DNA of 64,000 bases from Spirochaetia bacterium (GTDB taxonomy: Bacteria; Spirochaetota; Spirochaetia; SZUA-6; Bin103), in the NCBI GenBank assembly GCA_965203905.1, contig CBDBDQ010000005.1, positions 1,632,001 to 1,696,000 on the forward strand. The letters are read 5' to 3'. Positions 1-64,000 of this stretch are shown one piece after another. The notes under the pieces were generated by a model. The model did not search any database, was not told where the DNA came from, and was given only the letters and a program-made list of their open reading frames with translations. Numbering within the stretch: position 1 is the stretch's first letter; every line of letters begins with the position of its first letter. The position numbers were made by a program, and so were the translations under genes.

Positions 1-1
1 A

Positions 2-226
2 CTGCGGCTTCCGGACCCGAAGAACGAGTCAATCGTGGCGGCGGAAGTAGATCCTGAGATCAGGTTCGGACAACCACGCATCCCCGGCACCGGCATCCCC
101 ACGGCGATCATCTACGAACGCAAGTGCGCTGGTGAAACGGCAGAGCAACTCGCCGCGGTATACGAACGGTCTGTGACCGAAATGAAACGGGCGATCAGTT
201 ACGAGGAATCGAGCCGCGCTGCGTGA
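2..226 (+). CDS. DUF433-domain antitoxin (5' end probably outside window)
   Basis: Frame open from the window edge. VDPEIRFGQPRIPGTGIPT...AGETAEQLAAVY...AISYE matches the DUF433 pattern. Confidence 0.8.
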   Translation: MRLPDPKNESIVAAEVDPEIRFGQPRIPGTGIPTAIIYERKCAGETAEQLAAVYERSVTEMKRAISYEESSRAA

Positions 227-390
227 CGCCTCCCACCCTCTATGTGGACGAGACGTATGGTCCTGGGCTCGTCCGTTTGCTGCAGGAGATGGACCTGCAG
301 GCGGTGACCTATCGCATGCCACCGCCATTCGTCATCTCACTCACTCGCCAGAAATTGGAGTTTAGCTGGCTTGGACCAGAGGTGAGGTAG
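223..390 (+). pseudogene. Truncated PIN-like (VapC45-type) toxin, 55 aa
   Basis: GTG overlaps the DUF433 stop (GTGA). Translation VTPPTLYVDETYGPGLVRLLQEMDL resembles a PIN N-terminus, but the ORF is far shorter than a PIN domain. Confidence 0.55.
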
Positions 391-494
391 ACGAAGGCCG
401 TCGGCGCGTGCTTGGTTCGAGCCATCCACCCTGATCGGGGTCAAATTCCGCAGCCGCACCCGCAACATCGAGCGTTTCGAGCCGAACTATCCTG

Positions 495-550
495 AAATCG
501 GCGGCCATGGCGCTGATTTTCCAGTTAAATCATCGGCTTCGCCGTTGATT
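495..550. promoter_or_regulatory. Two tandem imperfect palindromes (AATC-N15-GATT), putative operators
   Basis: aatc(496)...gatt(518) and aatc(528)...gatt(550), each with extended imperfect dyad symmetry, directly upstream of the ATPase gene. Confidence 0.45.
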
Positions 551-581
551 CTTGGTCTCCAGGGCCGCTACCCTGGGTTGC

Positions 582-1742
582 GTGTACCGGAGAACCCTGG
601 ACGTCAGGAAGCTTGCCCAACGCAAGTCGCTGTTTCTGTTCGGGCCCAGGAGTACCGGCAAGACCACCCTGCTGCGCGCTCAATTCGACACCCGGGCGAT
701 CGTCAACCTCCTGCGCAGCAGCGTGTACCTGCCGCTGGCCGACAGTCCGTCGCGACTGCGCGAGGTCGTGGCGGACGGCCGCGTCGATGCTGCGGGCAAG
801 CGGCCGGTGGTCGTCATCGACGAGATCCAGAAGCTGCCGCAGCTCCTCGACGAGGTACACGACCTGATCGAGACGGTGCGCGTGCAGTTCGTGTTGAGCG
901 GCTCCAGCGGCCGCAAGCTCAAGCGCGGCGGGGTAAACCTGCTGGGCGGCCGCGCCTGGCAGGCGAACCTGTTTCCCCTGACTTCCGCGGAGATCCCCGA
1001 CCTGGATCTGGGCCGCTATCTCCTGCACGGCGGGCTGCCGCAGGTATACGACTCCGAGTACCCGGACGAGGAGCTCGATGCATACGTCAACACCTATCTG
1101 CGGGAAGAGATCCGCGGCGAGGCCCTGGTACAGAACTTCGCATACTTCGCACGCTTCCTGAACGTTGCAGCGGTGTGCAACGGCCAGCAACTCAACTTCG
1201 CCAACGTGTCGCGGGACACCGGTGTGCCCGTCACGTCGGTGCGCTCCTACTTCGACATCCTTGCTGACACGTTCGTCGGGTTTCTGTTGCAGCCCTGGCG
1301 CGGTTCGCGGCGCCGCAAGGCCGTGGCGACGGCCAAGTTCTATTTCTTCGACGTGGGCGTCGCCAACTTCCTGCGCGGCAGCACCACGCTGAACCGGAAC
1401 AGCAGCGAGTACGGCATTGCGTTCGAGCACTTCATCGCCATGGAGCTGCGCAGCTATCTTTCCTATCGGCGCCGGCTCCGCAGCGAGCTTACCTACTGGC
1501 GCACGCAGAGCGGGGTAGAGGTCGACTTTCTGATCGGCTCGACCGCGGCCATCGAGGTCAAGGCCTCCAGCCGGGTCAGCGACCGCGACCTGAAGGGGCT
1601 GCGCGCCCTGGCCGCAGAGGGCACCGGCGCGGCGGCGTTCCTGGTCTCCTTCGATGAGCTCGACCGGCGCACGGACGACGGCATCCGCCTGCTGCACTGG
1701 CGCACGTTCCTTGACGAACTCTGGGCCGATGCACTGTTCTGA
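582..1742 (+). CDS. AAA+ ATPase with DUF4143 / PD-(D/E)xK-like C-terminus
   Basis: Walker A GPRSTGKT, Walker B VVIDEIQK, LSGSS, GGLP, KFYFFDVG, YWRTQSGVEVDF...AIEVK. Start GTG 582 inferred. Confidence 0.9.
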   Translation: MYRRTLDVRKLAQRKSLFLFGPRSTGKTTLLRAQFDTRAIVNLLRSSVYLPLADSPSRLREVVADGRVDAAGKRPVVVIDEIQKLPQLLDEVHDLIETVRVQFVLSGSSGRKLKRGGVNLLGGRAWQANLFPLTSAEIPDLDLGRYLLHGGLPQVYDSEYPDEELDAYVNTYLREEIRGEALVQNFAYFARFLNVAAVCNGQQLNFANVSRDTGVPVTSVRSYFDILADTFVGFLLQPWRGSRRRKAVATAKFYFFDVGVANFLRGSTTLNRNSSEYGIAFEHFIAMELRSYLSYRRRLRSELTYWRTQSGVEVDFLIGSTAAIEVKASSRVSDRDLKGLRALAAEGTGAAAFLVSFDELDRRTDDGIRLLHWRTFLDELWADALF

Positions 1743-1766
1743 CTGTGAAGTGATCGGGAGGATTAC

Positions 1767-4214
1767 ATGACTCCGGACAGCAGCGTAGAGACCATCGAGA
1801 TCGGGAGCGCGGGGTTCTCGTTCGAGCGCGGGAGCGGGGCGCTGGTGAGCGTGCGCAATCTCGTCACCGGCAACGAGTATCTCCAGGGCGCGGCGGAGCG
1901 TGGCAATCTGTTTGCCGTGTACTACGACTTCAACGCCGAGTTCGAGGTAAACGGGTCGGAGCGCGCGTCGCCGCACGCGGCCTCGCTGCCGGCCGCGATC
2001 ACCGACAGCGTCTTTTCGCCGTTCCAGGCGCGCGCGGCGCGGTCTGCCCGCGGCGGCACCGGCGACGCTCCAAGCCTCACGGTCGAGTACGACTGCGGCG
2101 CCGCCGCGGCGCCGTTGCACGCCAGGCTCGGCGTCAGCCCGGGACCTGTTGCGGACAGCAGCATCTGGAGCCTGGCGCTGACCAACACCGGTGCCGGCGC
2201 GGTGACCTGCATGTGCAGCTTTCCGCTGCTCTCCGGCCTGCGGCTGGGCAGCGGCGACGGCAACCTGATGGTGGTGAACGACCAGGCCGGCTACATCCTG
2301 CCGCTGTGGGCCCATTCCGGCGGCACCTACGGCAACGCCCGCTACATGAGCATGCAGTGGGGCTGCGTGTTCGACGAGCGCAGCGGGGACGCGTTCGGCT
2401 TCATCGTGCGGGATCCCGAGATCAGGAACAAGCAGATCCGCTACCTGGAGCCTTGCATCGAGGTGAGCTACTTTCCTCCGTTCAGTATCGCACCGGGGAC
2501 GACCGTCACCTTTCCCGAGGTCGAGATACTGGTGTACGCGGGAGACTGGAAGCGGACGGCGCAGCGCTATCGGCACTGGTTTTTGCGCCACGTCGGGACG
2601 GTGCCGCACGCCGACTGGGCGCGGCGCATCGACGGCCATGGCGCGGGCTGGTTCGAGAAGCGCGGGCAGTCCAACCCCGAGGGCTATCCGCACGTGATGC
2701 TCCCGCTCGACCGGTTCGAGGACCTCCCGGAGCTGTACCACGCGCTGCCGGTGGACTGCCAGGAGTACGCCTTCCACTGCAGCCGGTCGCAGCCCACGGA
2801 GATCACCGGCAAGCGGATGCTGTGGACCGACGCGGACAACGTGATCCGGGGAGACCTCGGCGGCGCCCCGGCGCTGCGCGAAGGCATCCGCGGGGTCCAC
2901 GAGCTGGGGTACCACTTCACCTTCTACGTCGAGGGCTACCTGTGCCCGGGCGACGCCGACATCGTGCGCCTGCAGGGGGCACGCGAGTGGGCGGTGATGA
3001 ACCGCGACGGCTCCAACTTCGGCGCCTATACGAGGGAGGGCGAGGAGCTCGGCTGCGGGCTGCTGCACATGTGCCCCGGCTGTGCCGAGTGGCAGGAGTA
3101 CCTGGCGCGGACCGCGGCGCGCCTGGTGCGGGAGACCGGCGCCGACGGCGTGCGGCTCGACTCGCTGGGGTTCTACGCCTTCCCCTGCTACCACCCGGGG
3201 CACCGGCACCAGAGTCCGTTCGACTACAACCGCTGGCTGCAGCAGATGCTGGAGAAGGTGGCGGCAGCGGTGCGCCGGGAGAACCCGGACTGCCTGCTCA
3301 CCACGGAGGGCGGGGCGGACTTCTTCGGCCGCCACTTCGACGGCGCTCTGACCCAGCAGTTCATTCCGGAGCGGGTCGCGGTGAGCCGCGACGTGTCGCC
3401 GATGCGCATCGCGGTCCCCGAGTACCTGGTGCTGTGGCACGTCACCAGCGGGCCCGTGGCGGCCTCCCTGTCCGGATACCCGGGCGGCTCGGCGAGCACC
3501 ATCAGCAGCACGCCGCGGGCCATGGAGCTGGACCGGAAGTGGCGCTGCGCGCGCTGGCCGGTGGCGGACGTGATCCGCTGGGGCGACGCGGTGCACGACA
3601 ACCCGGTCGCGGACCGTGCCGACGTGACCTGCCGCCGGTTCAGCTCCGACACGCTGGACGTGATCGTCGGCGCCCGGCCGCGCTTCCGCGACGACTGGGA
3701 GCAGGGTGCCGATCCGGCCGACCCGGTCCGGCGCGGCGTCGCCATGAACGCCGACATCGACGTCGCGCCCGATCGGGTCTCCTTTCGCGTCACGGTCGCG
3801 ACGCCCGGCCGCAGGCCCCGGAGCGCGGTCCTGTTCGACGTCGAGCGCCAGCGTACGACCGAGGTCGAGGTGGCCGCGGATGGCCGCACGGCGACGTTCG
3901 AGGTCGACTGCAACTGGTTCCTGGCCGTGCTCGGGTACGAGGGGAGTGCTCCGCTTGCGGTGATCGACCTGCCCGAGCGCCGGCCGCGCGGCGCCGTCGC
4001 GGACGCCACCGTCTCGCTGCTCGGCGGCGCGGCACCGCGGAGCTGCACCGGCATGCTCTCGGCGCCGTCGCTGGGATTGAGCGAGCCGCGCCCGATCACC
4101 GTCCCCGGCACCTTCGAGCTGCCGGTACCTGAGGCGGCCGCGGCCGGCTTCCACCGGATACAACTGACCTCCGAGGAGTTCCTCGGCTGTGAACGGTTCC
4201 TCGAGGTAGGCTGA
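1767..4214 (+). CDS. Large glycoside-hydrolase-like TIM-barrel protein (DUF6259-like)
   Basis: 815 aa after a GGAGG RBS. MCPG..WQEYL, ADGVRLDS and LTTEG resemble the GH13/GH36-clan catalytic region. Confidence 0.55.
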   Translation: MTPDSSVETIEIGSAGFSFERGSGALVSVRNLVTGNEYLQGAAERGNLFAVYYDFNAEFEVNGSERASPHAASLPAAITDSVFSPFQARAARSARGGTGDAPSLTVEYDCGAAAAPLHARLGVSPGPVADSSIWSLALTNTGAGAVTCMCSFPLLSGLRLGSGDGNLMVVNDQAGYILPLWAHSGGTYGNARYMSMQWGCVFDERSGDAFGFIVRDPEIRNKQIRYLEPCIEVSYFPPFSIAPGTTVTFPEVEILVYAGDWKRTAQRYRHWFLRHVGTVPHADWARRIDGHGAGWFEKRGQSNPEGYPHVMLPLDRFEDLPELYHALPVDCQEYAFHCSRSQPTEITGKRMLWTDADNVIRGDLGGAPALREGIRGVHELGYHFTFYVEGYLCPGDADIVRLQGAREWAVMNRDGSNFGAYTREGEELGCGLLHMCPGCAEWQEYLARTAARLVRETGADGVRLDSLGFYAFPCYHPGHRHQSPFDYNRWLQQMLEKVAAAVRRENPDCLLTTEGGADFFGRHFDGALTQQFIPERVAVSRDVSPMRIAVPEYLVLWHVTSGPVAASLSGYPGGSASTISSTPRAMELDRKWRCARWPVADVIRWGDAVHDNPVADRADVTCRRFSSDTLDVIVGARPRFRDDWEQGADPADPVRRGVAMNADIDVAPDRVSFRVTVATPGRRPRSAVLFDVERQRTTEVEVAADGRTATFEVDCNWFLAVLGYEGSAPLAVIDLPERRPRGAVADATVSLLGGAAPRSCTGMLSAPSLGLSEPRPITVPGTFELPVPEAAAAGFHRIQLTSEEFLGCERFLEVG

Positions 4215-4235
4215 GGCTGCCGCCGGGCGTCCGGC

Positions 4236-5138
4236 TCAGTCGTTCCCGCGGGCGGGGAAGCGCAGGAAGCGGCTGGCGGTGCCGCCCATGATGGCGGCGT
4301 GGTCGCTCTCCGGCAGCTCCGGCAGCAGCTCGCGCACCACCCCGGCGAGTTTTTGGTAGCCGGGGTCCGCGAGGTTCCAGGGGAAGTCGGTGCCCCACAT
4401 CAGGCGCCCGGGGCCGTAGGCGTCGCACAGGTTGCGATGCCAGCGCGTGAGGTCGCGGTAGGGATACCCCTCGCTGCTGAACGCGGGCTGGCCCGACAGC
4501 TTCACCACCACGTTCTCGTAGCGGTTGAGGCGGTACGTGGTGTGCAGGGCGGGGTTGTACGCCGGGGTGGCGATGCGCGGCCGCCCCTGCTCGTCGCGAT
4601 AGGACTTGCCGGCGCCGGGGCAGATGCCCAGGTGGTTCAGGACCACGCGCACCTGCGGAAATGCCTGCAGCAGGTAGGGCACCAGGTGGGCATCGATGGC
4701 GCGGGGGTAGAGCCAGATGACGTAGTCCCGGTCGGCTGCGTGCTTCCAGATGCGGTAGGTGGCGAACTCCTCCACCTGCATCGGCGCGAACGGGTCGCGC
4801 GGGCCGCCGATCGAGAACAGGCGGAACCCGATGATGCCGGGCTCCTCCGCCAGCCGGTCCATGTGCGCCTCCGGTTCGCGGACGTTGTCCGGGATCAGCC
4901 CGATCCCCAGGAAGCGGTCGCGGTGCCGCCGCAGACAGTGCAGCAGGTAGGCGTGCTGCTCCAGCTCGGTACCGCCGATCTGCACCAGGACCGCCTGCCC
5001 GATCCGATGCGCCTGCATGACGTCCAGCAGTCTTTCCACCGGCTCTTCGCGCTCGGCGGGGCACTCCGCGGTGACCTCCCGCGGGAACCTTGCCGACGCC
5101 TTGGCGAAGACGTGGACGTGGGCGTCGATGCGCGCCAT
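4236..5138 (-). CDS. Amidohydrolase family protein (Amidohydro_2)
   Basis: IDAHVHVF, VVLNHLG, VKLSG, RLMWGTDFP. Confidence 0.9.
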   Translation of the reverse strand: MARIDAHVHVFAKASARFPREVTAECPAEREEPVERLLDVMQAHRIGQAVLVQIGGTELEQHAYLLHCLRRHRDRFLGIGLIPDNVREPEAHMDRLAEEPGIIGFRLFSIGGPRDPFAPMQVEEFATYRIWKHAADRDYVIWLYPRAIDAHLVPYLLQAFPQVRVVLNHLGICPGAGKSYRDEQGRPRIATPAYNPALHTTYRLNRYENVVVKLSGQPAFSSEGYPYRDLTRWHRNLCDAYGPGRLMWGTDFPWNLADPGYQKLAGVVRELLPELPESDHAAIMGGTASRFLRFPARGND

Positions 5139-5855
5139 TTACTGCTCCAGGCTGAACAGCCGGCGTCTTTCGGCAGTGGCGCAGAGATGCGCTATGGAGG
5201 AGAAGGCGTCGGGGTCGACGCGCCCCTCGGTCCGCTTTTCGTAAATCAGTATGATCGACTTGCGCGGAATCCCTGAAGAATTGTCCATGGCGGCGTGCCA
5301 GCCGTAGGAGTTGAACATCACGGCGGTACCGGCCGCGCCGGTGAAGGTACGGTGGCCGGGCATGCTTTTCTGGTGCACGGGCTTGGTAAAAGGCCCCGCC
5401 GCGGGCTTGTGGCTCCCCGGCACGAAGGCGAATTCCCCGCCGCCGGGTGGGACGTCGTTCACGTAGATCTGGACCTTGATGTGCAGCGGGTTGCTGTGGG
5501 GGACGTCGGGATGCCAGCTGGTGTAGCTGAGCGGCCACGGGGGTACGGTGCGCACCTGCTCGGCCAGCAGTATCGGCTCGGCGTCGGTGAAATCTCTGAG
5601 GCAACCGTAGTAGCTGGGGTGATCGACGATGTCGACGAAGATCTCGTCCTTCTCCAGCGCGTCCGGAATGTCGTAGAAGGTCGCCGCCTGCTCGCCGCGT
5701 TCGATGCGGTCGAGCCAGTCCGCCTTGCAGCGTTCCGCCCAATGGTCGAACGCCTGCTGCAGCCGTCCTAGTTCATCGCCCGCAATCGCATTGGAAAACA
5801 CCAGGTAGCCCGCTTCATTCCACTGCCGGGTCTGGGCCTCGGTGGGACCTCGCAT
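5139..5855 (-). CDS. Phytanoyl-CoA dioxygenase (PhyH) family Fe(II)/2OG enzyme
   Basis: GYLVF, WHPD (HxD), FVPGSHK, AGTAVMF..GWH. Start ATG 5855 inferred. Confidence 0.85.
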   Translation of the reverse strand: MRGPTEAQTRQWNEAGYLVFSNAIAGDELGRLQQAFDHWAERCKADWLDRIERGEQAATFYDIPDALEKDEIFVDIVDHPSYYGCLRDFTDAEPILLAEQVRTVPPWPLSYTSWHPDVPHSNPLHIKVQIYVNDVPPGGGEFAFVPGSHKPAAGPFTKPVHQKSMPGHRTFTGAAGTAVMFNSYGWHAAMDNSSGIPRKSIILIYEKRTEGRVDPDAFSSIAHLCATAERRRLFSLEQ

Positions 5856-5940
5856 GCGGCAACTCCTTGCCCTCCGGGGGCACGATCGCGTTGACAACGG
5901 CCGGCCGAATCGGATAGGTGTCAGCCCTCGGGAGGCTACC

Positions 5941-7539
5941 ATGGGGGACCGCACCTGTCTACTTGACGATGCCACGATGCGACGCTTCATCGTCGACGGA
6001 TATCTCCAGGTCCAGGCAGATCTTCCGGGCGCCTTTCACCAACGGATCTGCGACCGGATCGACGCCGTGCTGGCCCGGAATGGCAATCCGGGAGACGACA
6101 TTCTGCCGCAGGTTCCGGAGATCGGGCAGGTGTTCGACTCGCCCTCGGTGCGCGGCGCGCTGACCAGCCTGCTGGGTCCGGACTACGCCATCCATCCGCA
6201 CCGCCACTGCCATGACCTGGGACCGGGGGCGAGCGGGCAGCACTGGCACAAGGACGACTACGTCGGCGACCGGAACGTGCGCCACCATCGATTCCGCTGG
6301 GTGATGGCGTTCTACTACCCGCAGGAAGTGAGCGCGGAGATGGGTCCGACGGCGATCGTTCCGGGCAGGCAGTGCTACAATACGGTGTACGACGACGATC
6401 TCGCACGCAGCGTCGAAGAGCTCGAAATCGAGCGCAACTTCGCCGTCGAGTCGAACCGGCTCGGCAACCACGATCCCGCTCCGGTGCGGCGCATCGCGCG
6501 GCGCCTTGGCGACGAGAGGGCGCACACCGGCGAGCAGGGCGAGCTGCCGCTGTGCGGGAAGGCGGGCACGGTGAACCTGGTCAACTTCGACACTTGGCAC
6601 CGGGCTACGGCGAACCGCAGCGACCGCATGCGCTACATGCTCAAGTTCCAGTTCACGCGCATGCGCGAGCCCGCGGCAGGCCCCTCCTGGAACAGCACCG
6701 ATCGGCGCTGGCAGGCGCTCGGGCATGACACGGATCCGGCGCTGTCGGAGGATGTCTGGAACTGGCTGTGCCGGCGCGCGCATCCGCACACGGCGCCGGA
6801 CGCGGCGGCAGACGGGTCGCTGCCGAAGCTGCTGGCGGCCCTGCGCGCGAGCGACGAGGCGGGGTGTCTGCGCGCGGTCTATGCGCTGGCCGCGCTGGGC
6901 GCCCCGGTGGTGCCGGCCTTGATCGACGTCCTGCGCGAGGAGGCTCCGGCCCGCTGCCGGCTGAGCGCTGGCCGCTCGCGGGCCAACCCGGCCGGCGGCA
7001 ATCCCAGCGAGCTCTATGCGGCGCACGCGCTCAGCGCCGTGGGCGCTCCCGCGGTGGCCGCCCTGAGCGTGGCGCTGGAGGATGGCGAGTGGGCGGTTCG
7101 CGCCGCCGCCGCCGATGCGCTGGGGAACATCGGCACTCCGGCGCAAGGGGCGGTTCCGGCGCTGCTGCGGGCGCTGGGCGACGAGAGCATGTGGGTGCGC
7201 CGCAACGCGCTGGAGGCGCTCGGAACGATCGGCTGCACCGGCGCCGGCGTGCTCTCGGGACTGCTGGCGGCCCTGCGCGATCATGATCGCCTGGTGCGCC
7301 GCAATGCTGCCGTCGCCTTGACCAAGGTCGCCCGACCCGACGCGCACGAGTCCGTGCCCGGGCTGTTGCAGGCGCTCATCCACGACGAGCGCTACGTCAG
7401 CTTCTACGCGGCCACCGCGTTGGGACGAATCGGCACCCGCGCGGCGCGCAGCGCGCTGCTGGAGGCCCGTTCCCACGCCGACGCCACGGTCGGCTTCGCC
7501 GTGACCACGGCGCTGCACCAGCTCGAGAACGGCCGCTGA
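5941..7539 (+). CDS. PhyH-family dioxygenase fused to C-terminal HEAT repeats
   Basis: FIVDGYL, WHKD, GPTAIVPG, TWHRA, then repeated VRxxAAxALGxIG units. GGAGG RBS before ATG 5941. Confidence 0.85.
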   Translation: MGDRTCLLDDATMRRFIVDGYLQVQADLPGAFHQRICDRIDAVLARNGNPGDDILPQVPEIGQVFDSPSVRGALTSLLGPDYAIHPHRHCHDLGPGASGQHWHKDDYVGDRNVRHHRFRWVMAFYYPQEVSAEMGPTAIVPGRQCYNTVYDDDLARSVEELEIERNFAVESNRLGNHDPAPVRRIARRLGDERAHTGEQGELPLCGKAGTVNLVNFDTWHRATANRSDRMRYMLKFQFTRMREPAAGPSWNSTDRRWQALGHDTDPALSEDVWNWLCRRAHPHTAPDAAADGSLPKLLAALRASDEAGCLRAVYALAALGAPVVPALIDVLREEAPARCRLSAGRSRANPAGGNPSELYAAHALSAVGAPAVAALSVALEDGEWAVRAAAADALGNIGTPAQGAVPALLRALGDESMWVRRNALEALGTIGCTGAGVLSGLLAALRDHDRLVRRNAAVALTKVARPDAHESVPGLLQALIHDERYVSFYAATALGRIGTRAARSALLEARSHADATVGFAVTTALHQLENGR

Positions 7540-8772
7540 TGGACCCTTCCTCGCTCTCGATTGACCAGCAGCGCCGGATCCTGATGCACGGCGTCGAGGA
7601 GGTGGTGCCGGAGGGGACACTGGACGCGCTCCTGCGACGGGCGCGGCAGGAGCGGCGGCCGCTGCGCATCAAGCTGGGCATCGACCCGACCGCGTCCGAC
7701 ATCCACCTCGGGTTCGCGGTGGTGTTGCGGAAACTGCGCCAGTTCCAGGACCTGGGCCACATCGCCTGTCTCGTGATCGGCGACTTCACCGCGCTGATCG
7801 GCGATCCTTCCGGCCGCTCGAAGACACGACCGATCCTGTCGCGGGACGAGGTGGTCGAGCATGTCCGCAGCTACGAACGGCAGTTGTACCGGATCCTCGA
7901 CCCGGAGCGCACGGAGCTGGCATACAACGCGGACTGGCTGGCTCCGATGCGGTTCACCGACGTGGTTGCGCTGGCCTCGCAATACACCATTGCGCGCTTG
8001 CTGGAGCGGGACGACTTCGCGCAGCGCTACCAGGCGCGGCAGCCGATTTTCCTGCACGAGTTTCTGTACCCGCTGTGCCAGGGGTACGACTCGGTCGCGA
8101 TCCGCGCCGACGTCGAGCTCGGGGGAACGGACCAGAAGTTCAACAATCTGGTAGGCCGCGATCTGCAGCGGAACGCCGGCCAGGAGCCGCAGATAGTGAT
8201 GCTGATGCCGCTGCTGGTCGGCACCGACGGCGTCGAGAAGATGAGCAAATCGCTGGGCAACTACATCGGAATCGACGAGCCTCCGGCGGAGCAGTTCGGC
8301 AAGATCATGTCGATCTCCGACGACCTGATGGAACCGTACTACCGGCTCGCCTCGGATGCTTCATCGGATGAGGTCGCGGCGACCATGCAACGGCTCGCTG
8401 CAGGGGAGGCGCATCCGATGGACACCAAGTTGGACTTGGCGCGGCGCGTCGTGTCGCTGTACCACGGCGCTACCGCCGGCGAGCGCGCGGAGGGAGAGTT
8501 CACGGCACTGTTTCGCGAGCGAAAGACGCCCGACGATATGCCCGAGATCGACGTAAGCGCCGACCTCTCGGATGGTGAAATATGGATCGTGCAGCTCATC
8601 GCCCGGGCCCGGTTCGCCGCCAGCAACCGTGAGGCGCGGCAACTCGTGGAGCAGGGGGCGGTGTCGATCGACGGGACCCCGGGTCGGCGACCCGCGCGCT
8701 CAGGTGCGGCCGGCCGACGGCAGCGTGCTGAAGGTGGGCAAGCGGCGCTTCGCGCGGTTGCGCGTGGAATAG
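7539..8772 (+). CDS. tyrS: Tyrosyl-tRNA synthetase with an apparent +1 frameshift at ~8677-8680
   Basis: KLGIDPT, HLGF (HIGH), GGTDQKFN, KMSKS. The S4-like tail VLKVGKRRFARL lies in another frame ending at 8772. Confidence 0.95.
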
Positions 8773-8778
8773 ACCGGA

Positions 8779-9609
8779 TTACGCGTTGCGGGCGTCGTTG
8801 TCGTCCGCGATCCAGCGCTTCCAGTTCTCCTCGTCCGGCTCCAGGAAGCCGCAGTTGGCGCGCTGCGCGAACTGGTCGTCCACCCCGAGCAGGCGCAGCA
8901 GGCGGCGGTCATTGCGCGCCCGCGCCCCGGCAATCACCGCCTGCGAGACCGGGCCCCGGTAGTTGGCGCGGTGCTTGAGCCACGAGTGGTTGAAGGTGAG
9001 GAAGAACAGGTAGCGGTAGTCGCTGGAGCGGTTGGGGCTCCCGGAGTGGAGCATGCTGCAGTGGAACACGGCGGTGTCGCCGGCCTTCGGGTAGACGATC
9101 ACCTCCTCGGGGTGCGGCCGGCGCGCCTCCTCAGGGGACATGCGCAGGGCCCGCATGTGGGAGCCGGGAATGATGCGCAACGGGCCGGTTTCGTCGGTCA
9201 GGTCCTGCAGGTAGGAGAGCGCGTTGAACAGCAGCGGGCGATGATACACGCCGTCCTCGGGGAAGAAGGCGAACATGTCGCGATGGAACCCCAGCGCAGC
9301 GCCGTCCTTCTCAGGCTCCGGCGGCGTGCGGCGGAAGGTGATCGACTCGAGCTGGACGTGGGGGCCGACCAGCATCTCCGCGAAGTCGAGCAGCCGCTCG
9401 TTGGACAGCGCCCGCAGCACCGGCTCCGGCTTGTGCTCCAGCAGGTTGGTGATGGCGGAGGGCCGGCTGCCGTCCGCGTTGGGAATGCGCCCCTCGAGCT
9501 CCTCGAATCCATCCCGCATCTCCCGGATCCAGGCCGGGTCCAGCAGCTGCGGGAACAGCGTGAAGCCGTCGCGCTTGAACTCGACGAGATGTTCTTCCAG
9601 CGGCTTCAT
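8779..9609 (-). CDS. PhyH family dioxygenase
   Basis: FKRDGF, FHRD, LRIIPGSH, AGDTAVFH..MLHSG. Confidence 0.88.
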   Translation of the reverse strand: MKPLEEHLVEFKRDGFTLFPQLLDPAWIREMRDGFEELEGRIPNADGSRPSAITNLLEHKPEPVLRALSNERLLDFAEMLVGPHVQLESITFRRTPPEPEKDGAALGFHRDMFAFFPEDGVYHRPLLFNALSYLQDLTDETGPLRIIPGSHMRALRMSPEEARRPHPEEVIVYPKAGDTAVFHCSMLHSGSPNRSSDYRYLFFLTFNHSWLKHRANYRGPVSQAVIAGARARNDRRLLRLLGVDDQFAQRANCGFLEPDEENWKRWIADDNDARNA

Positions 9610-9623
9610 GGGGCTACCCTATC

Positions 9624-11471
9624 TCATGCGCCTGGAGTGCCGTCAAGGCGCTCGATGGCGGCGCGGCGCTGCTGGACCGCGCGCAGGCGCGCCAGGTCGA
9701 ACTTGCCGGAGCGGTCGAACTTGTAGATGCCGTTCTGCTCCTGGTAGATGTCGGTGAGCTGGGTGTAGCAGTAGCCGAACATGTCGGGGTTGTCGAGCAG
9801 TACGGCGCACAGCTTCTCGAAGCGGTCGTAGAACTCCTCGATGCTAGTGGGGCGCTCGCCGTAGCCCCACGACTCCTCGCCGGCGGCCAACTCCGGGTTC
9901 CACCAGATGCCGCCGAACTCGCTGACGAAGTAGGGCTGGCCGCGGTAGGCGATCGACCAGTCGAACGAGCCCAGCAGGCGTTCGGCGTTGCGTCCCGTCA
10001 CGCCCCAGCCGGCGCCGCTGTTCAGGTAGGGCTTGCCCTGCGCCAGGCCGGCCTGGTTGCGCGCCAGTTGCTGCGGGTCCTGGGAGTAGTCGTGGCTGTC
10101 GTAGACGTCGGCCTCCGGGACGCGGTGCGCGTAGCCGGAGGTGTCCAGAACGGGGCGCGTGGTGTCCATCGCCTTGGTGGCCAGGAACATGCCGCGGGTC
10201 ACGTCGTCCAGCGCGGTGATGCGGTCGCCCAGCGCCTGCCAGGTCTCGTTCAGCGGACACCAGCCGACGATGCAGGGGTGCGAGTAGTCCCGCTCCAGCA
10301 CCTCCAGCCACTGGGTGACGTAGTCGGGACCCGGCCGCTGGTGCTCGCCCGCGGCCGGTCCTTCGCCGCGGCAGCCCCAGTCGCCGAACTCGCCCCACAC
10401 CAGGTAGCCGAGGCGGTCGGCGTGGTAGAGGAAGCGCTCCTCGAACACCTTCTGGTGCAGCCGCGCACCGTTGAAGCCCGCCGCCATGCTCAGCTCGATG
10501 TCCTGGCGCAGAGCCGCGTCCGAGGGCGCCGTCATGATGCCGTCCGGGTAGTAGCCCTGGTCCAGCACCAGGCGCTGGAACACCACCGCGCCGTTGAGCC
10601 GGATCGCCTTGCCGTCGATGCTCACCGCGCGCAGGGCGGCGTAGGAGGCCGCCGCGTCGACCACGTTGCCGGCGCCGTCGAGCAGGGCGATGGCGACGTC
10701 GTACAGGTGCGGGTCCCCCGCCGCCCACAGCCGGCGCCGCGGTTCCGGGACCGGCAGGTCCAGGCGCGGCGCCAGGTCCAGGCCGGCACCGCACTCGGCG
10801 CGGGCGATCTCGCCTTGCGCATCGCTCAGGGTGGCGCGCAGGCGCAGCCCCGGCGCGCTGCCGGTCAGCGGCTGCTCCAGGCGGATGACCCCGTTGGCGA
10901 CGTCCGGCGTGAGCCGCGGCCGGCGCAGCGCCAGGTCGGGCACCGGCTCCAGCCACACCGACTGCCAGATGCCGGTGGTGCGCACGTAGATGGCGCCGCC
11001 GGGGCCGTAGTCGCGCGCCTGCTTGCCGCGCGGCTGCGGGTGCTCGCGGGTGTCGCGGGCGCGCACCGTGATCACCGCCTCCTCCCCGGGCCCGGCCACC
11101 CCGTGCAGGTCGCAGGTGAAGGGCGAGAAGCCGCCGCGGTGGCGCCCCACCTCGACGCCGTTCACCCACACGGTGGCGTCGTAGTCGACCGCCTGGAAGT
11201 GCAGCAGCACCCGTCGGCCCGCCCAGGCGGCGGGAAGCGTCACGCTGCGCCGATACCAAACCGCGTTCAGGAAGTCGTGGTTCTCGACCCCCGAGAGCCG
11301 CGACTCCGGGCAGAACGGCACCGTGATGGCGGCGTTCAGATCGCGTTCCAGCAACCCGCGCTCCAGGCCGCTGTCGCCCTGGTCGATCTCGAACTGCCAG
11401 CGGCCGTTGAGGCACAGCCAGTCGGGCCGCACGAACTGCGGGCGCGGGTACTCGTCGCGGGGTAGTTGCAA
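9624..11471 (-). CDS. Glycoside hydrolase family 2 (beta-galactosidase/glucuronidase-like)
   Basis: EYPRPQF, LNGRWQF, LHFQAVDY, TGIWQSVWLE, LDQGYYPDG, GFNGARLHQK, W..LNE, SEFGG, GYCYTQLTD. Confidence 0.92.
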   Translation of the reverse strand: MQLPRDEYPRPQFVRPDWLCLNGRWQFEIDQGDSGLERGLLERDLNAAITVPFCPESRLSGVENHDFLNAVWYRRSVTLPAAWAGRRVLLHFQAVDYDATVWVNGVEVGRHRGGFSPFTCDLHGVAGPGEEAVITVRARDTREHPQPRGKQARDYGPGGAIYVRTTGIWQSVWLEPVPDLALRRPRLTPDVANGVIRLEQPLTGSAPGLRLRATLSDAQGEIARAECGAGLDLAPRLDLPVPEPRRRLWAAGDPHLYDVAIALLDGAGNVVDAAASYAALRAVSIDGKAIRLNGAVVFQRLVLDQGYYPDGIMTAPSDAALRQDIELSMAAGFNGARLHQKVFEERFLYHADRLGYLVWGEFGDWGCRGEGPAAGEHQRPGPDYVTQWLEVLERDYSHPCIVGWCPLNETWQALGDRITALDDVTRGMFLATKAMDTTRPVLDTSGYAHRVPEADVYDSHDYSQDPQQLARNQAGLAQGKPYLNSGAGWGVTGRNAERLLGSFDWSIAYRGQPYFVSEFGGIWWNPELAAGEESWGYGERPTSIEEFYDRFEKLCAVLLDNPDMFGYCYTQLTDIYQEQNGIYKFDRSGKFDLARLRAVQQRRAAIERLDGTPGA

Positions 11472-11505
11472 GACGGCGCTCCTTCGTAATCATCAAAGAA
11501 TATGT

Positions 11506-11550
11506 ATACCTCAGAACGAATGTGAGGTATTATATTTTGTGAGGTATTAT
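11506..11550. promoter_or_regulatory. Operator-like repeats upstream of the AbiEi-like gene
   Basis: TGTGAGGTATTAT direct repeat at 11521-11533 and 11538-11550, plus an inverted copy ATACCTCA at 11506-11513, in an AT-rich divergent intergenic region. Confidence 0.6.
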
Positions 11551-11581
11551 CCGATACGGAGAGGCCGATCCTGGGGATGCC

Positions 11582-12586
11582 ATGACATCGCACGAAATCG
11601 CAGACCGTTCGGAGGCCGCAGTTGCGGCCGTAGTCCCGCGGTCCGTCAGGGTGCGGCGCGACCGCAAGGATGGCCACTCAATCTGGCTTAGACTCAATGA
11701 AATGTACATCAGGGTCGAGTGGCTTGGCGAGGGTGGGTTGCGCCAGGCGCGCGAGTTGCTTGCCGGCCGGAAGAATCTTCCGGACGTCGTGGTTGCCCGC
11801 CGTATGTCTCCCGGCGCGCGGGAGGCGCTCTCGGCCGCGGGAGTGGGGTGGGGCGACGAGACAGGCGCCGCTGAGATCGCGCTGGGAACGCTGATCGTCT
11901 CCAGGAGCGGGCGACCGAGTGAGGTGCCGCCGAAGCCGCCTCGGTGGACACCCTCGGTCCTTGCCGTCGCCGAGGCGCTGCTATGCGGCGGAAAGCCTAC
12001 GGTAAGCGGCGTGCAGAAGACGACCGGACTGTCCACTGGAAGCGCCACTAACGCGCTACGTGTCCTCACCGATTTTGGGCTCTTGGCGGCTTCGGCCCCG
12101 CGCGGGCGTGGCTCGGGCCGCTCCATACCCGATCAGGACCGGCTCTTGGACGGATACGCGACCGCAGCCGAAGCCATGATGCCTGCGACCGCACTCACGG
12201 TCGGCGTGACTTGGCGCGACTTTGCGGCCGGCCTGAGCGAATAGGTCATCAATGGACGAGTATTGGTATCGCGTGGGCGGCCACCGGCTCGGTAGCGGCT
12301 GTGGTGCTCGCCCCTACCTTACGGCGGTCTCGACCGGCGAAATATACATCGACCGCGAGACCGTCTCGGGACTCGAATCCGTCGCCGTGCAAGCCGGCCT
12401 GCGACGATGGAGGGGGGCAGGCTCACCCTGAGGCCATTTCCTACCATTGCAGTCAAGCGGCTGTCTGTCGTGCGGGATGGCCTGCCCGTTGCACCGTGGC
12501 CAAGGGTGTACGCAGATCTGCGTAGCGTCGGGGTACGAGGCGAGGAGGCCGCCGAGCATCTCCGGGAGGTGATCCGTGGCCGATGA
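11582..12586 (+). pseudogene. AbiEi-like (type IV TA) antitoxin/transcriptional regulator with ~3 frameshifts
   Basis: wHTH-like TVSGVQKTTGLSTGSATNAL. Reading continues across indels near 12240, 12313 and 12405 to WAATGSVAA...APWPRVYADLRSVGVRGEEAAEHLRE, a typical AbiEi_2-like C-terminus. Confidence 0.65.
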
Positions 12587-12933
12587 GCCGCGCCGCAGAG
12601 GTCGCCTGCAACCGAGGCGGTTAGAATTGCGCCGGGTGTTTGTTATCAGCCTGCAGAGGGACCGGCGCGCGCACCGCGGATCGTCGCTGCCAGCGCCAGC
12701 GGGCCGTGGAGCGAGGAGCCCAAGGAATAGCACTCGTTGCACACTGCGGGTTCGCCAAGCGGATCTTCACGAGCACGGGTGTGTGTGGGGTCAGGTGGGC
12801 CTAAGCCCTCTGAAGCGTTCTATCGGGCATCAGCGCTGACTCACGCTCAGCTTGACTGCGCGGGCGCAACCCCGACGAGATACCGACTACCAGTCCCTCA
12901 ACTAGCCTGTCCATCAAAGGCGTAAGGATCTAT

Positions 12934-13238
12934 CTACATCCTGTCGTTACAATAAGCTTGGCCGTTGCTCCGGCAGTCTTGGATGTACATAGATTCTGCG
13001 TCTGCTATAGCTCCGCTAGGCACCTCGGCCTTCGTCTGAACTATGAACGTGGCAGGGCGAGCGAGAATTGATGCAGCGGGTATTCTCATGCCCACGGACC
13101 TGACGTATCCTTTTCGGTCATACCGACGTAGACACAACGATCCTGACCATCCAAGATCACGTAGATCCCGGGTTCTTCTGGAGCTGAGTCAACGTCCTCC
13201 GGGTAGTGGTACCGCTCAGCATCATTGTGGAACGCAAT
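12934..13238 (-). pseudogene. Small GIY-YIG nuclease, frameshifted
   Basis: APEEPGIYVILDGQDRCVYVGMT (GIY...YVG) in one frame. The continuation ..ADAESMYIQD..YCND* (conserved E and N) is in another frame; the shift is near 13110. Confidence 0.65.
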
Positions 13239-13859
13239 GGTGTACAGGTGCCGCTTATAGACGCTGGCTTTCCTCCTATCTCCGGCATTATCGTCTACTC
13301 GAACCGGTAGAGGCTGGAGCTTTGAAGCCCACGACCTCGAAGTTATTATACTCGTCAACGATCGTGGACTCTGCCGGCGCTGGCAAGGAGTCAGCAACCT
13401 GCTCGGTAAGCACGGAGTCCTGACACAGCAACTGCGTCAGGCGCTCCCGATGCCGGTTGCCAGACCGTTTTGAGACAACGTCAGGATGACCGACACATCT
13501 CCAAGCGTGTCTCCTATCGTTATCAGATCGCGGGTAGTCAAGACTCCTCTCCCATTAAGTCGCTTGACGGAAGGGATGGGGCACACTTCATTATTGGGGA
13601 AGCGTGGTAATTCCCCGAAGTGAGTCGCAGGTTTGCCGCCTTCTTCACTTCAACCTTCCGTCAGTGCGGTGTTTGTTCAACGCCTTGCCTAGCCAACGGC
13701 CGGTAGGTCACGGCTTCTCAATCAAAGCTCAATTATCGATGCGGGCGTCAACCGTATCAATTTGTGCACTGGTGGCCAAGGAGACCTAGCACCGACGATG
13801 GGCGTCAAACCTATGGGAATACATACCAAAGTAACATAGGCCCCGACGCGGCCCATGCG

Positions 13860-14066
13860 CTACGGCGGGGGGAGATGATTGGAGAATCCGTCGATCACGC
13901 GCATGCCGTCGTCGTAGCGTGGTCGTCGGCCGGGACGCCGGGGAGTGTAGATCACAGGGGGGATGGCCTCGGCTATCCGAGAGTCAGTCGTCAGACCGCG
14001 GCGAATCTGGTTGATCATGCGGACCGCTTCGCGCGTCTCCCACGGGATAGAGAGTACTCGCGGCAT
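13860..14066 (-). CDS. Small orphan basic protein, 68 aa
   Basis: AAGGAG RBS 7 nt before ATG 14066 (MPRVLSIPWETREAV...). No recognisable motif. Confidence 0.45.
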   Translation of the reverse strand: MPRVLSIPWETREAVRMINQIRRGLTTDSRIAEAIPPVIYTPRRPGRRPRYDDGMRVIDGFSNHLPPP

Positions 14067-14331
14067 AGGGGCTCTCCTTGATGTGGGTACGGTTGGGCAA
14101 GGGCTGCTACCCCTGCCCAACCGATCATCGCTCTCTCCCATCATCCGATGAGCGTCGGCTTCCCCCAACAGTCTCCCACCGCTCCATAGCGATGCCGAAC
14201 ATTCCTGGAGGAAACGTGTGCAGTTCCACGAGCCCTGATCATTGCATCCTTGCGGCTACGGTGTTGATGCAAGCTGCTCTTTCGACCATGGAGCACGCCT
14301 TTCCATCAGCCTCAGCAGTCTCATGCGTTCG

Positions 14332-14643
14332 TCAGCGCCTCTCCTTTGTCGACACCATCGTCACCCTTGAGATCTTGAGCGGATGCGCCACTCCGGCTAT
14401 CACTCTTGCGCCTTGTATTTCCTCTACAATTCGCCCTTCCTCGACGAGGAATTTCAGCGATTTGATGGTCTCGCGTTGTTCCCCGATGGCCATGCGTTGT
14501 TTCCTGATGATCACGCTCTGCGTAGCCAGGGCGTATCGGCGCCGAACGTCCGCAGCCCGTAGCTCGGCAACTTCTTTCCTTAGAGCTATCTGCTGCGCCA
14601 TGGTCAAGCGCCGAACCGGGCGGATAACTGTTTTCTGGTTCAA
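14332..14643 (-). CDS. Small orphan protein with coiled-coil character, 103 aa
   Basis: AGGAGG RBS before TTG 14643, downstream of a consensus-like promoter. Helical segment QQIALRKEVAELRAAD..IGEQRETIKSLKFL. Confidence 0.55.
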   Translation of the reverse strand: MNQKTVIRPVRRLTMAQQIALRKEVAELRAADVRRRYALATQSVIIRKQRMAIGEQRETIKSLKFLVEEGRIVEEIQGARVIAGVAHPLKISRVTMVSTKERR

Positions 14644-14678
14644 TTAGAACCTCCTGCGCACAATGCGCTAAAACGTGC

Positions 14679-14841
14679 GCTTGGCACAGGAAGCAGAGTC
14701 GGGGTGCATTTCCCCGCAGGTCGTCTCCGCTTCCTGTGGTACAAGCACTGACGATGTAGAGCTCGACGGCCTGCGGCGGGCTCTACTGCAAGCAAACGTT
14801 AGTACGTAGATGCTGCCGGTTAGGCCGCGCTCTACGGTTCA
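14679..14841 (-). ncRNA. Candidate structured leader / ncRNA (three hairpins, possible pseudoknot)
   Basis: Stems CACAGGAAGC(14685-94)/GCTTCCTGTG(14729-38), GTAGAGCTCG(14756-65)/CGGGCTCTAC(14777-86), CGTAGA(14805-10)/TCTACG(14831-36). Cross-complementarity 14714-14725 with 14765-14776. Confidence 0.45.
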
Positions 14842-14847
14842 GTTGGC

Positions 14848-14877
14848 AGTGTAGCACGCGAGTGTTGTCGCTGTCAA
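14848..14877 (-). promoter_or_regulatory. Sigma70-type promoter with extended -10
   Basis: Minus strand TTGACA-18 nt-TACACT, with TGn directly before the -10. Confidence 0.65.
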
Positions 14878-14929
14878 GATACCGATCAGGATGGGCCGCT
14901 TGGCGTCAACACGCTGGACGGCCTGTTCT

Positions 14930-15353
14930 GTTTTCGTGTTTGACGAGTGCCCGAGCGTCGGGGGCGAGGAACTGGATTCACGTCTCGCGACATGGAATAC
15001 GCAAATCCAAAGCCAGAGTGGGCGGAGTTACCCATACCATAGAGAGGAATGTCGCCGGGCTGGCCTAGTTCGATATTGCGTTTGTGCTCCTCCACAACGA
15101 CGCTGGCGGTCCGATGGATGCGGCGAACGTGGTACGGGAGCGATTCGCTGACGAAATTCAAGAACTTGATACGGCGCTGAACGAGCTGCGGGCCAATTTC
15201 GCGGACCGTGATGCACAGGGGACTCAGGCCTACCTCCAGCAGATGATGAGCGACCATCCCGATCTCGATGGGATGACTCTCGCAGCAGATGCGGTACTTG
15301 CTGTCGAAGAGTTCCTACGAGGCCTGGACCCGGTCAGACGACGCGGAAACTGA
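14930..15353 (+). pseudogene. Degraded C-terminal half of a probable AbiEii-like partner of the 11582 gene
   Basis: Fragments FDEC, NVAGLA*, FDIAFVLLHNDAGG...ELRANF...AYLQQM are spread over several frames with a stop. The DIAFVL helix resembles the KDxxD region of these proteins (recalled similarity). Confidence 0.4.
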
Positions 15354-15364
15354 GATCCCGGGTG

Positions 15365-16387
15365 TCAGTCGAGGGTGACGATGGCTTTGATGACGCCGCT
15401 GTCGAGGCGGGTGTAGGTGGGGAAGTCGCCGATCAGGTCGCCGAAGGCGCTGCGGTGGGTGATCCACGGGGCGGTGTCGATGCGGCCCTCTTCGATCAGC
15501 GAGATGATGCGCCGGAAGTTGTCCGGCAGCGAGTTGCGGGTGGCGTGCAGGGATGACTCGGGGCGATGCACCGCCATGTGCGGGAACGACACCTCGCGTG
15601 CGGTCAGGCCCACGAACACCAGGCAGCCGGTGGGCGCGATGTAGTTCACCGCCTGGGACATCGACACGTTGGAGCCGGTGGCGTCGAACACCACGTTGGG
15701 CAGGTCGCCGTCGGTCAGGTCGCGGAGCTGCGCCTCGATGTCGCCCTGCGCCACCAGGGTGTGGTCGCAGCCCATCACCTCGCGCGCGAAGCGCAGCCGC
15801 TCCTCGTTGAGGTCCATGAAGATGGTGGTGGCGCCGGTGAGGCGCGCGAACTCGAAGGTGGCCAGCCCGATGGGGCCGGCGCCGATGATCAGCACCGCGT
15901 CGGCGGCGGTGGGGGCGCCGCGGTCCACGGCGTGGGCGCCGATGCCGAGGGTCTCCACCAGCGCGAGTTGCTCGAACGCGAGCCGGGTGGAGAGGTGCAG
16001 CTTGCGCGCCGGGAGCAGGAACTGCGGGCGCATGCCGCCGTCGGTGTGCACGCCCAGCACCTCCAGGGTCGTGCAGCAGTTGGGAGCGCCGCGGCGGCAC
16101 GCGATGCAGCGGTCGACGCAGTTCAGGTAGGGCTCCACCGCGCAGCGGTCGCCGGGCCCCACGTTGTTCACCTCGTCGCCCACCGCCAGCACCTCCACCC
16201 CCAGCTCGTGGCCGAGGATGCGCGGGTAGGACATGAGCGGCATCTTGCCGAAGTAGCCGCTGACGTCGGTGCCGCAGATGCCGATGTTGTGCACCTGCAC
16301 CAGCACCTCGCTGGGCGCCGGCTGCGGCGGCGGTTCGATGTCGATCATCTCGAAGCGCTCGGGTTCGCGCAGACTGATCGCCTTCAT
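15365..16387 (-). CDS. Zinc-binding alcohol dehydrogenase
   Basis: GICGTD, GHE, Cys cluster C..C..C......C, IIGAGPIG. Confidence 0.93.
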   Translation of the reverse strand: MKAISLREPERFEMIDIEPPPQPAPSEVLVQVHNIGICGTDVSGYFGKMPLMSYPRILGHELGVEVLAVGDEVNNVGPGDRCAVEPYLNCVDRCIACRRGAPNCCTTLEVLGVHTDGGMRPQFLLPARKLHLSTRLAFEQLALVETLGIGAHAVDRGAPTAADAVLIIGAGPIGLATFEFARLTGATTIFMDLNEERLRFAREVMGCDHTLVAQGDIEAQLRDLTDGDLPNVVFDATGSNVSMSQAVNYIAPTGCLVFVGLTAREVSFPHMAVHRPESSLHATRNSLPDNFRRIISLIEEGRIDTAPWITHRSAFGDLIGDFPTYTRLDSGVIKAIVTLD

Positions 16388-17238
16388 CGGTTCAATCCCT
16401 CCAGGTAGGCTCGATAGCTGTGGATGGTCTGGCGCGCGGCCGCCTCCGGATCGGGGTAGGAAAACGCCTCGGCGGAGGCCCAGCCGCGGTAGCCGGCGGC
16501 ACCCAGGGCGGCCGCGATGGGGGCGTAGGAGAGATGCCCGCGGCCGGCCGGGCGGCGGTTGCTGTCCACGAAGTGCAGGTGGCCGAGCTGCGCCGCGGCG
16601 GCACTCAGCGCGGCGGCGATGTCGGTCTCCTCGATGTTCATGTGGAACAGGTCGGCGAGCAGGGCGAGGCGCTCGCCGCTGACCCGGGCCAGCAGCTCGC
16701 CGCCCTGATACAGGGTGTTGCAGAGGTCGGTCTCGTAGCGGTTGAGCGGCTCCAGCAGCACCCGTCCGCCGGCCGCGGCGGCGTGCTGAGCGAGCTGCGC
16801 CAGGCTGTCGGCGAGCCGCGCCAGCGCCTCCTCGCGCGGCTCCCCGGCGGCCGAGCGGCCCTGCATCGAGCCGACGATGGCGGGCGCGCCGAACGAGGCC
16901 GCCAACTCGACGATGGCGCGCACGAAATCGACGGCGCGTTGCCGCTGGCCCGGATCGGGGTGGGCCAGGGACAGGCCGTGCACCACGCCGCCCGCGCCCG
17001 TTCCCACCGCCGCCAGCGCCAGCCCGTTGCCCTCCAGGGCGGCGCGCAGCTCCGCTAGCGGCACGGTGTCGGCCGTGGACGGGAACAGCTCCAGGCCGTC
17101 GAAGCCGATGCGCGCCGCAGCGTCACAGGCCGCGGCGGTGTCGTCCCAGAACACGAACGGCCCGCCGCGCACCTCCGGCACCAGGCTCAGAGTCACGGCG
17201 GAGCGCACCCGTGCGCCTTGGCTCACGTCGGATGTCAC
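16384..17238 (-). CDS. Sugar phosphate isomerase/epimerase (xylose isomerase-like TIM barrel)
   Basis: GFDGLEL, LLEPLNRYET, DLFHMNIEE, HLHFVDSNR..GRGH. Start GTG 17238 inferred. Confidence 0.88.
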   Translation of the reverse strand: MTSDVSQGARVRSAVTLSLVPEVRGGPFVFWDDTAAACDAAARIGFDGLELFPSTADTVPLAELRAALEGNGLALAAVGTGAGGVVHGLSLAHPDPGQRQRAVDFVRAIVELAASFGAPAIVGSMQGRSAAGEPREEALARLADSLAQLAQHAAAAGGRVLLEPLNRYETDLCNTLYQGGELLARVSGERLALLADLFHMNIEETDIAAALSAAAAQLGHLHFVDSNRRPAGRGHLSYAPIAAALGAAGYRGWASAEAFSYPDPEAAARQTIHSYRAYLEGLNR

Positions 17239-17267
17239 TTGGTCCTCACGTTTCTCGGTAGTCGGGG

Positions 17268-18038
17268 TCAGCGGGTCGCCAGGGCGTCCAGGAACGCCGC
17301 CACCTCGCGCGTGATCACGTCCAGGTAGCGCGCGCCGGCGGCGGCGTTGGCCGCTGCCGGCCGGTCGGTGAAGCCGCCGCCCTGCTCCCAGCCGTCGGCG
17401 GTGCGCACCCGCGAGGTCGAGGCGCCGGGCACGTCTCGAAAGCGGCCTCCGGCGTTGTCGCCACCGGTGCCGGTCCGCTCCAGCTCCTCCGTGTTCACCA
17501 GCTCGGGGCGGACCGCCATCATCAGCGCGGTCTCGAACTGGCCGGCGTGCCCGGGGATCAGGGAACTTTCGAGGTCGGTCTCCGCCACCAGGGCGGCGCG
17601 CGCGATGTCCCAGTAGGAGGCGGCGCTCACGACGACCGCGCGTCCGCGGCGATGCACAAGGTCGCGGGTGGCGATGTCGTTGCCGGCCTCGTTGCCGCCG
17701 TGGCCGTTGATCACCGCGAGCCGGCGGAAGCCGGAACGGTAGAGGGAATCGCACAGCTCGCCCACCGCCGCCAGGTAGCTGCCGCTGGACAGGGTCAGCA
17801 CCCCGGGAAACGGGAAGTGGTGCGCCGAGTCGCCGTAGCGCAGGGTCGGCGCCACCACGATCTCGCTCGCCGCGCGTTGCGTGGCGCCGGTCACCACCGC
17901 TTCGCAGAGGAACGTATCGACCCCCACCGGCAGGTGCGGGCCGTGCTGCTCGATCGACGCCGTGGGCAGCACCGCCAGGCTGTGGGGCGCCAGCTCGCCG
18001 ACTCGCTCGCGGGTGAGGTCAGGCAGTCGCAGAATCAC
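17268..18038 (-). CDS. Creatininase family protein
   Basis: SIEQHGPHLP..D, HHFPFPG, INGHGGN, GHAGQFET. Confidence 0.92.
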   Translation of the reverse strand: MILRLPDLTRERVGELAPHSLAVLPTASIEQHGPHLPVGVDTFLCEAVVTGATQRAASEIVVAPTLRYGDSAHHFPFPGVLTLSSGSYLAAVGELCDSLYRSGFRRLAVINGHGGNEAGNDIATRDLVHRRGRAVVVSAASYWDIARAALVAETDLESSLIPGHAGQFETALMMAVRPELVNTEELERTGTGGDNAGGRFRDVPGASTSRVRTADGWEQGGGFTDRPAAANAAAGARYLDVITREVAAFLDALATR

Positions 18039-18119
18039 GGCGCCATCCTATGGGGTTGCGGGCGTTGCGACAACATGCCGGCGGCTACAGGCGGCTACTG
18101 CGGTCCGGGTGCCGCTGCC

Positions 18120-18155
18120 CGGCCGCGGCGCGCTGCCGGCGGCGCGCCGCGGCCG
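18120..18155. repeat. Perfect 13-bp GC-rich inverted repeat (intergenic hairpin)
   Basis: CGGCCGCGGCGCG (18120-32) / CGCGCCGCGGCCG (18143-55). Confidence 0.55.
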
Positions 18156-18175
18156 ACGCGCGCCTGACCGTGACG

Positions 18176-19012
18176 TCAGCCGGATGCGCCATCGTCCAGC
18201 AAACGCTGCAGGTAGCGGTAGTCCATCCTGGTCATGGCAACCACGTCCTCCACCGGCTCGTCGTACTCGCTGTGCAGGCTCATGGTGCCGGCGAAGCCGA
18301 TGCGGCGCAGCGCGGCCAGGGCGGCGGGGTAGTCGACGAAGCCGCGGCCCAGGGGCATCGTGCAGGTGCGCGTCGGCGCCCCGCGTCCCCACCAGCCGCC
18401 CTCCGGCAGTGCCACCCGCAGCAGGTCCTTGCACGCCACGCAGGCCAGGTACTCGCGCACCATTTCAAGTGCCATCGCGATCGGCTCTCCGCACACCGCC
18501 AGGTGGCCGGGGTCGGCGAACACGCCCACGTACGCCGCGTCGAAGTCCTGCACCAGGTGCATCATCTGCGACGAGTTCATGCCCAGGGTGGTGCCGGAGT
18601 GGTTGTGCACCACCGTCTTCACCCCGTAGCGGCGCGACCACTCCTGAAAGGTGGCCAGCCATTCGCGGATCTCGGCGACCTGGTCCCAGAAGCGCCGCTC
18701 CGGGTCCCAGCCCCAGTAGCCGAGCTTCAGGTGGGCGACGCCGGCGCTGCCGCAGGCCTCGTAGAACGCCTCCGCGCCGGGGCTGTCGGGGGAGGTGAGG
18801 CTGGTCGGCGCGGTGACCAGGGGAATCTCCAGGCCGGCGTCGCGGAACCGCTGTGCCGCGCGCGGCAGCTCTGTGGCCATGTTGTCCGGGTTGACCGGAT
18901 AGCCGGGCCGCACCGCCAGGTCCGCCCCGGCGACGCCGACGTGGGTGAGGGTGGCGATCAGCTCCTCCAGGTCGAGGCCGGTGAGGTGCTTGGTGAACAT
19001 CACGAACTGCAT
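18176..19012 (-). CDS. Sugar phosphate isomerase/epimerase
   Basis: MFTKHL, DLAVRPG, VHNHSG, DPGH, VACKD, PLGRGFVD, SLHSEY. Confidence 0.85.
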   Translation of the reverse strand: MQFVMFTKHLTGLDLEELIATLTHVGVAGADLAVRPGYPVNPDNMATELPRAAQRFRDAGLEIPLVTAPTSLTSPDSPGAEAFYEACGSAGVAHLKLGYWGWDPERRFWDQVAEIREWLATFQEWSRRYGVKTVVHNHSGTTLGMNSSQMMHLVQDFDAAYVGVFADPGHLAVCGEPIAMALEMVREYLACVACKDLLRVALPEGGWWGRGAPTRTCTMPLGRGFVDYPAALAALRRIGFAGTMSLHSEYDEPVEDVVAMTRMDYRYLQRLLDDGASG

Positions 19013-19116
19013 TGGACGGCAGCCTACGGCTGCGGCCGGCGGCTGGCAAGGCTGCCAGGGCTGGCAGCCGGTGCCCAGCGCCCGCGAAATCAGTACATTT
19101 CGAGGCAGGCCGCGCC

Positions 19117-20928
19117 ATGAGCAACCGTTCCGCACCTGCCACGGCATCGCCCCCGCCCGCCGGTACCCTGGACGGTCCGAACCGGACGGCCAGGTCGGTC
19201 TCCCGCGCCGGCATTCGCCACGCCCTCACCACCATCGTCTGGCCGCGGCGCTGGCTGCTGCTCCTCGGGCTGCTGCTGATCGCGGTCAACCGCCTGTCCG
19301 GCCTGGTGTTGCCCGGAGCCTCCAAGTACCTGATCGACGACGTGATCGGCAACCGCAACACCGAGCTGCTGACGGTGCTGCTGCTCGCCGTGGCCGGGGC
19401 GGTGCTGGCGCAGGCGGCGAGCTCGTTCCTGCTCACCCGGTTGCTGAGCGTGCAGGCACAACACCTGATCTCGGTGCTGCGGGCACGCATTCAGCGCCAC
19501 GTGCAGCGCCTGCCGGTGGCGTTCTTCGACAACAACCAGACCGGGGCCCTGGTGTCGCGCGTGATGAACGACGTCGAAGGGGTGCGCAACCTGGTGGGAA
19601 CCGGGCTGGTGCACTTGGTGGGCGGGGTCATCACCGCGGTGGTGGCGGTGATTCTCCTGCTCCGCATCAGCCCGCCGATGACCCTGTTCACGGTGATACC
19701 GCTGGCGATCTTCGGCGTGACGGCGGGCCGGGTGTTCGGTCTGATACGGCCGATCTTCCGCCAGCGCGGGGCGATCACCGCCGAGGTCACAGGCCGCCTC
19801 ACCGAGTCGCTGGCCGGCATCCGCGTGGTCAAGGGGTTCCACGCCGAGGCGCACGAGGACCGGGTGTTCGCGCGCGGCGTGGAGCGCATCTTCGCCAACG
19901 TGCGCAGCTCCCTGACCGCCACCAGCCTGGTCACCAGCGGCGGCGCCCTGATCATGGGCCTGAGCGCGGTGCTGATCATGGGCGTGGGCGGCTCGCTGAT
20001 CCTGCGTGACGCCATGACGGTCGGCGACTTCGTGTCGTTCAGCCTCTACCTGGGATTCATGATCGCCCCGATCGTGCAGATGAGCCGCATCGGCACCGAG
20101 ATGACCGAGGCGTTCGCGGGCCTGGACCGGATGCAGGAGGTGCTGGCGCAGCAGCCGGAGGGCGAGGAACCGGCGCGCACGGTGGCGCTGCAGCAGGTGC
20201 GCGGCGACATCCGCTTCGAGCGCGTTTCCTTCAGCTACCAGGCAAGTGCCCCGGTGCTGCACGAGGTGAGTCTGGAAGCCCCGTCCGGCACCATGACCGC
20301 CCTCGTGGGGGCGTCCGGATCGGGCAAGACCACCATCGCGGGGCTGGCCGCCTCGTTCCTGGCGCCCGACTCCGGGGTGGTGAGCATCGACGGCCACGAC
20401 CTGGCCACGGTCACCCTGGACAGCTACCGCAGCCGCCTCGGCGTGGTGCTCCAGGACGAGTTCCTGTTCGCCGGCACCATCCGCGAGAACATCCTGTTCG
20501 CGCGTCCGGAAGCGGACGAGGAGGCGGTGCGCGCGGCGGCGCGGGCGGCGCACGTGGACGAGTTCAGCGACCGCTTCGAGGACGGGCTGGACACCCTCAT
20601 CGGCGAGCGCGGGGTCAAGCTCTCCGGCGGCCAGCGGCAGCGGGTGGCGCTGGCGCGCGCCATCCTGGCGGATCCGCGGGTGCTGATCCTGGACGAGGCC
20701 ACCTCCAACCTCGACAACGAGAGCGAGGCGTTCATCCAGCAGAGCCTGGCCGAGCTGATGGTGGGCCGCACCACGCTGGTGATCGCCCACCGCCTGAGCA
20801 CTATCCGCCGCGCCGACCAGATCCTGGTGGTGGAGGAGGGCCGCATCGTGGAGCGCGGCCGCCACGACGAGCTGATCGCCGCCGCCGGCCGCTACCAGCA
20901 GCTCTACGAGTACCAGGCACGCATATAG
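19117..20928 (+). CDS. ABC transporter, fused permease/ATP-binding (MsbA-like exporter)
   Basis: TM domain, then GASGSGKT, LSGGQRQR, ILDEATS, IAHRLST. Confidence 0.95.
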   Translation: MSNRSAPATASPPPAGTLDGPNRTARSVSRAGIRHALTTIVWPRRWLLLLGLLLIAVNRLSGLVLPGASKYLIDDVIGNRNTELLTVLLLAVAGAVLAQAASSFLLTRLLSVQAQHLISVLRARIQRHVQRLPVAFFDNNQTGALVSRVMNDVEGVRNLVGTGLVHLVGGVITAVVAVILLLRISPPMTLFTVIPLAIFGVTAGRVFGLIRPIFRQRGAITAEVTGRLTESLAGIRVVKGFHAEAHEDRVFARGVERIFANVRSSLTATSLVTSGGALIMGLSAVLIMGVGGSLILRDAMTVGDFVSFSLYLGFMIAPIVQMSRIGTEMTEAFAGLDRMQEVLAQQPEGEEPARTVALQQVRGDIRFERVSFSYQASAPVLHEVSLEAPSGTMTALVGASGSGKTTIAGLAASFLAPDSGVVSIDGHDLATVTLDSYRSRLGVVLQDEFLFAGTIRENILFARPEADEEAVRAAARAAHVDEFSDRFEDGLDTLIGERGVKLSGGQRQRVALARAILADPRVLILDEATSNLDNESEAFIQQSLAELMVGRTTLVIAHRLSTIRRADQILVVEEGRIVERGRHDELIAAAGRYQQLYEYQARI

Positions 20929-21180
20929 TAGATTTGCACATTGAATACTGCAAACGAACTCTGCGAACACGACAGTGAACGAGAGCACGAGGTGCCCACG
21001 ACGCTTGGAGAGCTTGGTTGCTTATTGCGAGAGTATGTGACGACTCGGTAGACTGTCCCGTAAGGATGTTCCGTGCGCATCATCAACTCTGCCATCTCAC
21101 TCAAGGCTCGCCGATAGAGCGAACCGTAGCGTATCCATTGGGATCCGCTGTACGTGGTCAGGGTGAATGGCACTAGCGAA

Positions 21181-22083
21181 ATGATTCAGATTGAAAGCGA
21201 CTACTCCGCGGAGGCTAAGTGTGTAGTGCGGCTTGGGCATTGGAGAGACCTCCTCTCCCAGATGCCGAAGGAATGCGTCGACCTCACTGTTACTTCACCA
21301 CCGTATTGCATTGGCAAGAGCTATGACACCAGCAAGACACTGGATACATTTCGTGAAGAGCATCTTGACATCATCCCGCGTATCGTCAGCATTACTCGAC
21401 CCGGCGGAAACATTTGTTGGCAGGTGGGATATCACGTCCGGAATGCGACGCTTACACCACTGGACTTTGTAGTCCACGAGATATTCGCGTCGATTCCAGA
21501 CGTTGTACTCCGAAATCGGATCATTTGGACGTTCAACAGTGGACTTCACTGCTCAAGACGTCTAAGTGGAAGACATGAGGTCGTTCTATGGTACTCGAAA
21601 GGAGACGATTACCACTTTGAACTAGATCCCATTCGCCTGCCGCAACTGTATCCTGGAAAAAGGCATCACAAGGGCACGAAGCGTGGCCAACTAAGTGGGA
21701 ATCCACTTGGAAAGAATCCCGGAGATGTGTGGGCTATACCTCAGGTTAAAGCCAGCAGTGTAGAGAAGACTCGACATCCATGTCAGTTTCCTATCGGGCT
21801 GGTGCAGGGGCTCATTCGCTCTCTATGTCCACCAAAAGGGATGGTGGTGGATCCTTTCCTGGGATCAGGGACTACGGGGGCCGCTGCTGCTATTGAAGGT
21901 CGTCGGTTCGCCGGAGCCGAAATAGACGAGGACTACTATCGTCTTTCCGTGGAACGAATACAGCAAGCAGTAGACGGTAACCTTCGATATAGACCATACG
22001 GCAAGCCACTTCAAGTACCTACAGGGCGAGTAGCTCAACGCCCTCCGGAGTTTGATTCGCTTGAACAAGAGGTAGTCAGATGA
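21181..22083 (+). CDS. Site-specific DNA methyltransferase, beta class (N4-C/N6-A), M.BglII-like
   Basis: Catalytic TSPPY precedes SAM-binding DPFLGSGTT; also GKNPGDVW and HPCQFP. Lower GC than flanks. Confidence 0.92.
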   Translation: MIQIESDYSAEAKCVVRLGHWRDLLSQMPKECVDLTVTSPPYCIGKSYDTSKTLDTFREEHLDIIPRIVSITRPGGNICWQVGYHVRNATLTPLDFVVHEIFASIPDVVLRNRIIWTFNSGLHCSRRLSGRHEVVLWYSKGDDYHFELDPIRLPQLYPGKRHHKGTKRGQLSGNPLGKNPGDVWAIPQVKASSVEKTRHPCQFPIGLVQGLIRSLCPPKGMVVDPFLGSGTTGAAAAIEGRRFAGAEIDEDYYRLSVERIQQAVDGNLRYRPYGKPLQVPTGRVAQRPPEFDSLEQEVVR

Positions 22084-23102
22084 ATAGCGATACGATTAGA
22101 TATCAAGCAGTGCCTTTACGTCAAGATCGCGAGACACTGTACGTTTTTTCTGCACCGGCGAGGGATCTCGACGAAATACTTGAGATAAATCAACGAGAGA
22201 CCGACAGAGACGAAGGATACCAACGTACACTGTCAGAGTCGCGAATTCGGTCGATCTCCGAATTTGTTAACAAACGAAACCAAATCCCCACCTCAATCGT
22301 AGTATGTCTGAGTGGCGCCGAGTTCGACTCGGAGTCCGGAGAATTGGTAATACCGAGGAGATCGGACTCAGGATGGGTGATAGATGGGCAACATCGTCTC
22401 AAGGGGGCGACGCAGGCAACCATTACCGTTGAGCTAGCTGTTGTGGCTTTTCTGAACCTTGAATTGGAACGTCAAATCTATCAATTCGTGACCATCAACC
22501 GCACCGCGAAAGGCGTCCCTACGTCTCTGTACTATGACCTTCTCCGGCACCTTCCGCCTAGCAAGACACCAGCGGAGAAAGCACGTGAGAAAGCAGCTGA
22601 CATCGCCCATGAACTCACCCGGGACGAAGAATCTCCGTTGTTCAATAGGATTGTCGTAACATCTCCGCGCCCTGGTCAGTCTCTTTCCTTAAACAACTTT
22701 GTCAGAAAGGTCGCGCCACTCCTCCAGGATGAGCCTGCAAAGTCACCGATAGCCACATTAAACGTCACTGAGCAGACGAAGATCGTCGACAACTACTTTC
22801 GCGGCCTACGAGAGAACGATCCACAGCTGTTCCGATATACGCCTACAGTCGTGTTCCGTACGCTCGGTTTCGGTGCTTTGTTGAATGCGCTGTCGACGAT
22901 ATTCAGTCTAACGCTCACTCACTACCAAGGGTTTCGTGTCGAAGATGTTGCCGCGGTCTTTTCGCGGATTGAATTTGATTTCACAGCGTGGGATAAAGCT
23001 GGATCGGGAAACGCCGCTGAGTTACAAGCGGGAAAGGATCTTGAGGAGGCAGCTCGCTATGCTTTTCCAACGAAAACTACCGGATCCATCATAAGGCTGT
23101 GA
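22080..23102 (+). CDS. DGQHR-domain (DndB/ParB-like) protein
   Basis: GYQRTLSESRI, IPTSIVV, VIDGQHRL, FVTINRTAKGV. ATGA overlap with the MTase. Confidence 0.92.
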   Translation: MNSDTIRYQAVPLRQDRETLYVFSAPARDLDEILEINQRETDRDEGYQRTLSESRIRSISEFVNKRNQIPTSIVVCLSGAEFDSESGELVIPRRSDSGWVIDGQHRLKGATQATITVELAVVAFLNLELERQIYQFVTINRTAKGVPTSLYYDLLRHLPPSKTPAEKAREKAADIAHELTRDEESPLFNRIVVTSPRPGQSLSLNNFVRKVAPLLQDEPAKSPIATLNVTEQTKIVDNYFRGLRENDPQLFRYTPTVVFRTLGFGALLNALSTIFSLTLTHYQGFRVEDVAAVFSRIEFDFTAWDKAGSGNAAELQAGKDLEEAARYAFPTKTTGSIIRL

Positions 23103-24025
23103 GTAGGTTCGAGAGAAGCGTCAAGTTAGTCTCCAACAAAGATTGGAAGTCGTTACGGTCATTCTGGTTTCGCCATATTCCTGAGATAAATGATCTTGCA
23201 CAAGAGCCCACCGACACGCTTGCACATAGCGTAGATCTTCAACGAGAGTCGAGCGTCGCCCCAAAGACAGGAGATCACCGTTTTCTGGTTTCTGTGAATC
23301 CAGCATCTCTGTTGTTTCGGGAGGCTCTGTTTGTCTTATGTAAGGCTGTTAGAGTTTCCTGTGAGTCTGGTTCGCAGGTTGTTTCGGGGTTACCCACTTG
23401 GTCAGTCTCCACGGCTCACCACGGTACTATATTTGCACTGAAAGCATTTCTTGGTTTTTGTGGTATCGGATATGTGATCTTCGACAGTGGGCACTTCTTG
23501 ATCGACGTTTATCCATCGCATCCAAAAGGAAAACGTCAGAGGAAGACCCGACATATGACGGACGATACGGAGATCCAGTTAATTCGTATTCCACAGATGG
23601 GACATCGTGAATGGTGGCTGTTGTATCAACGGATCTTGCGATCTTCAAAAGGATTTAGTTGGCGGTTTCCAGTCGATAAGCAATCGTGGCTGTGTGACGA
23701 GAGAATATTCTCGAAGCACAGAAATCAACTACACTATCGCCTCCGTTGGTTCTACGACGACTTGCTCGAAACAAAGTTCGTTGCAGGCTTCGGAGAATTC
23801 AGCGAGGGCAGAGCTGAGACAGTTATAGCGAAGCTAAGTGAGCCTGATGGTTCGGAAGGGGTGCTAACCCTCAATCAGATTGTTTTAGGCAATGCGCTGT
23901 CGATGTTGATAGACCTCTCGGAGGTGAGTAAGAGCCTGACGATTGTGATTGAGGAGATCAAGACGGCCGTTGAGGTACTGAAGAACGATGTAGTTGAGAG
24001 CTGGTTTTCTCACCTTTCGGAATGA
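23099..24025 (+). CDS. Hypothetical protein with HEPN-like features
   Basis: GTGA overlap with the DGQHR gene. TWSVSTAHHGTIFALKAFLG resembles the HEPN N-terminal helix (W..v.aYYs.f.a..A.L..G); HRNQLHY resembles the RNxxxH/Y motif. Confidence 0.6.
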   Translation: MSRFERSVKLVSNKDWKSLRSFWFRHIPEINDLAQEPTDTLAHSVDLQRESSVAPKTGDHRFLVSVNPASLLFREALFVLCKAVRVSCESGSQVVSGLPTWSVSTAHHGTIFALKAFLGFCGIGYVIFDSGHFLIDVYPSHPKGKRQRKTRHMTDDTEIQLIRIPQMGHREWWLLYQRILRSSKGFSWRFPVDKQSWLCDERIFSKHRNQLHYRLRWFYDDLLETKFVAGFGEFSEGRAETVIAKLSEPDGSEGVLTLNQIVLGNALSMLIDLSEVSKSLTIVIEEIKTAVEVLKNDVVESWFSHLSE

Positions 24026-24138
24026 GTAACCTCTGCGAATATAGCTATCCAATGTGTTTTCGGTTCACGCTGGGTCGGCTTGTGCGCTGTAGTCGTGGAC
24101 GTGTTTCTTCGTGAGGTCGCTCGTCGGTGTGGACAGGA

Positions 24139-25602
24139 CTATCGACGCAAGGGTGCATGGGTGGGGTGGCTCCAGGTTGGCGCTTCGTCCGGGGTCGGCG
24201 AGTTGGCGAAGGTGCCGCGCGCCAGCACCGCGGCGCGGCCGCCGCAGGCCTCCACCCGCGCCGCCTGGTCCGCCTTGGCGCGGCGGTCCACCGCCTCCGG
24301 GTCGAGCAGCACGCGCAGCTCCCCTTCGAAGCGGCGCAACAGGTCCGGTGCCCGCGCATCCGCCGCCGCGGCCAGGTCATGGCGTTCCTCCGGGTCGGCG
24401 ACCAGGTCGAACAGCTGTGGCGGCCCGTCCACGTAGTACAGGTACTTGTAGCGGCTGTCGCGCAGCATGAAGGAGGCCGCCGCGGAGCCCACCGCGTGGT
24501 ACTCGCTGAACACCGTGCGTTCGTGGGGCGGTGCGGCCGCGAGCTGCCACAGGTCGCCTCCCGGCAGTCCCTCGGCGGGGGTGCCTCCCACCGCGGCCAC
24601 CACCGTCGGGTAGCAGTCCACCAGGCTGGCGGGGGTGCTCACGCTGTGGCCCGCGGGCACGCCGGGGCCGGCCAGGATCAGCGGCACCGCGGCCGACTCG
24701 TCGTAGAGGGTAAACTTGCCGGTCAGGCCGCGCGCGCCCAGCGACTCGCCGTGATCGGAGGTGTAAATGACGCGGGTGGACGGCGCCAGCCCCAGCTCGG
24801 CGAGCGCCGCCAGCACGCGGCCGATCTGGGCGTCCAGGTGGCTGCAGGCGGCGTAGTAGGCGGCGCCGAGATTGCGCAGCTCCTCCTCGGTGAACGGTTC
24901 GTCCTGGCGGAAGAAGTGGCGGAACGCGGCGCTGGCGGGATGCCGCGGCCATTGCTCCGGTTGCCACTGCGGCGGCAGCGGCGGCCCCAGTTCGCGGTAG
25001 CGCCGGTACCACTCCTCGGGGCCGATGTAGGGCGGGTGCGGGCACACGAACGAGACGAACAGCACCCAGGGCCTGGCGTCGGCGGCATGGCGGCGCAGCC
25101 AGTCCACGGCGTTGGTGGCGTTGCGCTCGTCGTAGGCCAGGTAGGAGGAGTTGCCCGGACCCGCGCCCAGCACGCCGGCGCGGGCGTTGCGCCGCGGCGG
25201 GTCGTCGCGCACGCAGCCCAGCAGGTCGCCCAGCCCCTCCACTACGTGCAGCGGCTCGATCTCGGTGCCGAAGCCGTTGTCGTCCGCCGCGCTGCGGAAA
25301 TGCAGCTTGCCGATCGAGTCGACGGTGAACCCCTCGCCGCGCAGGTGGTGCCCCCAGCTCGGGGTGCTGCCGTCGTAGGGGATGCCGTTGTCCCAGCAGC
25401 CGATCTCGTGGACGTAGCGGCCGGTCGCCAGAGAGGCGCGTGCCGGCACGCAGATCGGGCAGTTGGTATAGGCGCCGGTGAAGCGGGTGCCGCGCCGCGC
25501 CAGGGCGTCGAGGTGCGGGGTGATGCCGGGCCCGCCGTAGCAGCCGAGGCCGGAGCGGGTGTGTTGGTCGGAGAGCAGAAACAGCAGGTTGGTCGGTGGC
25601 AC
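24139..25602 (-). CDS. Sulfatase (choline-sulfatase-like)
   Basis: LSDQH, CVPARASLATG (CxPxR), GKLHF, PHPPY, YTSDHGE, LFDLVADPEE. Confidence 0.93.
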   Translation of the reverse strand: MPPTNLLFLLSDQHTRSGLGCYGGPGITPHLDALARRGTRFTGAYTNCPICVPARASLATGRYVHEIGCWDNGIPYDGSTPSWGHHLRGEGFTVDSIGKLHFRSAADDNGFGTEIEPLHVVEGLGDLLGCVRDDPPRRNARAGVLGAGPGNSSYLAYDERNATNAVDWLRRHAADARPWVLFVSFVCPHPPYIGPEEWYRRYRELGPPLPPQWQPEQWPRHPASAAFRHFFRQDEPFTEEELRNLGAAYYAACSHLDAQIGRVLAALAELGLAPSTRVIYTSDHGESLGARGLTGKFTLYDESAAVPLILAGPGVPAGHSVSTPASLVDCYPTVVAAVGGTPAEGLPGGDLWQLAAAPPHERTVFSEYHAVGSAAASFMLRDSRYKYLYYVDGPPQLFDLVADPEERHDLAAAADARAPDLLRRFEGELRVLLDPEAVDRRAKADQAARVEACGGRAAVLARGTFANSPTPDEAPTWSHPTHAPLRR

Positions 25603-25655
25603 GGCGCCAGCCTACCACGCGAGCGCGGCGCCCGGTCTCGCTCTGCGGGCGGCCG

Positions 25656-27005
25656 TTACGGCGGCTGCGGTGGGGCCGTGTGGCCCCAGACCCCCAGCCG
25701 GACCGAAAGCGCCAGCACCAGGAGGAACCCGAGGCCGCTCATAGCGGCCACCGCCAGCGCCGCGCCGAGCGCTTCGGCGAGGGCGCCCATGGCCAGGGCA
25801 CCGAACGGATGGGCACCGATCCCCAGGGCCACGGCGCCCATGGCCCGCCCGCGCAGCTCCGGTGCCGTGCGCTGCAGGATCACTCCGGTCTGCAGCACGG
25901 CGAAGGCGGAGAAGCCGAGGCCGCCCACCAGCAGGGCGGCAACCGACAGCAGGTAGCTGCGCGACAGGGCGAACACCATGATGCAGCACAGCAACAGCAG
26001 GGCGCCACCGCCGAACACCCGCCCGACGAGACGCGGCGGCACCGCACTCACGGCCACCGCGCTGAACAGGGCACCAAGTCCGGAAGCGCTGCCAAGCAGG
26101 CCGTAGGCGACCGGGCCGACCGCCAGCTCCTGGCGGGCGATCACCGGCAGCAGCAGCTGATACGGAAAGCAGCAGCCGTTCATCACCACGGTAATCAGCA
26201 GCACCGCCAGAACGGTGCGGTTGGCCGCCACCGTGCGCAACGCCGGCAGCAACGGCAGCCGCCGCGCCGGCATCCGCCCCGGCGCGTCGCGCGGGATGCT
26301 CAGCACCAGCGACAGGGAGCAGCCCACCAGCGCCAGCAGCAGCGCGTAGGAGCCGGTAAACCCCAGCAAGCCGATGCTGACCCCGGCCAGCGCCGGGCCG
26401 AGCAGAAAGCTGAGGGTAAGGGCGGTGGTGTCCAGGGAGGCGACCGTCGCCAGCGCCGAGCGCGGCACCAGGTGCGCCATCAGCGCGCGCCGCGCCGAGA
26501 AATCGGTGGTAAAGCCCAGGCCGCTCACGAACACCGCCAGGTACAGGTGCAGCGGCGCCACCACACCGGCGGTGATCACCACGCCGAGCGCGGCGATGGA
26601 GGTCAGGGCCATGCCGTGCGCCACGGCCACCATGCGGCGCTTGGAGGTGCGGTCCACCACCGCCCCCATGCCGAGGCCGAACAGCACCATCGGGGTCATG
26701 CGCAAAACCCCGATCAGCGCCACCCGCCCCGGCGACCCGGTAAGGTCGAACATCAGCCAGCCGAGCACCGCCAGCTCGCCGGTGCGGACGATATAGAACA
26801 GGCCGGCCGCCAGCAGCAGGCGGCGGTAGGTGCGGTCCCGCAGCAGCCCGGCCGCGCGACTCAGCGCACCGGGTGGTGGTACGCCGGTCAGGGGAGCGTC
26901 AGGGCGGCGCGAGGTGCGCCGCGGCCGGGTGCGGAACTCGATTGCGCGGCCACAAGCGCATTGTTCGCTTCCGGGCGATCTGGTCAATGGACCGCCGCGC
27001 GTCAT
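25656..27005 (-). CDS. MFS transporter (start uncertain)
   Basis: ~12 hydrophobic segments; GAVVDRTSKRR motif A; PELRGRAMG. Confidence 0.85.
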   Translation of the reverse strand: MTRGGPLTRSPGSEQCACGRAIEFRTRPRRTSRRPDAPLTGVPPPGALSRAAGLLRDRTYRRLLLAAGLFYIVRTGELAVLGWLMFDLTGSPGRVALIGVLRMTPMVLFGLGMGAVVDRTSKRRMVAVAHGMALTSIAALGVVITAGVVAPLHLYLAVFVSGLGFTTDFSARRALMAHLVPRSALATVASLDTTALTLSFLLGPALAGVSIGLLGFTGSYALLLALVGCSLSLVLSIPRDAPGRMPARRLPLLPALRTVAANRTVLAVLLITVVMNGCCFPYQLLLPVIARQELAVGPVAYGLLGSASGLGALFSAVAVSAVPPRLVGRVFGGGALLLLCCIMVFALSRSYLLSVAALLVGGLGFSAFAVLQTGVILQRTAPELRGRAMGAVALGIGAHPFGALAMGALAEALGAALAVAAMSGLGFLLVLALSVRLGVWGHTAPPQPP

Positions 27006-27054
27006 TCAACACGGCGCGTATCCATCATATAGGCAAATATCATCTTAACAGACA

Positions 27055-27072
27055 AAAACAACGCGTTGTTTT
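27055..27072. promoter_or_regulatory. Perfect 18-bp palindrome, putative operator
   Basis: AAAACAACGCGTTGTTTT next to a TATGAT -10-like hexamer, 13 nt upstream of ATG 27086. Confidence 0.6.
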
Positions 27073-27085
27073 ATGATGTTGCTCC

Positions 27086-28489
27086 ATGGATCGGGGTTTT
27101 TCCAGGTTTCTGAGCGAGTGGCTCGCGTCGCGGTCGCGGATGCCGCTGGTGATTCGTGGGGCCAGACAGGTGGGCAAGACCTGGCTGGTACGAGACCTTG
27201 CCGCGCGCGAGGGCCGCGTGCTGCTGGAAGTGAATCTGGAGCGCGATCCGAGTCTGGCCCGGCACTTCGCCCAACCCGATCCCCGGCACGTCTTCGACGA
27301 CCTCACGCTGGCGCTCAACCTGCCAGCGGCCCCGCGCGACGCGATCCTGTTCATAGACGAGATCCAGGCCGCGCCCGAGGTGCTGGCGCGGTTGCGCTGG
27401 TTCGCCGAGGAGTTGCCGCAACTGCCGGTGGTTGCGGCGGGCTCGCTCCTGGAGTTCGCGCTGCGCGATTTCGCGCACAGTGTGCCCGTGGGCCGCATTC
27501 AATATGCGCACGTGGAGCCGCTGACATTCGCGGAGTTTCTGGCCGCCCATGCGCAGACCGCATTGCAGGAACGGCTCGCACGATATCATCCCGGCGCGCC
27601 GCTGGCGGACGCGGTACACCGGCTGGCGACCTCATGGTACGAGCGTTTCGCCATGGTGGGAGGGATGCCCGCGGTCGTGGCGCGGGATGTCGAGGAGGCT
27701 GACGCCGGCCAATGCCGATCGCTCCAGCGCGACCTGATCCAGACCTTTCGTGACGACTTCGCCAAGTACTCCGGACGTCTCGACTACCGGTTGCTGGATC
27801 CGGTGCTGCTATTGGTCACGGCATCGATCGGCAACAAGTTGGTGTACAGCCGGATCGGCGGTGGCATCAGCGCCGAACGGGCGAAGCGGGCACTGGAACT
27901 GCTCGCCATGGCGAGACTCTGCCAGTTGATTCCACACAGCGCCGCCAATGGCATTCCGCTGGCGGCGGAAGCGAATGAGCGCATTCGCAAGGTGGCTTTG
28001 CTCGATGCCGGTCTGGCGCACGGGCTGTGGAACACGCCGGCCGCACACGGCTATCCGCCCTGGGACGAGTTGCCGCCACAGGTGCGCGGCAGCTTGACCG
28101 AACAGCTTGCCGCCCAGCAACTGCGTACCGCGACCGGGGCGCCCACCATGATGGGACAGGTGCACCACTGGCGCCGAGAGGGAGGGCGTAACGCGGAGAT
28201 CGATTACCTGGTGGAGGTCGAGAGCCGCATCGTGCCGGTCGAGGTCAAGAGCGGGGCGGCGGGAGCGATGAAGAGCCTGCACCAGTTCATGTACGAGAAA
28301 GGGCTGCCACTGGCCGTGCGACTGGACCGCAACCCCCCGTCCTTGCAGGCGGTCGACGTCAAGACGACGCAGGGGAAGCGGGTTCGCTACCAACTTCTCA
28401 ACCTGCCCCACTACCTCGTATGGCGGTTGCCTCGTTTGCTCGCAGAGTTGCACCGAGCGCCGGCCGCGGCAGGTACGCGACGTACATGA
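27086..28489 (+). CDS. AAA+ ATPase with DUF4143 domain
   Basis: GARQVGKT, LFIDEIQ, AAGSLL, GGMP, AEIDYL...PVEVKSG. Confidence 0.92.
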   Translation: MDRGFSRFLSEWLASRSRMPLVIRGARQVGKTWLVRDLAAREGRVLLEVNLERDPSLARHFAQPDPRHVFDDLTLALNLPAAPRDAILFIDEIQAAPEVLARLRWFAEELPQLPVVAAGSLLEFALRDFAHSVPVGRIQYAHVEPLTFAEFLAAHAQTALQERLARYHPGAPLADAVHRLATSWYERFAMVGGMPAVVARDVEEADAGQCRSLQRDLIQTFRDDFAKYSGRLDYRLLDPVLLLVTASIGNKLVYSRIGGGISAERAKRALELLAMARLCQLIPHSAANGIPLAAEANERIRKVALLDAGLAHGLWNTPAAHGYPPWDELPPQVRGSLTEQLAAQQLRTATGAPTMMGQVHHWRREGGRNAEIDYLVEVESRIVPVEVKSGAAGAMKSLHQFMYEKGLPLAVRLDRNPPSLQAVDVKTTQGKRVRYQLLNLPHYLVWRLPRLLAELHRAPAAAGTRRT

Positions 28490-28525
28490 CGGCCGGGACT
28501 TGACAGCTCGGCGGCCATCCTGACG

Positions 28526-29140
28526 ATGGCAGACGTGGCGATGAAGCGGAATTTCCCCGGCGGGACGGTGGCGATGCGGCTGGTGGGCGAGGCGTTCGTC
28601 GCCGCGAGCGCCATCGTGGTGGGTGACGTGACCTTGGGAGCGGACACCAGCGTGTGGCCGTTCACCTGCATCCGCGGCGACGTGGCCCCGGTTCGGGTGG
28701 GCGCGCGCTGCTCGATCCAGGACCAGGTGATGCTGCACACCCGTAGCGGGGAGGCACTGGAGATCGGCGACGATGTGGTGGTCGGCCACCAGGCGTGCGT
28801 GCACTGCCGCCGGGTCGGGGACGGCTGCCTGATCGGCATCGGCGCCACCGTGCTGGACGGCGCGGTGCTCGGGGAAGGCTGCCTGGTGGCGGCGGGGGCG
28901 GTGGTGCGGCCCGAGTCGCGGATAGCCGCGGGCTCCCTGGTGGCGGGAGTGCCGGCGCGCGAGGTGCGGCCGGTCAGCGCCGCGGAGCGCGACTACATCG
29001 CGCGCATCGTCGCCGCTTACTGCGAACTGGCGCGGCAGCACGCCTGCGGCCGCTTCGACGGCGCTCCGGTGGCGGACAACGCGAGGACGAGCGGCGACGC
29101 CAGCGGAACCGCAGGCAGCGGCACCGGCGCCAGCCGGTAA
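28526..29140 (+). CDS. Gamma carbonic anhydrase family hexapeptide-repeat protein
   Basis: IRGDV, SIQDQVMLH, VGHQACVH, hexapeptide repeats, VAGVPAR. Confidence 0.9.
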   Translation: MADVAMKRNFPGGTVAMRLVGEAFVAASAIVVGDVTLGADTSVWPFTCIRGDVAPVRVGARCSIQDQVMLHTRSGEALEIGDDVVVGHQACVHCRRVGDGCLIGIGATVLDGAVLGEGCLVAAGAVVRPESRIAAGSLVAGVPAREVRPVSAAERDYIARIVAAYCELARQHACGRFDGAPVADNARTSGDASGTAGSGTGASR

Positions 29141-29144
29141 CCGG

Positions 29145-31064
29145 CTACAGCTCGAACGCCGCGAGCTGCTCCACGCTGCACTCGTCGAGGGCGGCCTCGA
29201 TGATGCTGCGGCCCAGCGGCTCCAGGTCGGATTCCTTCAGGTAGGGCCGCAGGGTGGTCGCGAAGAAGGCGCGCAGCTCGGCGTCGCCGGCGTCGTATCC
29301 CGCTTCGCCCACCTCGGTCTGCAACTCCACCTGCAGCAGCTCCGGCGGGATCAAGGCGCCCTCGATCTGCATCGAGCGCAGGGCGTAGCCCAGCAGGGGG
29401 CAGCGCGCCGGGGTGAGCTGGTCGGGACGGAAGCGCGCCCCGCTGCGCCGCGCCAGGTACTCGCGGGCGATCCACTGCGGCATGAAGCCGACCCGCCAGG
29501 CTCCGACGTGCTGGTTGGGACTTAGAGTGAAGCGCGTTGCCGGGGTGTTGCGGATCTGGCGCAGCAGCAGGTTGGCGTGCACCACGCGGCGGCCGGTGGC
29601 GAACGGCCAATAGGAACCGACGCCTTCGCTGGTCAGCCCGGCGTCGACCGTGATGCTGGGGTTGGAGTAGCCGCGCGGTGCCACCAGGCGCCACAGCCAG
29701 GCCAGTGCCGGCGGCAGCACGTGCAGCAGGCCGGGGATGCCGTAGCTGGGCTGGGCCGCGGTACAGGGCGGCGTGCGAATGCCGAAGCTGCGCACGTCCA
29801 CCGTCGCCGTGTCGTCCACGATCCCCGCCACCAGGCGCCGCGGCACGATGACGCGCGGGTTGGGGCATGGCACTCCCGGCTCGTCCTCCACGTGCTCCCA
29901 GATCAGGCAGGTGGCGCCGGGCGTCGCCACCATGTTCATGAACAGCAGCGGCTCCGGGGGATGGATCGAGAGCCGCTCGTAGGAGGGGTCGATGCCGTAG
30001 TGGTCGATGTGGTTGACGCGCAGGAACCACGCTTCCTCGGCGTCCACCACCGCCAGGTGCCCGCTTTCATTGCGCAGGTCGGGATGGCACAGCGCCATGT
30101 CGTCGGTCACCGGGCGCAGGGCGCAGGTCTGCCCCATGGCGATGTAGCGGCGCTCGCCGGTCACGGTGTTCTGGCCCAGCAGCAGGCGGCCGTCGGCTTC
30201 GCGGTGCACGTGCTCCAGCATCTCGCTCTTGCCGCCGCCGCTGGCGCCCTCGTGCATGATGGTGACGATGTTGTCGTAGGGGGTGACCACCTCGACGGTG
30301 GAGCCGTGGGCGGTGATCCAGCCTTCGCTCTCGCCGATGGTGAGCAGCACGCCGTACACCCCCTTCTTGGCGCTCGGACCCGGATACAGGTTGAGGGAGT
30401 GGATCTCGTGGCGGTCGGCCATGCGGTTGTGCACCACCACCTGGCGGCCGTCGCAGTGGGTGTGCCGGAACGGCGGCGCCAGGAAGATGATGGCGCGCGG
30501 GGTGAAGCCGTCTTCGATGTCGATGCCGGGCAGCATCCCCTGCAGGTCGGCAAGTGCCCCGGCGAAGAAGGCCGCGTTGCTGGGGGCGATGAGCAGGGAG
30601 TCGTAGCCGAACTCGCGGCCGCCGGACACGAACGGCAGGGCGATCAGCTCCTGCTCCCCGAGCCAGCGCAGGATCTCCGCGCGCAGCGGCGCGAATGGGG
30701 CATCGAAGCGGTCGACGAAGCGCGGCTTCTCCGACGGCCCCTCGTCGGCCACCACCATGCAGTCGGGATCGCGCCGCCGCATGTAGGCCTCGACGTAGTT
30801 CACCGCCACTCCGTTGCGGCAGCGGGTCACCACTGCCTCCACGATCCGGCCGCGGCCCGGTATGTCGTAGGCAACCTCGAACTGCATCTGCCCCTCGATC
30901 TCGCCGAGCGACAGCTTCAGGAGCTGACTGCGGCTGCGCGGCACCAGCACCTCGGGCGCTGCCTGCAGGGTCGCCACGATGTCGGGCGGCAGCCGCATGC
31001 GCCACCACGTCGCCAACTCCTCGGCGGCGACCGGCGGCCGCACCAGCGTTTCGGTAGAAGCCAT
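29145..31064 (-). CDS. DUF4914 family protein (PEPCK-like P-loop)
   Basis: YMRRRDPDCM, NLYPGPSAKKGVYG, HEGASGGGKSEM, PVTDDMA, SEGVGSYWPF. Confidence 0.85.
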   Translation of the reverse strand: MASTETLVRPPVAAEELATWWRMRLPPDIVATLQAAPEVLVPRSRSQLLKLSLGEIEGQMQFEVAYDIPGRGRIVEAVVTRCRNGVAVNYVEAYMRRRDPDCMVVADEGPSEKPRFVDRFDAPFAPLRAEILRWLGEQELIALPFVSGGREFGYDSLLIAPSNAAFFAGALADLQGMLPGIDIEDGFTPRAIIFLAPPFRHTHCDGRQVVVHNRMADRHEIHSLNLYPGPSAKKGVYGVLLTIGESEGWITAHGSTVEVVTPYDNIVTIMHEGASGGGKSEMLEHVHREADGRLLLGQNTVTGERRYIAMGQTCALRPVTDDMALCHPDLRNESGHLAVVDAEEAWFLRVNHIDHYGIDPSYERLSIHPPEPLLFMNMVATPGATCLIWEHVEDEPGVPCPNPRVIVPRRLVAGIVDDTATVDVRSFGIRTPPCTAAQPSYGIPGLLHVLPPALAWLWRLVAPRGYSNPSITVDAGLTSEGVGSYWPFATGRRVVHANLLLRQIRNTPATRFTLSPNQHVGAWRVGFMPQWIAREYLARRSGARFRPDQLTPARCPLLGYALRSMQIEGALIPPELLQVELQTEVGEAGYDAGDAELRAFFATTLRPYLKESDLEPLGRSIIEAALDECSVEQLAAFEL

Positions 31065-31290
31065 GGGTAGGCCGCCAATGTAGGCATAACCCGAGCTGCC
31101 GAGCAACGCGACACGGGCCGCGGGGCCGCGGCGACGCAAGACTGCGGTGGCGGTGCCTTGGCGCCGAAGTGGCACCCGGTACCGGCTGCATCCGGCGCCG
31201 GCGCGCCGAGGGGGCGACGAGTCGGCGCGCGGCGGTGCGGGAACCGCGAGTTGACGCGCAACGCGGTTTCCTGCTACGGATTAGCCTCTT

Positions 31291-33573
<2,283 letters not shown>

Positions 33574-33577
33574 TCCC

Positions 33578-34165
33578 ATGGGTGACCGCTGGCTGCAGCA
33601 TGTCAACGTGAAGTTCCCGGCCGCGGCGGCAAGCGCCGCCGCGGTGGACCTGGCGTTGGCGATTCCGGTGTTCCACCGCTGGATCCAGGAGCAGGCCCTG
33701 CCCGGGCTGCTGGTCGACGTCGCCGACTACCGCCACGTGCCGGAGGGTCCGGGCGTGGTGCTGGTGGCGCACGAGGCGATCTACGGCCTGGACCTCGGAG
33801 GCGGCAGGCTGGGGCTGCTGTACAACCGCCGCACGCGGTTGGACGCGGCGCCGGCCGAGGCGTTGCCGCAGGCGTTCCGGGCGGCCCTGGAGGCGTGCCG
33901 CAAGCTGGAGCAGGAGCCCGAGTTCGGCGGCGCCCTGCGCTTCGAAGGCGGCGCCTGCGAGGTGGTGGTCAACGACCGTGCCCTGGCGCCCAACGACGCC
34001 GCCACCGGCGCCCGCCTGCGCGCCGAGCTGGAGCCACTGCTGGACCGTCTCTGGGGCGGCGCCAGATATACCGTCGAGCCGCTCGGTGAGTCCCGCGACC
34101 GCCTGGGCCTGAGCGCGCGCAGCAGCGCCGCGCACACTGCCGGCGACCTTCTCGAACGCATATAG
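33578..34165 (+). CDS. Hypothetical protein co-transcribed with the reductase
   Basis: ATG 4 nt after the reductase stop; host-like codon usage; IPVFHRWIQ...DVADYRHVPEGPG. Confidence 0.75.
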   Translation: MGDRWLQHVNVKFPAAAASAAAVDLALAIPVFHRWIQEQALPGLLVDVADYRHVPEGPGVVLVAHEAIYGLDLGGGRLGLLYNRRTRLDAAPAEALPQAFRAALEACRKLEQEPEFGGALRFEGGACEVVVNDRALAPNDAATGARLRAELEPLLDRLWGGARYTVEPLGESRDRLGLSARSSAAHTAGDLLERI

Positions 34166-34188
34166 CACTTTCCCAAAAGGAGTAAACC

Positions 34189-35382
34189 ATGGACCTCGTC
34201 GATACCGGATTCGTCCTCATATGTTCTGCCCTCGTCTTCCTGATGACGCCGGGACTCGCCTTCTTCTACGGCGGCCTGGTGGGCCGCCACAACACGCTGA
34301 CCATCATGGCCCAGAACCTGATTGCGCTGGGGCTGGTGAGCGCCGTGTGGATCGTCATCGGTTTCTCGCTCGCCTTCGGGGACACCGTCGGCGGCATCAT
34401 CGGCGACCTCAAGTACTGGCTGTTCCGGATCCCGGTCGACGAGGTGTTCAGCGGGACCACGATCCCGACCTGGACCTTCTTCCTGTTCCAGATGATGTTC
34501 GCGGTGATCACGCCGGCGCTGATCACCGGCGCGTTCGTCGACCGCTTCCGCTTCAGCAGCTACCTGATCTTCATCTGCATCTGGAGCGTGCTGGTGTACT
34601 CGGTGCTGGCGCACTGGGTATGGGGCGGCGGGCTGCTGGCCAAGCTGGGTGCCATCGACTTCGCCGGCGGCACCGTGGTCCACATCTCTGCCGGCATGGC
34701 CGCGCTGGCCACCGTCTCCGTGCTGGGAGCGCGCCACACCCACACCGCCCCGCACGACATTCGCTTCGTGGCGCTGGGCGCCGCGCTGCTGTGGTTCGGC
34801 TGGTTCGGCTTCAACGGCGGCAGCGCGCTGTCGCCCAACGAGATCGCGTCAGTCGCCTTCATCAACACCGACATCTCCGCCTCGACCGCGATGGTCACCT
34901 GGATGCTGCTGTCGTGGCGCCACAAGGGCAAGCCGAGCATCATCGGCGCGCTCACCGGCGCGATCGCGGGCCTCATTGCCGTCACCCCGGCCGCCGGCTT
35001 CGTGACTCCCGGCTGGGCGGCGCTGATCGGCGTGCTGTCCGGCGCGGTGTGCTACGGCGCGGTGATTTTCAAGGAGAAGATGGGCTGGGACGACGCCCTC
35101 GACGTGTGGGCGGTGCATGGCGTGGGCGGCATCCTCGGCTCTATCCTCACCGGCATGTTCGCAACCCCGGAGACGGGCGCCACGGGCCTGGTGTACGGCG
35201 GCGTGGGGCTGTTCTTCGCCAATCTGGCCGCCACGGTGATCAGCGCGGCGTATGCCTTCGGCATGACCTGGCTCATCCTCAAGGTGCTCGGTGCCATCAC
35301 GCGCCTGAAGCCGGAAACCGACGAGCTGGAAGCGGGCCTCGACCTCACCTTCCACGGCGAACGCGCCCTCGACCACGGCTGA
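34189..35382 (+). CDS. amtB: Ammonium transporter
   Basis: MTPGLAFFYGG, FQMMFA, DFAGGTVVH, LWFGWFGFNGGS, DDALDVWAVHG; AGGAG RBS. Confidence 0.97.
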   Translation: MDLVDTGFVLICSALVFLMTPGLAFFYGGLVGRHNTLTIMAQNLIALGLVSAVWIVIGFSLAFGDTVGGIIGDLKYWLFRIPVDEVFSGTTIPTWTFFLFQMMFAVITPALITGAFVDRFRFSSYLIFICIWSVLVYSVLAHWVWGGGLLAKLGAIDFAGGTVVHISAGMAALATVSVLGARHTHTAPHDIRFVALGAALLWFGWFGFNGGSALSPNEIASVAFINTDISASTAMVTWMLLSWRHKGKPSIIGALTGAIAGLIAVTPAAGFVTPGWAALIGVLSGAVCYGAVIFKEKMGWDDALDVWAVHGVGGILGSILTGMFATPETGATGLVYGGVGLFFANLAATVISAAYAFGMTWLILKVLGAITRLKPETDELEAGLDLTFHGERALDHG

Positions 35383-35385
35383 CCT

Positions 35386-35426
35386 GACGTAATGGCGCGA
35401 CCCGGACACGGCCGCGCCATTATGTC
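35386..35426. terminator. Hairpin between convergent genes
   Basis: GACGTAATGGCGCG / CGCGCCATTATGTC 14-bp stem (one G-U) right after the amtB stop; no U-tract. Confidence 0.5.
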
Positions 35427-35483
35427 GCCGGCAGCGCGCGAGGGGCAGGCGCGCCGCCGGCGTGGGCGTAGTTGGAGCGTAAC

Positions 35484-35783
35484 TCAGCGTCCGGCGTCTC
35501 GAGAACGCGTGCGCCGCGCCTCCTTGATCTCCTGATCGATGTCTGAGTTGGTCAACCCTACCGTGCCGGCAGCGCGAGACTGTGACCGAATCTCTCGCAC
35601 TGCCCGGGGCGCTCGCGCGAACACCAGTTCCTGAATGTCCTCCAGCAACGTGGCGTCGCTCGTCGGGATCATGATGCTGCGCGGCAGTCCGTCCTCGGTG
35701 ATCACGACGACGCCTTCCCGCTCAAGGTCCTCCCAGACCCTTCCAGGTCGGGCGGCGAGTGTGCGCCAAGCGATCATCCTCAT
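35484..35783 (-). CDS. Phd/YefM-like antitoxin, no adjacent toxin
   Basis: MRMIAWRTLAARPGRVWEDL...VVITEDGLPRSIM; C-terminal DIDQEIKEAR. Confidence 0.75.
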   Translation of the reverse strand: MRMIAWRTLAARPGRVWEDLEREGVVVITEDGLPRSIMIPTSDATLLEDIQELVFARAPRAVREIRSQSRAAGTVGLTNSDIDQEIKEARRTRSRDAGR

Positions 35784-35976
35784 GTGCTCTACCACTAAGC
35801 AACGAGTCGTCGAGCGTCAAGCAGTTCTGCTGTAACCGCGACGTTGAGCCCTGGGCACTCGGGTTCGGACAACTTCGAGGCTGGGCATGTTTCGTTCTTG
35901 GCGGTCACAGATCAACAGTTGACTACAAATGGGTTGGCAACTAAATTGTAGCCAACAGAACTGTGTGGAGGAAGTG

Positions 35977-37233
35977 TTGAGGAAGGCCGGAGGCAACTGG
36001 GTCGACGGAGAACGGTTCTTCGATCGAGAGGCAGAGGTGGAGGCGCTCATTGAGCGTGTCCATGACGGTCTGCACACGCTGCTGACCGCGCAGCGCAGGA
36101 TGGGCAAGACCAGCCTCGTGCGCGAGACGCTGCGCCGGCTCGGGGAGAAAGGCGAGATTGAACCGCTGTTCGTCGATCTGGAGGACGCCATGGTCCCCGA
36201 GGACGCCGTTGCCGAGATCGCGGCGCGCACTCTCTCGGCCCAGGGAGGTTGGCTCCCTATCAAGCGCTCGTTCGCCAACTTCCTGGAGCAGGCTGGGCGT
36301 CAAATCGAAGAACTGGGATTCGCCGACCTGAAGGTGAGGTTACGGGGCGGAGTCGACGGCGGCAACTGGAAGCAGCGAGGCGACGCGGTGTTCGCGGCGC
36401 TGGCTGACCATGACAAACCTGTCGTGCTCGCTATTGATGAGCTGCCAATCCTGATCAATCGCGTGCTCAAGGGTCCGGACTATCGGCTCACCCCGGAGCG
36501 GAAGCTGGTGGCGGACGAGTTCCTGGGCTGGTTGCGCAAGGCGGCGCAGGCGCACCGCACCATATGCCTGATCATCTCGGGCAGCGTCAGCCTGGAGCCG
36601 ATCCTGCGGCAGGCGGGACTCAGCGCCCACGCCAACGTCTACTCACCCTTCGAGTTGAAGCCATGGACCGAGACAACTGCGGCGAGCTGTCTGGCGGAGC
36701 TGGCGACCAGTTACCAGATCGACCTGCCCGAGGGCGTACGGCGGCACATGTGCCGGATGCTGCGCTGCTGCATTCCGCATCACGTCCAGCAGTTCTTCGA
36801 CTATCTCCACGAAGAGCTGCGTCGACTCGGCAGACGTACCGCCACGTCGGCAGACGCGGACCGGGTGTATGAGGCCGACATGCTCGGGACTCGCGGGACG
36901 ATCGATCTCGATCACTACCAGAGCCGGCTGGCGATGGTGCTGGGGAGAGACGGTCAGCGGATCGCCATCGAGCTGCTGACCGAGGCCGCGGTCAACCGGG
37001 GCGTGCTCACCGCAGAGTCGATTGCCCAGTATGAACGGTACTTCCGGGTCTCGGGCGAAATCAACCTGACGCCTGTCTCGGATGTCCTGCGATTGCTGGA
37101 ACACGACGGCTACTTGGCCAGAACTCCGGACGGCTACGAGTTCGTGTCCCGCCTGGTGGGTGATTGGTGGCGCGCCCGTTTCGGTATGAACTTCGTGCCG
37201 ATTGGCCGTCGCAAGCTTGACGTCGAGGATTGA
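35977..37233 (+). CDS. P-loop ATPase (AAA/STAND-like)
   Basis: FFDREAE, AQRRMGKTS, VLAIDELP, ISGSVSL, PHHVQ. Start TTG inferred. Confidence 0.85.
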   Translation: MRKAGGNWVDGERFFDREAEVEALIERVHDGLHTLLTAQRRMGKTSLVRETLRRLGEKGEIEPLFVDLEDAMVPEDAVAEIAARTLSAQGGWLPIKRSFANFLEQAGRQIEELGFADLKVRLRGGVDGGNWKQRGDAVFAALADHDKPVVLAIDELPILINRVLKGPDYRLTPERKLVADEFLGWLRKAAQAHRTICLIISGSVSLEPILRQAGLSAHANVYSPFELKPWTETTAASCLAELATSYQIDLPEGVRRHMCRMLRCCIPHHVQQFFDYLHEELRRLGRRTATSADADRVYEADMLGTRGTIDLDHYQSRLAMVLGRDGQRIAIELLTEAAVNRGVLTAESIAQYERYFRVSGEINLTPVSDVLRLLEHDGYLARTPDGYEFVSRLVGDWWRARFGMNFVPIGRRKLDVED

Positions 37234-37237
37234 TAGC

Positions 37238-39667
37238 GTGCCTGCCAGGAAGTATAACCCGGGATTTCTGACCGACGACGAGCTGGTCACAACATTCTGT
37301 GTCCGTACCAGCGAGTTCGAGTCTATTGCCGAGACGCTGCGGGAGAACATCGGTAGCTCGAATCAACATCTCCTCGTTATCGGTCCGCGTGGTAGTGGCA
37401 AAACCAGTCTGCTGCTGCGAGTGGCTGTCGAGGTGCGCCGCAACAGAGCCCTTTCATCCCGCCTGTTCCCGATCACGTTTGCAGAGGAAAGCTATGAGGT
37501 CGGCACGTGCGGAGAGTTCTGGCTGGAATCCCTTTATCGTCTCGCTCGGCAAGCCCCTCAAACAGAGTCGGCGGCCAACCTGTTTCGCACTTGGAAAGAT
37601 CTACGCGCAGTGCAGGATGACCAGTCCCTCGCCGCGCGCTGTCTCGGAGCGTTGCTCGATTTTTCGGACCACATTAGCAAGCGGCTCGTGATCCTGGTGG
37701 AGAATCTTAACATGATGCTGGGAGACATGATGGACCGCGATGCAGGCTGGCGGCTCAGAAAAACGCTCCAGACCGAACCCAGGATCATCCTGCTGGGAAG
37801 TGCGACCAGCCGATTCGCCGAGATCGACCGCCCCGACCAAGCCTTGTATGACCTCTTCCGCGTGATCACCCTGCGTCCTCTGAACACGACCGAATGCGGG
37901 CTGCTCTGGAAGTCCATTTCCGGAGATAGTACACCAGATGGGAAGATACGGTCTCTTGAGATCCTTACCGGTGGGAGCCCGCGTCTCATCGCGATCGTCG
38001 CTCAATTCGGTGCAGGGCGCCCGTTCCATGAGCTCATGGACGACCTGCTTGAGCTCATCGACGAACACACCGAGTACTTCAAGAGCCATCTCGACTCCCT
38101 GCCGCACCAGGAGCGGCGCATTTACCTGGCACTTGCCGACCTCTGGAAGCCAGCAACTACCCGAGAAATCGCTGACCGTACGCGTCTGAGTTCAAGCACC
38201 TGCAGCGCGCAACTAAAGAGGCTGATCTATCGCGGGGTGGTCACCGAGGAGGGCGGGACTCCCCGGCGCAAGCAGTACTACCTCGTCGAGCGTCTGTACA
38301 ATATCTACTACCTGCTCCGGCGAGGAGGGACTGATGGCGTCGTCCGCGCGCTCATCCGGTTCATGGCTTCACTCTACTCGCAGTCTGATCTAATGAGACT
38401 GGATGACAGGCTCTCGGCCGAAGCTAGGCAAGCTGACCAGAGCCTTAAGGCACTATATCAGAGGGCGCTCGCTCAGTTGAGACTACTGCCGGAGATCCAC
38501 GCAGGGTTTCTCCACGATGCTACTAAACTTGCGGATCATGTACTCGATTACGCGACCATGTATGACGAACTCTTCGAACGCGGCCGTTTTCAAGCCTCTC
38601 TTGAAGCGTGTGACGATATTCTGAATCGAGTAGGCCCTGGGGAATTTTTTCCCCTCCGTGACTTCGTCGCTACCGTACTCTTGATAAAGGGCTACTCGCT
38701 ACGGCTACTGAACCGCCCGCTTGATGCATTGGAGGTTTATGACGAGGCGATCAGGCGGTTTGAGAAGTCCGAGATGCCGAGGACTGTCGCATCGATTGCC
38801 AACGCTATGGTTAACAAAGGGGCCGCGCTCAATCAGTTGAATAGGCCGAGAGATGCGATGAAGCTGTATGACGATATGCTGCTACGGTTCGGCGCCATTC
38901 GCGATCGAGCAGTCCAAGGGAGCGTCGAAACGGCACTGGTGAACAAGGGCATTACACTAGGCCGATTGGGTCGCCCGGAGGACGCAGTGGTAGTATTCGA
39001 TGAAGTGGCGAGCAGGTTCGGGGACAGTGCGCAGGCTGCGAAGGCAATGGCGAACAAAGGTGTCGCACTCACACGCTTGCGACGAGAATCGGATGCTCTG
39101 GTGACATATGATGACATGATCAAGCGTTTCGGGTGGCGCACAGATTCGGAGACGGTCGAGTACGTAGCGCTGGGATTGTTGAACAAGGCCATGACACTGA
39201 GCGAACTGAATCGAACCAGGGAGTCGCTTGAGATCTACGATGGACTAGCTAGACAGTTCCGGAGTAGCCCCATAGTCGAATTGAGGAATACTGCAACGAA
39301 GGCGATCGTGAATAGGGCGGTGCTCAACACCGGGTATGGTCTGGTGACCGACAAGGCTGTCTACGAACGTGATCTAAAGACGATTCTCCCGACTCTTCCA
39401 ACGATTGATAGTCTGCCGGACTCTGCCATACGAGCTCTGGCGGTGTTCAGCGTCCACCTCGGGCCGGCGCGCACCCTGGAGTTGATTCAGCACTCGCCGG
39501 CGGCGGAGTCGCTGCTTCCACTAGTCACGGCATTGGAGCAGGAAGTGGGGCTCAAGCCTCGAGTTGCGCGGGAAGTGAACGAGGTCGCCAAGGACATCCG
39601 TAAGGAGTTGGCCAATTTGAGAACGCTCGTGCCGCTGCCCAACACGGAACCGACTGTCCATACTTGA
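37238..39667 (+). CDS. P-loop NTPase + winged HTH + TPR repeats
   Basis: GPRGSGKT, degenerate Walker B VILVEN, TGGSPR, HTH TTREIADRTRLSSSTCSAQLKRL, about 5 repeats of A..NKG..L..L.R..DA...YD. Confidence 0.85.
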   Translation: MPARKYNPGFLTDDELVTTFCVRTSEFESIAETLRENIGSSNQHLLVIGPRGSGKTSLLLRVAVEVRRNRALSSRLFPITFAEESYEVGTCGEFWLESLYRLARQAPQTESAANLFRTWKDLRAVQDDQSLAARCLGALLDFSDHISKRLVILVENLNMMLGDMMDRDAGWRLRKTLQTEPRIILLGSATSRFAEIDRPDQALYDLFRVITLRPLNTTECGLLWKSISGDSTPDGKIRSLEILTGGSPRLIAIVAQFGAGRPFHELMDDLLELIDEHTEYFKSHLDSLPHQERRIYLALADLWKPATTREIADRTRLSSSTCSAQLKRLIYRGVVTEEGGTPRRKQYYLVERLYNIYYLLRRGGTDGVVRALIRFMASLYSQSDLMRLDDRLSAEARQADQSLKALYQRALAQLRLLPEIHAGFLHDATKLADHVLDYATMYDELFERGRFQASLEACDDILNRVGPGEFFPLRDFVATVLLIKGYSLRLLNRPLDALEVYDEAIRRFEKSEMPRTVASIANAMVNKGAALNQLNRPRDAMKLYDDMLLRFGAIRDRAVQGSVETALVNKGITLGRLGRPEDAVVVFDEVASRFGDSAQAAKAMANKGVALTRLRRESDALVTYDDMIKRFGWRTDSETVEYVALGLLNKAMTLSELNRTRESLEIYDGLARQFRSSPIVELRNTATKAIVNRAVLNTGYGLVTDKAVYERDLKTILPTLPTIDSLPDSAIRALAVFSVHLGPARTLELIQHSPAAESLLPLVTALEQEVGLKPRVAREVNEVAKDIRKELANLRTLVPLPNTEPTVHT

Positions 39668-39740
39668 TCCGGAGTGCAGAGGAAGACGACCTCTGCGATG
39701 CCGTCAACGGCGGCGCCCCTTCTCACTCACGTCATGATCA

Positions 39741-40961
39741 TCAGGGGATCGTGAGGAGCAGTTCGGTGAGGCCGCGGATGACGAAGGTGGGGTGGTAGAC
39801 GGGATCGGCGGCCAGTTCGATGTCGGGGAAGCTGGTTACCAGGTCGGCCAGGGCGACGGCGAGCTCGTGGCGGGCGAGGGGGGCGCCGACGCAGAAGTGG
39901 ATGCCGCCGCCGAAGCCAATGTGGGTCGGGTCACCGCGCGCCACGTCGAAGCGGTCGGGGTGGTCGAAGCGGCGCGGGTCGCGCTGGGCGGAGCCGAACA
40001 GCATGGCCACCTGCTCGCCCGCGGCCAGCGGCTGACCGGCGATCTCCACGCCGGGCTCCAGCACCCAGCGAGCGAACATCTGCAGCGGGGAGTCCCAGCG
40101 CAGCAGTTCCTCGACCGCGGTGGCGGCATCCATCTCGCCGGCGACCAAGCGCCGCCACTGGTCGCGGTGGGTCAGCAGCGCCTTCATCCCGTTGCCCATG
40201 GTGTTGACGGTCGCCTCGTGGCCCGCCTCCAGCAGCACCATCGTGGTGGACACGATCTCGTCGTCGCTGAGCCGCTCGTCATCCTCGGAGACCTCGGCGA
40301 GTCGCGAGACCAGCCGCTCGTCCGGTGAGCGCCGCTTGTCGGCGATCAGCTCCCGCGTGTAGTCGATGAACTCACCGGCCGCCGCATTGGCCCGTGACTT
40401 CAACTCGTCGGACGCCGACAGCTCGTACATCTTGACGATGGCGTGCGACCAGTCCAGCAGACGCGGCGTGTCGGCGCGCGGCACGCCCAGCACCTCGCCG
40501 ACCACCGCCACCGAGTAGCGCTGGGCGTAGTCGGCGAGCAGGTCGAACGTGCCCATCTCGCGGCAGCGCTCGATCAGCTCCCGGGACAGCTCGGCGATCA
40601 CCGGACCGATCCGGGTCACCGAACGGGAAGTAAACACCTTGGAGACCAGCTTGCGGATGCGGGTGTGGTCGGGCGGTTCCAGGCTCAGCAGCGACCAGCG
40701 CTCGTGCTGGTGGAACGAGGCCCAGCGCGGGTCGGGCTCCGGTTGGCCCAGATCGGCATGGCGGAACCGGTGGTGGTAGATGCGGCCCAGGCGGCGGTCG
40801 CGCAGCGTCTCGTCCACGTCGGCGAAGCGCGTCAGCATCCACTGCCCGGTCTGCTCGTTGCGAAAGATCGGCGTCGCCTCCCGCACCCGCCCCAGCGCCG
40901 GATAGGGATCGGCCAGGAACCCGGGATCATAGAAGTCCAGCTCCGACGCCGGATCCGTCAT
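39741..40961 (-). CDS. Cytochrome P450
   Basis: PPDHTRIR, AGHEAT, EELLR (ExxR), FGGGIHFCVG heme motif. Confidence 0.95.
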   Translation of the reverse strand: MTDPASELDFYDPGFLADPYPALGRVREATPIFRNEQTGQWMLTRFADVDETLRDRRLGRIYHHRFRHADLGQPEPDPRWASFHQHERWSLLSLEPPDHTRIRKLVSKVFTSRSVTRIGPVIAELSRELIERCREMGTFDLLADYAQRYSVAVVGEVLGVPRADTPRLLDWSHAIVKMYELSASDELKSRANAAAGEFIDYTRELIADKRRSPDERLVSRLAEVSEDDERLSDDEIVSTTMVLLEAGHEATVNTMGNGMKALLTHRDQWRRLVAGEMDAATAVEELLRWDSPLQMFARWVLEPGVEIAGQPLAAGEQVAMLFGSAQRDPRRFDHPDRFDVARGDPTHIGFGGGIHFCVGAPLARHELAVALADLVTSFPDIELAADPVYHPTFVIRGLTELLLTIP

Positions 40962-41000
40962 CGCCATCAACCGACTCCTGTGGTATCGTAGCCATCGTCG

Positions 41001-41285
41001 ATGCTGGTCTACAAGGCGATGTACAAGTTCCTGGACCAGGGAGTCCATGCGGAGGTCCTGGACTTTCCGGGAGTCATCAGTTGGGGGCCTGACCTGAACG
41101 AAGCGCGTCAATTGCTGTCGAGTGCCCTGGTAGACATGGCTGAACTCAACCTCGAACGGGGTGAACCGTTGCCGCAGGCGAATGCCGCCGCCACCGATCC
41201 CGACTCAGACCTGGAAGAACCGATCTACCTCCTGCTGCAAGCTACGTCACGGGTGACCGTGGTTGCTCAGAACGCTTCGTCTTGA
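41001..41285 (+). CDS. hicB: HicB-family antitoxin
   Basis: VLDFPGVISWGPDLNEARQLL..AL....LERGEPLP. Confidence 0.8.
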   Translation: MLVYKAMYKFLDQGVHAEVLDFPGVISWGPDLNEARQLLSSALVDMAELNLERGEPLPQANAAATDPDSDLEEPIYLLLQATSRVTVVAQNASS

Positions 41286-41350
41286 AGCGGAGGGACCTTC
41301 TTCGGCATCTGCGCCCTTCACGACTGTCAATTCGTTCGTGAGGGTAGTGC
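41282..41350 (+). pseudogene. HicA toxin remnant
   Basis: TTGA overlap with hicB. MKRRDLLRHLR, then after one extra C, LHDCQFVREG; similarity is lost before the catalytic His. Confidence 0.7.
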
Positions 41351-41501
41351 CCGCTTCGGCGGCGGCGAACCGTTGCGCGGCGCGGTCGCAGAGTTGCAGC
41401 GCCGCCTGTACGTCGCCTGAAACCGACGACCGGCACCGGCACTTGTGCCGCGCCTAGCTCCGTGCTATATATAGAGAGTATAGAGCGGTAAGGGGAGGAT
41501 C

Positions 41502-41741
41502 ATGGCGACTGGGTCGGTGTTCGAGAACAATCGCACCCAGGCGGTGCGTATTCCCGCTGAGATGCGGTTTGCCGCCGGGGTCAGGAAGGTGACCGTGCGT
41601 GCGGTAGGTCCCGACCGCGTGTTGTCACCGATCGGCCACTCCTGGGATACCTTCTTCCTGGGAGGCACGGCGGCAACCGATGACGTGCGCATTCGACGCG
41701 GCGACCAGGGACCGCCGGAGGAGCGTGAGCCGCTCGCATGA
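41502..41741 (+). CDS. vapB: VapB antitoxin (AbrB/MazE-type)
   Basis: SVFENNRTQAVRIPAEMRF; GGAGG RBS. Confidence 0.9.
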   Translation: MATGSVFENNRTQAVRIPAEMRFAAGVRKVTVRAVGPDRVLSPIGHSWDTFFLGGTAATDDVRIRRGDQGPPEEREPLA

Positions 41742-42136
41742 ACCGCTTCATGCTCGATACCGACCTGTCGATCTACGTCATCAACCGCCGGCCGCGGGAG
41801 GCGCTCGATACGTTCAACGCTCATGCGGGAGCGATCTGCATCAGCGCGATCACCCTCGCCGAACTGCTGCATGGCGCGGAGAAGAGCGGAAACCCGGTCA
41901 GGACGCGGCGGCGGGTGGAGGACTTCACGTCCCGGCTCAGCGTCGTGGAGTACGGCGCGCGCGCGGCCGCCCACTACGGGGAGATCAAGACCGATCTCGA
42001 ACGCCGAGGCTCGGTAATCGGTCCCAACGACCTGCACATCGCGGCTCACGCCCGCAGCGAAGCGTTGACGCTGGTGACCAGCAACCAGCGCGAGTTCGAC
42101 CGCGTCGACGGCCTGCGCACCGCCCGTTGGGTGTGA
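41738..42136 (+). CDS. vapC: VapC PIN-domain toxin
   Basis: MLDTD, ISAITLAEL, IGPNDLHIAAHA, LVTSNQREF; ATGA overlap with vapB. Confidence 0.93.
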   Translation: MNRFMLDTDLSIYVINRRPREALDTFNAHAGAICISAITLAELLHGAEKSGNPVRTRRRVEDFTSRLSVVEYGARAAAHYGEIKTDLERRGSVIGPNDLHIAAHARSEALTLVTSNQREFDRVDGLRTARWV

Positions 42137-42158
42137 GCGCGTTTCGTGAGGGAGTAGC

Positions 42159-42227
42159 GTGGCAATCAGATACGTTACGGGCGATCTGTTGGCGGCGGAC
42201 ATCGAGGCGTTGGTCACCGGTGGCTGA
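42159..42227 (+). pseudogene. N-terminal fragment of a macrodomain (DarG-like) protein
   Basis: GGAG RBS, then MAIRYVTGDLLAADIEALVT, matching the macrodomain start I.Y..GDLL.A..EALVN; stops after 22 aa. Confidence 0.65.
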
Positions 42228-43428
42228 TCCCATCCTGCGCCGCCTGGTGTTGCAGCGCTTTCGCAGTCTGGCCAAGGAGCAGGTAGAGTTTGACAACCCG
42301 GCGTTCCTGGTCGGTCAGAACGGCTCCGGAAAGAGCAACTTCGCCGATGCAATCGCGTTCCTTGCGGAAGCGATGGCGTCCCCGCTGCAAGCCGTACTTG
42401 AGCATCGTGGGGGATTCTCTGCGGTCAGTCATCGAGGCTCCGCGAGAGGCCGCCCGTCCAACCTGGGCTTGGGGGTAGTCCTCGACCATCCGGACGCCGA
42501 CTCGACCTGTGCTCGATATGGCGTCGAGTTGCGCCCGGTTTCCGGCTATGGCTTCCAGGTCGTACGAGAGCAGTGCGTGGTGATGCGGCCGGATGGAGCG
42601 AGCGACTGGTTCGACCGGCGTACCATCAACGGCTCGATTGGGTGGAACACCAGCGCTCGGTCTCTTGATCCGGTCGTGGAACCGAATGCGCTGGCGCTTC
42701 CACTGGTAGGTGGAGACGCGCGCTTTCGCCCGGTTCTGCGCTTTCTGGCGGATATGCGCACGTGTCGGATCGAACCGGCAGCGGTACGCGCCCTGCAGGA
42801 TCCGGACGGTGGCGTGCGGCTGCAAGCCGACGGCAGCAACGCCGCCAGCGTTCTCCGCGAGATCCAACGCAAGTCGGCTGCAGATTGGGAACGAATCGGC
42901 GAGCTACTCGAGAGTGTCGTCCCCGGGACCGTCGGCATCCGCCTCAAGCGGCACGGCAACAAGCTTACGCTGGCGTTCAGTCAGGACTGGGGGAAGCCGG
43001 CTCCGGTGACGTTCGAGGCATTCAACATGTCCGACGGCACGCTCCGGGTGCTGGGGATGCTGGCAGCAGTCTTTCAACGGCCGGCTCCGTCGTTGATCGT
43101 AATCGAGGAACCGGATGCCACCGTCCATCCGGGAGCCATAGGCGCGATTCTCGACGTATTGCGGCATGCGAGGCGCTTCATGCAGGTCGTAGCGACCACC
43201 CACAGTCCCGATGTGCTCGATGCCAAGTGGCTGCAGGATCGACACCTCCGCATCGCGAGTTGGGAGAACGGCACGACACGGATTCGCGCCGTCTCACCGT
43301 CAGTAACTGTAGCCCTGCGCGAACACCTGATGGGGCCTGGGGAGTTGCTCCGGGCCAATGCCATGATCGCAGCCGAAGCGTCCGAGCCGAGCAAGAGACC
43401 GTTCGCGTTATTCGCCGAGGTCACTTGA
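42220..43428 (+). CDS. ABC-type/AAA_21 ATPase (SMC-like, defence-associated type)
   Basis: LQRFRSL, LVGQNGSGKSN, MSDGTLR, IEEPD..VHP, TTHSP. Confidence 0.88.
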   Translation: MADPILRRLVLQRFRSLAKEQVEFDNPAFLVGQNGSGKSNFADAIAFLAEAMASPLQAVLEHRGGFSAVSHRGSARGRPSNLGLGVVLDHPDADSTCARYGVELRPVSGYGFQVVREQCVVMRPDGASDWFDRRTINGSIGWNTSARSLDPVVEPNALALPLVGGDARFRPVLRFLADMRTCRIEPAAVRALQDPDGGVRLQADGSNAASVLREIQRKSAADWERIGELLESVVPGTVGIRLKRHGNKLTLAFSQDWGKPAPVTFEAFNMSDGTLRVLGMLAAVFQRPAPSLIVIEEPDATVHPGAIGAILDVLRHARRFMQVVATTHSPDVLDAKWLQDRHLRIASWENGTTRIRAVSPSVTVALREHLMGPGELLRANAMIAAEASEPSKRPFALFAEVT

Positions 43429-43462
43429 GAGCTTACGTCGCAATGCGATACCGGAGGATCGG

Positions 43463-43744
43463 ATGAAGGCACAGAGTTCGATACTGCACGTCCGGATGGA
43501 CACCGAGATGAAGCGGAAGGCGACCACGGCGCTCGCGGCAGTGGGCCTGACGCCCTCGGAGGCCGTGCGGTTGCTCTTCCATCGCATCGCGGTCGATCAG
43601 GCCTTCCCGCTTGAACTCAAGGTGCCGAACGCGCAGACCCGTGCGGCCATGGCCGAGGTAGATGAGATGGTGAAGACGCGCAAGGCGCGATTCGCGAGCG
43701 CGGACGGGATGTTTGCGGACCTTGAAGAAGCCAGCCGCCAGTAA
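43463..43744 (+). CDS. RelB/DinJ-family antitoxin
   Basis: LHVRMDTEMKRKA...GLTPSEAVRLL...PLELKVPNAQTRAAMAE. Confidence 0.9.
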   Translation: MKAQSSILHVRMDTEMKRKATTALAAVGLTPSEAVRLLFHRIAVDQAFPLELKVPNAQTRAAMAEVDEMVKTRKARFASADGMFADLEEASRQ

Positions 43745-43834
43745 ACGGGCCGCCGAGTGACTCGTGGCTGATCCGCCAAATGGGGGTCAACATGGTCGGC
43801 TTCCCGGTTCAGGCCGCGAAAAGCGGTGATGCGC

Positions 43835-44188
43835 CTACCGATTTGGTCCGACGCTGCTCGGCGGCGCAGTGTCGGCCTGGACGCGGCGGCGCTGCTCCTT
43901 TGCTTCCCGTTTGCGCGCCTTTTTTTCGGCATCACGGCGTGCGATCTCCTCGATCGAACGAACAACCTCGGGAGCGCCTCTGCCGAATCGTTTGCGGTAC
44001 AGGTGTTCGACGTATTGGCGCAGCGGCAGCTTCCACGGCTCCTGATCGTGGTTGTCCAAGCGCCCCAGCTTGCGCGGATTCATTCCCAGCTCGCGCGCCA
44101 TCTGCACCTGGGCGTGGGACAGGTGATGTCGCTTGCGTGCGTCGATCCACTCCTGCAGCTTCGGGCTCGGCCTTCGACTCCTGGTCAC
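43835..44188 (-). CDS. Conserved hypothetical protein
   Basis: WIDARKRHHLSHAQVQMARELGMNPRKL..NHDQEPWKLPL..LYRKRF; basic C-terminal helix. Confidence 0.7.
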   Translation of the reverse strand: MTRSRRPSPKLQEWIDARKRHHLSHAQVQMARELGMNPRKLGRLDNHDQEPWKLPLRQYVEHLYRKRFGRGAPEVVRSIEEIARRDAEKKARKREAKEQRRRVQADTAPPSSVGPNR

Positions 44189-44323
44189 GGGCTCATCTCA
44201 CCGCTCGGCGTCGAAAGCGCCGGAGAGCGCGGCAGAAATGAGCACGCTCTCGGAGGCCGTGGCGAACGCCGCCGGGGCGGCGGGGAGCCGTTCGGATGAT
44301 AGGGGGCTGGCAGCGGGTTCAGG

Positions 44324-45166
44324 TCACAGCTCGGAGTCGTCATCGAACTCGTCGTCGAACGGGGCCGCGGCCATCATCATGGCGCTGCTGGCGGCGTCGG
44401 CAATCTCCGGGTCGTCGGAGTCGCTCAATTCGAGGAGTAGCGGTCTGGCCTCGTGCGGACGAATGTAGACCGCTGCTTCGACGGCAGCGAGCAGGAGCGC
44501 CTTGTCGGTGTCCTGCGCGGTAAGCAGGGCCGACACGTAGGGCCACGCGGCATCCACCTCCCAATTGCCGGCGGCGGCCACCGCGGCGCGCCGAATCTCG
44601 GCATCGGGATCGTCCAGCGCGGCGACGACTTCAGCATCGAACCCGCGCACGTAAGACATCGCGAACACTGCCGTCAGGCGCCAGTTTCGGTCCTTGCGGG
44701 AGTACGCCTCGCGGATCGCGTCCCGGTGCCATTCAGCCGGAGCGCGTACCGAGGCTTCCAGCACGTGACGCCGCACTTCCGGCGGAAGGTCGTCGTCCTG
44801 GTACCGGACACGCAGCGTCTCCTGGATCCGTCGGAAGGTGTGCTCGGAGATCGGCGGGGGACCCAATGTCTCTTCGTCGAGGCCCAGGAGGTCATCGTCG
44901 CTGTCCAGATCCATCTGCTCCAGGACCGGTCCGAGAGACAGCGCGGCCCGGCAGCGCAGCGGCTCGGATGCGGTGGGGTCGCCCACGAGGGACAGCAGGG
45001 CGGCGGCGAGTTGGTCGTCGATTGCCACGATCTCGCCGGCCAGTTCCGCGGCCAGGAGGCGGTCCGCTGCCGCCGCCTGCCGGTCGTCGAGAACCGCCAG
45101 CAGTGTGCCCCCGCCGTTCGGGGGCCATTCCCAGGGTGGGATGCGTGCAAGGAACTTCAGATCCAT
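44324..45166 (-). CDS. HEAT-repeat protein
   Basis: PPWEWP N-terminus; LRCRAALSLG, EIRRAAVAAAG, DPEIADAA repeats. Confidence 0.75.
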   Translation of the reverse strand: MDLKFLARIPPWEWPPNGGGTLLAVLDDRQAAAADRLLAAELAGEIVAIDDQLAAALLSLVGDPTASEPLRCRAALSLGPVLEQMDLDSDDDLLGLDEETLGPPPISEHTFRRIQETLRVRYQDDDLPPEVRRHVLEASVRAPAEWHRDAIREAYSRKDRNWRLTAVFAMSYVRGFDAEVVAALDDPDAEIRRAAVAAAGNWEVDAAWPYVSALLTAQDTDKALLLAAVEAAVYIRPHEARPLLLELSDSDDPEIADAASSAMMMAAAPFDDEFDDDSEL

Positions 45167-45176
45167 ACGGCGAGCC

Positions 45177-46202
45177 TCAGGATGTACCGATCGACAGGAG
45201 ATTGACCAGCGGCTCGTACAGCTCCTCGAGGGAGTCGACGTCTGCCGGGTCCAGGGTGAGGGCGGTGCCGGCGGCAAGGTCCTCGATCTGCGCCACCCGC
45301 GACACGCCGACCACGGGCGCGGCGACTCCCGGCTTGCCCAGCAGCCAGGCGATGCACACCTGGGCGCGCGAGGCGCCGTATTTGCGTGCTACCTCCGCGA
45401 CACGCTCGGCAATCTTGAAAGAGCGCGGGCTGCCGTACAGCCCTTCGGTGCGTTCCCGGTCCCGCCCGCGGGAGCGGTCGGTCGAACCCTGATCGAACCC
45501 GCCCCGGTAGGAGCCGGTCAGCACCCCGCGCGCCAGCGGCGACCAGGGGGTGAGGGCAACGTTGGTCTTGACGCAGTAGGGATTCATCTCCCGCTCTTCT
45601 TCCCGGTAGATCAGGTTGTAGTGGTTCTGCATGGCCACGAACCCGGTCCAGCCGTGCAGCCGGGTGGTGAGCTGCAGCTCCGCGAACTGCCAGGCGAACA
45701 TCGACGAGGCGCCCAGGTAGAGCGCCTTGCCCGCGCGCACCACGTCGTGCAGCGCCTCCAGCGTCTCCTCGATCGGCACCGCCGCCTGGCCGGGGACCGC
45801 ATGGGGATGGCGGTGGATCACCAGCACGTCGACGTAGTCGTGTCCCAGCCGGCGCAGACTGGCATCCACCCCCTCGATGATGTGCTTGCGCGACAGGCCG
45901 CCCTGATTGGCTCCTGGCCCCATCGGCATGGCGACCTTGGTCTGCAACACGTACTCGTCCCGCGGCAGCAGCTCCTTGAGGAGGCGGCCGACCACCGTTT
46001 CGCTGGCGCCTCGGCCGTAGGCGTCGGCACAGTCGAAATAGAACAGTCCGTGGTCGATCGCGCACCTGAATATCGGTCTGGCCTGATCCGTGTCGAGGGT
46101 CCAGTACCCCTGGGGCCCCTGGCCGGGCTGCCCAAAATTCATCGTGCCCAGGCACAACTGCGACACGCTCAGGCCGCTGCCAAGCGGAACACTCTTCAAC
46201 AT
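45177..46202 (-). CDS. Aldo/keto reductase
   Basis: LCLGTMNFG, FDCADAYG, SLRRLGHDYVD, YLGASS, QNHYNL, PWSPLARG. Confidence 0.95.
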   Translation of the reverse strand: MLKSVPLGSGLSVSQLCLGTMNFGQPGQGPQGYWTLDTDQARPIFRCAIDHGLFYFDCADAYGRGASETVVGRLLKELLPRDEYVLQTKVAMPMGPGANQGGLSRKHIIEGVDASLRRLGHDYVDVLVIHRHPHAVPGQAAVPIEETLEALHDVVRAGKALYLGASSMFAWQFAELQLTTRLHGWTGFVAMQNHYNLIYREEEREMNPYCVKTNVALTPWSPLARGVLTGSYRGGFDQGSTDRSRGRDRERTEGLYGSPRSFKIAERVAEVARKYGASRAQVCIAWLLGKPGVAAPVVGVSRVAQIEDLAAGTALTLDPADVDSLEELYEPLVNLLSIGTS

Positions 46203-46218
46203 CGTCCTCCGTCCTCCA

Positions 46219-46719
46219 TCAGCCGGCAGGGTCGCCGGCGGCGCCCGGCTCGACCTTGAGATCCGCCACCCGGGCCCCGCTCACGTCGCGCAGGCGGGCC
46301 GGCTCGATCGGGAACACGCTGAACGGGCTCCCCCCGGCCGCCCACACCTCCGCGAAGCGGAACAGGTCGGCATCCATGAACACGGCGACTGGCGTGGCAT
46401 ATCCCAGGGGAGGGACGCCGCCGATGGCAAACCCCGTAGTCGCGCGCACGAAGTCCGCGTCGGCGCGGCCCACCTCCGCGCCGAGCACCGCGGAAAGCTT
46501 GCCGGGATCGAGGCGGTTGTCGCCGCTCATGATGGCGATCACCGCGCGGTCGCCGGCCCGAAACACGAGCGTCTTGGCGATCTCGGCCACCGCGCACCCC
46601 ACCGCCGCCGCGGCCTCCACCGCGGTGCGGGTCGAGTCCGGCAAGGTGTGGATCCTGCATTCCAGCCCGGCCGCCTTGAGAGCGGCCCGTACGCGGTCGG
46701 GTCCTTTCATTCTCGCCAT
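46219..46719 (-). CDS. YbaK/EbsC aminoacyl-tRNA editing family protein
   Basis: TAVEAAAAVG, IAKTLVF, TGFAIGGVPPLG, VWAAGG. Confidence 0.9.
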   Translation of the reverse strand: MARMKGPDRVRAALKAAGLECRIHTLPDSTRTAVEAAAAVGCAVAEIAKTLVFRAGDRAVIAIMSGDNRLDPGKLSAVLGAEVGRADADFVRATTGFAIGGVPPLGYATPVAVFMDADLFRFAEVWAAGGSPFSVFPIEPARLRDVSGARVADLKVEPGAAGDPAG

Positions 46720-46776
46720 GGGTACGGTGGATTCTACCACCACTCACCGCGGCTACTGGTACTATCGTTAGGACCG

Positions 46777-47586
46777 ATGGACGACCTGACCGACATACGC
46801 GAGATGTACAACGCCGCCTGGGACGTGGAGACATCCAGACTAGATCGGCATCAGCTCGAGGCTGACATCACCTGGCGCTACCTGGACCGCTACCTGCCAC
46901 CGGACGGTCATATCCTCGATATCGGATGCGGCACCGGAGCCTACACCTTTTCATTGGCGGAGCGCGGCTACCGGATCACCGCCGTCGACCTTGCCGAGGA
47001 GCTCGTTGCCCGTTGCCAGGCGATGACCGATGAGGCGGGCGTAAATCGAATCGACTTCCGGGTCGGCGATGCACGCAGTCTGGAAGGTATCCGCCGTGGC
47101 GAGTTCGACGCGGTCCTGCTCATGGGTCCGCTCTACCATCTTGTGATCGAAGCCGACCGTACGGCGGCTCTGACGGCAGCCCGGGAATGCCTGAGACCGG
47201 GGGGAGTGATCTTCTCCGCGCTGATTTCGAGATTCGGAATCCTGGGCGACCTCATCAAGAAAAACCCCGCGTGGATCGAAGACCAGGAGTGGGTGCGGTC
47301 GACCATGGAGATCGGTCATCGGCCGGATGACGCCCCCAGGGGCGGCTTCCGAGGATACTTTGTGCGACCGGAAGAGATCGCCCCCATGCATGAGGCCGTG
47401 GGATTCCGAACGCTGCAGATCGCCGGTGTCGAGCCGGCCATCTCTGCCGACGACGAGAGCTACAATGCCCTCGACGGGAAGCAAAGAGAGCTGTGGCTGA
47501 ATCTCCTTTTCGAAGTGAGCACGGAGCGAAGCATGGTGGCATCATCTCGACACCTGCTCTACGTCGGTCGCAGAGAGGATGGCTGA
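46777..47586 (+). CDS. Class I SAM-dependent methyltransferase
   Basis: ILDIGCGTG, VGDARSL, FDAVLLMGPLYHL, LRPGG. Confidence 0.9.
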   Translation: MDDLTDIREMYNAAWDVETSRLDRHQLEADITWRYLDRYLPPDGHILDIGCGTGAYTFSLAERGYRITAVDLAEELVARCQAMTDEAGVNRIDFRVGDARSLEGIRRGEFDAVLLMGPLYHLVIEADRTAALTAARECLRPGGVIFSALISRFGILGDLIKKNPAWIEDQEWVRSTMEIGHRPDDAPRGGFRGYFVRPEEIAPMHEAVGFRTLQIAGVEPAISADDESYNALDGKQRELWLNLLFEVSTERSMVASSRHLLYVGRREDG

Positions 47587-48955
47587 CCCCTCCCCGCCGC
47601 GAATGACGGCGACGACTACGGTGCGGCTGCCCTGCCTGCCGCTGTTGTGGCGCTACCACGTGCGCCCGGGGCTGCGCGACCTGCGGCGCTCCTTCGAGCC
47701 GCGCATGCTGGTCACCCTGGTGCCGCTGGCGCTGCTGCTCTGGCTCGCCTACGCGGGGTACTTCCTGGCGGTGTACGGCGGGCAGATCGCGCTGCCGTTG
47801 GCCGCGCTGCGCTGGAGCCTGCCGGGCTCCTTCGCGGTGGCGTTCGCTCTGCGCACGCGGAGGCCGCGGTCGGCGGTGATGTTCCACGCCACCACGCCGG
47901 CGGACCTCGCCACCAGCCTGCGGCTGCAGGCGCTGGCGAACGGCGGCGCGCCGCTGGCGTACGCCGTCTTGTTCCTGGCCGGTGCGGTGCCGGGGGTGCT
48001 GCACGCACATCCGCCGCCCGCGGCCGCGCGCTATCTCGCCGCCGACGCCTCCATGCTGGCGCTGATCGTCTCGAACCTGTCGCTGGCGCCGGTGCTGGCC
48101 GGCCTGCGCTCGCGCGCGCGGCTGGCCTGGGCGGGCGTGGTGCTGGCCTTCCTCGGGGCGGAGGCCGCGGCGAGCCTGCGCTGGGAGGCGGCCAACCTGG
48201 TGGTCGTGGCCGTGAACGTGGTGGTCCTGGCCGCGTTCTGGGGCTACGGGGCGCGCACCTGGAATCCGGTAACCCTGTACGGTGCCGTCGTCCGCCGCCT
48301 CGCCCGCTCACAGCGCCAGGCGCTGGCTGCCCGCGTCACCCGCCGCATGCCGATCGAGGTTGCGGTCTACTCCCGCGAGTTCCTGCTCACCCCGGAGGGC
48401 TTGGTCACCTGCGCAGCCGGGTACGGCTTTGCCATCGCGGCGGCGGCCGATCTCTCCGCCAGCATGCCGGCCTCGGGAGTGCCTGCGAACCTGATCTTCG
48501 CGTACCTGGCGACGGCCGCGGCCTCCGGGGTGTATCTGACCGGCCTGCGTGGCCTCCCCATCGCCTTCTACAAGCTCACGCCGGTCTCCTTTGCGCGCCT
48601 GACCGCGTTCCTGGTGCTGCCGCACCTGGCCGTGTTGGCGCCTATCACCCTGGCGGCGCTGGCCCTGGAGCTGGCAGCGGGCGGCGCGCCGGCGACGCTC
48701 GGCCTGTTGCCGCTGCAGATGGCCATGCTGCCGCTGCTGGCGTGGCTGGTCGCCGTGCGCCACCTGCACCGCGTCCTGCTGCCGACCCTGTTCTATGCGC
48801 TGCTGGCGGTGAGCGGGCTGGTTGCCGCGGTGGTCAGGCCGCTGTTGTTCGTGGGCCTGGGCGCGGCCGTTCTGGTATTCCTGTACCGCGGCGCCTCCGC
48901 CCGCTACCTGGCGGCCACGGCGGACGAGTGGCCGGAGCCCGATGATCCAGTTTGA
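47579..48955 (+). CDS. Polytopic membrane protein, probable ABC permease
   Basis: Many TM segments; overlaps the downstream ABC ATPase gene. Confidence 0.65.
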   Translation: MADPSPPRMTATTTVRLPCLPLLWRYHVRPGLRDLRRSFEPRMLVTLVPLALLLWLAYAGYFLAVYGGQIALPLAALRWSLPGSFAVAFALRTRRPRSAVMFHATTPADLATSLRLQALANGGAPLAYAVLFLAGAVPGVLHAHPPPAAARYLAADASMLALIVSNLSLAPVLAGLRSRARLAWAGVVLAFLGAEAAASLRWEAANLVVVAVNVVVLAAFWGYGARTWNPVTLYGAVVRRLARSQRQALAARVTRRMPIEVAVYSREFLLTPEGLVTCAAGYGFAIAAAADLSASMPASGVPANLIFAYLATAAASGVYLTGLRGLPIAFYKLTPVSFARLTAFLVLPHLAVLAPITLAALALELAAGGAPATLGLLPLQMAMLPLLAWLVAVRHLHRVLLPTLFYALLAVSGLVAAVVRPLLFVGLGAAVLVFLYRGASARYLAATADEWPEPDDPV

Positions 48956-49658
48956 CCGCGTCACCAAGATCTACGCCGCCAGCGACCGCGGGGTGACCGA
49001 TCTTGACTTCCACCTGAGCCCAGGCGTGACCGGCTTCCTGGGGCGCAACGGCTCCGGCAAGACCACCACCATGCGGCTGCTGGTCGGGCTGCTGATGCCC
49101 GACCGCGGGCGCGTCCTGATCGACGGCAAGGACCTGTGGCAGTACCCGCACGTGCTGGAGCTGAAGCGCTGCCTGGGGTTCCTGCCCAATGAGCACTACT
49201 TCTTCGCCAAGCTCAGCGGGCGCGAGAACCTCGAATACCTGAGCCTGCTCAAGACCGGCGAGCGGGACGCCTGGGGTGCCCTGGAGACCATCGCCGCAAG
49301 CCTCGGCATGGAGGAGCCGCTGGGGCGGCCGTTCGCCGACTACTCCACCGGCATGCGCAAGAAGGTGCAGCTCCTGGGTGCGCTGATCGGCGATCCGGCG
49401 GTGCTGGTGCTGGACGAGCCGATGAGCGGCCTCGACGTGCTGGCCAACATCGTGCTTCGCCGCCTGCTGCTGGAGCTGCGCGAGCGCGGCAAGACGCTGT
49501 TCGTGAGCAGCCACCTGGCGGAGGTGTTCGACGGCATGGCGGACCGGCTGCTGATCATCGAAGATGGCCGCATCGTGCGCGCCGAGAGCGCGCCGTTTCC
49601 CGGCAACGTCGTAGACCTGTACCTGGAGGCACTCGACTCGCCGGAATCGGGCGCGTAA
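48942..49658 (+). CDS. ABC transporter ATP-binding protein
   Basis: GRNGSGKTT, YSTGMRKK, VLDEPMSGLD, SSH. Confidence 0.92.
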   Translation: MIQFDRVTKIYAASDRGVTDLDFHLSPGVTGFLGRNGSGKTTTMRLLVGLLMPDRGRVLIDGKDLWQYPHVLELKRCLGFLPNEHYFFAKLSGRENLEYLSLLKTGERDAWGALETIAASLGMEEPLGRPFADYSTGMRKKVQLLGALIGDPAVLVLDEPMSGLDVLANIVLRRLLLELRERGKTLFVSSHLAEVFDGMADRLLIIEDGRIVRAESAPFPGNVVDLYLEALDSPESGA

Positions 49659-49739
49659 CGGGGTGAGGATCCCTCGGGCCCGCCCTCGGGCCCGATGCTG
49701 GTTTGCCGGCTCAGGGTTGCGCTGCTATAGTCGTCGGCT

Positions 49740-50765
49740 ATGGCACAGGCTGACTTGGCCGATCTGACCGGCAGAGACGAGCGCGGCAACTGGAAGCCGG
49801 TGGAGCGGATCGAGATGCCGGCCCACCTGCGCTGGCCGTTGCAGCCGGCGGCGCTGCTCAAGTGGCTGTTCGGGTTCCCCGGCTACCTGTGGCCGTTCCA
49901 CGCCATCTGGTTCGGGTTCGCCTGTCTCTCCTGGTTCCTGCTCACCCCGCCGCTGGAGACCATGGCCCGCCTGGCCCCCGGCTGGATGGCCGTGATCTTC
50001 CTGCGCAACCTCGCGTTGCTGCTGGTCTGGTTCGGTTTCTGGCACGTGCGCCTGCACCTGCAGCGCGCCCAGGGCATGCGCTACAAGTACAACGACCGCT
50101 GGCTGAGCACCGGCAATCGCAAGTTCCTGTTTCGCAACCAGACGCGCGACAACATGTTCTGGAGCGTGGTGAGCGGCGGCGGCATCTGGTCGGCGTACGA
50201 GGTCGTGACCCTGTGGGCCTACGCCAACGGCCTGCTGCCGTGGTTGGCGCTGCGCTCCAACCCGGTGTTCTTCGTGCTGCTGTTGCTGGCGATACCGCTG
50301 ATCCGCGACCTCCACTTCTACGCCATGCACCGGCTGCTGCACTGGAAGCCGCTGTACCGGGCCGCCCACTACGTGCATCACAAGAACGTAAACGTCGGCC
50401 CCTGGTCCGGCCTCGCGATGCACCCGATCGAGCACCTGCTGTACTTCAGCGGCGTGCTGCTGCACTGGGTGCTGCCGTCCCATCCGCTGCACGCGCTGTT
50501 CCACCTGCAGCACGCCGCGTTCAGCCCCGCCGCCGGCCACAGCGGCTTCGAGGCGACCGAGTTCGGCCACCAGTCGGCGCCCCTGGCCCACGGCAGCTAC
50601 TTCCACTACCTGCACCACCGCTACTTCGAGTGCAACTACGCCGGCGACAACGCCATGGTGCTGGACCGCTTCTTCGGCAGCCTGCACAACGGCACTCCCG
50701 AGGCGCACGCCCGGATGCGGTCCCGCGCCCACGCCCGCATGCGCACCCGCAAGGCGGCCGCCTAA
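49740..50765 (+). CDS. Sterol desaturase / fatty acid hydroxylase family protein
   Basis: His boxes HFYAMHRLLH, HYVHH, HYLHH; MHPIEH. Confidence 0.9.
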   Translation: MAQADLADLTGRDERGNWKPVERIEMPAHLRWPLQPAALLKWLFGFPGYLWPFHAIWFGFACLSWFLLTPPLETMARLAPGWMAVIFLRNLALLLVWFGFWHVRLHLQRAQGMRYKYNDRWLSTGNRKFLFRNQTRDNMFWSVVSGGGIWSAYEVVTLWAYANGLLPWLALRSNPVFFVLLLLAIPLIRDLHFYAMHRLLHWKPLYRAAHYVHHKNVNVGPWSGLAMHPIEHLLYFSGVLLHWVLPSHPLHALFHLQHAAFSPAAGHSGFEATEFGHQSAPLAHGSYFHYLHHRYFECNYAGDNAMVLDRFFGSLHNGTPEAHARMRSRAHARMRTRKAAA

Positions 50766-50836
50766 CCGTACGCCCCGGAACCGCCGCCAGCCGGCGCCGG
50801 TCACAATCCGACAGACTCGCGGCGCCCGCGCGCGGC

Positions 50837-51346
50837 CTACTCGCCCCAGGAATCGAAGGGATTGTGCGCCGTGTCCAGCGGCAGGCTGACGCGCGCGCCG
50901 GCCATGTGCGAGGCGTGCGCGGCCAGCGCCCACTCCACGTGGCGCCGGGCTACCCTCCCCTCCAGCAACTCGTACTCGGGCTCGCGTTCCTCGATGCGGT
51001 CGATCAGCGCCCGGGCCATGCGGTCGACCTCGGCCGGGGTGGCGGCGATCGGCTTCTCCAGGTAGACGTGGGTCGCGAACTCGCCGGCGGTGGTGACCAG
51101 CTCGCAATGGTCGCCGATCTCACGCGAGGCGAACACGGTGATGTCGGGCCGTTCCCGCTCCAGCATCTCCCGGTAGTCGGCGTAGCCCACCGCGGCGCCG
51201 GTCCTGGCCTGCACGGCGCCGCGTCCGGCGGCGTCCGGATCGGCCACGGCGACGATCCGTGCGCCGTCCACGCCGACGAACGCCATGTCCAGGAAGTGAC
51301 CGTAGTTGCCGCGACCGGTGTGACCGACGATTGCGACTCGCTGCAT
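50837..51346 (-). pseudogene. Gfo/Idh/MocA oxidoreductase with large in-frame internal deletion
   Basis: Rossmann N-domain up to EKPIA...VDRM joined directly to the C-terminal EGRVARRHVEW...SH..GARVSLPL; 169 aa. Confidence 0.7.
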
Positions 51347-51365
51347 GCTGATCCCGCCTCCTGCG

Positions 51366-52373
51366 TTACAGCGTCACCACGCTGCCACTCGCGGCCGACT
51401 CGTACACCGCGTCGATCACCCTCATCTGATCGACGCTGTTCTGCGCTGGGATGCGCGGTTCGGCGCTGCCGTCGAGGACCTCGCACAGGTGCTCCAACTG
51501 CAGTTGGAACTGATGCACCGGTTCGAAGTGGAACCGTTCGCTGTGCCCGGCGGTCGCGCACTCCAGCCATACCGGCCGGTTCTCGTTGTTCCAGGCGCGG
51601 TCGCTCCTCAGGCTTCCGCTGGTGCCCAGAATCTCGATCTCCTGGCTGTAGCAGGTGTCGAACGCCACGCTCACCTGCGCCACTCGTCCGCCGGGGAACA
51701 GCAGCTGGATGTGCGTGGCGTCGTCCACCTCGATGCCGCTCCGGGCGCTGGCGAACACGCTGACCGGCTCCGCGCCGAAAATCCAGCGCGCGTGGTGGAC
51801 GTTGTAGCAACCCAGATCGTAGACGCTGCCGCCGCCGCGCCCGCGGTTGTACCTCCAGTTCGACTCCGGCGTACGCGCGACCCGTGCGCGTCCGGTACAG
51901 AAGGTGCTGCGCACGACCCGCGGCTCGCCGATGCGGCCGGCGTCGATCAGCGCCCGCGCCTTGAGGTGCAGGGGGTGGTGGCGGAACTTGAACGCCTCGA
52001 CGATCAGTACGCCGCCGGCGCGCGCCGCGGCGACCAGGCGCTCCGCTTCGCGCGCGGTCTGGGTGAACGGTTTCTCGCACAGGATGGCGCGCACCTTCCC
52101 GGAGCGGGCCAGCCGCTCGCCGACCGCGGCGTGGTGCGCTCCCCAGGTACAGATGACGGCGATGTCGATACTCTCGCGCGCCAGCATCCGGTCCAGGTCG
52201 AGGTAGGTGGCGGGGACTTCAGGAGAGCGTTCCCGGTAGCGGTCGAGCGCGGCCTGGGATACGTCGCACACGGCCACCAGGTCGGCCCGCCCGGTGAGTG
52301 CACAGGCCCTGGTGTGGGTTCCCGCGATGCCGCCGGCTCCCACCAGCGCCACGCGATAGATCGAGTTGGACAT
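51366..52373 (-). CDS. Gfo/Idh/MocA family oxidoreductase
   Basis: VGAGGIA, LCEKPF, GGGSVYDLGCY, DAVYESA. Confidence 0.93.
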   Translation of the reverse strand: MSNSIYRVALVGAGGIAGTHTRACALTGRADLVAVCDVSQAALDRYRERSPEVPATYLDLDRMLARESIDIAVICTWGAHHAAVGERLARSGKVRAILCEKPFTQTAREAERLVAAARAGGVLIVEAFKFRHHPLHLKARALIDAGRIGEPRVVRSTFCTGRARVARTPESNWRYNRGRGGGSVYDLGCYNVHHARWIFGAEPVSVFASARSGIEVDDATHIQLLFPGGRVAQVSVAFDTCYSQEIEILGTSGSLRSDRAWNNENRPVWLECATAGHSERFHFEPVHQFQLQLEHLCEVLDGSAEPRIPAQNSVDQMRVIDAVYESAASGSVVTL

Positions 52374-52547
52374 CGCTCGCCGAATCTTCTGGGTAGCATA
52401 AGTGGCGCGGGCAGCGCCGGCAAGCGCCCGGACGGTCCGGGACGGTCCAGTGGATGGACTGCGCTCCCTTGCTGCGAGCGGCCTTATCGTGCAAACTACA
52501 CAACTCGTACGGATTGCTGACCGTGATCGCGAACGAGGGGCCGCGGG

Positions 52548-53525
52548 ATGACTGGCAACAGCAGTACACTATCCACGTTGCAAAGAAACCGGTCGGCATA
52601 CCGTGGATTCCTCAGCCGCCGCACAAGCGTTTTGACGGCAGCCGTGTGCGTCGTCATTGTGGTCGCGTTCACGGTGGGCGGATCCCCCGCGCCGGGGGCA
52701 GTCGGCATCCCGCCGTTGCTGCGATTGGCGTACTACGCGCTGTGCGCCGGCATCGGTAGTGCGGTCTGCTACTCCTCGATTGTCGCAGCGCTGTACCTGA
52801 CTCGCAATCGAACACCGTTCCACAACACGGTTGCCATTGCCGGAGCGATGCTGGTCGCGGCCGTGCCCTGCACGGCGATTGCGCACGGCGCGCAGTTTCA
52901 CATGTTTTCCGTTCGCACCGATCTTGCCGAGCTGTACTTCACCGTCGTAGCTCATGGATTGCCGATCGCCTTGCTCGTCTACTACGTTGCGTACCAGCTG
53001 GCGTCACCCTCTGCTCCCGCCACTGCTACGCCTCCCGAGGAGGCCCCTCATCGGGATACCGGCCGCGAGCAGGCTGGCGCGGACGCCCACATCGATCAGC
53101 CACCGCGCGGCGCTGCACACTCCGATCAGCAAGCACGCTTTTTCAGGCGGCTAGCGCAGAGGCCGGACGGCGATGTCGTCTATCTGAAGACGCGCGGGCA
53201 CTATCTCGATATCTACACCACTACCGGCTCATGCTCGGCTCTGATGCGCTTCGCGGACGCCATCGACGATCTCGACGCCATCGGGCTGCGAGTACATCGC
53301 GGTTACTGGGTAGCTCACTCCCACGTGACAGGCCTGGCGAGACACGGCCAAAGGCGGTATCTGCAACTTACCGACGGCTCGGAGATACCGATCAGTCGCA
53401 CCTACCTGTCGGCAGTTCAGGCTGCGTTTCCGAACCTGTTTGGTCGAAACAGAGGCTCTCGCGCACAAGACTCGCCTGCAGTCGACCGTCCTGCGGCCCC
53501 GGCACCGGCATCACGCACTGAGTGA
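52548..53525 (+). CDS. Membrane-anchored LytTR-domain regulator
   Basis: About 4 N-terminal TM helices; C-terminal YLKTRGHY, LRVHRGYWV, IPISRTY. Confidence 0.85.
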   Translation: MTGNSSTLSTLQRNRSAYRGFLSRRTSVLTAAVCVVIVVAFTVGGSPAPGAVGIPPLLRLAYYALCAGIGSAVCYSSIVAALYLTRNRTPFHNTVAIAGAMLVAAVPCTAIAHGAQFHMFSVRTDLAELYFTVVAHGLPIALLVYYVAYQLASPSAPATATPPEEAPHRDTGREQAGADAHIDQPPRGAAHSDQQARFFRRLAQRPDGDVVYLKTRGHYLDIYTTTGSCSALMRFADAIDDLDAIGLRVHRGYWVAHSHVTGLARHGQRRYLQLTDGSEIPISRTYLSAVQAAFPNLFGRNRGSRAQDSPAVDRPAAPAPASRTE

Positions 53526-53699
53526 GCATTCGGAACCGGCGCCGATTTCACGGAGCAAGTCGAGCGCGCGGGAGTCAGCGCCCGGCCGGCGCGCTACAAT
53601 CGTAGGAGTTGGCGCCGTGCCCGCGTCCGAACGCGCTCGCGGCGAGCGATTGAACCACCGGTGGCCACGTGCCATCCTGGAGCCCGAGGTCACGCCATC

Positions 53700-54908
53700 A
53701 TGAACCAGCCCTGCACGGTCCGCGCCGCGCGTTGCGACCATCGCGCCTCCGCCGAGGAGATCTATCGCACCCTGGAGCGGATCACCGCCCCGCTGACGCG
53801 AAGTTGGGAGCGCCTGGAGCGCGCCCGCCGCATCGTGCTCAAGTTCAACATGACGCAGCCGGACACCGCCTGCTTCGCCGGCCGGCGCCAGGAGCTGGTC
53901 GACGAGGACGTGATACGGGCGGTGTTGCGGCTGCTGCGCGCGCGCACCGGCGCCACCCTGGTCGCCACCGACACCTGCCTGCACACGCCCGACAAGACGG
54001 TCCCGGCCGACTACGAGTCGGCGCCGGTGCTGCGCGAGTTCGGCGTGGAGCTGGTGGACGCCGGGGCGCCGCCGCTGCGCCTCTACGAGGTGCCCGGCGG
54101 TGGCAACATGTTCGACCGCTACCTGCTCACCTCCTGCATCGGCGAGGCGGACGAGTTCGTGTCGGTGGCCAAGATGAAGAATCACCTGTTCATGGGCGTC
54201 ACTCTGTGCATGAAGAACCTGTTCGGACTGCCGCCGCCGAACCGTCCCGAGGGGCGCATCCGGCATTACTTCCATCATGCCATCCGGCTCTCCTACGTGC
54301 TGCCCGACCTGGCGCTGATCACCGATCCCTGCCTCAACATCATCGACGGACTGACCGGCCAGCAGGGTGCCGAGTGGGGCGGGCGCCCGGTGCTGCCCAA
54401 CGCCCTGATCGCGGGCGACCAGACCACCGCCACCGACGCCTGCGCCACCCACTTGATGGGCCACGATCCCGCCGCCGACTGGCCGACGCCGCCGTTCCGC
54501 CGCGACCGCAATCACCTGCTGGTGGCCGCCGAACGCGGCTACGGCACCGTCGATCTGCGCCAGATCGACTTCCAGAGCGAGCTGCAGGCGCCGCTGGCGG
54601 CGTTCGACTCCGACCAGCAGGATACGCCCGCGATCGTCGCCAGCATCCGCCGCACGGCGTGTGAGCAGGCGCTGTTCTACCGCGCCGAGCGCGAGCGGCT
54701 GGTGCGGCGCTACGCCGGCGAGCTGGTGGTGCTGCGCGCCGGCGAGGTGGTGTGGCACGGCGCCGACCAGCCGGCGTTCGCCAGCCATGCCGACTTGGGC
54801 GGCGCCGATCCCGGGCAGGCGTCGTTCCTGAAGGTGGCCGATCCCGAGGAGCGCGAGGGCGAGGTGATGGCCGTCTACGAGAACCTGCTGCCGGCGCTGG
54901 CGAGCTGA
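53700..54908 (+). CDS. DUF362-domain protein with C-terminal extension
   Basis: VLKFN, SVAKMKNH, TLCMKNLFG, IIDG, TDACA..LMG. Confidence 0.85.
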   Translation: MNQPCTVRAARCDHRASAEEIYRTLERITAPLTRSWERLERARRIVLKFNMTQPDTACFAGRRQELVDEDVIRAVLRLLRARTGATLVATDTCLHTPDKTVPADYESAPVLREFGVELVDAGAPPLRLYEVPGGGNMFDRYLLTSCIGEADEFVSVAKMKNHLFMGVTLCMKNLFGLPPPNRPEGRIRHYFHHAIRLSYVLPDLALITDPCLNIIDGLTGQQGAEWGGRPVLPNALIAGDQTTATDACATHLMGHDPAADWPTPPFRRDRNHLLVAAERGYGTVDLRQIDFQSELQAPLAAFDSDQQDTPAIVASIRRTACEQALFYRAERERLVRRYAGELVVLRAGEVVWHGADQPAFASHADLGGADPGQASFLKVADPEEREGEVMAVYENLLPALAS

Positions 54909-54950
54909 CCGCAGGCGGTCACGAGGCACTGCCTCGGTGCCACCGCTCGA

Positions 54951-57425
54951 TCACAGCGCCTTGACCGCGGCTTCGATGCGGCTGGTGGCGTCGAGGTAGG
55001 AGGTGCCGGGGGGGAAGCGCAGCGCCGGCCCGAAGCGCACCTCCACCTGGGGGCGCAGCCCGCCGTCCGGCGCGCTGACGAGGTGCACCGGCACCACGGG
55101 CGTGTGCGACTCCACCGCCAGCATCCCGGTGCCGCTCTGGAACGGCAGCATCGGCTGGCCGATGCGCTGCTCCCCCTCGGGGAAGATCACCACGTTCCAG
55201 CCCTCGTCCATCATCCGTCCCATGTGCTCCAGGCTGGCGCGGATCGCGCTCTCCCGCGACAGCGGAAAGGCGTTCGCCACCAGCGCCGCCACGATCCCCG
55301 TCAGCCGCTTCTCGAAGGTGATCTCGGCCGCCGCCGCGAACGACAGGTGGCGCCGCCAGGCGCGCGGCGTGGCCCTGGTCAGCACCATGCTGTCGCCGAG
55401 CACCGCGTTGTGGTTGGCGGCGAACAGCACCGGGCCGTCCAGCCCTTCGAGATGCTCCAGACCCGTGGCGCGGATCCGGTAGCGGGCGCTCAGCAGCGGG
55501 AACACCACGACCTGGTGCAACACCTCGCGCAGCAGCGAGAACCAGAAACTGAGCGGCCAGGTGTAGAACGGCGGCAACGCCGCCTTGGCCTCCTCCTGCG
55601 ACGCCAGCAGCCCCTGGAGCTGCTCCAGGGTGGTGCCCGAGTCGACCAGCGACTCGTCGATGTAGACCCCGAGCTCCTGCTCGATGATCGACAGCATCTC
55701 CACCCGCTTGAGGGAGTCCATGTTGAGGTCGCCGCCGACGGTGTGCTCCGGCAGCACCTGCTCCTGGGCCACCCCGCTCACCTCCGAGACCAAGTGGACC
55801 AGCCGTTCCTTGGGATCCGCGGCCGCCGCCGCCTGCGCGCGCCCGGCGCCGGCAGCCGCCGCTGCCTCCGGCGGGCCGCTCTGCAGGGCGTCCACCAGCA
55901 CGCCCTTCTTGACCTTCAGCGTGTGGGTGCGGGGGAAGTCGGCCTCGGGCCAGATGGTGAAGCCGCGGATCTGCTGGTGCTCGGCCAGCTCGCCGTTGGC
56001 GCGTGCGACGATGGCCGGCGCCTGCTCCGGGTCCTCCAGCAGGAACACCGCGTGCACCTGCGTGTCCTGGCCGCGGCGCAGCCCCACCACGGTGGCGTCG
56101 GTCAGCGCCGGATCGTTCTTCAGCACCCCCTCGATGTCCTCGGGGAACACGTTCTGGCCGTTGGCCAGCACGATCATCTCCTTGATGCGGCCGCGGACGT
56201 GCAGGAAGCCGGCGTCGTCCAGGAACCCCATGTCGCCGGTCTTGTACCAGTCGCCGTCGAACGCCGCCGCGGTCTGCTCCGGCGCGTTCCAGTAGCCCTG
56301 GGTGACGTTGGCGCCGCGCACCTGGATCTCGCCGGCGTCGGTGATGCGCACCTCCACGCCGGGCAGCGGGCGGCCCACCGAGTCGAAGCGGGCGTCGGTC
56401 AGGGCATGACAACTGATCACCGGCGATGCCTCGGTGGCGCCGTAGCCCTGCAGCACGTTGATGCCGAGCAGGTTCCACTTCTCACCCAGCTGCTGGTCCA
56501 GGGCGGCGCCGCCGGAGACCACGATCTCCAGGTGGCCGCCGAAGCGGGAGTGCACCTTGTGGAACACCAGCCGGCGCAACCGCAGTGGCAGGCGCTGCGC
56601 CAGCTTCAGCGACAGCTCCCACAGCCGCTGCTTGCCCTGGTTCGCCACCTCCCGTTCGATGCCCTTCATGAACAGATCCAGCGCCTGCGGCACCAGCAGC
56701 ATCATGGTGATCTTGCGCTCGCGCATCAGCTTGAGCAGCAGCGCCGGCTGGCGGCTGGTGACGTAGGTGATGCTGGCGCCGCAGCCCAGGCCGATGAACA
56801 GCGACCCCATCTGCTCGAACATGTGGCTCAGGGGCAGCAGCGACAGCATCCGGAACGAGGCGCTGCCGGGGATCACCTGCCGCACCGACTCCAGGTTGGC
56901 CAGCAGGTTGCGGTGGGTGAGCAGCACGCCCTTGGCGTCGCCGGTGGTGCCGGAGGTGAACATGATCTCGGCCAGGTCGTCGCCGGTGAGCGACTCGTCG
57001 CGCGGCGGCGCCAGGTCGTAGATGAGCTGCTCCAGGTCCTCGAACAGCAGCCTAGGGACCTCGAGACGGACGTCGTCCTGCGGCGTGACCCGGGAGACGA
57101 TCGCCAGCACCGGTGCGGTCTTGGAGGTGACCTGGCGCACGAAGTCGGGCGTCGAGCGCAGGTCGAGCGGCACCACGACGGCGCCGATGCGCAGGCAGCC
57201 GAAGTAGGCCAGCACCCAGTGCGGGGCATTCGGTCCCCACAGGACGACGCGGTCGCCCTTGCCGATGCCGCGACTCTGCAGCAGCGTCGCTACCCGCTGC
57301 ACGTCCTCGAACAGGGCGCGGTAGCTCCAGGTGCGGAAGCGGAACCCCGGCTTGAACAGCAGCGCCGGCCGTTCGCCGAAACGGTCCGCGGCATCTTCCA
57401 AGAACTGATTAATCGTCTGCAGCAT
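54951..57425 (-). CDS. Fused acyl-AMP ligase + acyl carrier protein + PlsC-type acyltransferase
   Basis: FTSGTTGDAKG, GYGATE, TGD, RGRIK; ACP motif DLNMDSL; acyltransferase ANHNAVLGD and IFPEG. Confidence 0.9.
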   Translation of the reverse strand: MLQTINQFLEDAADRFGERPALLFKPGFRFRTWSYRALFEDVQRVATLLQSRGIGKGDRVVLWGPNAPHWVLAYFGCLRIGAVVVPLDLRSTPDFVRQVTSKTAPVLAIVSRVTPQDDVRLEVPRLLFEDLEQLIYDLAPPRDESLTGDDLAEIMFTSGTTGDAKGVLLTHRNLLANLESVRQVIPGSASFRMLSLLPLSHMFEQMGSLFIGLGCGASITYVTSRQPALLLKLMRERKITMMLLVPQALDLFMKGIEREVANQGKQRLWELSLKLAQRLPLRLRRLVFHKVHSRFGGHLEIVVSGGAALDQQLGEKWNLLGINVLQGYGATEASPVISCHALTDARFDSVGRPLPGVEVRITDAGEIQVRGANVTQGYWNAPEQTAAAFDGDWYKTGDMGFLDDAGFLHVRGRIKEMIVLANGQNVFPEDIEGVLKNDPALTDATVVGLRRGQDTQVHAVFLLEDPEQAPAIVARANGELAEHQQIRGFTIWPEADFPRTHTLKVKKGVLVDALQSGPPEAAAAAGAGRAQAAAAADPKERLVHLVSEVSGVAQEQVLPEHTVGGDLNMDSLKRVEMLSIIEQELGVYIDESLVDSGTTLEQLQGLLASQEEAKAALPPFYTWPLSFWFSLLREVLHQVVVFPLLSARYRIRATGLEHLEGLDGPVLFAANHNAVLGDSMVLTRATPRAWRRHLSFAAAAEITFEKRLTGIVAALVANAFPLSRESAIRASLEHMGRMMDEGWNVVIFPEGEQRIGQPMLPFQSGTGMLAVESHTPVVPVHLVSAPDGGLRPQVEVRFGPALRFPPGTSYLDATSRIEAAVKAL

Positions 57426-57771
57426 CGGTCATCAAGGCCACCACCGACGCCACGGCGTAGCCGTCGGCGTGGGTGATGCTCAGATCGCAACTCACGATGT
57501 GAACGCTATCATACCCCGAATCGAACCGAATCCAAGGCCGGCCGGCCGCGGTATGCCGGATCTCCAGCAGCAGCCAGTTGCCCGCCGGCAGATCCAGCGC
57601 CTTGTATGCCGCCTCCTTGGCGGCGAAGATCGCGGCCAGCCGTTCCGTGGAGGCGCCCTCCGCCTCCGGCGGATGGAACAGCCGGCGGCGGAACGCCTCG
57701 CCGCCGCGTTGCAGCGAGCCGGCGAACTGCTCTATCGCCACCAGGTCGATGCCGGTCCTGACCCGGAGCAT
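57409..57771 (-). CDS. acpS: Holo-ACP synthase (4'-phosphopantetheinyl transferase)
   Basis: GIDLV, FAAKEAAYKAL, GRP, LSITH..YAVA. Confidence 0.9.
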   Translation of the reverse strand: MLRVRTGIDLVAIEQFAGSLQRGGEAFRRRLFHPPEAEGASTERLAAIFAAKEAAYKALDLPAGNWLLLEIRHTAAGRPWIRFDSGYDSVHIVSCDLSITHADGYAVASVVALMTDAADD

Positions 57772-57850
57772 GGGCCATGTTACCCCGGTCGCCGCCCCGC
57801 CGGCCAGCCACCGCGGGCCGGTCGGGCCTTGTACCGCCTGCCTGGCGGCG

Positions 57851-58894
57851 CTACGCCGGAGCCGGCTCGGGTCGAAGTTGACCGGCGCGCCGCAGCCCTT
57901 CACGGAAGCTGACCATCTGGCCCGTGGTCTCGTCGTACAGCCTCATGGACAGACAGCGTACGGTGTCGCGCAGCCGCAGGACCGGAACCTGGTGCAGCAG
58001 CGGCTGCTCCCGGTGGGCACGTTCCAGGTGATAGTTGGGGATGCGCGGATCCAGGTGATGGATGTGGTGAAAGCCGATGTTGCCGGTGAACCACTGCAGC
58101 ACCCGCGGCAGCGCCAGGTAGGAGGACCCGCTCAACGCCGCGGCGGTGAAGTCCCAGCCCTCATGGCGGCGCCAGTACACGCCCTCGAATTGATGCTGGA
58201 CGTAGAACAGCCAGGTTCCGACCGTGGACGCGACCAGAAACACCGGCGTGAACACCAGGGCGAAGTTGACGAACCCGAACGGCTGCGACATGGCCACCAC
58301 GAACAGCGCCACGCCGATGTTGGTCCACACGATCGCCCACCTGGCGCGGTTGCTGGTGCGCTTGCGCGGAATGCGGTGGTTGAACAGGAAGCCGATCGGA
58401 GCCACCAGGAAGAACAGCACGAAGGGGTTGCGGAACACCCGGTACGCCAGCCGCAGGCGCCGCGGCGCGGCCACGAATTCCTGCACCGTCATGGTCCACA
58501 CGTCGCCCAGGTCGCGCCGGTCCAGGTCGCCGGCGGTGGCATGGTGCATGGCATGCTCGTGGGTCCAGTGCTGGAACGGCGTGAAGGTGAGGATGCCCGC
58601 CAGGTAGCCGAGCACCCGGTTCCAGCGGCTGCGGCGAAAGAACGAACCGTGCCCGGCGTCGTGAAAGATGATGAACACGCGGATCAGGAATCCGGCCGTC
58701 GGCAGCGCGAGGATCAGGCTGAGCAGGTAGGAGACCTGGGCGATGGCACCCATGGCGAACAGGCCCACGAGATAGGGGATGAAGGAGGTGACGATCTGGC
58801 CGACGCTCCTGGGCACCGATGGCGCCCGATACCGACGCAGCTCCCGCTGCAGCGCGCGTGACTCCCCCCGCGCCGTACTCAATCTGTCGTTCAC
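57851..58894 (-). CDS. Membrane fatty acid desaturase (Des-like)
   Basis: His boxes HDAGH, HAMHH, HHIHH; WLFYVQHQFE; RIPNYHL. Start GTG 58894 inferred. Confidence 0.92.
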   Translation of the reverse strand: MNDRLSTARGESRALQRELRRYRAPSVPRSVGQIVTSFIPYLVGLFAMGAIAQVSYLLSLILALPTAGFLIRVFIIFHDAGHGSFFRRSRWNRVLGYLAGILTFTPFQHWTHEHAMHHATAGDLDRRDLGDVWTMTVQEFVAAPRRLRLAYRVFRNPFVLFFLVAPIGFLFNHRIPRKRTSNRARWAIVWTNIGVALFVVAMSQPFGFVNFALVFTPVFLVASTVGTWLFYVQHQFEGVYWRRHEGWDFTAAALSGSSYLALPRVLQWFTGNIGFHHIHHLDPRIPNYHLERAHREQPLLHQVPVLRLRDTVRCLSMRLYDETTGQMVSFREGLRRAGQLRPEPAPA

Positions 58895-59155
58895 TTGCCT
58901 CTCGCCCTCCCGGACTCGGTGCTTTGCCACTTTACGCCGATGCCTGGAGGGCTTTCCGTCGGTCTGCGCCCGGACGTTCAGCGAATAGGTCGTGTCGACC
59001 ACAAACATAACGCATCCCTCGCTCCGGTTCCAGCCGCCGCCCGTACACCGCCCGGAACCGCCCGTGGCCACTGATTGACGACGGCGGCCCGGATGCCGTA
59101 AATTCGGCGCTTCGCGCATGAGCCCGCCGCCGTCGCTCCGTTTCTGCCCGACACC

Positions 59156-60199
59156 ATGACTGCGCCTCCCGAGTCAGAACCCCGCGGGCCGGCCTCCGGG
59201 GACGGCCCACCCCTGATCGAAGTTGCCGGCCTGACCAAGCGCTTCCGCGTTGCCGCCGGAGATTCGGCTTCCGGCCGCGGCCGCGCGCTGGGCGGGCTGC
59301 TGGCCCGGCGCAAGCTGGTGACCGCCCTCGACGCAGTGTCGTTCCGCATCGGCGCCGGCGAGCTGGTGGGCTACATCGGCCCCAACGGCGCCGGCAAGAG
59401 CACCACCGTCAAGATCCTGTCCGGCATCCTGGTGCCCGACGCCGGCCGCTGCCTGGTGGCCGGGCGCGTGCCGTGGCGCCAGCGGGTGGAGCACGTGGCC
59501 GAGATCGGGGTGGTGTTCGGCCAGCGCAGCCAGCTCTGGTGGGACCTGCCGGTGTTCGAGTCGTTCGACCTGCTGCGCGACATCTACCGGCTGCAGCCCG
59601 CCGCCTACCGCACGACGCGCGACGAGCTGGTGGAGCTGCTGGACATCGCCCCGCTGCTGGCGGTGCCGGTGCGCCAGCTCAGCCTGGGGCAGCGCATGCG
59701 CTGCGAGCTGGCCGCCGCGCTGCTGCACCGCCCGCGGCTGCTGTTCCTGGACGAACCCACCATCGGCCTGGACGCGGTGGCCAAGCTGGCGGTGCGCGAC
59801 ATCATCCGTCGGCTGCACCGCCGCGGCGTCACCACCATCCTCACCACCCACGACCTGGACGACGTGGAGGCGCTGTGCCCGCGGGTGCTGGTGATCGGTG
59901 CCGGCTCGATCCTGTTCGACGGCTCGGTGGCCGAGCTGCGCGCCGGCGTCGACCGCGAGCGCATCCTCACCGTGGACCTGGAGCACGAGGTGCGCGACTT
60001 CGCCAGCTCCGCGGCCACGGTGGTGTCCGCCGCGGGGCGGCGGGTGGTGCTGCGCTACGACCCGGCGCGCATTCCCACGCCGCGCCTGGTCGAGGAGGTG
60101 GCGCGCGACAACGACGTGCGCGACCTGTACATCGAGCCGCAGCCGATCGACGAGCTGGTGGCGCGCCTGTACCGCGACCTGAAGCTGGAGGAGCGGTGA
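59156..60199 (+). CDS. ABC transporter ATP-binding protein
   Basis: GPNGAGKST, LSLGQRMR, FLDEPTIGLD, TTH. Confidence 0.95.
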   Translation: MTAPPESEPRGPASGDGPPLIEVAGLTKRFRVAAGDSASGRGRALGGLLARRKLVTALDAVSFRIGAGELVGYIGPNGAGKSTTVKILSGILVPDAGRCLVAGRVPWRQRVEHVAEIGVVFGQRSQLWWDLPVFESFDLLRDIYRLQPAAYRTTRDELVELLDIAPLLAVPVRQLSLGQRMRCELAAALLHRPRLLFLDEPTIGLDAVAKLAVRDIIRRLHRRGVTTILTTHDLDDVEALCPRVLVIGAGSILFDGSVAELRAGVDRERILTVDLEHEVRDFASSAATVVSAAGRRVVLRYDPARIPTPRLVEEVARDNDVRDLYIEPQPIDELVARLYRDLKLEER

Positions 60200-61032
60200 C
60201 CCTCGCGGCGCGCCTGGCGCCCTACCGCGGCGTGCTGCGGGCGCGCTGGCGCGAGACCCTGCAGTACCGGGTAGCGGCGGTCGCCGGTTTCGGCACCCAG
60301 CTCTACTGGGGCCTGATCCGGCTCATGGTGCTGGCCGCGTTCTACGAGTCGGGACCCGCGGACGCCACCGACTTCAGCTTCGCCCACGTGGTCGCGTACG
60401 CGTGGCTGGGCCAGGCACTGCTGGGGCTGTTCCCGTTCCGTCTCGACCACGAACTGGCGGACAGCGTGCGCACCGGTACCGTGGCCGGCGAGCTGCTGCG
60501 GCCCATCGACCTGTACTCCTACTGGTTCTGGCGCATGGTGGCGTGGCGGCTGGCGATGACGGCTCCGCGCTGCCTGCTGATGCTGGTGGTGGCGGTGGGG
60601 ATTCTGCCGCTGGTGGGGCTGGGGGAGTGGGCGCTGGGCGCCCCGGCCGGGGTGGAGGCGGCCGGTCTCTACCTGCTGGCAACCGCGCTGGCCTTGCTGT
60701 TAGGGGTGGCCGTGACCGCGGTGATGGTGAGCCTGATGTTCTGGACCGTCTCCTCCGAGGGCGCGCGCTACATCCTGCCGTCGATCATCTGGTTGGGCGG
60801 CGGCATGGTGGTGCCGCTGCCGCTGCTGCCGGACGGCCTGGCGGCGGTGCTCGGCTACCTGCCGTTCGCCGGCCTGATGGACATCCCGTTCCGCATCTAC
60901 GTGGGCCACCTCGCGGGCACGGAGGCGCTGCTGCGCCTGGGCCTGCAACTGGGCTGGCTGGTGGCGCTGGTGCTGCTGGGCCGGCTGCTGCTGGCGCGCG
61001 GCCTGCGCCGGGTGGTGATCCTTGGCGGCTGA
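60196..61032 (+). CDS. ABC-2 family permease
   Basis: GTGA overlap; LQYR, G..AGELLRPID, VILGG C-terminus. Confidence 0.88.
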   Translation: MTLAARLAPYRGVLRARWRETLQYRVAAVAGFGTQLYWGLIRLMVLAAFYESGPADATDFSFAHVVAYAWLGQALLGLFPFRLDHELADSVRTGTVAGELLRPIDLYSYWFWRMVAWRLAMTAPRCLLMLVVAVGILPLVGLGEWALGAPAGVEAAGLYLLATALALLLGVAVTAVMVSLMFWTVSSEGARYILPSIIWLGGGMVVPLPLLPDGLAAVLGYLPFAGLMDIPFRIYVGHLAGTEALLRLGLQLGWLVALVLLGRLLLARGLRRVVILGG

Positions 61033-61870
61033 CCGCTCCCGGCAGCAGCACGCGGCCGGCTGGTCACCGCGCAACGGCCTCCGGCTGTACCTGCGCTACG
61101 TCTCCGCCCACGTGCGTGCGCAGCTGCAGTATCCCGGGGCGTTCGTACTGCAGATGGTCGGCACCCTGCTGATCACCGCGGTCGAGTTCGTGGGCGTCTG
61201 GGCGCTGCTGAGCCGCTTCGGCAACGTCCGCGGCTGGGAGTTGCCGGAAGTCGCCATCCTCTACGGACTGGCCATGGTCGGTTTCTCGACGGCAGAGATC
61301 GTGGGGCGCGGCTTCGACCTGTTCTCGCACCAGATCCGCCGCGGAGATTTCGACCGCCTGCTGCTGCGGCCGCGCCACACCGTGCTGCAGGTGGCGGGTG
61401 CGGAGTTTGCCTTCGCCCGGCTGGGCCGCTGGTTGCAGGCGGCCGTGATCCTGGTCTGGGGCCTGGCCAGCGCGGGAATCCCCTGGACTCCGCTACGGGT
61501 GCTGCTGCTGGCGGAAACGATGGCCGGCGTCACCGTGCTGTTCCTGGGCGTGTTCGTCGCCACCGCCGCGATCACCTTCTGGACCGTGCAGTCGCTGGAG
61601 CTGTTCGCCATCGTCACCAACGGCGCGGTGGACGCCGGCAGCTACCCGGTCACGGTCTACCGCCGCTTCCTGCGCCGCTTCCTGTTCTTCATCGTGCCGA
61701 TCGGCACCATCACCTACTTCCCGGTGGTGGCCCTCCTGGGCCGCCCCGACCCCTTGGGCACGCCCCCCTGGCTCGGCTGGGCCGCCCCCGCCGCCGCCCC
61801 CCTGTTCCTGGCCGCCACCCTCCTCCTCTGGCACCTCGGCGTCCGCCACTACAACTCCACAGGTAGTTGA
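61022..61870 (+). CDS. ABC-2 family permease
   Basis: AQLQY, GW...EV, GDFDRLLLRP, YP..VY, HYNSTGS C-terminus. Confidence 0.9.
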   Translation: MAADRSRQQHAAGWSPRNGLRLYLRYVSAHVRAQLQYPGAFVLQMVGTLLITAVEFVGVWALLSRFGNVRGWELPEVAILYGLAMVGFSTAEIVGRGFDLFSHQIRRGDFDRLLLRPRHTVLQVAGAEFAFARLGRWLQAAVILVWGLASAGIPWTPLRVLLLAETMAGVTVLFLGVFVATAAITFWTVQSLELFAIVTNGAVDAGSYPVTVYRRFLRRFLFFIVPIGTITYFPVVALLGRPDPLGTPPWLGWAAPAAAPLFLAATLLLWHLGVRHYNSTGS

Positions 61871-61987
61871 ATCGAGGCGAGGTGCATACCTCGCTCCGTC
61901 TGACCGATTCGCCAACGGTAATGGCGGCGCGCCACTACTCCACCGGCAGTTGATTCGGGTAGCGGCGCCGGGAAGCCTCGCGTCCGG

Positions 61988-64000
61988 TCATGGCGCGGGC
62001 GCCGCGGCGGCGCTGCGTGCCAGCGCCGCCTGCACCTGCTGCAGATCGGCGGCGCAGGCGTCGGCAGCGACACCGCTGGAAGGCACGGCCTCCGCGAGCA
62101 GCCGCAGGTGGGCAACGTCATCGGCGTACTGGGCGCAACGCCGCTGCCAGGCGCCGCGGGTCTTGGTGCACACCAGCGTGTACGGGCTACCCTTGCGCTC
62201 CGTCTGGTGGCGAATGTCGAGCCCGAGGCGGTCGATGACGCCATGGAGGTGGCGGCGCAACTCCTTGCGCAACGGGAGCCGCAGCGTGGTGGCCGCCGGG
62301 TCGTCGCAGAACGCTTGCAGGCGCTGACATTGGGGACAATTGCATGGGATTCTGGTCGCTATCACCCAGTCGACGGGTTCCTCCGGCGGCTGTGCGCTGC
62401 GCGCCAGAAGGCTCGACGCGGCATGCCGCCACAGCGCGGCGAACCCGGCGGGCGCCGCGGCGCCGCCGGCCATGCCGCAGATCTCCGCCGTCTCCGCCAA
62501 GGCTCTTGGCAGCGCCCGCTGCGGGGCCGCCGCCTCCGGGCATTCCATCAGCAGCCGGGCGGTCGCCTCCGCCTCCGCGGCCAGCCCGAGGCGCCAGGTG
62601 ACCAACAGCAGAGAGCGGATGGCCCGCGCGCTCAGCGGTCGGGCCTTGCCACGCCGCGCCCCCGGCTCGGCGCCTGCAGCGGATGCCACCGCCGCCGGGA
62701 ACACGGCGCTGGCGGCACGCGCTGCGGCCTCCAGTGAGGAACGCCGTGGCGCCTCCCCGTCAGCCGGCGACTGCTCCCGCTCGCACAGCAGCCATAACAG
62801 GTCGAGTGCGGCCTCCGGCTGGCGCGGGACATTCGCCGCCACGAACTCCGGCAGCCAGGCGTCGAGCGTGGCCGGGTCGGTGGATGTCGCCGTCGCCAAC
62901 AGATCATCGTTGTCGCCGCTCCCGTAGTGCGGCGTGGCGACCTCGCGCAGGAAGCGCCGGGTCGTGGCATCGTCGTTCAGCCGGCGAAGCAGGAGCAGCG
63001 CGGCCCGGCACGCCGCCTTGCGCGCCCCTTTCCGCCCCGGCGCCGGCCAGGCGTCGATGAGTTGCGCGGCCAACTCGAGGAGGCGCCGGCCGTGGTGCGC
63101 CGCGGGTTCGGTGCGCTCAAGCTCCTCGGCGACGTAGGCGACCGCGCCGTCGATGCCGCCGCGGGCAAGCGTCGCCACGGTGCGTGCCGCGGGCCATAGT
63201 ACCAGTGCCGCGCGCCGATAGGAGCGGGACAGCTCCACGCCCTCGTTGCCGGTCACGGTCGACTGCTGGTCGTCCGGTTGCGCGCCTTCCAGCGCCCCCT
63301 CCGGCAGCAGTTCTCCCGGCAGCAGTGGGAGCTCGCCGTAGTCGGGCCGCGTCCCGTTGGGAGCGACCCAGCCGTCCAGCGTCTGAGTGGAGGAGAACAC
63401 CTCCTCCATCTCCCAATCGTCGTCGTCATCATCCCAATCGGGAAAGCCGCCGGATTCGTCCGCGTAGCCGGATTCTTCGATACGCAGGACCGCCGCAACG
63501 AGCGCATGCTGCGTCCGTCGCGCCACCCGTGCCAGCACGCCGCCCACCGCGGCGTCGGTGTTCTTCAGCCCGTCGAAGGACAGCCCCGTCTCGCTGTAGT
63601 CGTGCTCCAGCAGCCACACCAGCTTGTCGCCGGCGGCGGAAGCCGCTTCCCAGTCGGCAAGGAGCGCGCCGATCTGCTCCTCCTGGGCGCCGAAGTCCGG
63701 GGCGGCCGGCAACGACGGACCGTTGCCCTGCAGCGTCAGACTGTAGACCAGGACGATTCGGTGGCCGGCGGTGACCTGCCGGACCTCGTGCACGCAGTCC
63801 GCGTAAAAGGCGGCAAAGGCGATTTCGGAAGGCTCCTCGGCGCGTAGGTCGACGACCGTCTCGCGCTGTCGATGGCGGATGATCAGTTCGCCTCCGGCGC
63901 CCGCCACCGGAAGGGACAGCACCAGGGTGGCGACCATTCCGTCCTCCTTCTCGGTGTCCCGGTGCGCGGCGAAGAACCCGCCTCGTTCGTAGATCAGCAG
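61988..64000 (-). CDS. 2OG-Fe(II) oxygenase-domain protein (5' end outside window)
   Basis: LLIYERGGFFAAHRDTEK (HxD), FYADCVHEV..VTAGHR..LVY; C-terminal CNCPQC and GSPYTLVCTK. Confidence 0.88.
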   Translation of the reverse strand: MLIYERGGFFAAHRDTEKEDGMVATLVLSLPVAGAGGELIIRHRQRETVVDLRAEEPSEIAFAAFYADCVHEVRQVTAGHRIVLVYSLTLQGNGPSLPAAPDFGAQEEQIGALLADWEAASAAGDKLVWLLEHDYSETGLSFDGLKNTDAAVGGVLARVARRTQHALVAAVLRIEESGYADESGGFPDWDDDDDDWEMEEVFSSTQTLDGWVAPNGTRPDYGELPLLPGELLPEGALEGAQPDDQQSTVTGNEGVELSRSYRRAALVLWPAARTVATLARGGIDGAVAYVAEELERTEPAAHHGRRLLELAAQLIDAWPAPGRKGARKAACRAALLLLRRLNDDATTRRFLREVATPHYGSGDNDDLLATATSTDPATLDAWLPEFVAANVPRQPEAALDLLWLLCEREQSPADGEAPRRSSLEAAARAASAVFPAAVASAAGAEPGARRGKARPLSARAIRSLLLVTWRLGLAAEAEATARLLMECPEAAAPQRALPRALAETAEICGMAGGAAAPAGFAALWRHAASSLLARSAQPPEEPVDWVIATRIPCNCPQCQRLQAFCDDPAATTLRLPLRKELRRHLHGVIDRLGLDIRHQTERKGSPYTLVCTKTRGAWQRRCAQYADDVAHLRLLAEAVPSSGVAADACAADLQQVQAALARSAAAAPAP

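Follow-up and report, generated by a model that had tools for sequence, protein, structure and literature searches.

The leader on the minus strand of the window (the whole stretch of DNA that was analysed, 64,000 nt) is a member of a small and very narrowly distributed family of structured elements for which Rfam holds no match. The structure of the leader is supported by covariation among eight full copies of the module, and the window's own copy is supported as a genuine structured element that follows a consensus promoter. We tentatively favour the reading that the module is an mRNA leader controlled by a cis-antisense RNA of ~80 nt, which would make it a portable expression-control cassette; such a cassette would probably be a portable on/off unit for foreign genes. 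What is new here is the structured element, which is well supported, together with an unusual putative built-in antisense gene; its cargo is orphan.

Structure of the leader and covariation of its stems

The features of the module and of its surroundings in the window are the following (strand refers to the strand on which the feature is read):

14848..14877, minus strand: sense promoter TTGACA-18-TACACT with an extended -10 (TG), 10 of 12 matches in the promoter scan
14806..14835, minus strand: hairpin A1, GTAGAGCGCGG..GCATCTAC, a degenerate additional copy of hairpin A
14756..14786, minus strand: hairpin A2, GTAGAGCCCGCC..GAGCTCTAC
14677..14748, minus strand: hairpin B, long and imperfect, with an inner CGGGG/CCCCG helix
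14725..14738, minus strand: 5' arm of B, CACAGGAAGCGGAG, which resembles an SD ('pseudo-SD') and would be the target of the antisense RNA
14684..14694, minus strand: 3' arm of B, GCTTCCTGTGC, anti-SD-like
14681..14710, plus strand: place of the family's candidate antisense promoter, in the window TTGGCA-18-TGCATT with a poor -10 that has no A at position 2
14656..14668, minus strand: hairpin C, GCGCA-UUG-UGCGC, adjoining the SD and present in 5 of the 8 copies
14641..14655, minus strand: SD and start, with AGGAGG at 14655-14650, a 6-nt spacer and TTG at 14643-14641
14332..14643, minus strand: orphan ORF of 103 aa with a TTG start, coiled-coil-like, putatively coding
12596..15070, no strand: segment with lower G+C that varies between strains and includes the promoter, the leader and small ORFs

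The original prediction placed a strong promoter with an extended -10 upstream of three stems, an AGGAGG and an orphan ORF. The promoter was confirmed by the scan: its -35 TTGACA occupies 14877-14872 and its -10 TACACT occupies 14853-14848, separated by an 18-nt spacer ending in TG-C, and the region 11000-16000 contains 3 promoter-like sites compared with 1.1 +/- 1.1 in shuffled sequences. The stems before the AGGAGG are present as well, although they number four (A1, A2, B and C) and not three. A2, which is of the GTAGAGCC..GGCTCTAC type, is the conserved hairpin A of the family; A1 is found in the window only among the family copies and is followed on the plus strand by GGUUCAGUUG (4 U in 10). 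Hairpin B consists of a conserved base (GYGCTTG/CAAGCGC), a covarying middle helix, an internal loop on the 5' side and an apical stem-loop. Taken as a whole, the 206-nt leader of the window folds at -92.7 kcal/mol compared with -68.3 +/- 4.3 in 200 shuffles (z = -5.61). None of the 200 shuffled sequences folded equally well, in agreement with the expectation that the region would fold better than shuffled controls.

Single-sequence folds have the same shape in all copies. In the covariance alignment of the eight copies, 86.4% of the cells are paired compared with 76.9% in shuffles, and 19 of the 40 pairs are changed on both sides compared with 9.1 +/- 2.0 in shuffled alignments (0 of 500 reach 19) and 4-7 in slid controls; these figures, which come from an alignment fitted to the tested structure and from copies that are related to one another, lean toward the structure. 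The changes on both sides affect 5 of the 11 pairs of hairpin A (helix 1), 10 of the 15 pairs in the middle of hairpin B (helix 3) and 3 of the 4 pairs of helix 4 of B. The base of B is conserved in sequence with zero covariation, and 4 of the 7 pairs of helix 2 are invariant. Homologs of the leader, whose covariation the original prediction had proposed to test, are found, and their stems covary.

A further claim concerned complementarity between the loop of one hairpin (14765-14776) and the interior of the next (14714-14725). The two strings are as quoted and complementary at 11 of 12 positions, and the window's own duplex of the A loop with the B interior reaches -24.3 kcal/mol, but the pairing is not conserved across the copies. 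When the A loop is combined with the B interior over the 8 copies, the mean duplex energy is -15.6 kcal/mol for cognate and -15.2 kcal/mol for non-cognate combinations. Pairs of 12-mers complementary at 11 or more of the 12 positions are found in 13 of 200 dinucleotide shuffles, and the real leader contains four such pairs. We conclude that the strong pairing of the A loop with the B interior in the window reflects common GC-rich words and not co-evolution.

These comparisons bear on the possibility that the leader is a riboswitch, a ribozyme, or a pseudoknot of the A2 loop with the B interior. The complementarity in the window and the strong fold of the leader speak for it, whereas the equality of cognate and non-cognate energies speaks against it, as do the small number of conserved unpaired positions and the lack of a common function among the downstream genes; we consider it extremely improbable. 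A ligand pocket or catalytic core is hard to reconcile with loops and junctions that vary and with downstream genes that share no theme. The Infernal/Rfam check that had been proposed for a riboswitch or ribozyme returned no family, either at gathering scores over the whole window (Rfam 15, 0 matches) or with E up to 10 at 14550-14950, where the 3 rows obtained are at chance level (15-20 bits compared with gathering scores of 42-90). Membership in a riboswitch class was rejected on the grounds that there is no invariant junction pocket, the loops and internal loops being variable, and that the downstream ORFs are unrelated orphans.

Distribution of the family and its genomic setting

Covariance models detect eight full copies of the module, all located in 4 of the 24 genomes of one GTDB family. 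One copy is the window's own, a second one lies on contig C4 of the same genome (G000), a third one in the congeneric genome G010, one more in G001, and G016 contains four; two solo copies of hairpin A are found in addition, both in G010. Contig C4 is plasmid- or phage-like. The two models used, R1 and R2, were built from the first-found copies and then applied in wider scans. No copy besides those of the module's own family was found in the other 68 genomes of the order (model R1), in 146 genomes of a class sample or in 150 genomes of a phylum sample (covariance models in both samples). Scans of this kind score few candidates per genome and many of the genomes are fragmented; weak copies can escape and the range may be wider.

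Searches by sequence pattern gave a similar picture. A scan for the conserved 17-mer returned at least 116 stretches in genome contigs and 5 in viral contigs, and scoring of 100 of the at least 116 genome loci with R1 (the other 16 genome loci and the 5 viral loci lying outside this scoring) yielded the G010 copy only, which was already known. A degenerate hairpin-A pattern, applied in a single scan each to metagenomes and to viral contigs, matched 78 metagenome and 5 viral stretches, none of which is real by R2 (best score 24.9 bits). A full-text literature search for the conserved 17-mer, spelled as DNA, as its reverse complement and as RNA, found no mention of it.

The genes that follow the module have nothing in common that we could detect. 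Each copy is followed by a different orphan ORF, and the difference begins at the first codon. The first ORFs are 103, 168, 83, 98, 45, 58 and 51 aa long, one copy being without an ORF at the aligned start, and an all-against-all BLASTP comparison of the first ORFs of the 8 copies shows no similarity. The 103-aa ORF of the window has no match in Pfam, PHROG or PADLOC and no relatives were found for it, the sole strong match being an identical 53-aa gene call over residues 51-103; Atlas leads for this ORF are coiled-coil-like only (0.88-0.91, low recognition), and those for the 168-aa ORF of contig C4 are weak and regulator-like (0.89). No Pfam, PHROG or PADLOC family is common to the regions within 3.5 kb of the 8 copies. 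Among the neighbours are transposases, restriction-modification genes, HigBA and one integrase. The G001 copy has a 51-aa zinc-ribbon ORF next to the leader, with an IS1-like gene after it. The possibility that the leader is an end of this IS was rejected, given that homology to other IS copies begins only at the IS's own promoter and start codon; from this boundary in the sequence, we read the IS1-like element as inserted into the cargo ORF and not as the owner of the leader.

In the window, the module is part of a strain-variable segment and lies ~200 nt from its edge. A relative's 7365-nt contig covers 10551-12595 and 15071-16998, with ~603 nt between them compared with 2475 nt in the window, and the G+C content is 0.55-0.62 in the segment compared with ~0.70 in the flanks. 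No terminal repeats were seen at the segment ends (12596/15070).

The position near the edge of the segment is among the observations that would fit a DNA-level element, that is, single-stranded or cruciform hairpins that serve recombination, transfer or replication of small islands. Homology also breaks exactly at hairpin A, both in the 208-nt duplication in G010, which ends at the 3' base of hairpin A, and in the extra A1 of the window; the mismatches over all stems are balanced between the strands (14 G-U compared with 17 A-C); and the fold z-scores are similar for both strands. We nevertheless regard such an element as decidedly improbable. The 3.5-kb surroundings of the copies have no HUH nuclease, relaxase or recombinase in common, a tyrosine integrase being present near 1 of the 8 loci only, where it converges on the module, and the module is coupled to an SD with its start codon. 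The hairpin A sequence (GTAGAGC..GCTCTAC) occurs only 2 times in the 8-Mb genome (7.99 Mb), unlike REP elements, and a REP/BIME-type palindrome was rejected for this reason. Similarly, the base of B (GCGCTTG/CAAGCGC) does not fit the R''/R' end motifs of an integron attC site; arrays are absent and the 2 copies in the window's genome are on different contigs, and an attC site was rejected as well.

One more class of elements was considered in connection with hairpin A, namely an RNA anti-CRISPR or repeat mimic. Hairpin A is partly like the stem of the G010 CRISPR repeat, but the likeness is absent in G016. The repeats differ between G000/G001, G010 and G016 and hairpin A does not follow them, and this class was rejected.

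Stem-loops that come right behind a strong promoter and point into a mobile-looking segment from its edge would also fit a cis-acting RNA that modifies RNA polymerase, with the island being transcribed through by processive antitermination of the HK022 put, EAR, pLS20 conAn2 or Tn916 canT kind. The known examples are stem-loop RNAs of mobile elements (PMC11658703). Against this explanation, which appears very unlikely to us, the scan of 11000-16000 found no terminator-like site on the minus strand within the island past the leader, the module goes with the SD and start codon that come next and not with long operons, and there is no link in sequence or through Rfam.

Opposite-strand motifs and a candidate switch

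The strand opposite to hairpin B carries the motif TTGnnn-17/18-nAnnnT at a homologous place in 7 of the 8 copies, that is, in all but the window. The -35 region of this putative antisense promoter coincides with the conserved base of B (GCGCTTG on the opposite strand), and the -10 hexamer follows 17-18 nt on, in the apical loop. The hexamers are TACACT, TATGGT, TAGGGT, TAGAGT, TAAGGT, GATTAT and CAGACT, with TGCATT in the window; among these eight, T is found at position 1 in 6, A at position 2 in 7 and T at position 6 in all 8, and positions 3-5 are variable. Judged by sequence, this conservation in the apical loop of B is the profile of a -10 element. A strict promoter scan, for which 0.1-0.3 sites are expected per 800 nt, called the antisense promoter in G010, in the C4 copy and in G001, and called none within hairpin B of the window; under the same strict rules, the sense promoter is called in the window alone among the 8 copies. 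The stricter motif TTG-17/18-TAnnnT occurs in 5 of the 8 modules compared with 10 of 592 background windows, and TTGAC is found upstream of the leader in 5 of the 8 copies compared with 43 of 456 background windows, binomial figures for such counts overstating independence because the copies are related to one another. The antisense -35 matches at only 3 of 6 positions in 4 copies.

Hairpin A differs between the strands. It is more stable on the opposite strand by 2-6 kcal/mol in 9 of 9 hairpins (in the window, A1 has -13.2 kcal/mol on the antisense and -11.4 kcal/mol on the sense strand, and A2 has -17.9 kcal/mol on the plus and -12.5 kcal/mol on the minus strand), with 15 G-U pairs on the opposite strand compared with 2 on the sense strand. 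The 10 nt that follow the hairpin contain 4-5 U on the opposite strand in 7 of the 9 hairpins and 0-3 on the sense strand; the window's A2 has no U-rich tail on the opposite strand. On these sequence features, hairpin A read from the opposite strand looks like an intrinsic terminator, and the conserved CC-ATAGACAG on the sense-upstream side of the hairpin would be its U-rich tail. The strict terminator rule (5 T in 8) made no call at hairpin A in the scans of G010, the C4 copy and G001, the U tails being imperfect. For hairpin B, neither strand is clearly preferred (the sense strand has 5 G-U pairs and the antisense strand 12). An RNA running from the candidate promoter to this candidate terminator would be 76-82 nt long and is predicted to consist of a 5' stem-loop and a terminator hairpin in 7 of the 8 copies, the exception being the degenerate copy G016d.

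An explanation that dispenses with this RNA is a sense-only structured 5' leader, which would act as a stabiliser, as a site for a host RNA-binding protein or as an RNase III site; the promoter-like motif in B would then be a by-product of conserved stem and loop bases. The sense promoter of the window is strong, 7 of the 8 copies have at the aligned place an SD-like run that a start codon follows after 5-7 nt, and B covaries and forms a stem of ~25 pairs, which is a length that fits an RNase III substrate. At the bases of A and B the sequence itself is conserved and covariation is absent, which suggests that a specific sequence is recognised. Such a leader would, however, leave unexplained why hairpin A is the better hairpin on the opposite strand in all nine cases and has its U-rich tail there, and why T-A-n-n-n-T is found in a variable apical loop 17-18 nt from a conserved TTG. 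For these reasons we regard the sense-only explanation as somewhat unlikely.

One could also turn the argument around and view the module as an opposite-strand small RNA gene that acts in trans on SD regions, adjacency to an ORF being secondary. The promoter of the gene would lie in B, its product would begin with a CU-rich stem-loop, and hairpin A would be the terminator; the predicted RNA has a shape typical of small RNAs. Conservation is higher for the candidate antisense promoter than for the sense promoter (3 loci with strict calls compared with 1), the loop of the predicted RNA, CCUGYG, is complementary to CRCAGG of the SD regions, and the first 42 nt of the RNA predicted from the C4 copy would pair with the window leader at -45.5 kcal/mol. 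Yet both arms of B covary, whereas the RNA would hold one arm only, and in all but one copy the SD and start codon are found at a constant position next to the module. We consider an RNA gene of this kind, acting mainly in trans, quite unlikely.

How an antisense RNA could act on the leader is suggested by a likeness within the leader itself. The SD region (CGCAGGAGG) has a look-alike in the 5' arm of B (CACAGGAAG), and the 3' arm (CUUCCUGUGC) is complementary to both. In the window, the 3' arm is complementary to GCGCAGGAGGT at 14652-14662 over 11 pairs, 3 of which are G-U; among the copies, pairing of the 3' arm with the SD region extends over 8-11 bp in 5 of 8, and two columns are changed on both sides. 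The anti-SD/SD cells are paired at 75.6% compared with 37-60% in slid controls and 72.9% in shuffles, and their covariation is weak, 89 of 500 shuffles reaching the same proportion. The motifs and their conservation, the covariation of the stems, the strand asymmetry of hairpin A and these complementarities are observed in the copies themselves.

In fold models, the SD of the window has a mean unpaired probability of 0.32, which drops to 0.02 when the 5' arm is blocked; in G010 the drop is from 0.46 to 0.17. The corresponding shift in SD accessibility is 0.14 in G001 and 0.00-0.12 in the C4 copy, G016a, G016b and G016d, and in G016a the closed-SD form is the minimum-energy fold already. The two-state switch of the original prediction is plausible to the extent that a potential for switching lies in the 3' arm of B, between the 5' arm and the SD region; it does not lie in the pairing of the A loop.

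Combining these elements, the reading that we tentatively favour, with the leader under the control of a cis-antisense RNA, would work in the following way. The sense promoter would give an mRNA whose leader folds into A, the long B and mostly also C, just 5' of the SD. The 5' arm of B, as an SD look-alike, would hold the CU-rich anti-SD 3' arm, and as long as the anti-SD strand is held within B the true SD would be open and the gene on. The opposite-strand promoter inside B, with the conserved base as its -35 and the apical loop as its -10, would give an antisense RNA of ~80 nt that ends at the opposite-strand hairpin A with its U-rich tail and is complementary over its whole length to the leader's 5' half. 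Pairing of this RNA with the leader would remove the 5' arm of B, and the gene would be turned off, either by the freed anti-SD strand closing the SD or by cutting of the long duplex. Both transcripts, which we derive from consensus motifs, their ends and the switching are inferred. The c4-like antisense element that had been suggested keeps its plausibility as far as antisense control is concerned, but the RNA envisaged here would be cis-encoded, on the opposite strand and with its promoter in B.

The window copy has the strongest sense promoter and the poorest antisense -10 of the family, which suggests that this copy may be mostly on, or that the C4 copy may control it in trans. A more far-reaching version, namely a self-contained plug-in switch that is recombined exactly at start codons before unrelated foreign genes and whose copies cross-talk in trans, such that the C4 copy could silence a chromosomal island gene with a decayed antisense promoter, seems unlikely to us.

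If the cis-antisense control is true, the module represents a new RNA family in which a leader switch and a built-in antisense RNA are combined in one unit, and newly acquired orphan genes can bring along their own compact control unit, independent of host regulators. It would also provide an example, open to testing, of a chromosomal island and an extrachromosomal element that cross-talk. Should the sense leader alone be real, it would remain a so far uncatalogued leader whose structure is backed by covariation and whose range is very narrow.

Comparison with known systems

The HK022 put and Tn916 canT elements are RNA antiterminators of mobile elements (PMC11658703). The module resembles them in that stem-loop RNA comes right after a promoter, close to one end of a segment that looks mobile. 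They differ in that no downstream terminators are found here, and in that the present module is coupled to an SD and start and carries promoter and terminator motifs on the opposite strand.

The c4 RNA of phage P1 and the sar RNA of phage P22 are antisense repressors; c4 is processed from the transcript of its own target and pairs through loops. The likeness is that a small gene would be controlled, in the manner of immunity, by an RNA with complementarity to the leader of that gene. In contrast to c4, the same-strand loop pairing is not conserved here, and the proposed RNA would come from the opposite strand.

In type I toxin-antitoxin systems such as hok/sok, tisB/istR-1 and zorO/orzO, a small RNA pairs to the 5' UTR. 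The module is similar to these systems in its long structured leader, in the predicted small RNA in or beside the leader, in a pairing that would take place far upstream of the start, and in its association with small genes in variable regions. It differs in its ORFs, which are unrelated and 45-168 aa long and do not form a conserved family of small hydrophobic peptides. Membership was rejected on this basis, the first ORFs being dissimilar in BLASTP and no small protein being conserved.

CopA/CopT of plasmid R1, RNA-OUT/RNA-IN of IS10 and the Inc RNA of ColIb-P9 are cases of antisense RNA control of plasmid or transposon leaders. The proposed arrangement is like theirs in that an antisense RNA of ~60-90 nt has its promoter inside the leader of the mRNA it controls, is made up of a stem-loop and a terminator hairpin, and pairs upstream of or at the SD with an effect on the start of translation. 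There is no sequence relation, and the cargo is replication or transposase genes in those systems, whereas it consists of different orphan ORFs here. Compared with the CopA/CopT kind, the antisense RNA proposed here would leave the SD uncovered and act by way of the hairpin of the pseudo-SD and the anti-SD. By analogy, the design of the leader is like that of CopA/CopT, RNA-OUT/RNA-IN and the leaders of type I toxin-antitoxin systems, and the leader is a member of none of them.

Relatives of the leader module outside the window

The related genome G010 carries on its contig C1 a duplicated 208-nt stretch, the two copies of which are 84% identical and lie 13 kb apart. Each duplicate joins the 3'-terminal part of a small ORF (...TPPKK...PKGET..PE) to hairpin A and stops exactly at the 3' base of hairpin A; hairpin B is missing from one of the two copies. 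A shortened relative on the same contig is composed of a CATAGAGTA motif, a variant of hairpin A that covaries (GTGAAGCC..GGCTTCAC) and a small hairpin, followed by GGAGG with a GTG, without hairpin B. The loci concerned, together with the second leader copy in the genome of the window (G000), are as follows.

G010 contig C1, about 5530.8 kb: L141, one 208-nt duplicate
G010 contig C1, about 5544.1 kb: L147, the other 208-nt duplicate
G010 contig C1, 1411185-1411278: L148, shortened module relative ahead of a 777-aa ORF
G000 contig C4 (a 57-kb contig): L142, second leader copy

The neighbours of L142 encode an Mrr nuclease, a pentapeptide-repeat protein, a phospholipase-A2-like secreted protein, HigB/HigA and a DnaB-like helicase, and contig C4 looks like a plasmid or phage.

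ORFs and a second promoter-like site in and beside the variable segment

The following features were recorded in the window.

11582-12244, 12211-12525 and 12407-12586: three overlapping ORFs in different frames
13086-13397, minus strand: ORF with C-terminal end ...PGIYVILDGQDRCVYVGMT
13760-13732, minus strand: second promoter-like site, TTGATA-17-GATAAT, inside the island
13743-13757 and 13800-13814: direct repeats GGGCGTCAA(A)CC(G)TAT, spacing 57 nt
14090-14123 and 13860-14064, minus strand: GC-rich 14-bp hairpin without a U tail, directly before AAGGAGAG and an ATG, and the 67-aa ORF behind it

The three overlapping ORFs run precisely up to the left boundary of the variable segment and may be a single frameshifted gene; a Pfam search with 11582-12244 returned no matches. 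Within the island, the ATG behind AAGGAGAG starts a 67-aa ORF that begins MPRVLSIPWETREAV and has a tail rich in Arg and Pro, for which a family search gave no matches. The two direct repeats flank the second promoter-like site (region 13732-13814, minus strand), an arrangement that could represent an operator or iteron-like pair.

Nuclease likeness and CRISPR repeats

A Pfam search with ORF 13086-13397 gave no matches; its terminal ...PGIYVILDGQDRCVYVGMT, after which the ORF stops, looks like the start of a GIY-YIG nuclease motif. As a separate observation, a fragment of an Eco29kI-type restriction nuclease lies immediately upstream of the leader copy in the related genome G001.

Outside the window, G000 contains a CRISPR array of ~87 repeats (GCTTCAATGAGGCCGCCGGAATTCACCGGCGGAAAC; C5:4478370-4485200) adjoined by a Cas1 gene. 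The repeat is identical in G001, while G010 has a variant of it and a second type. The repeat of G016, another related genome, is of a different type, which we take to be I-C-like.
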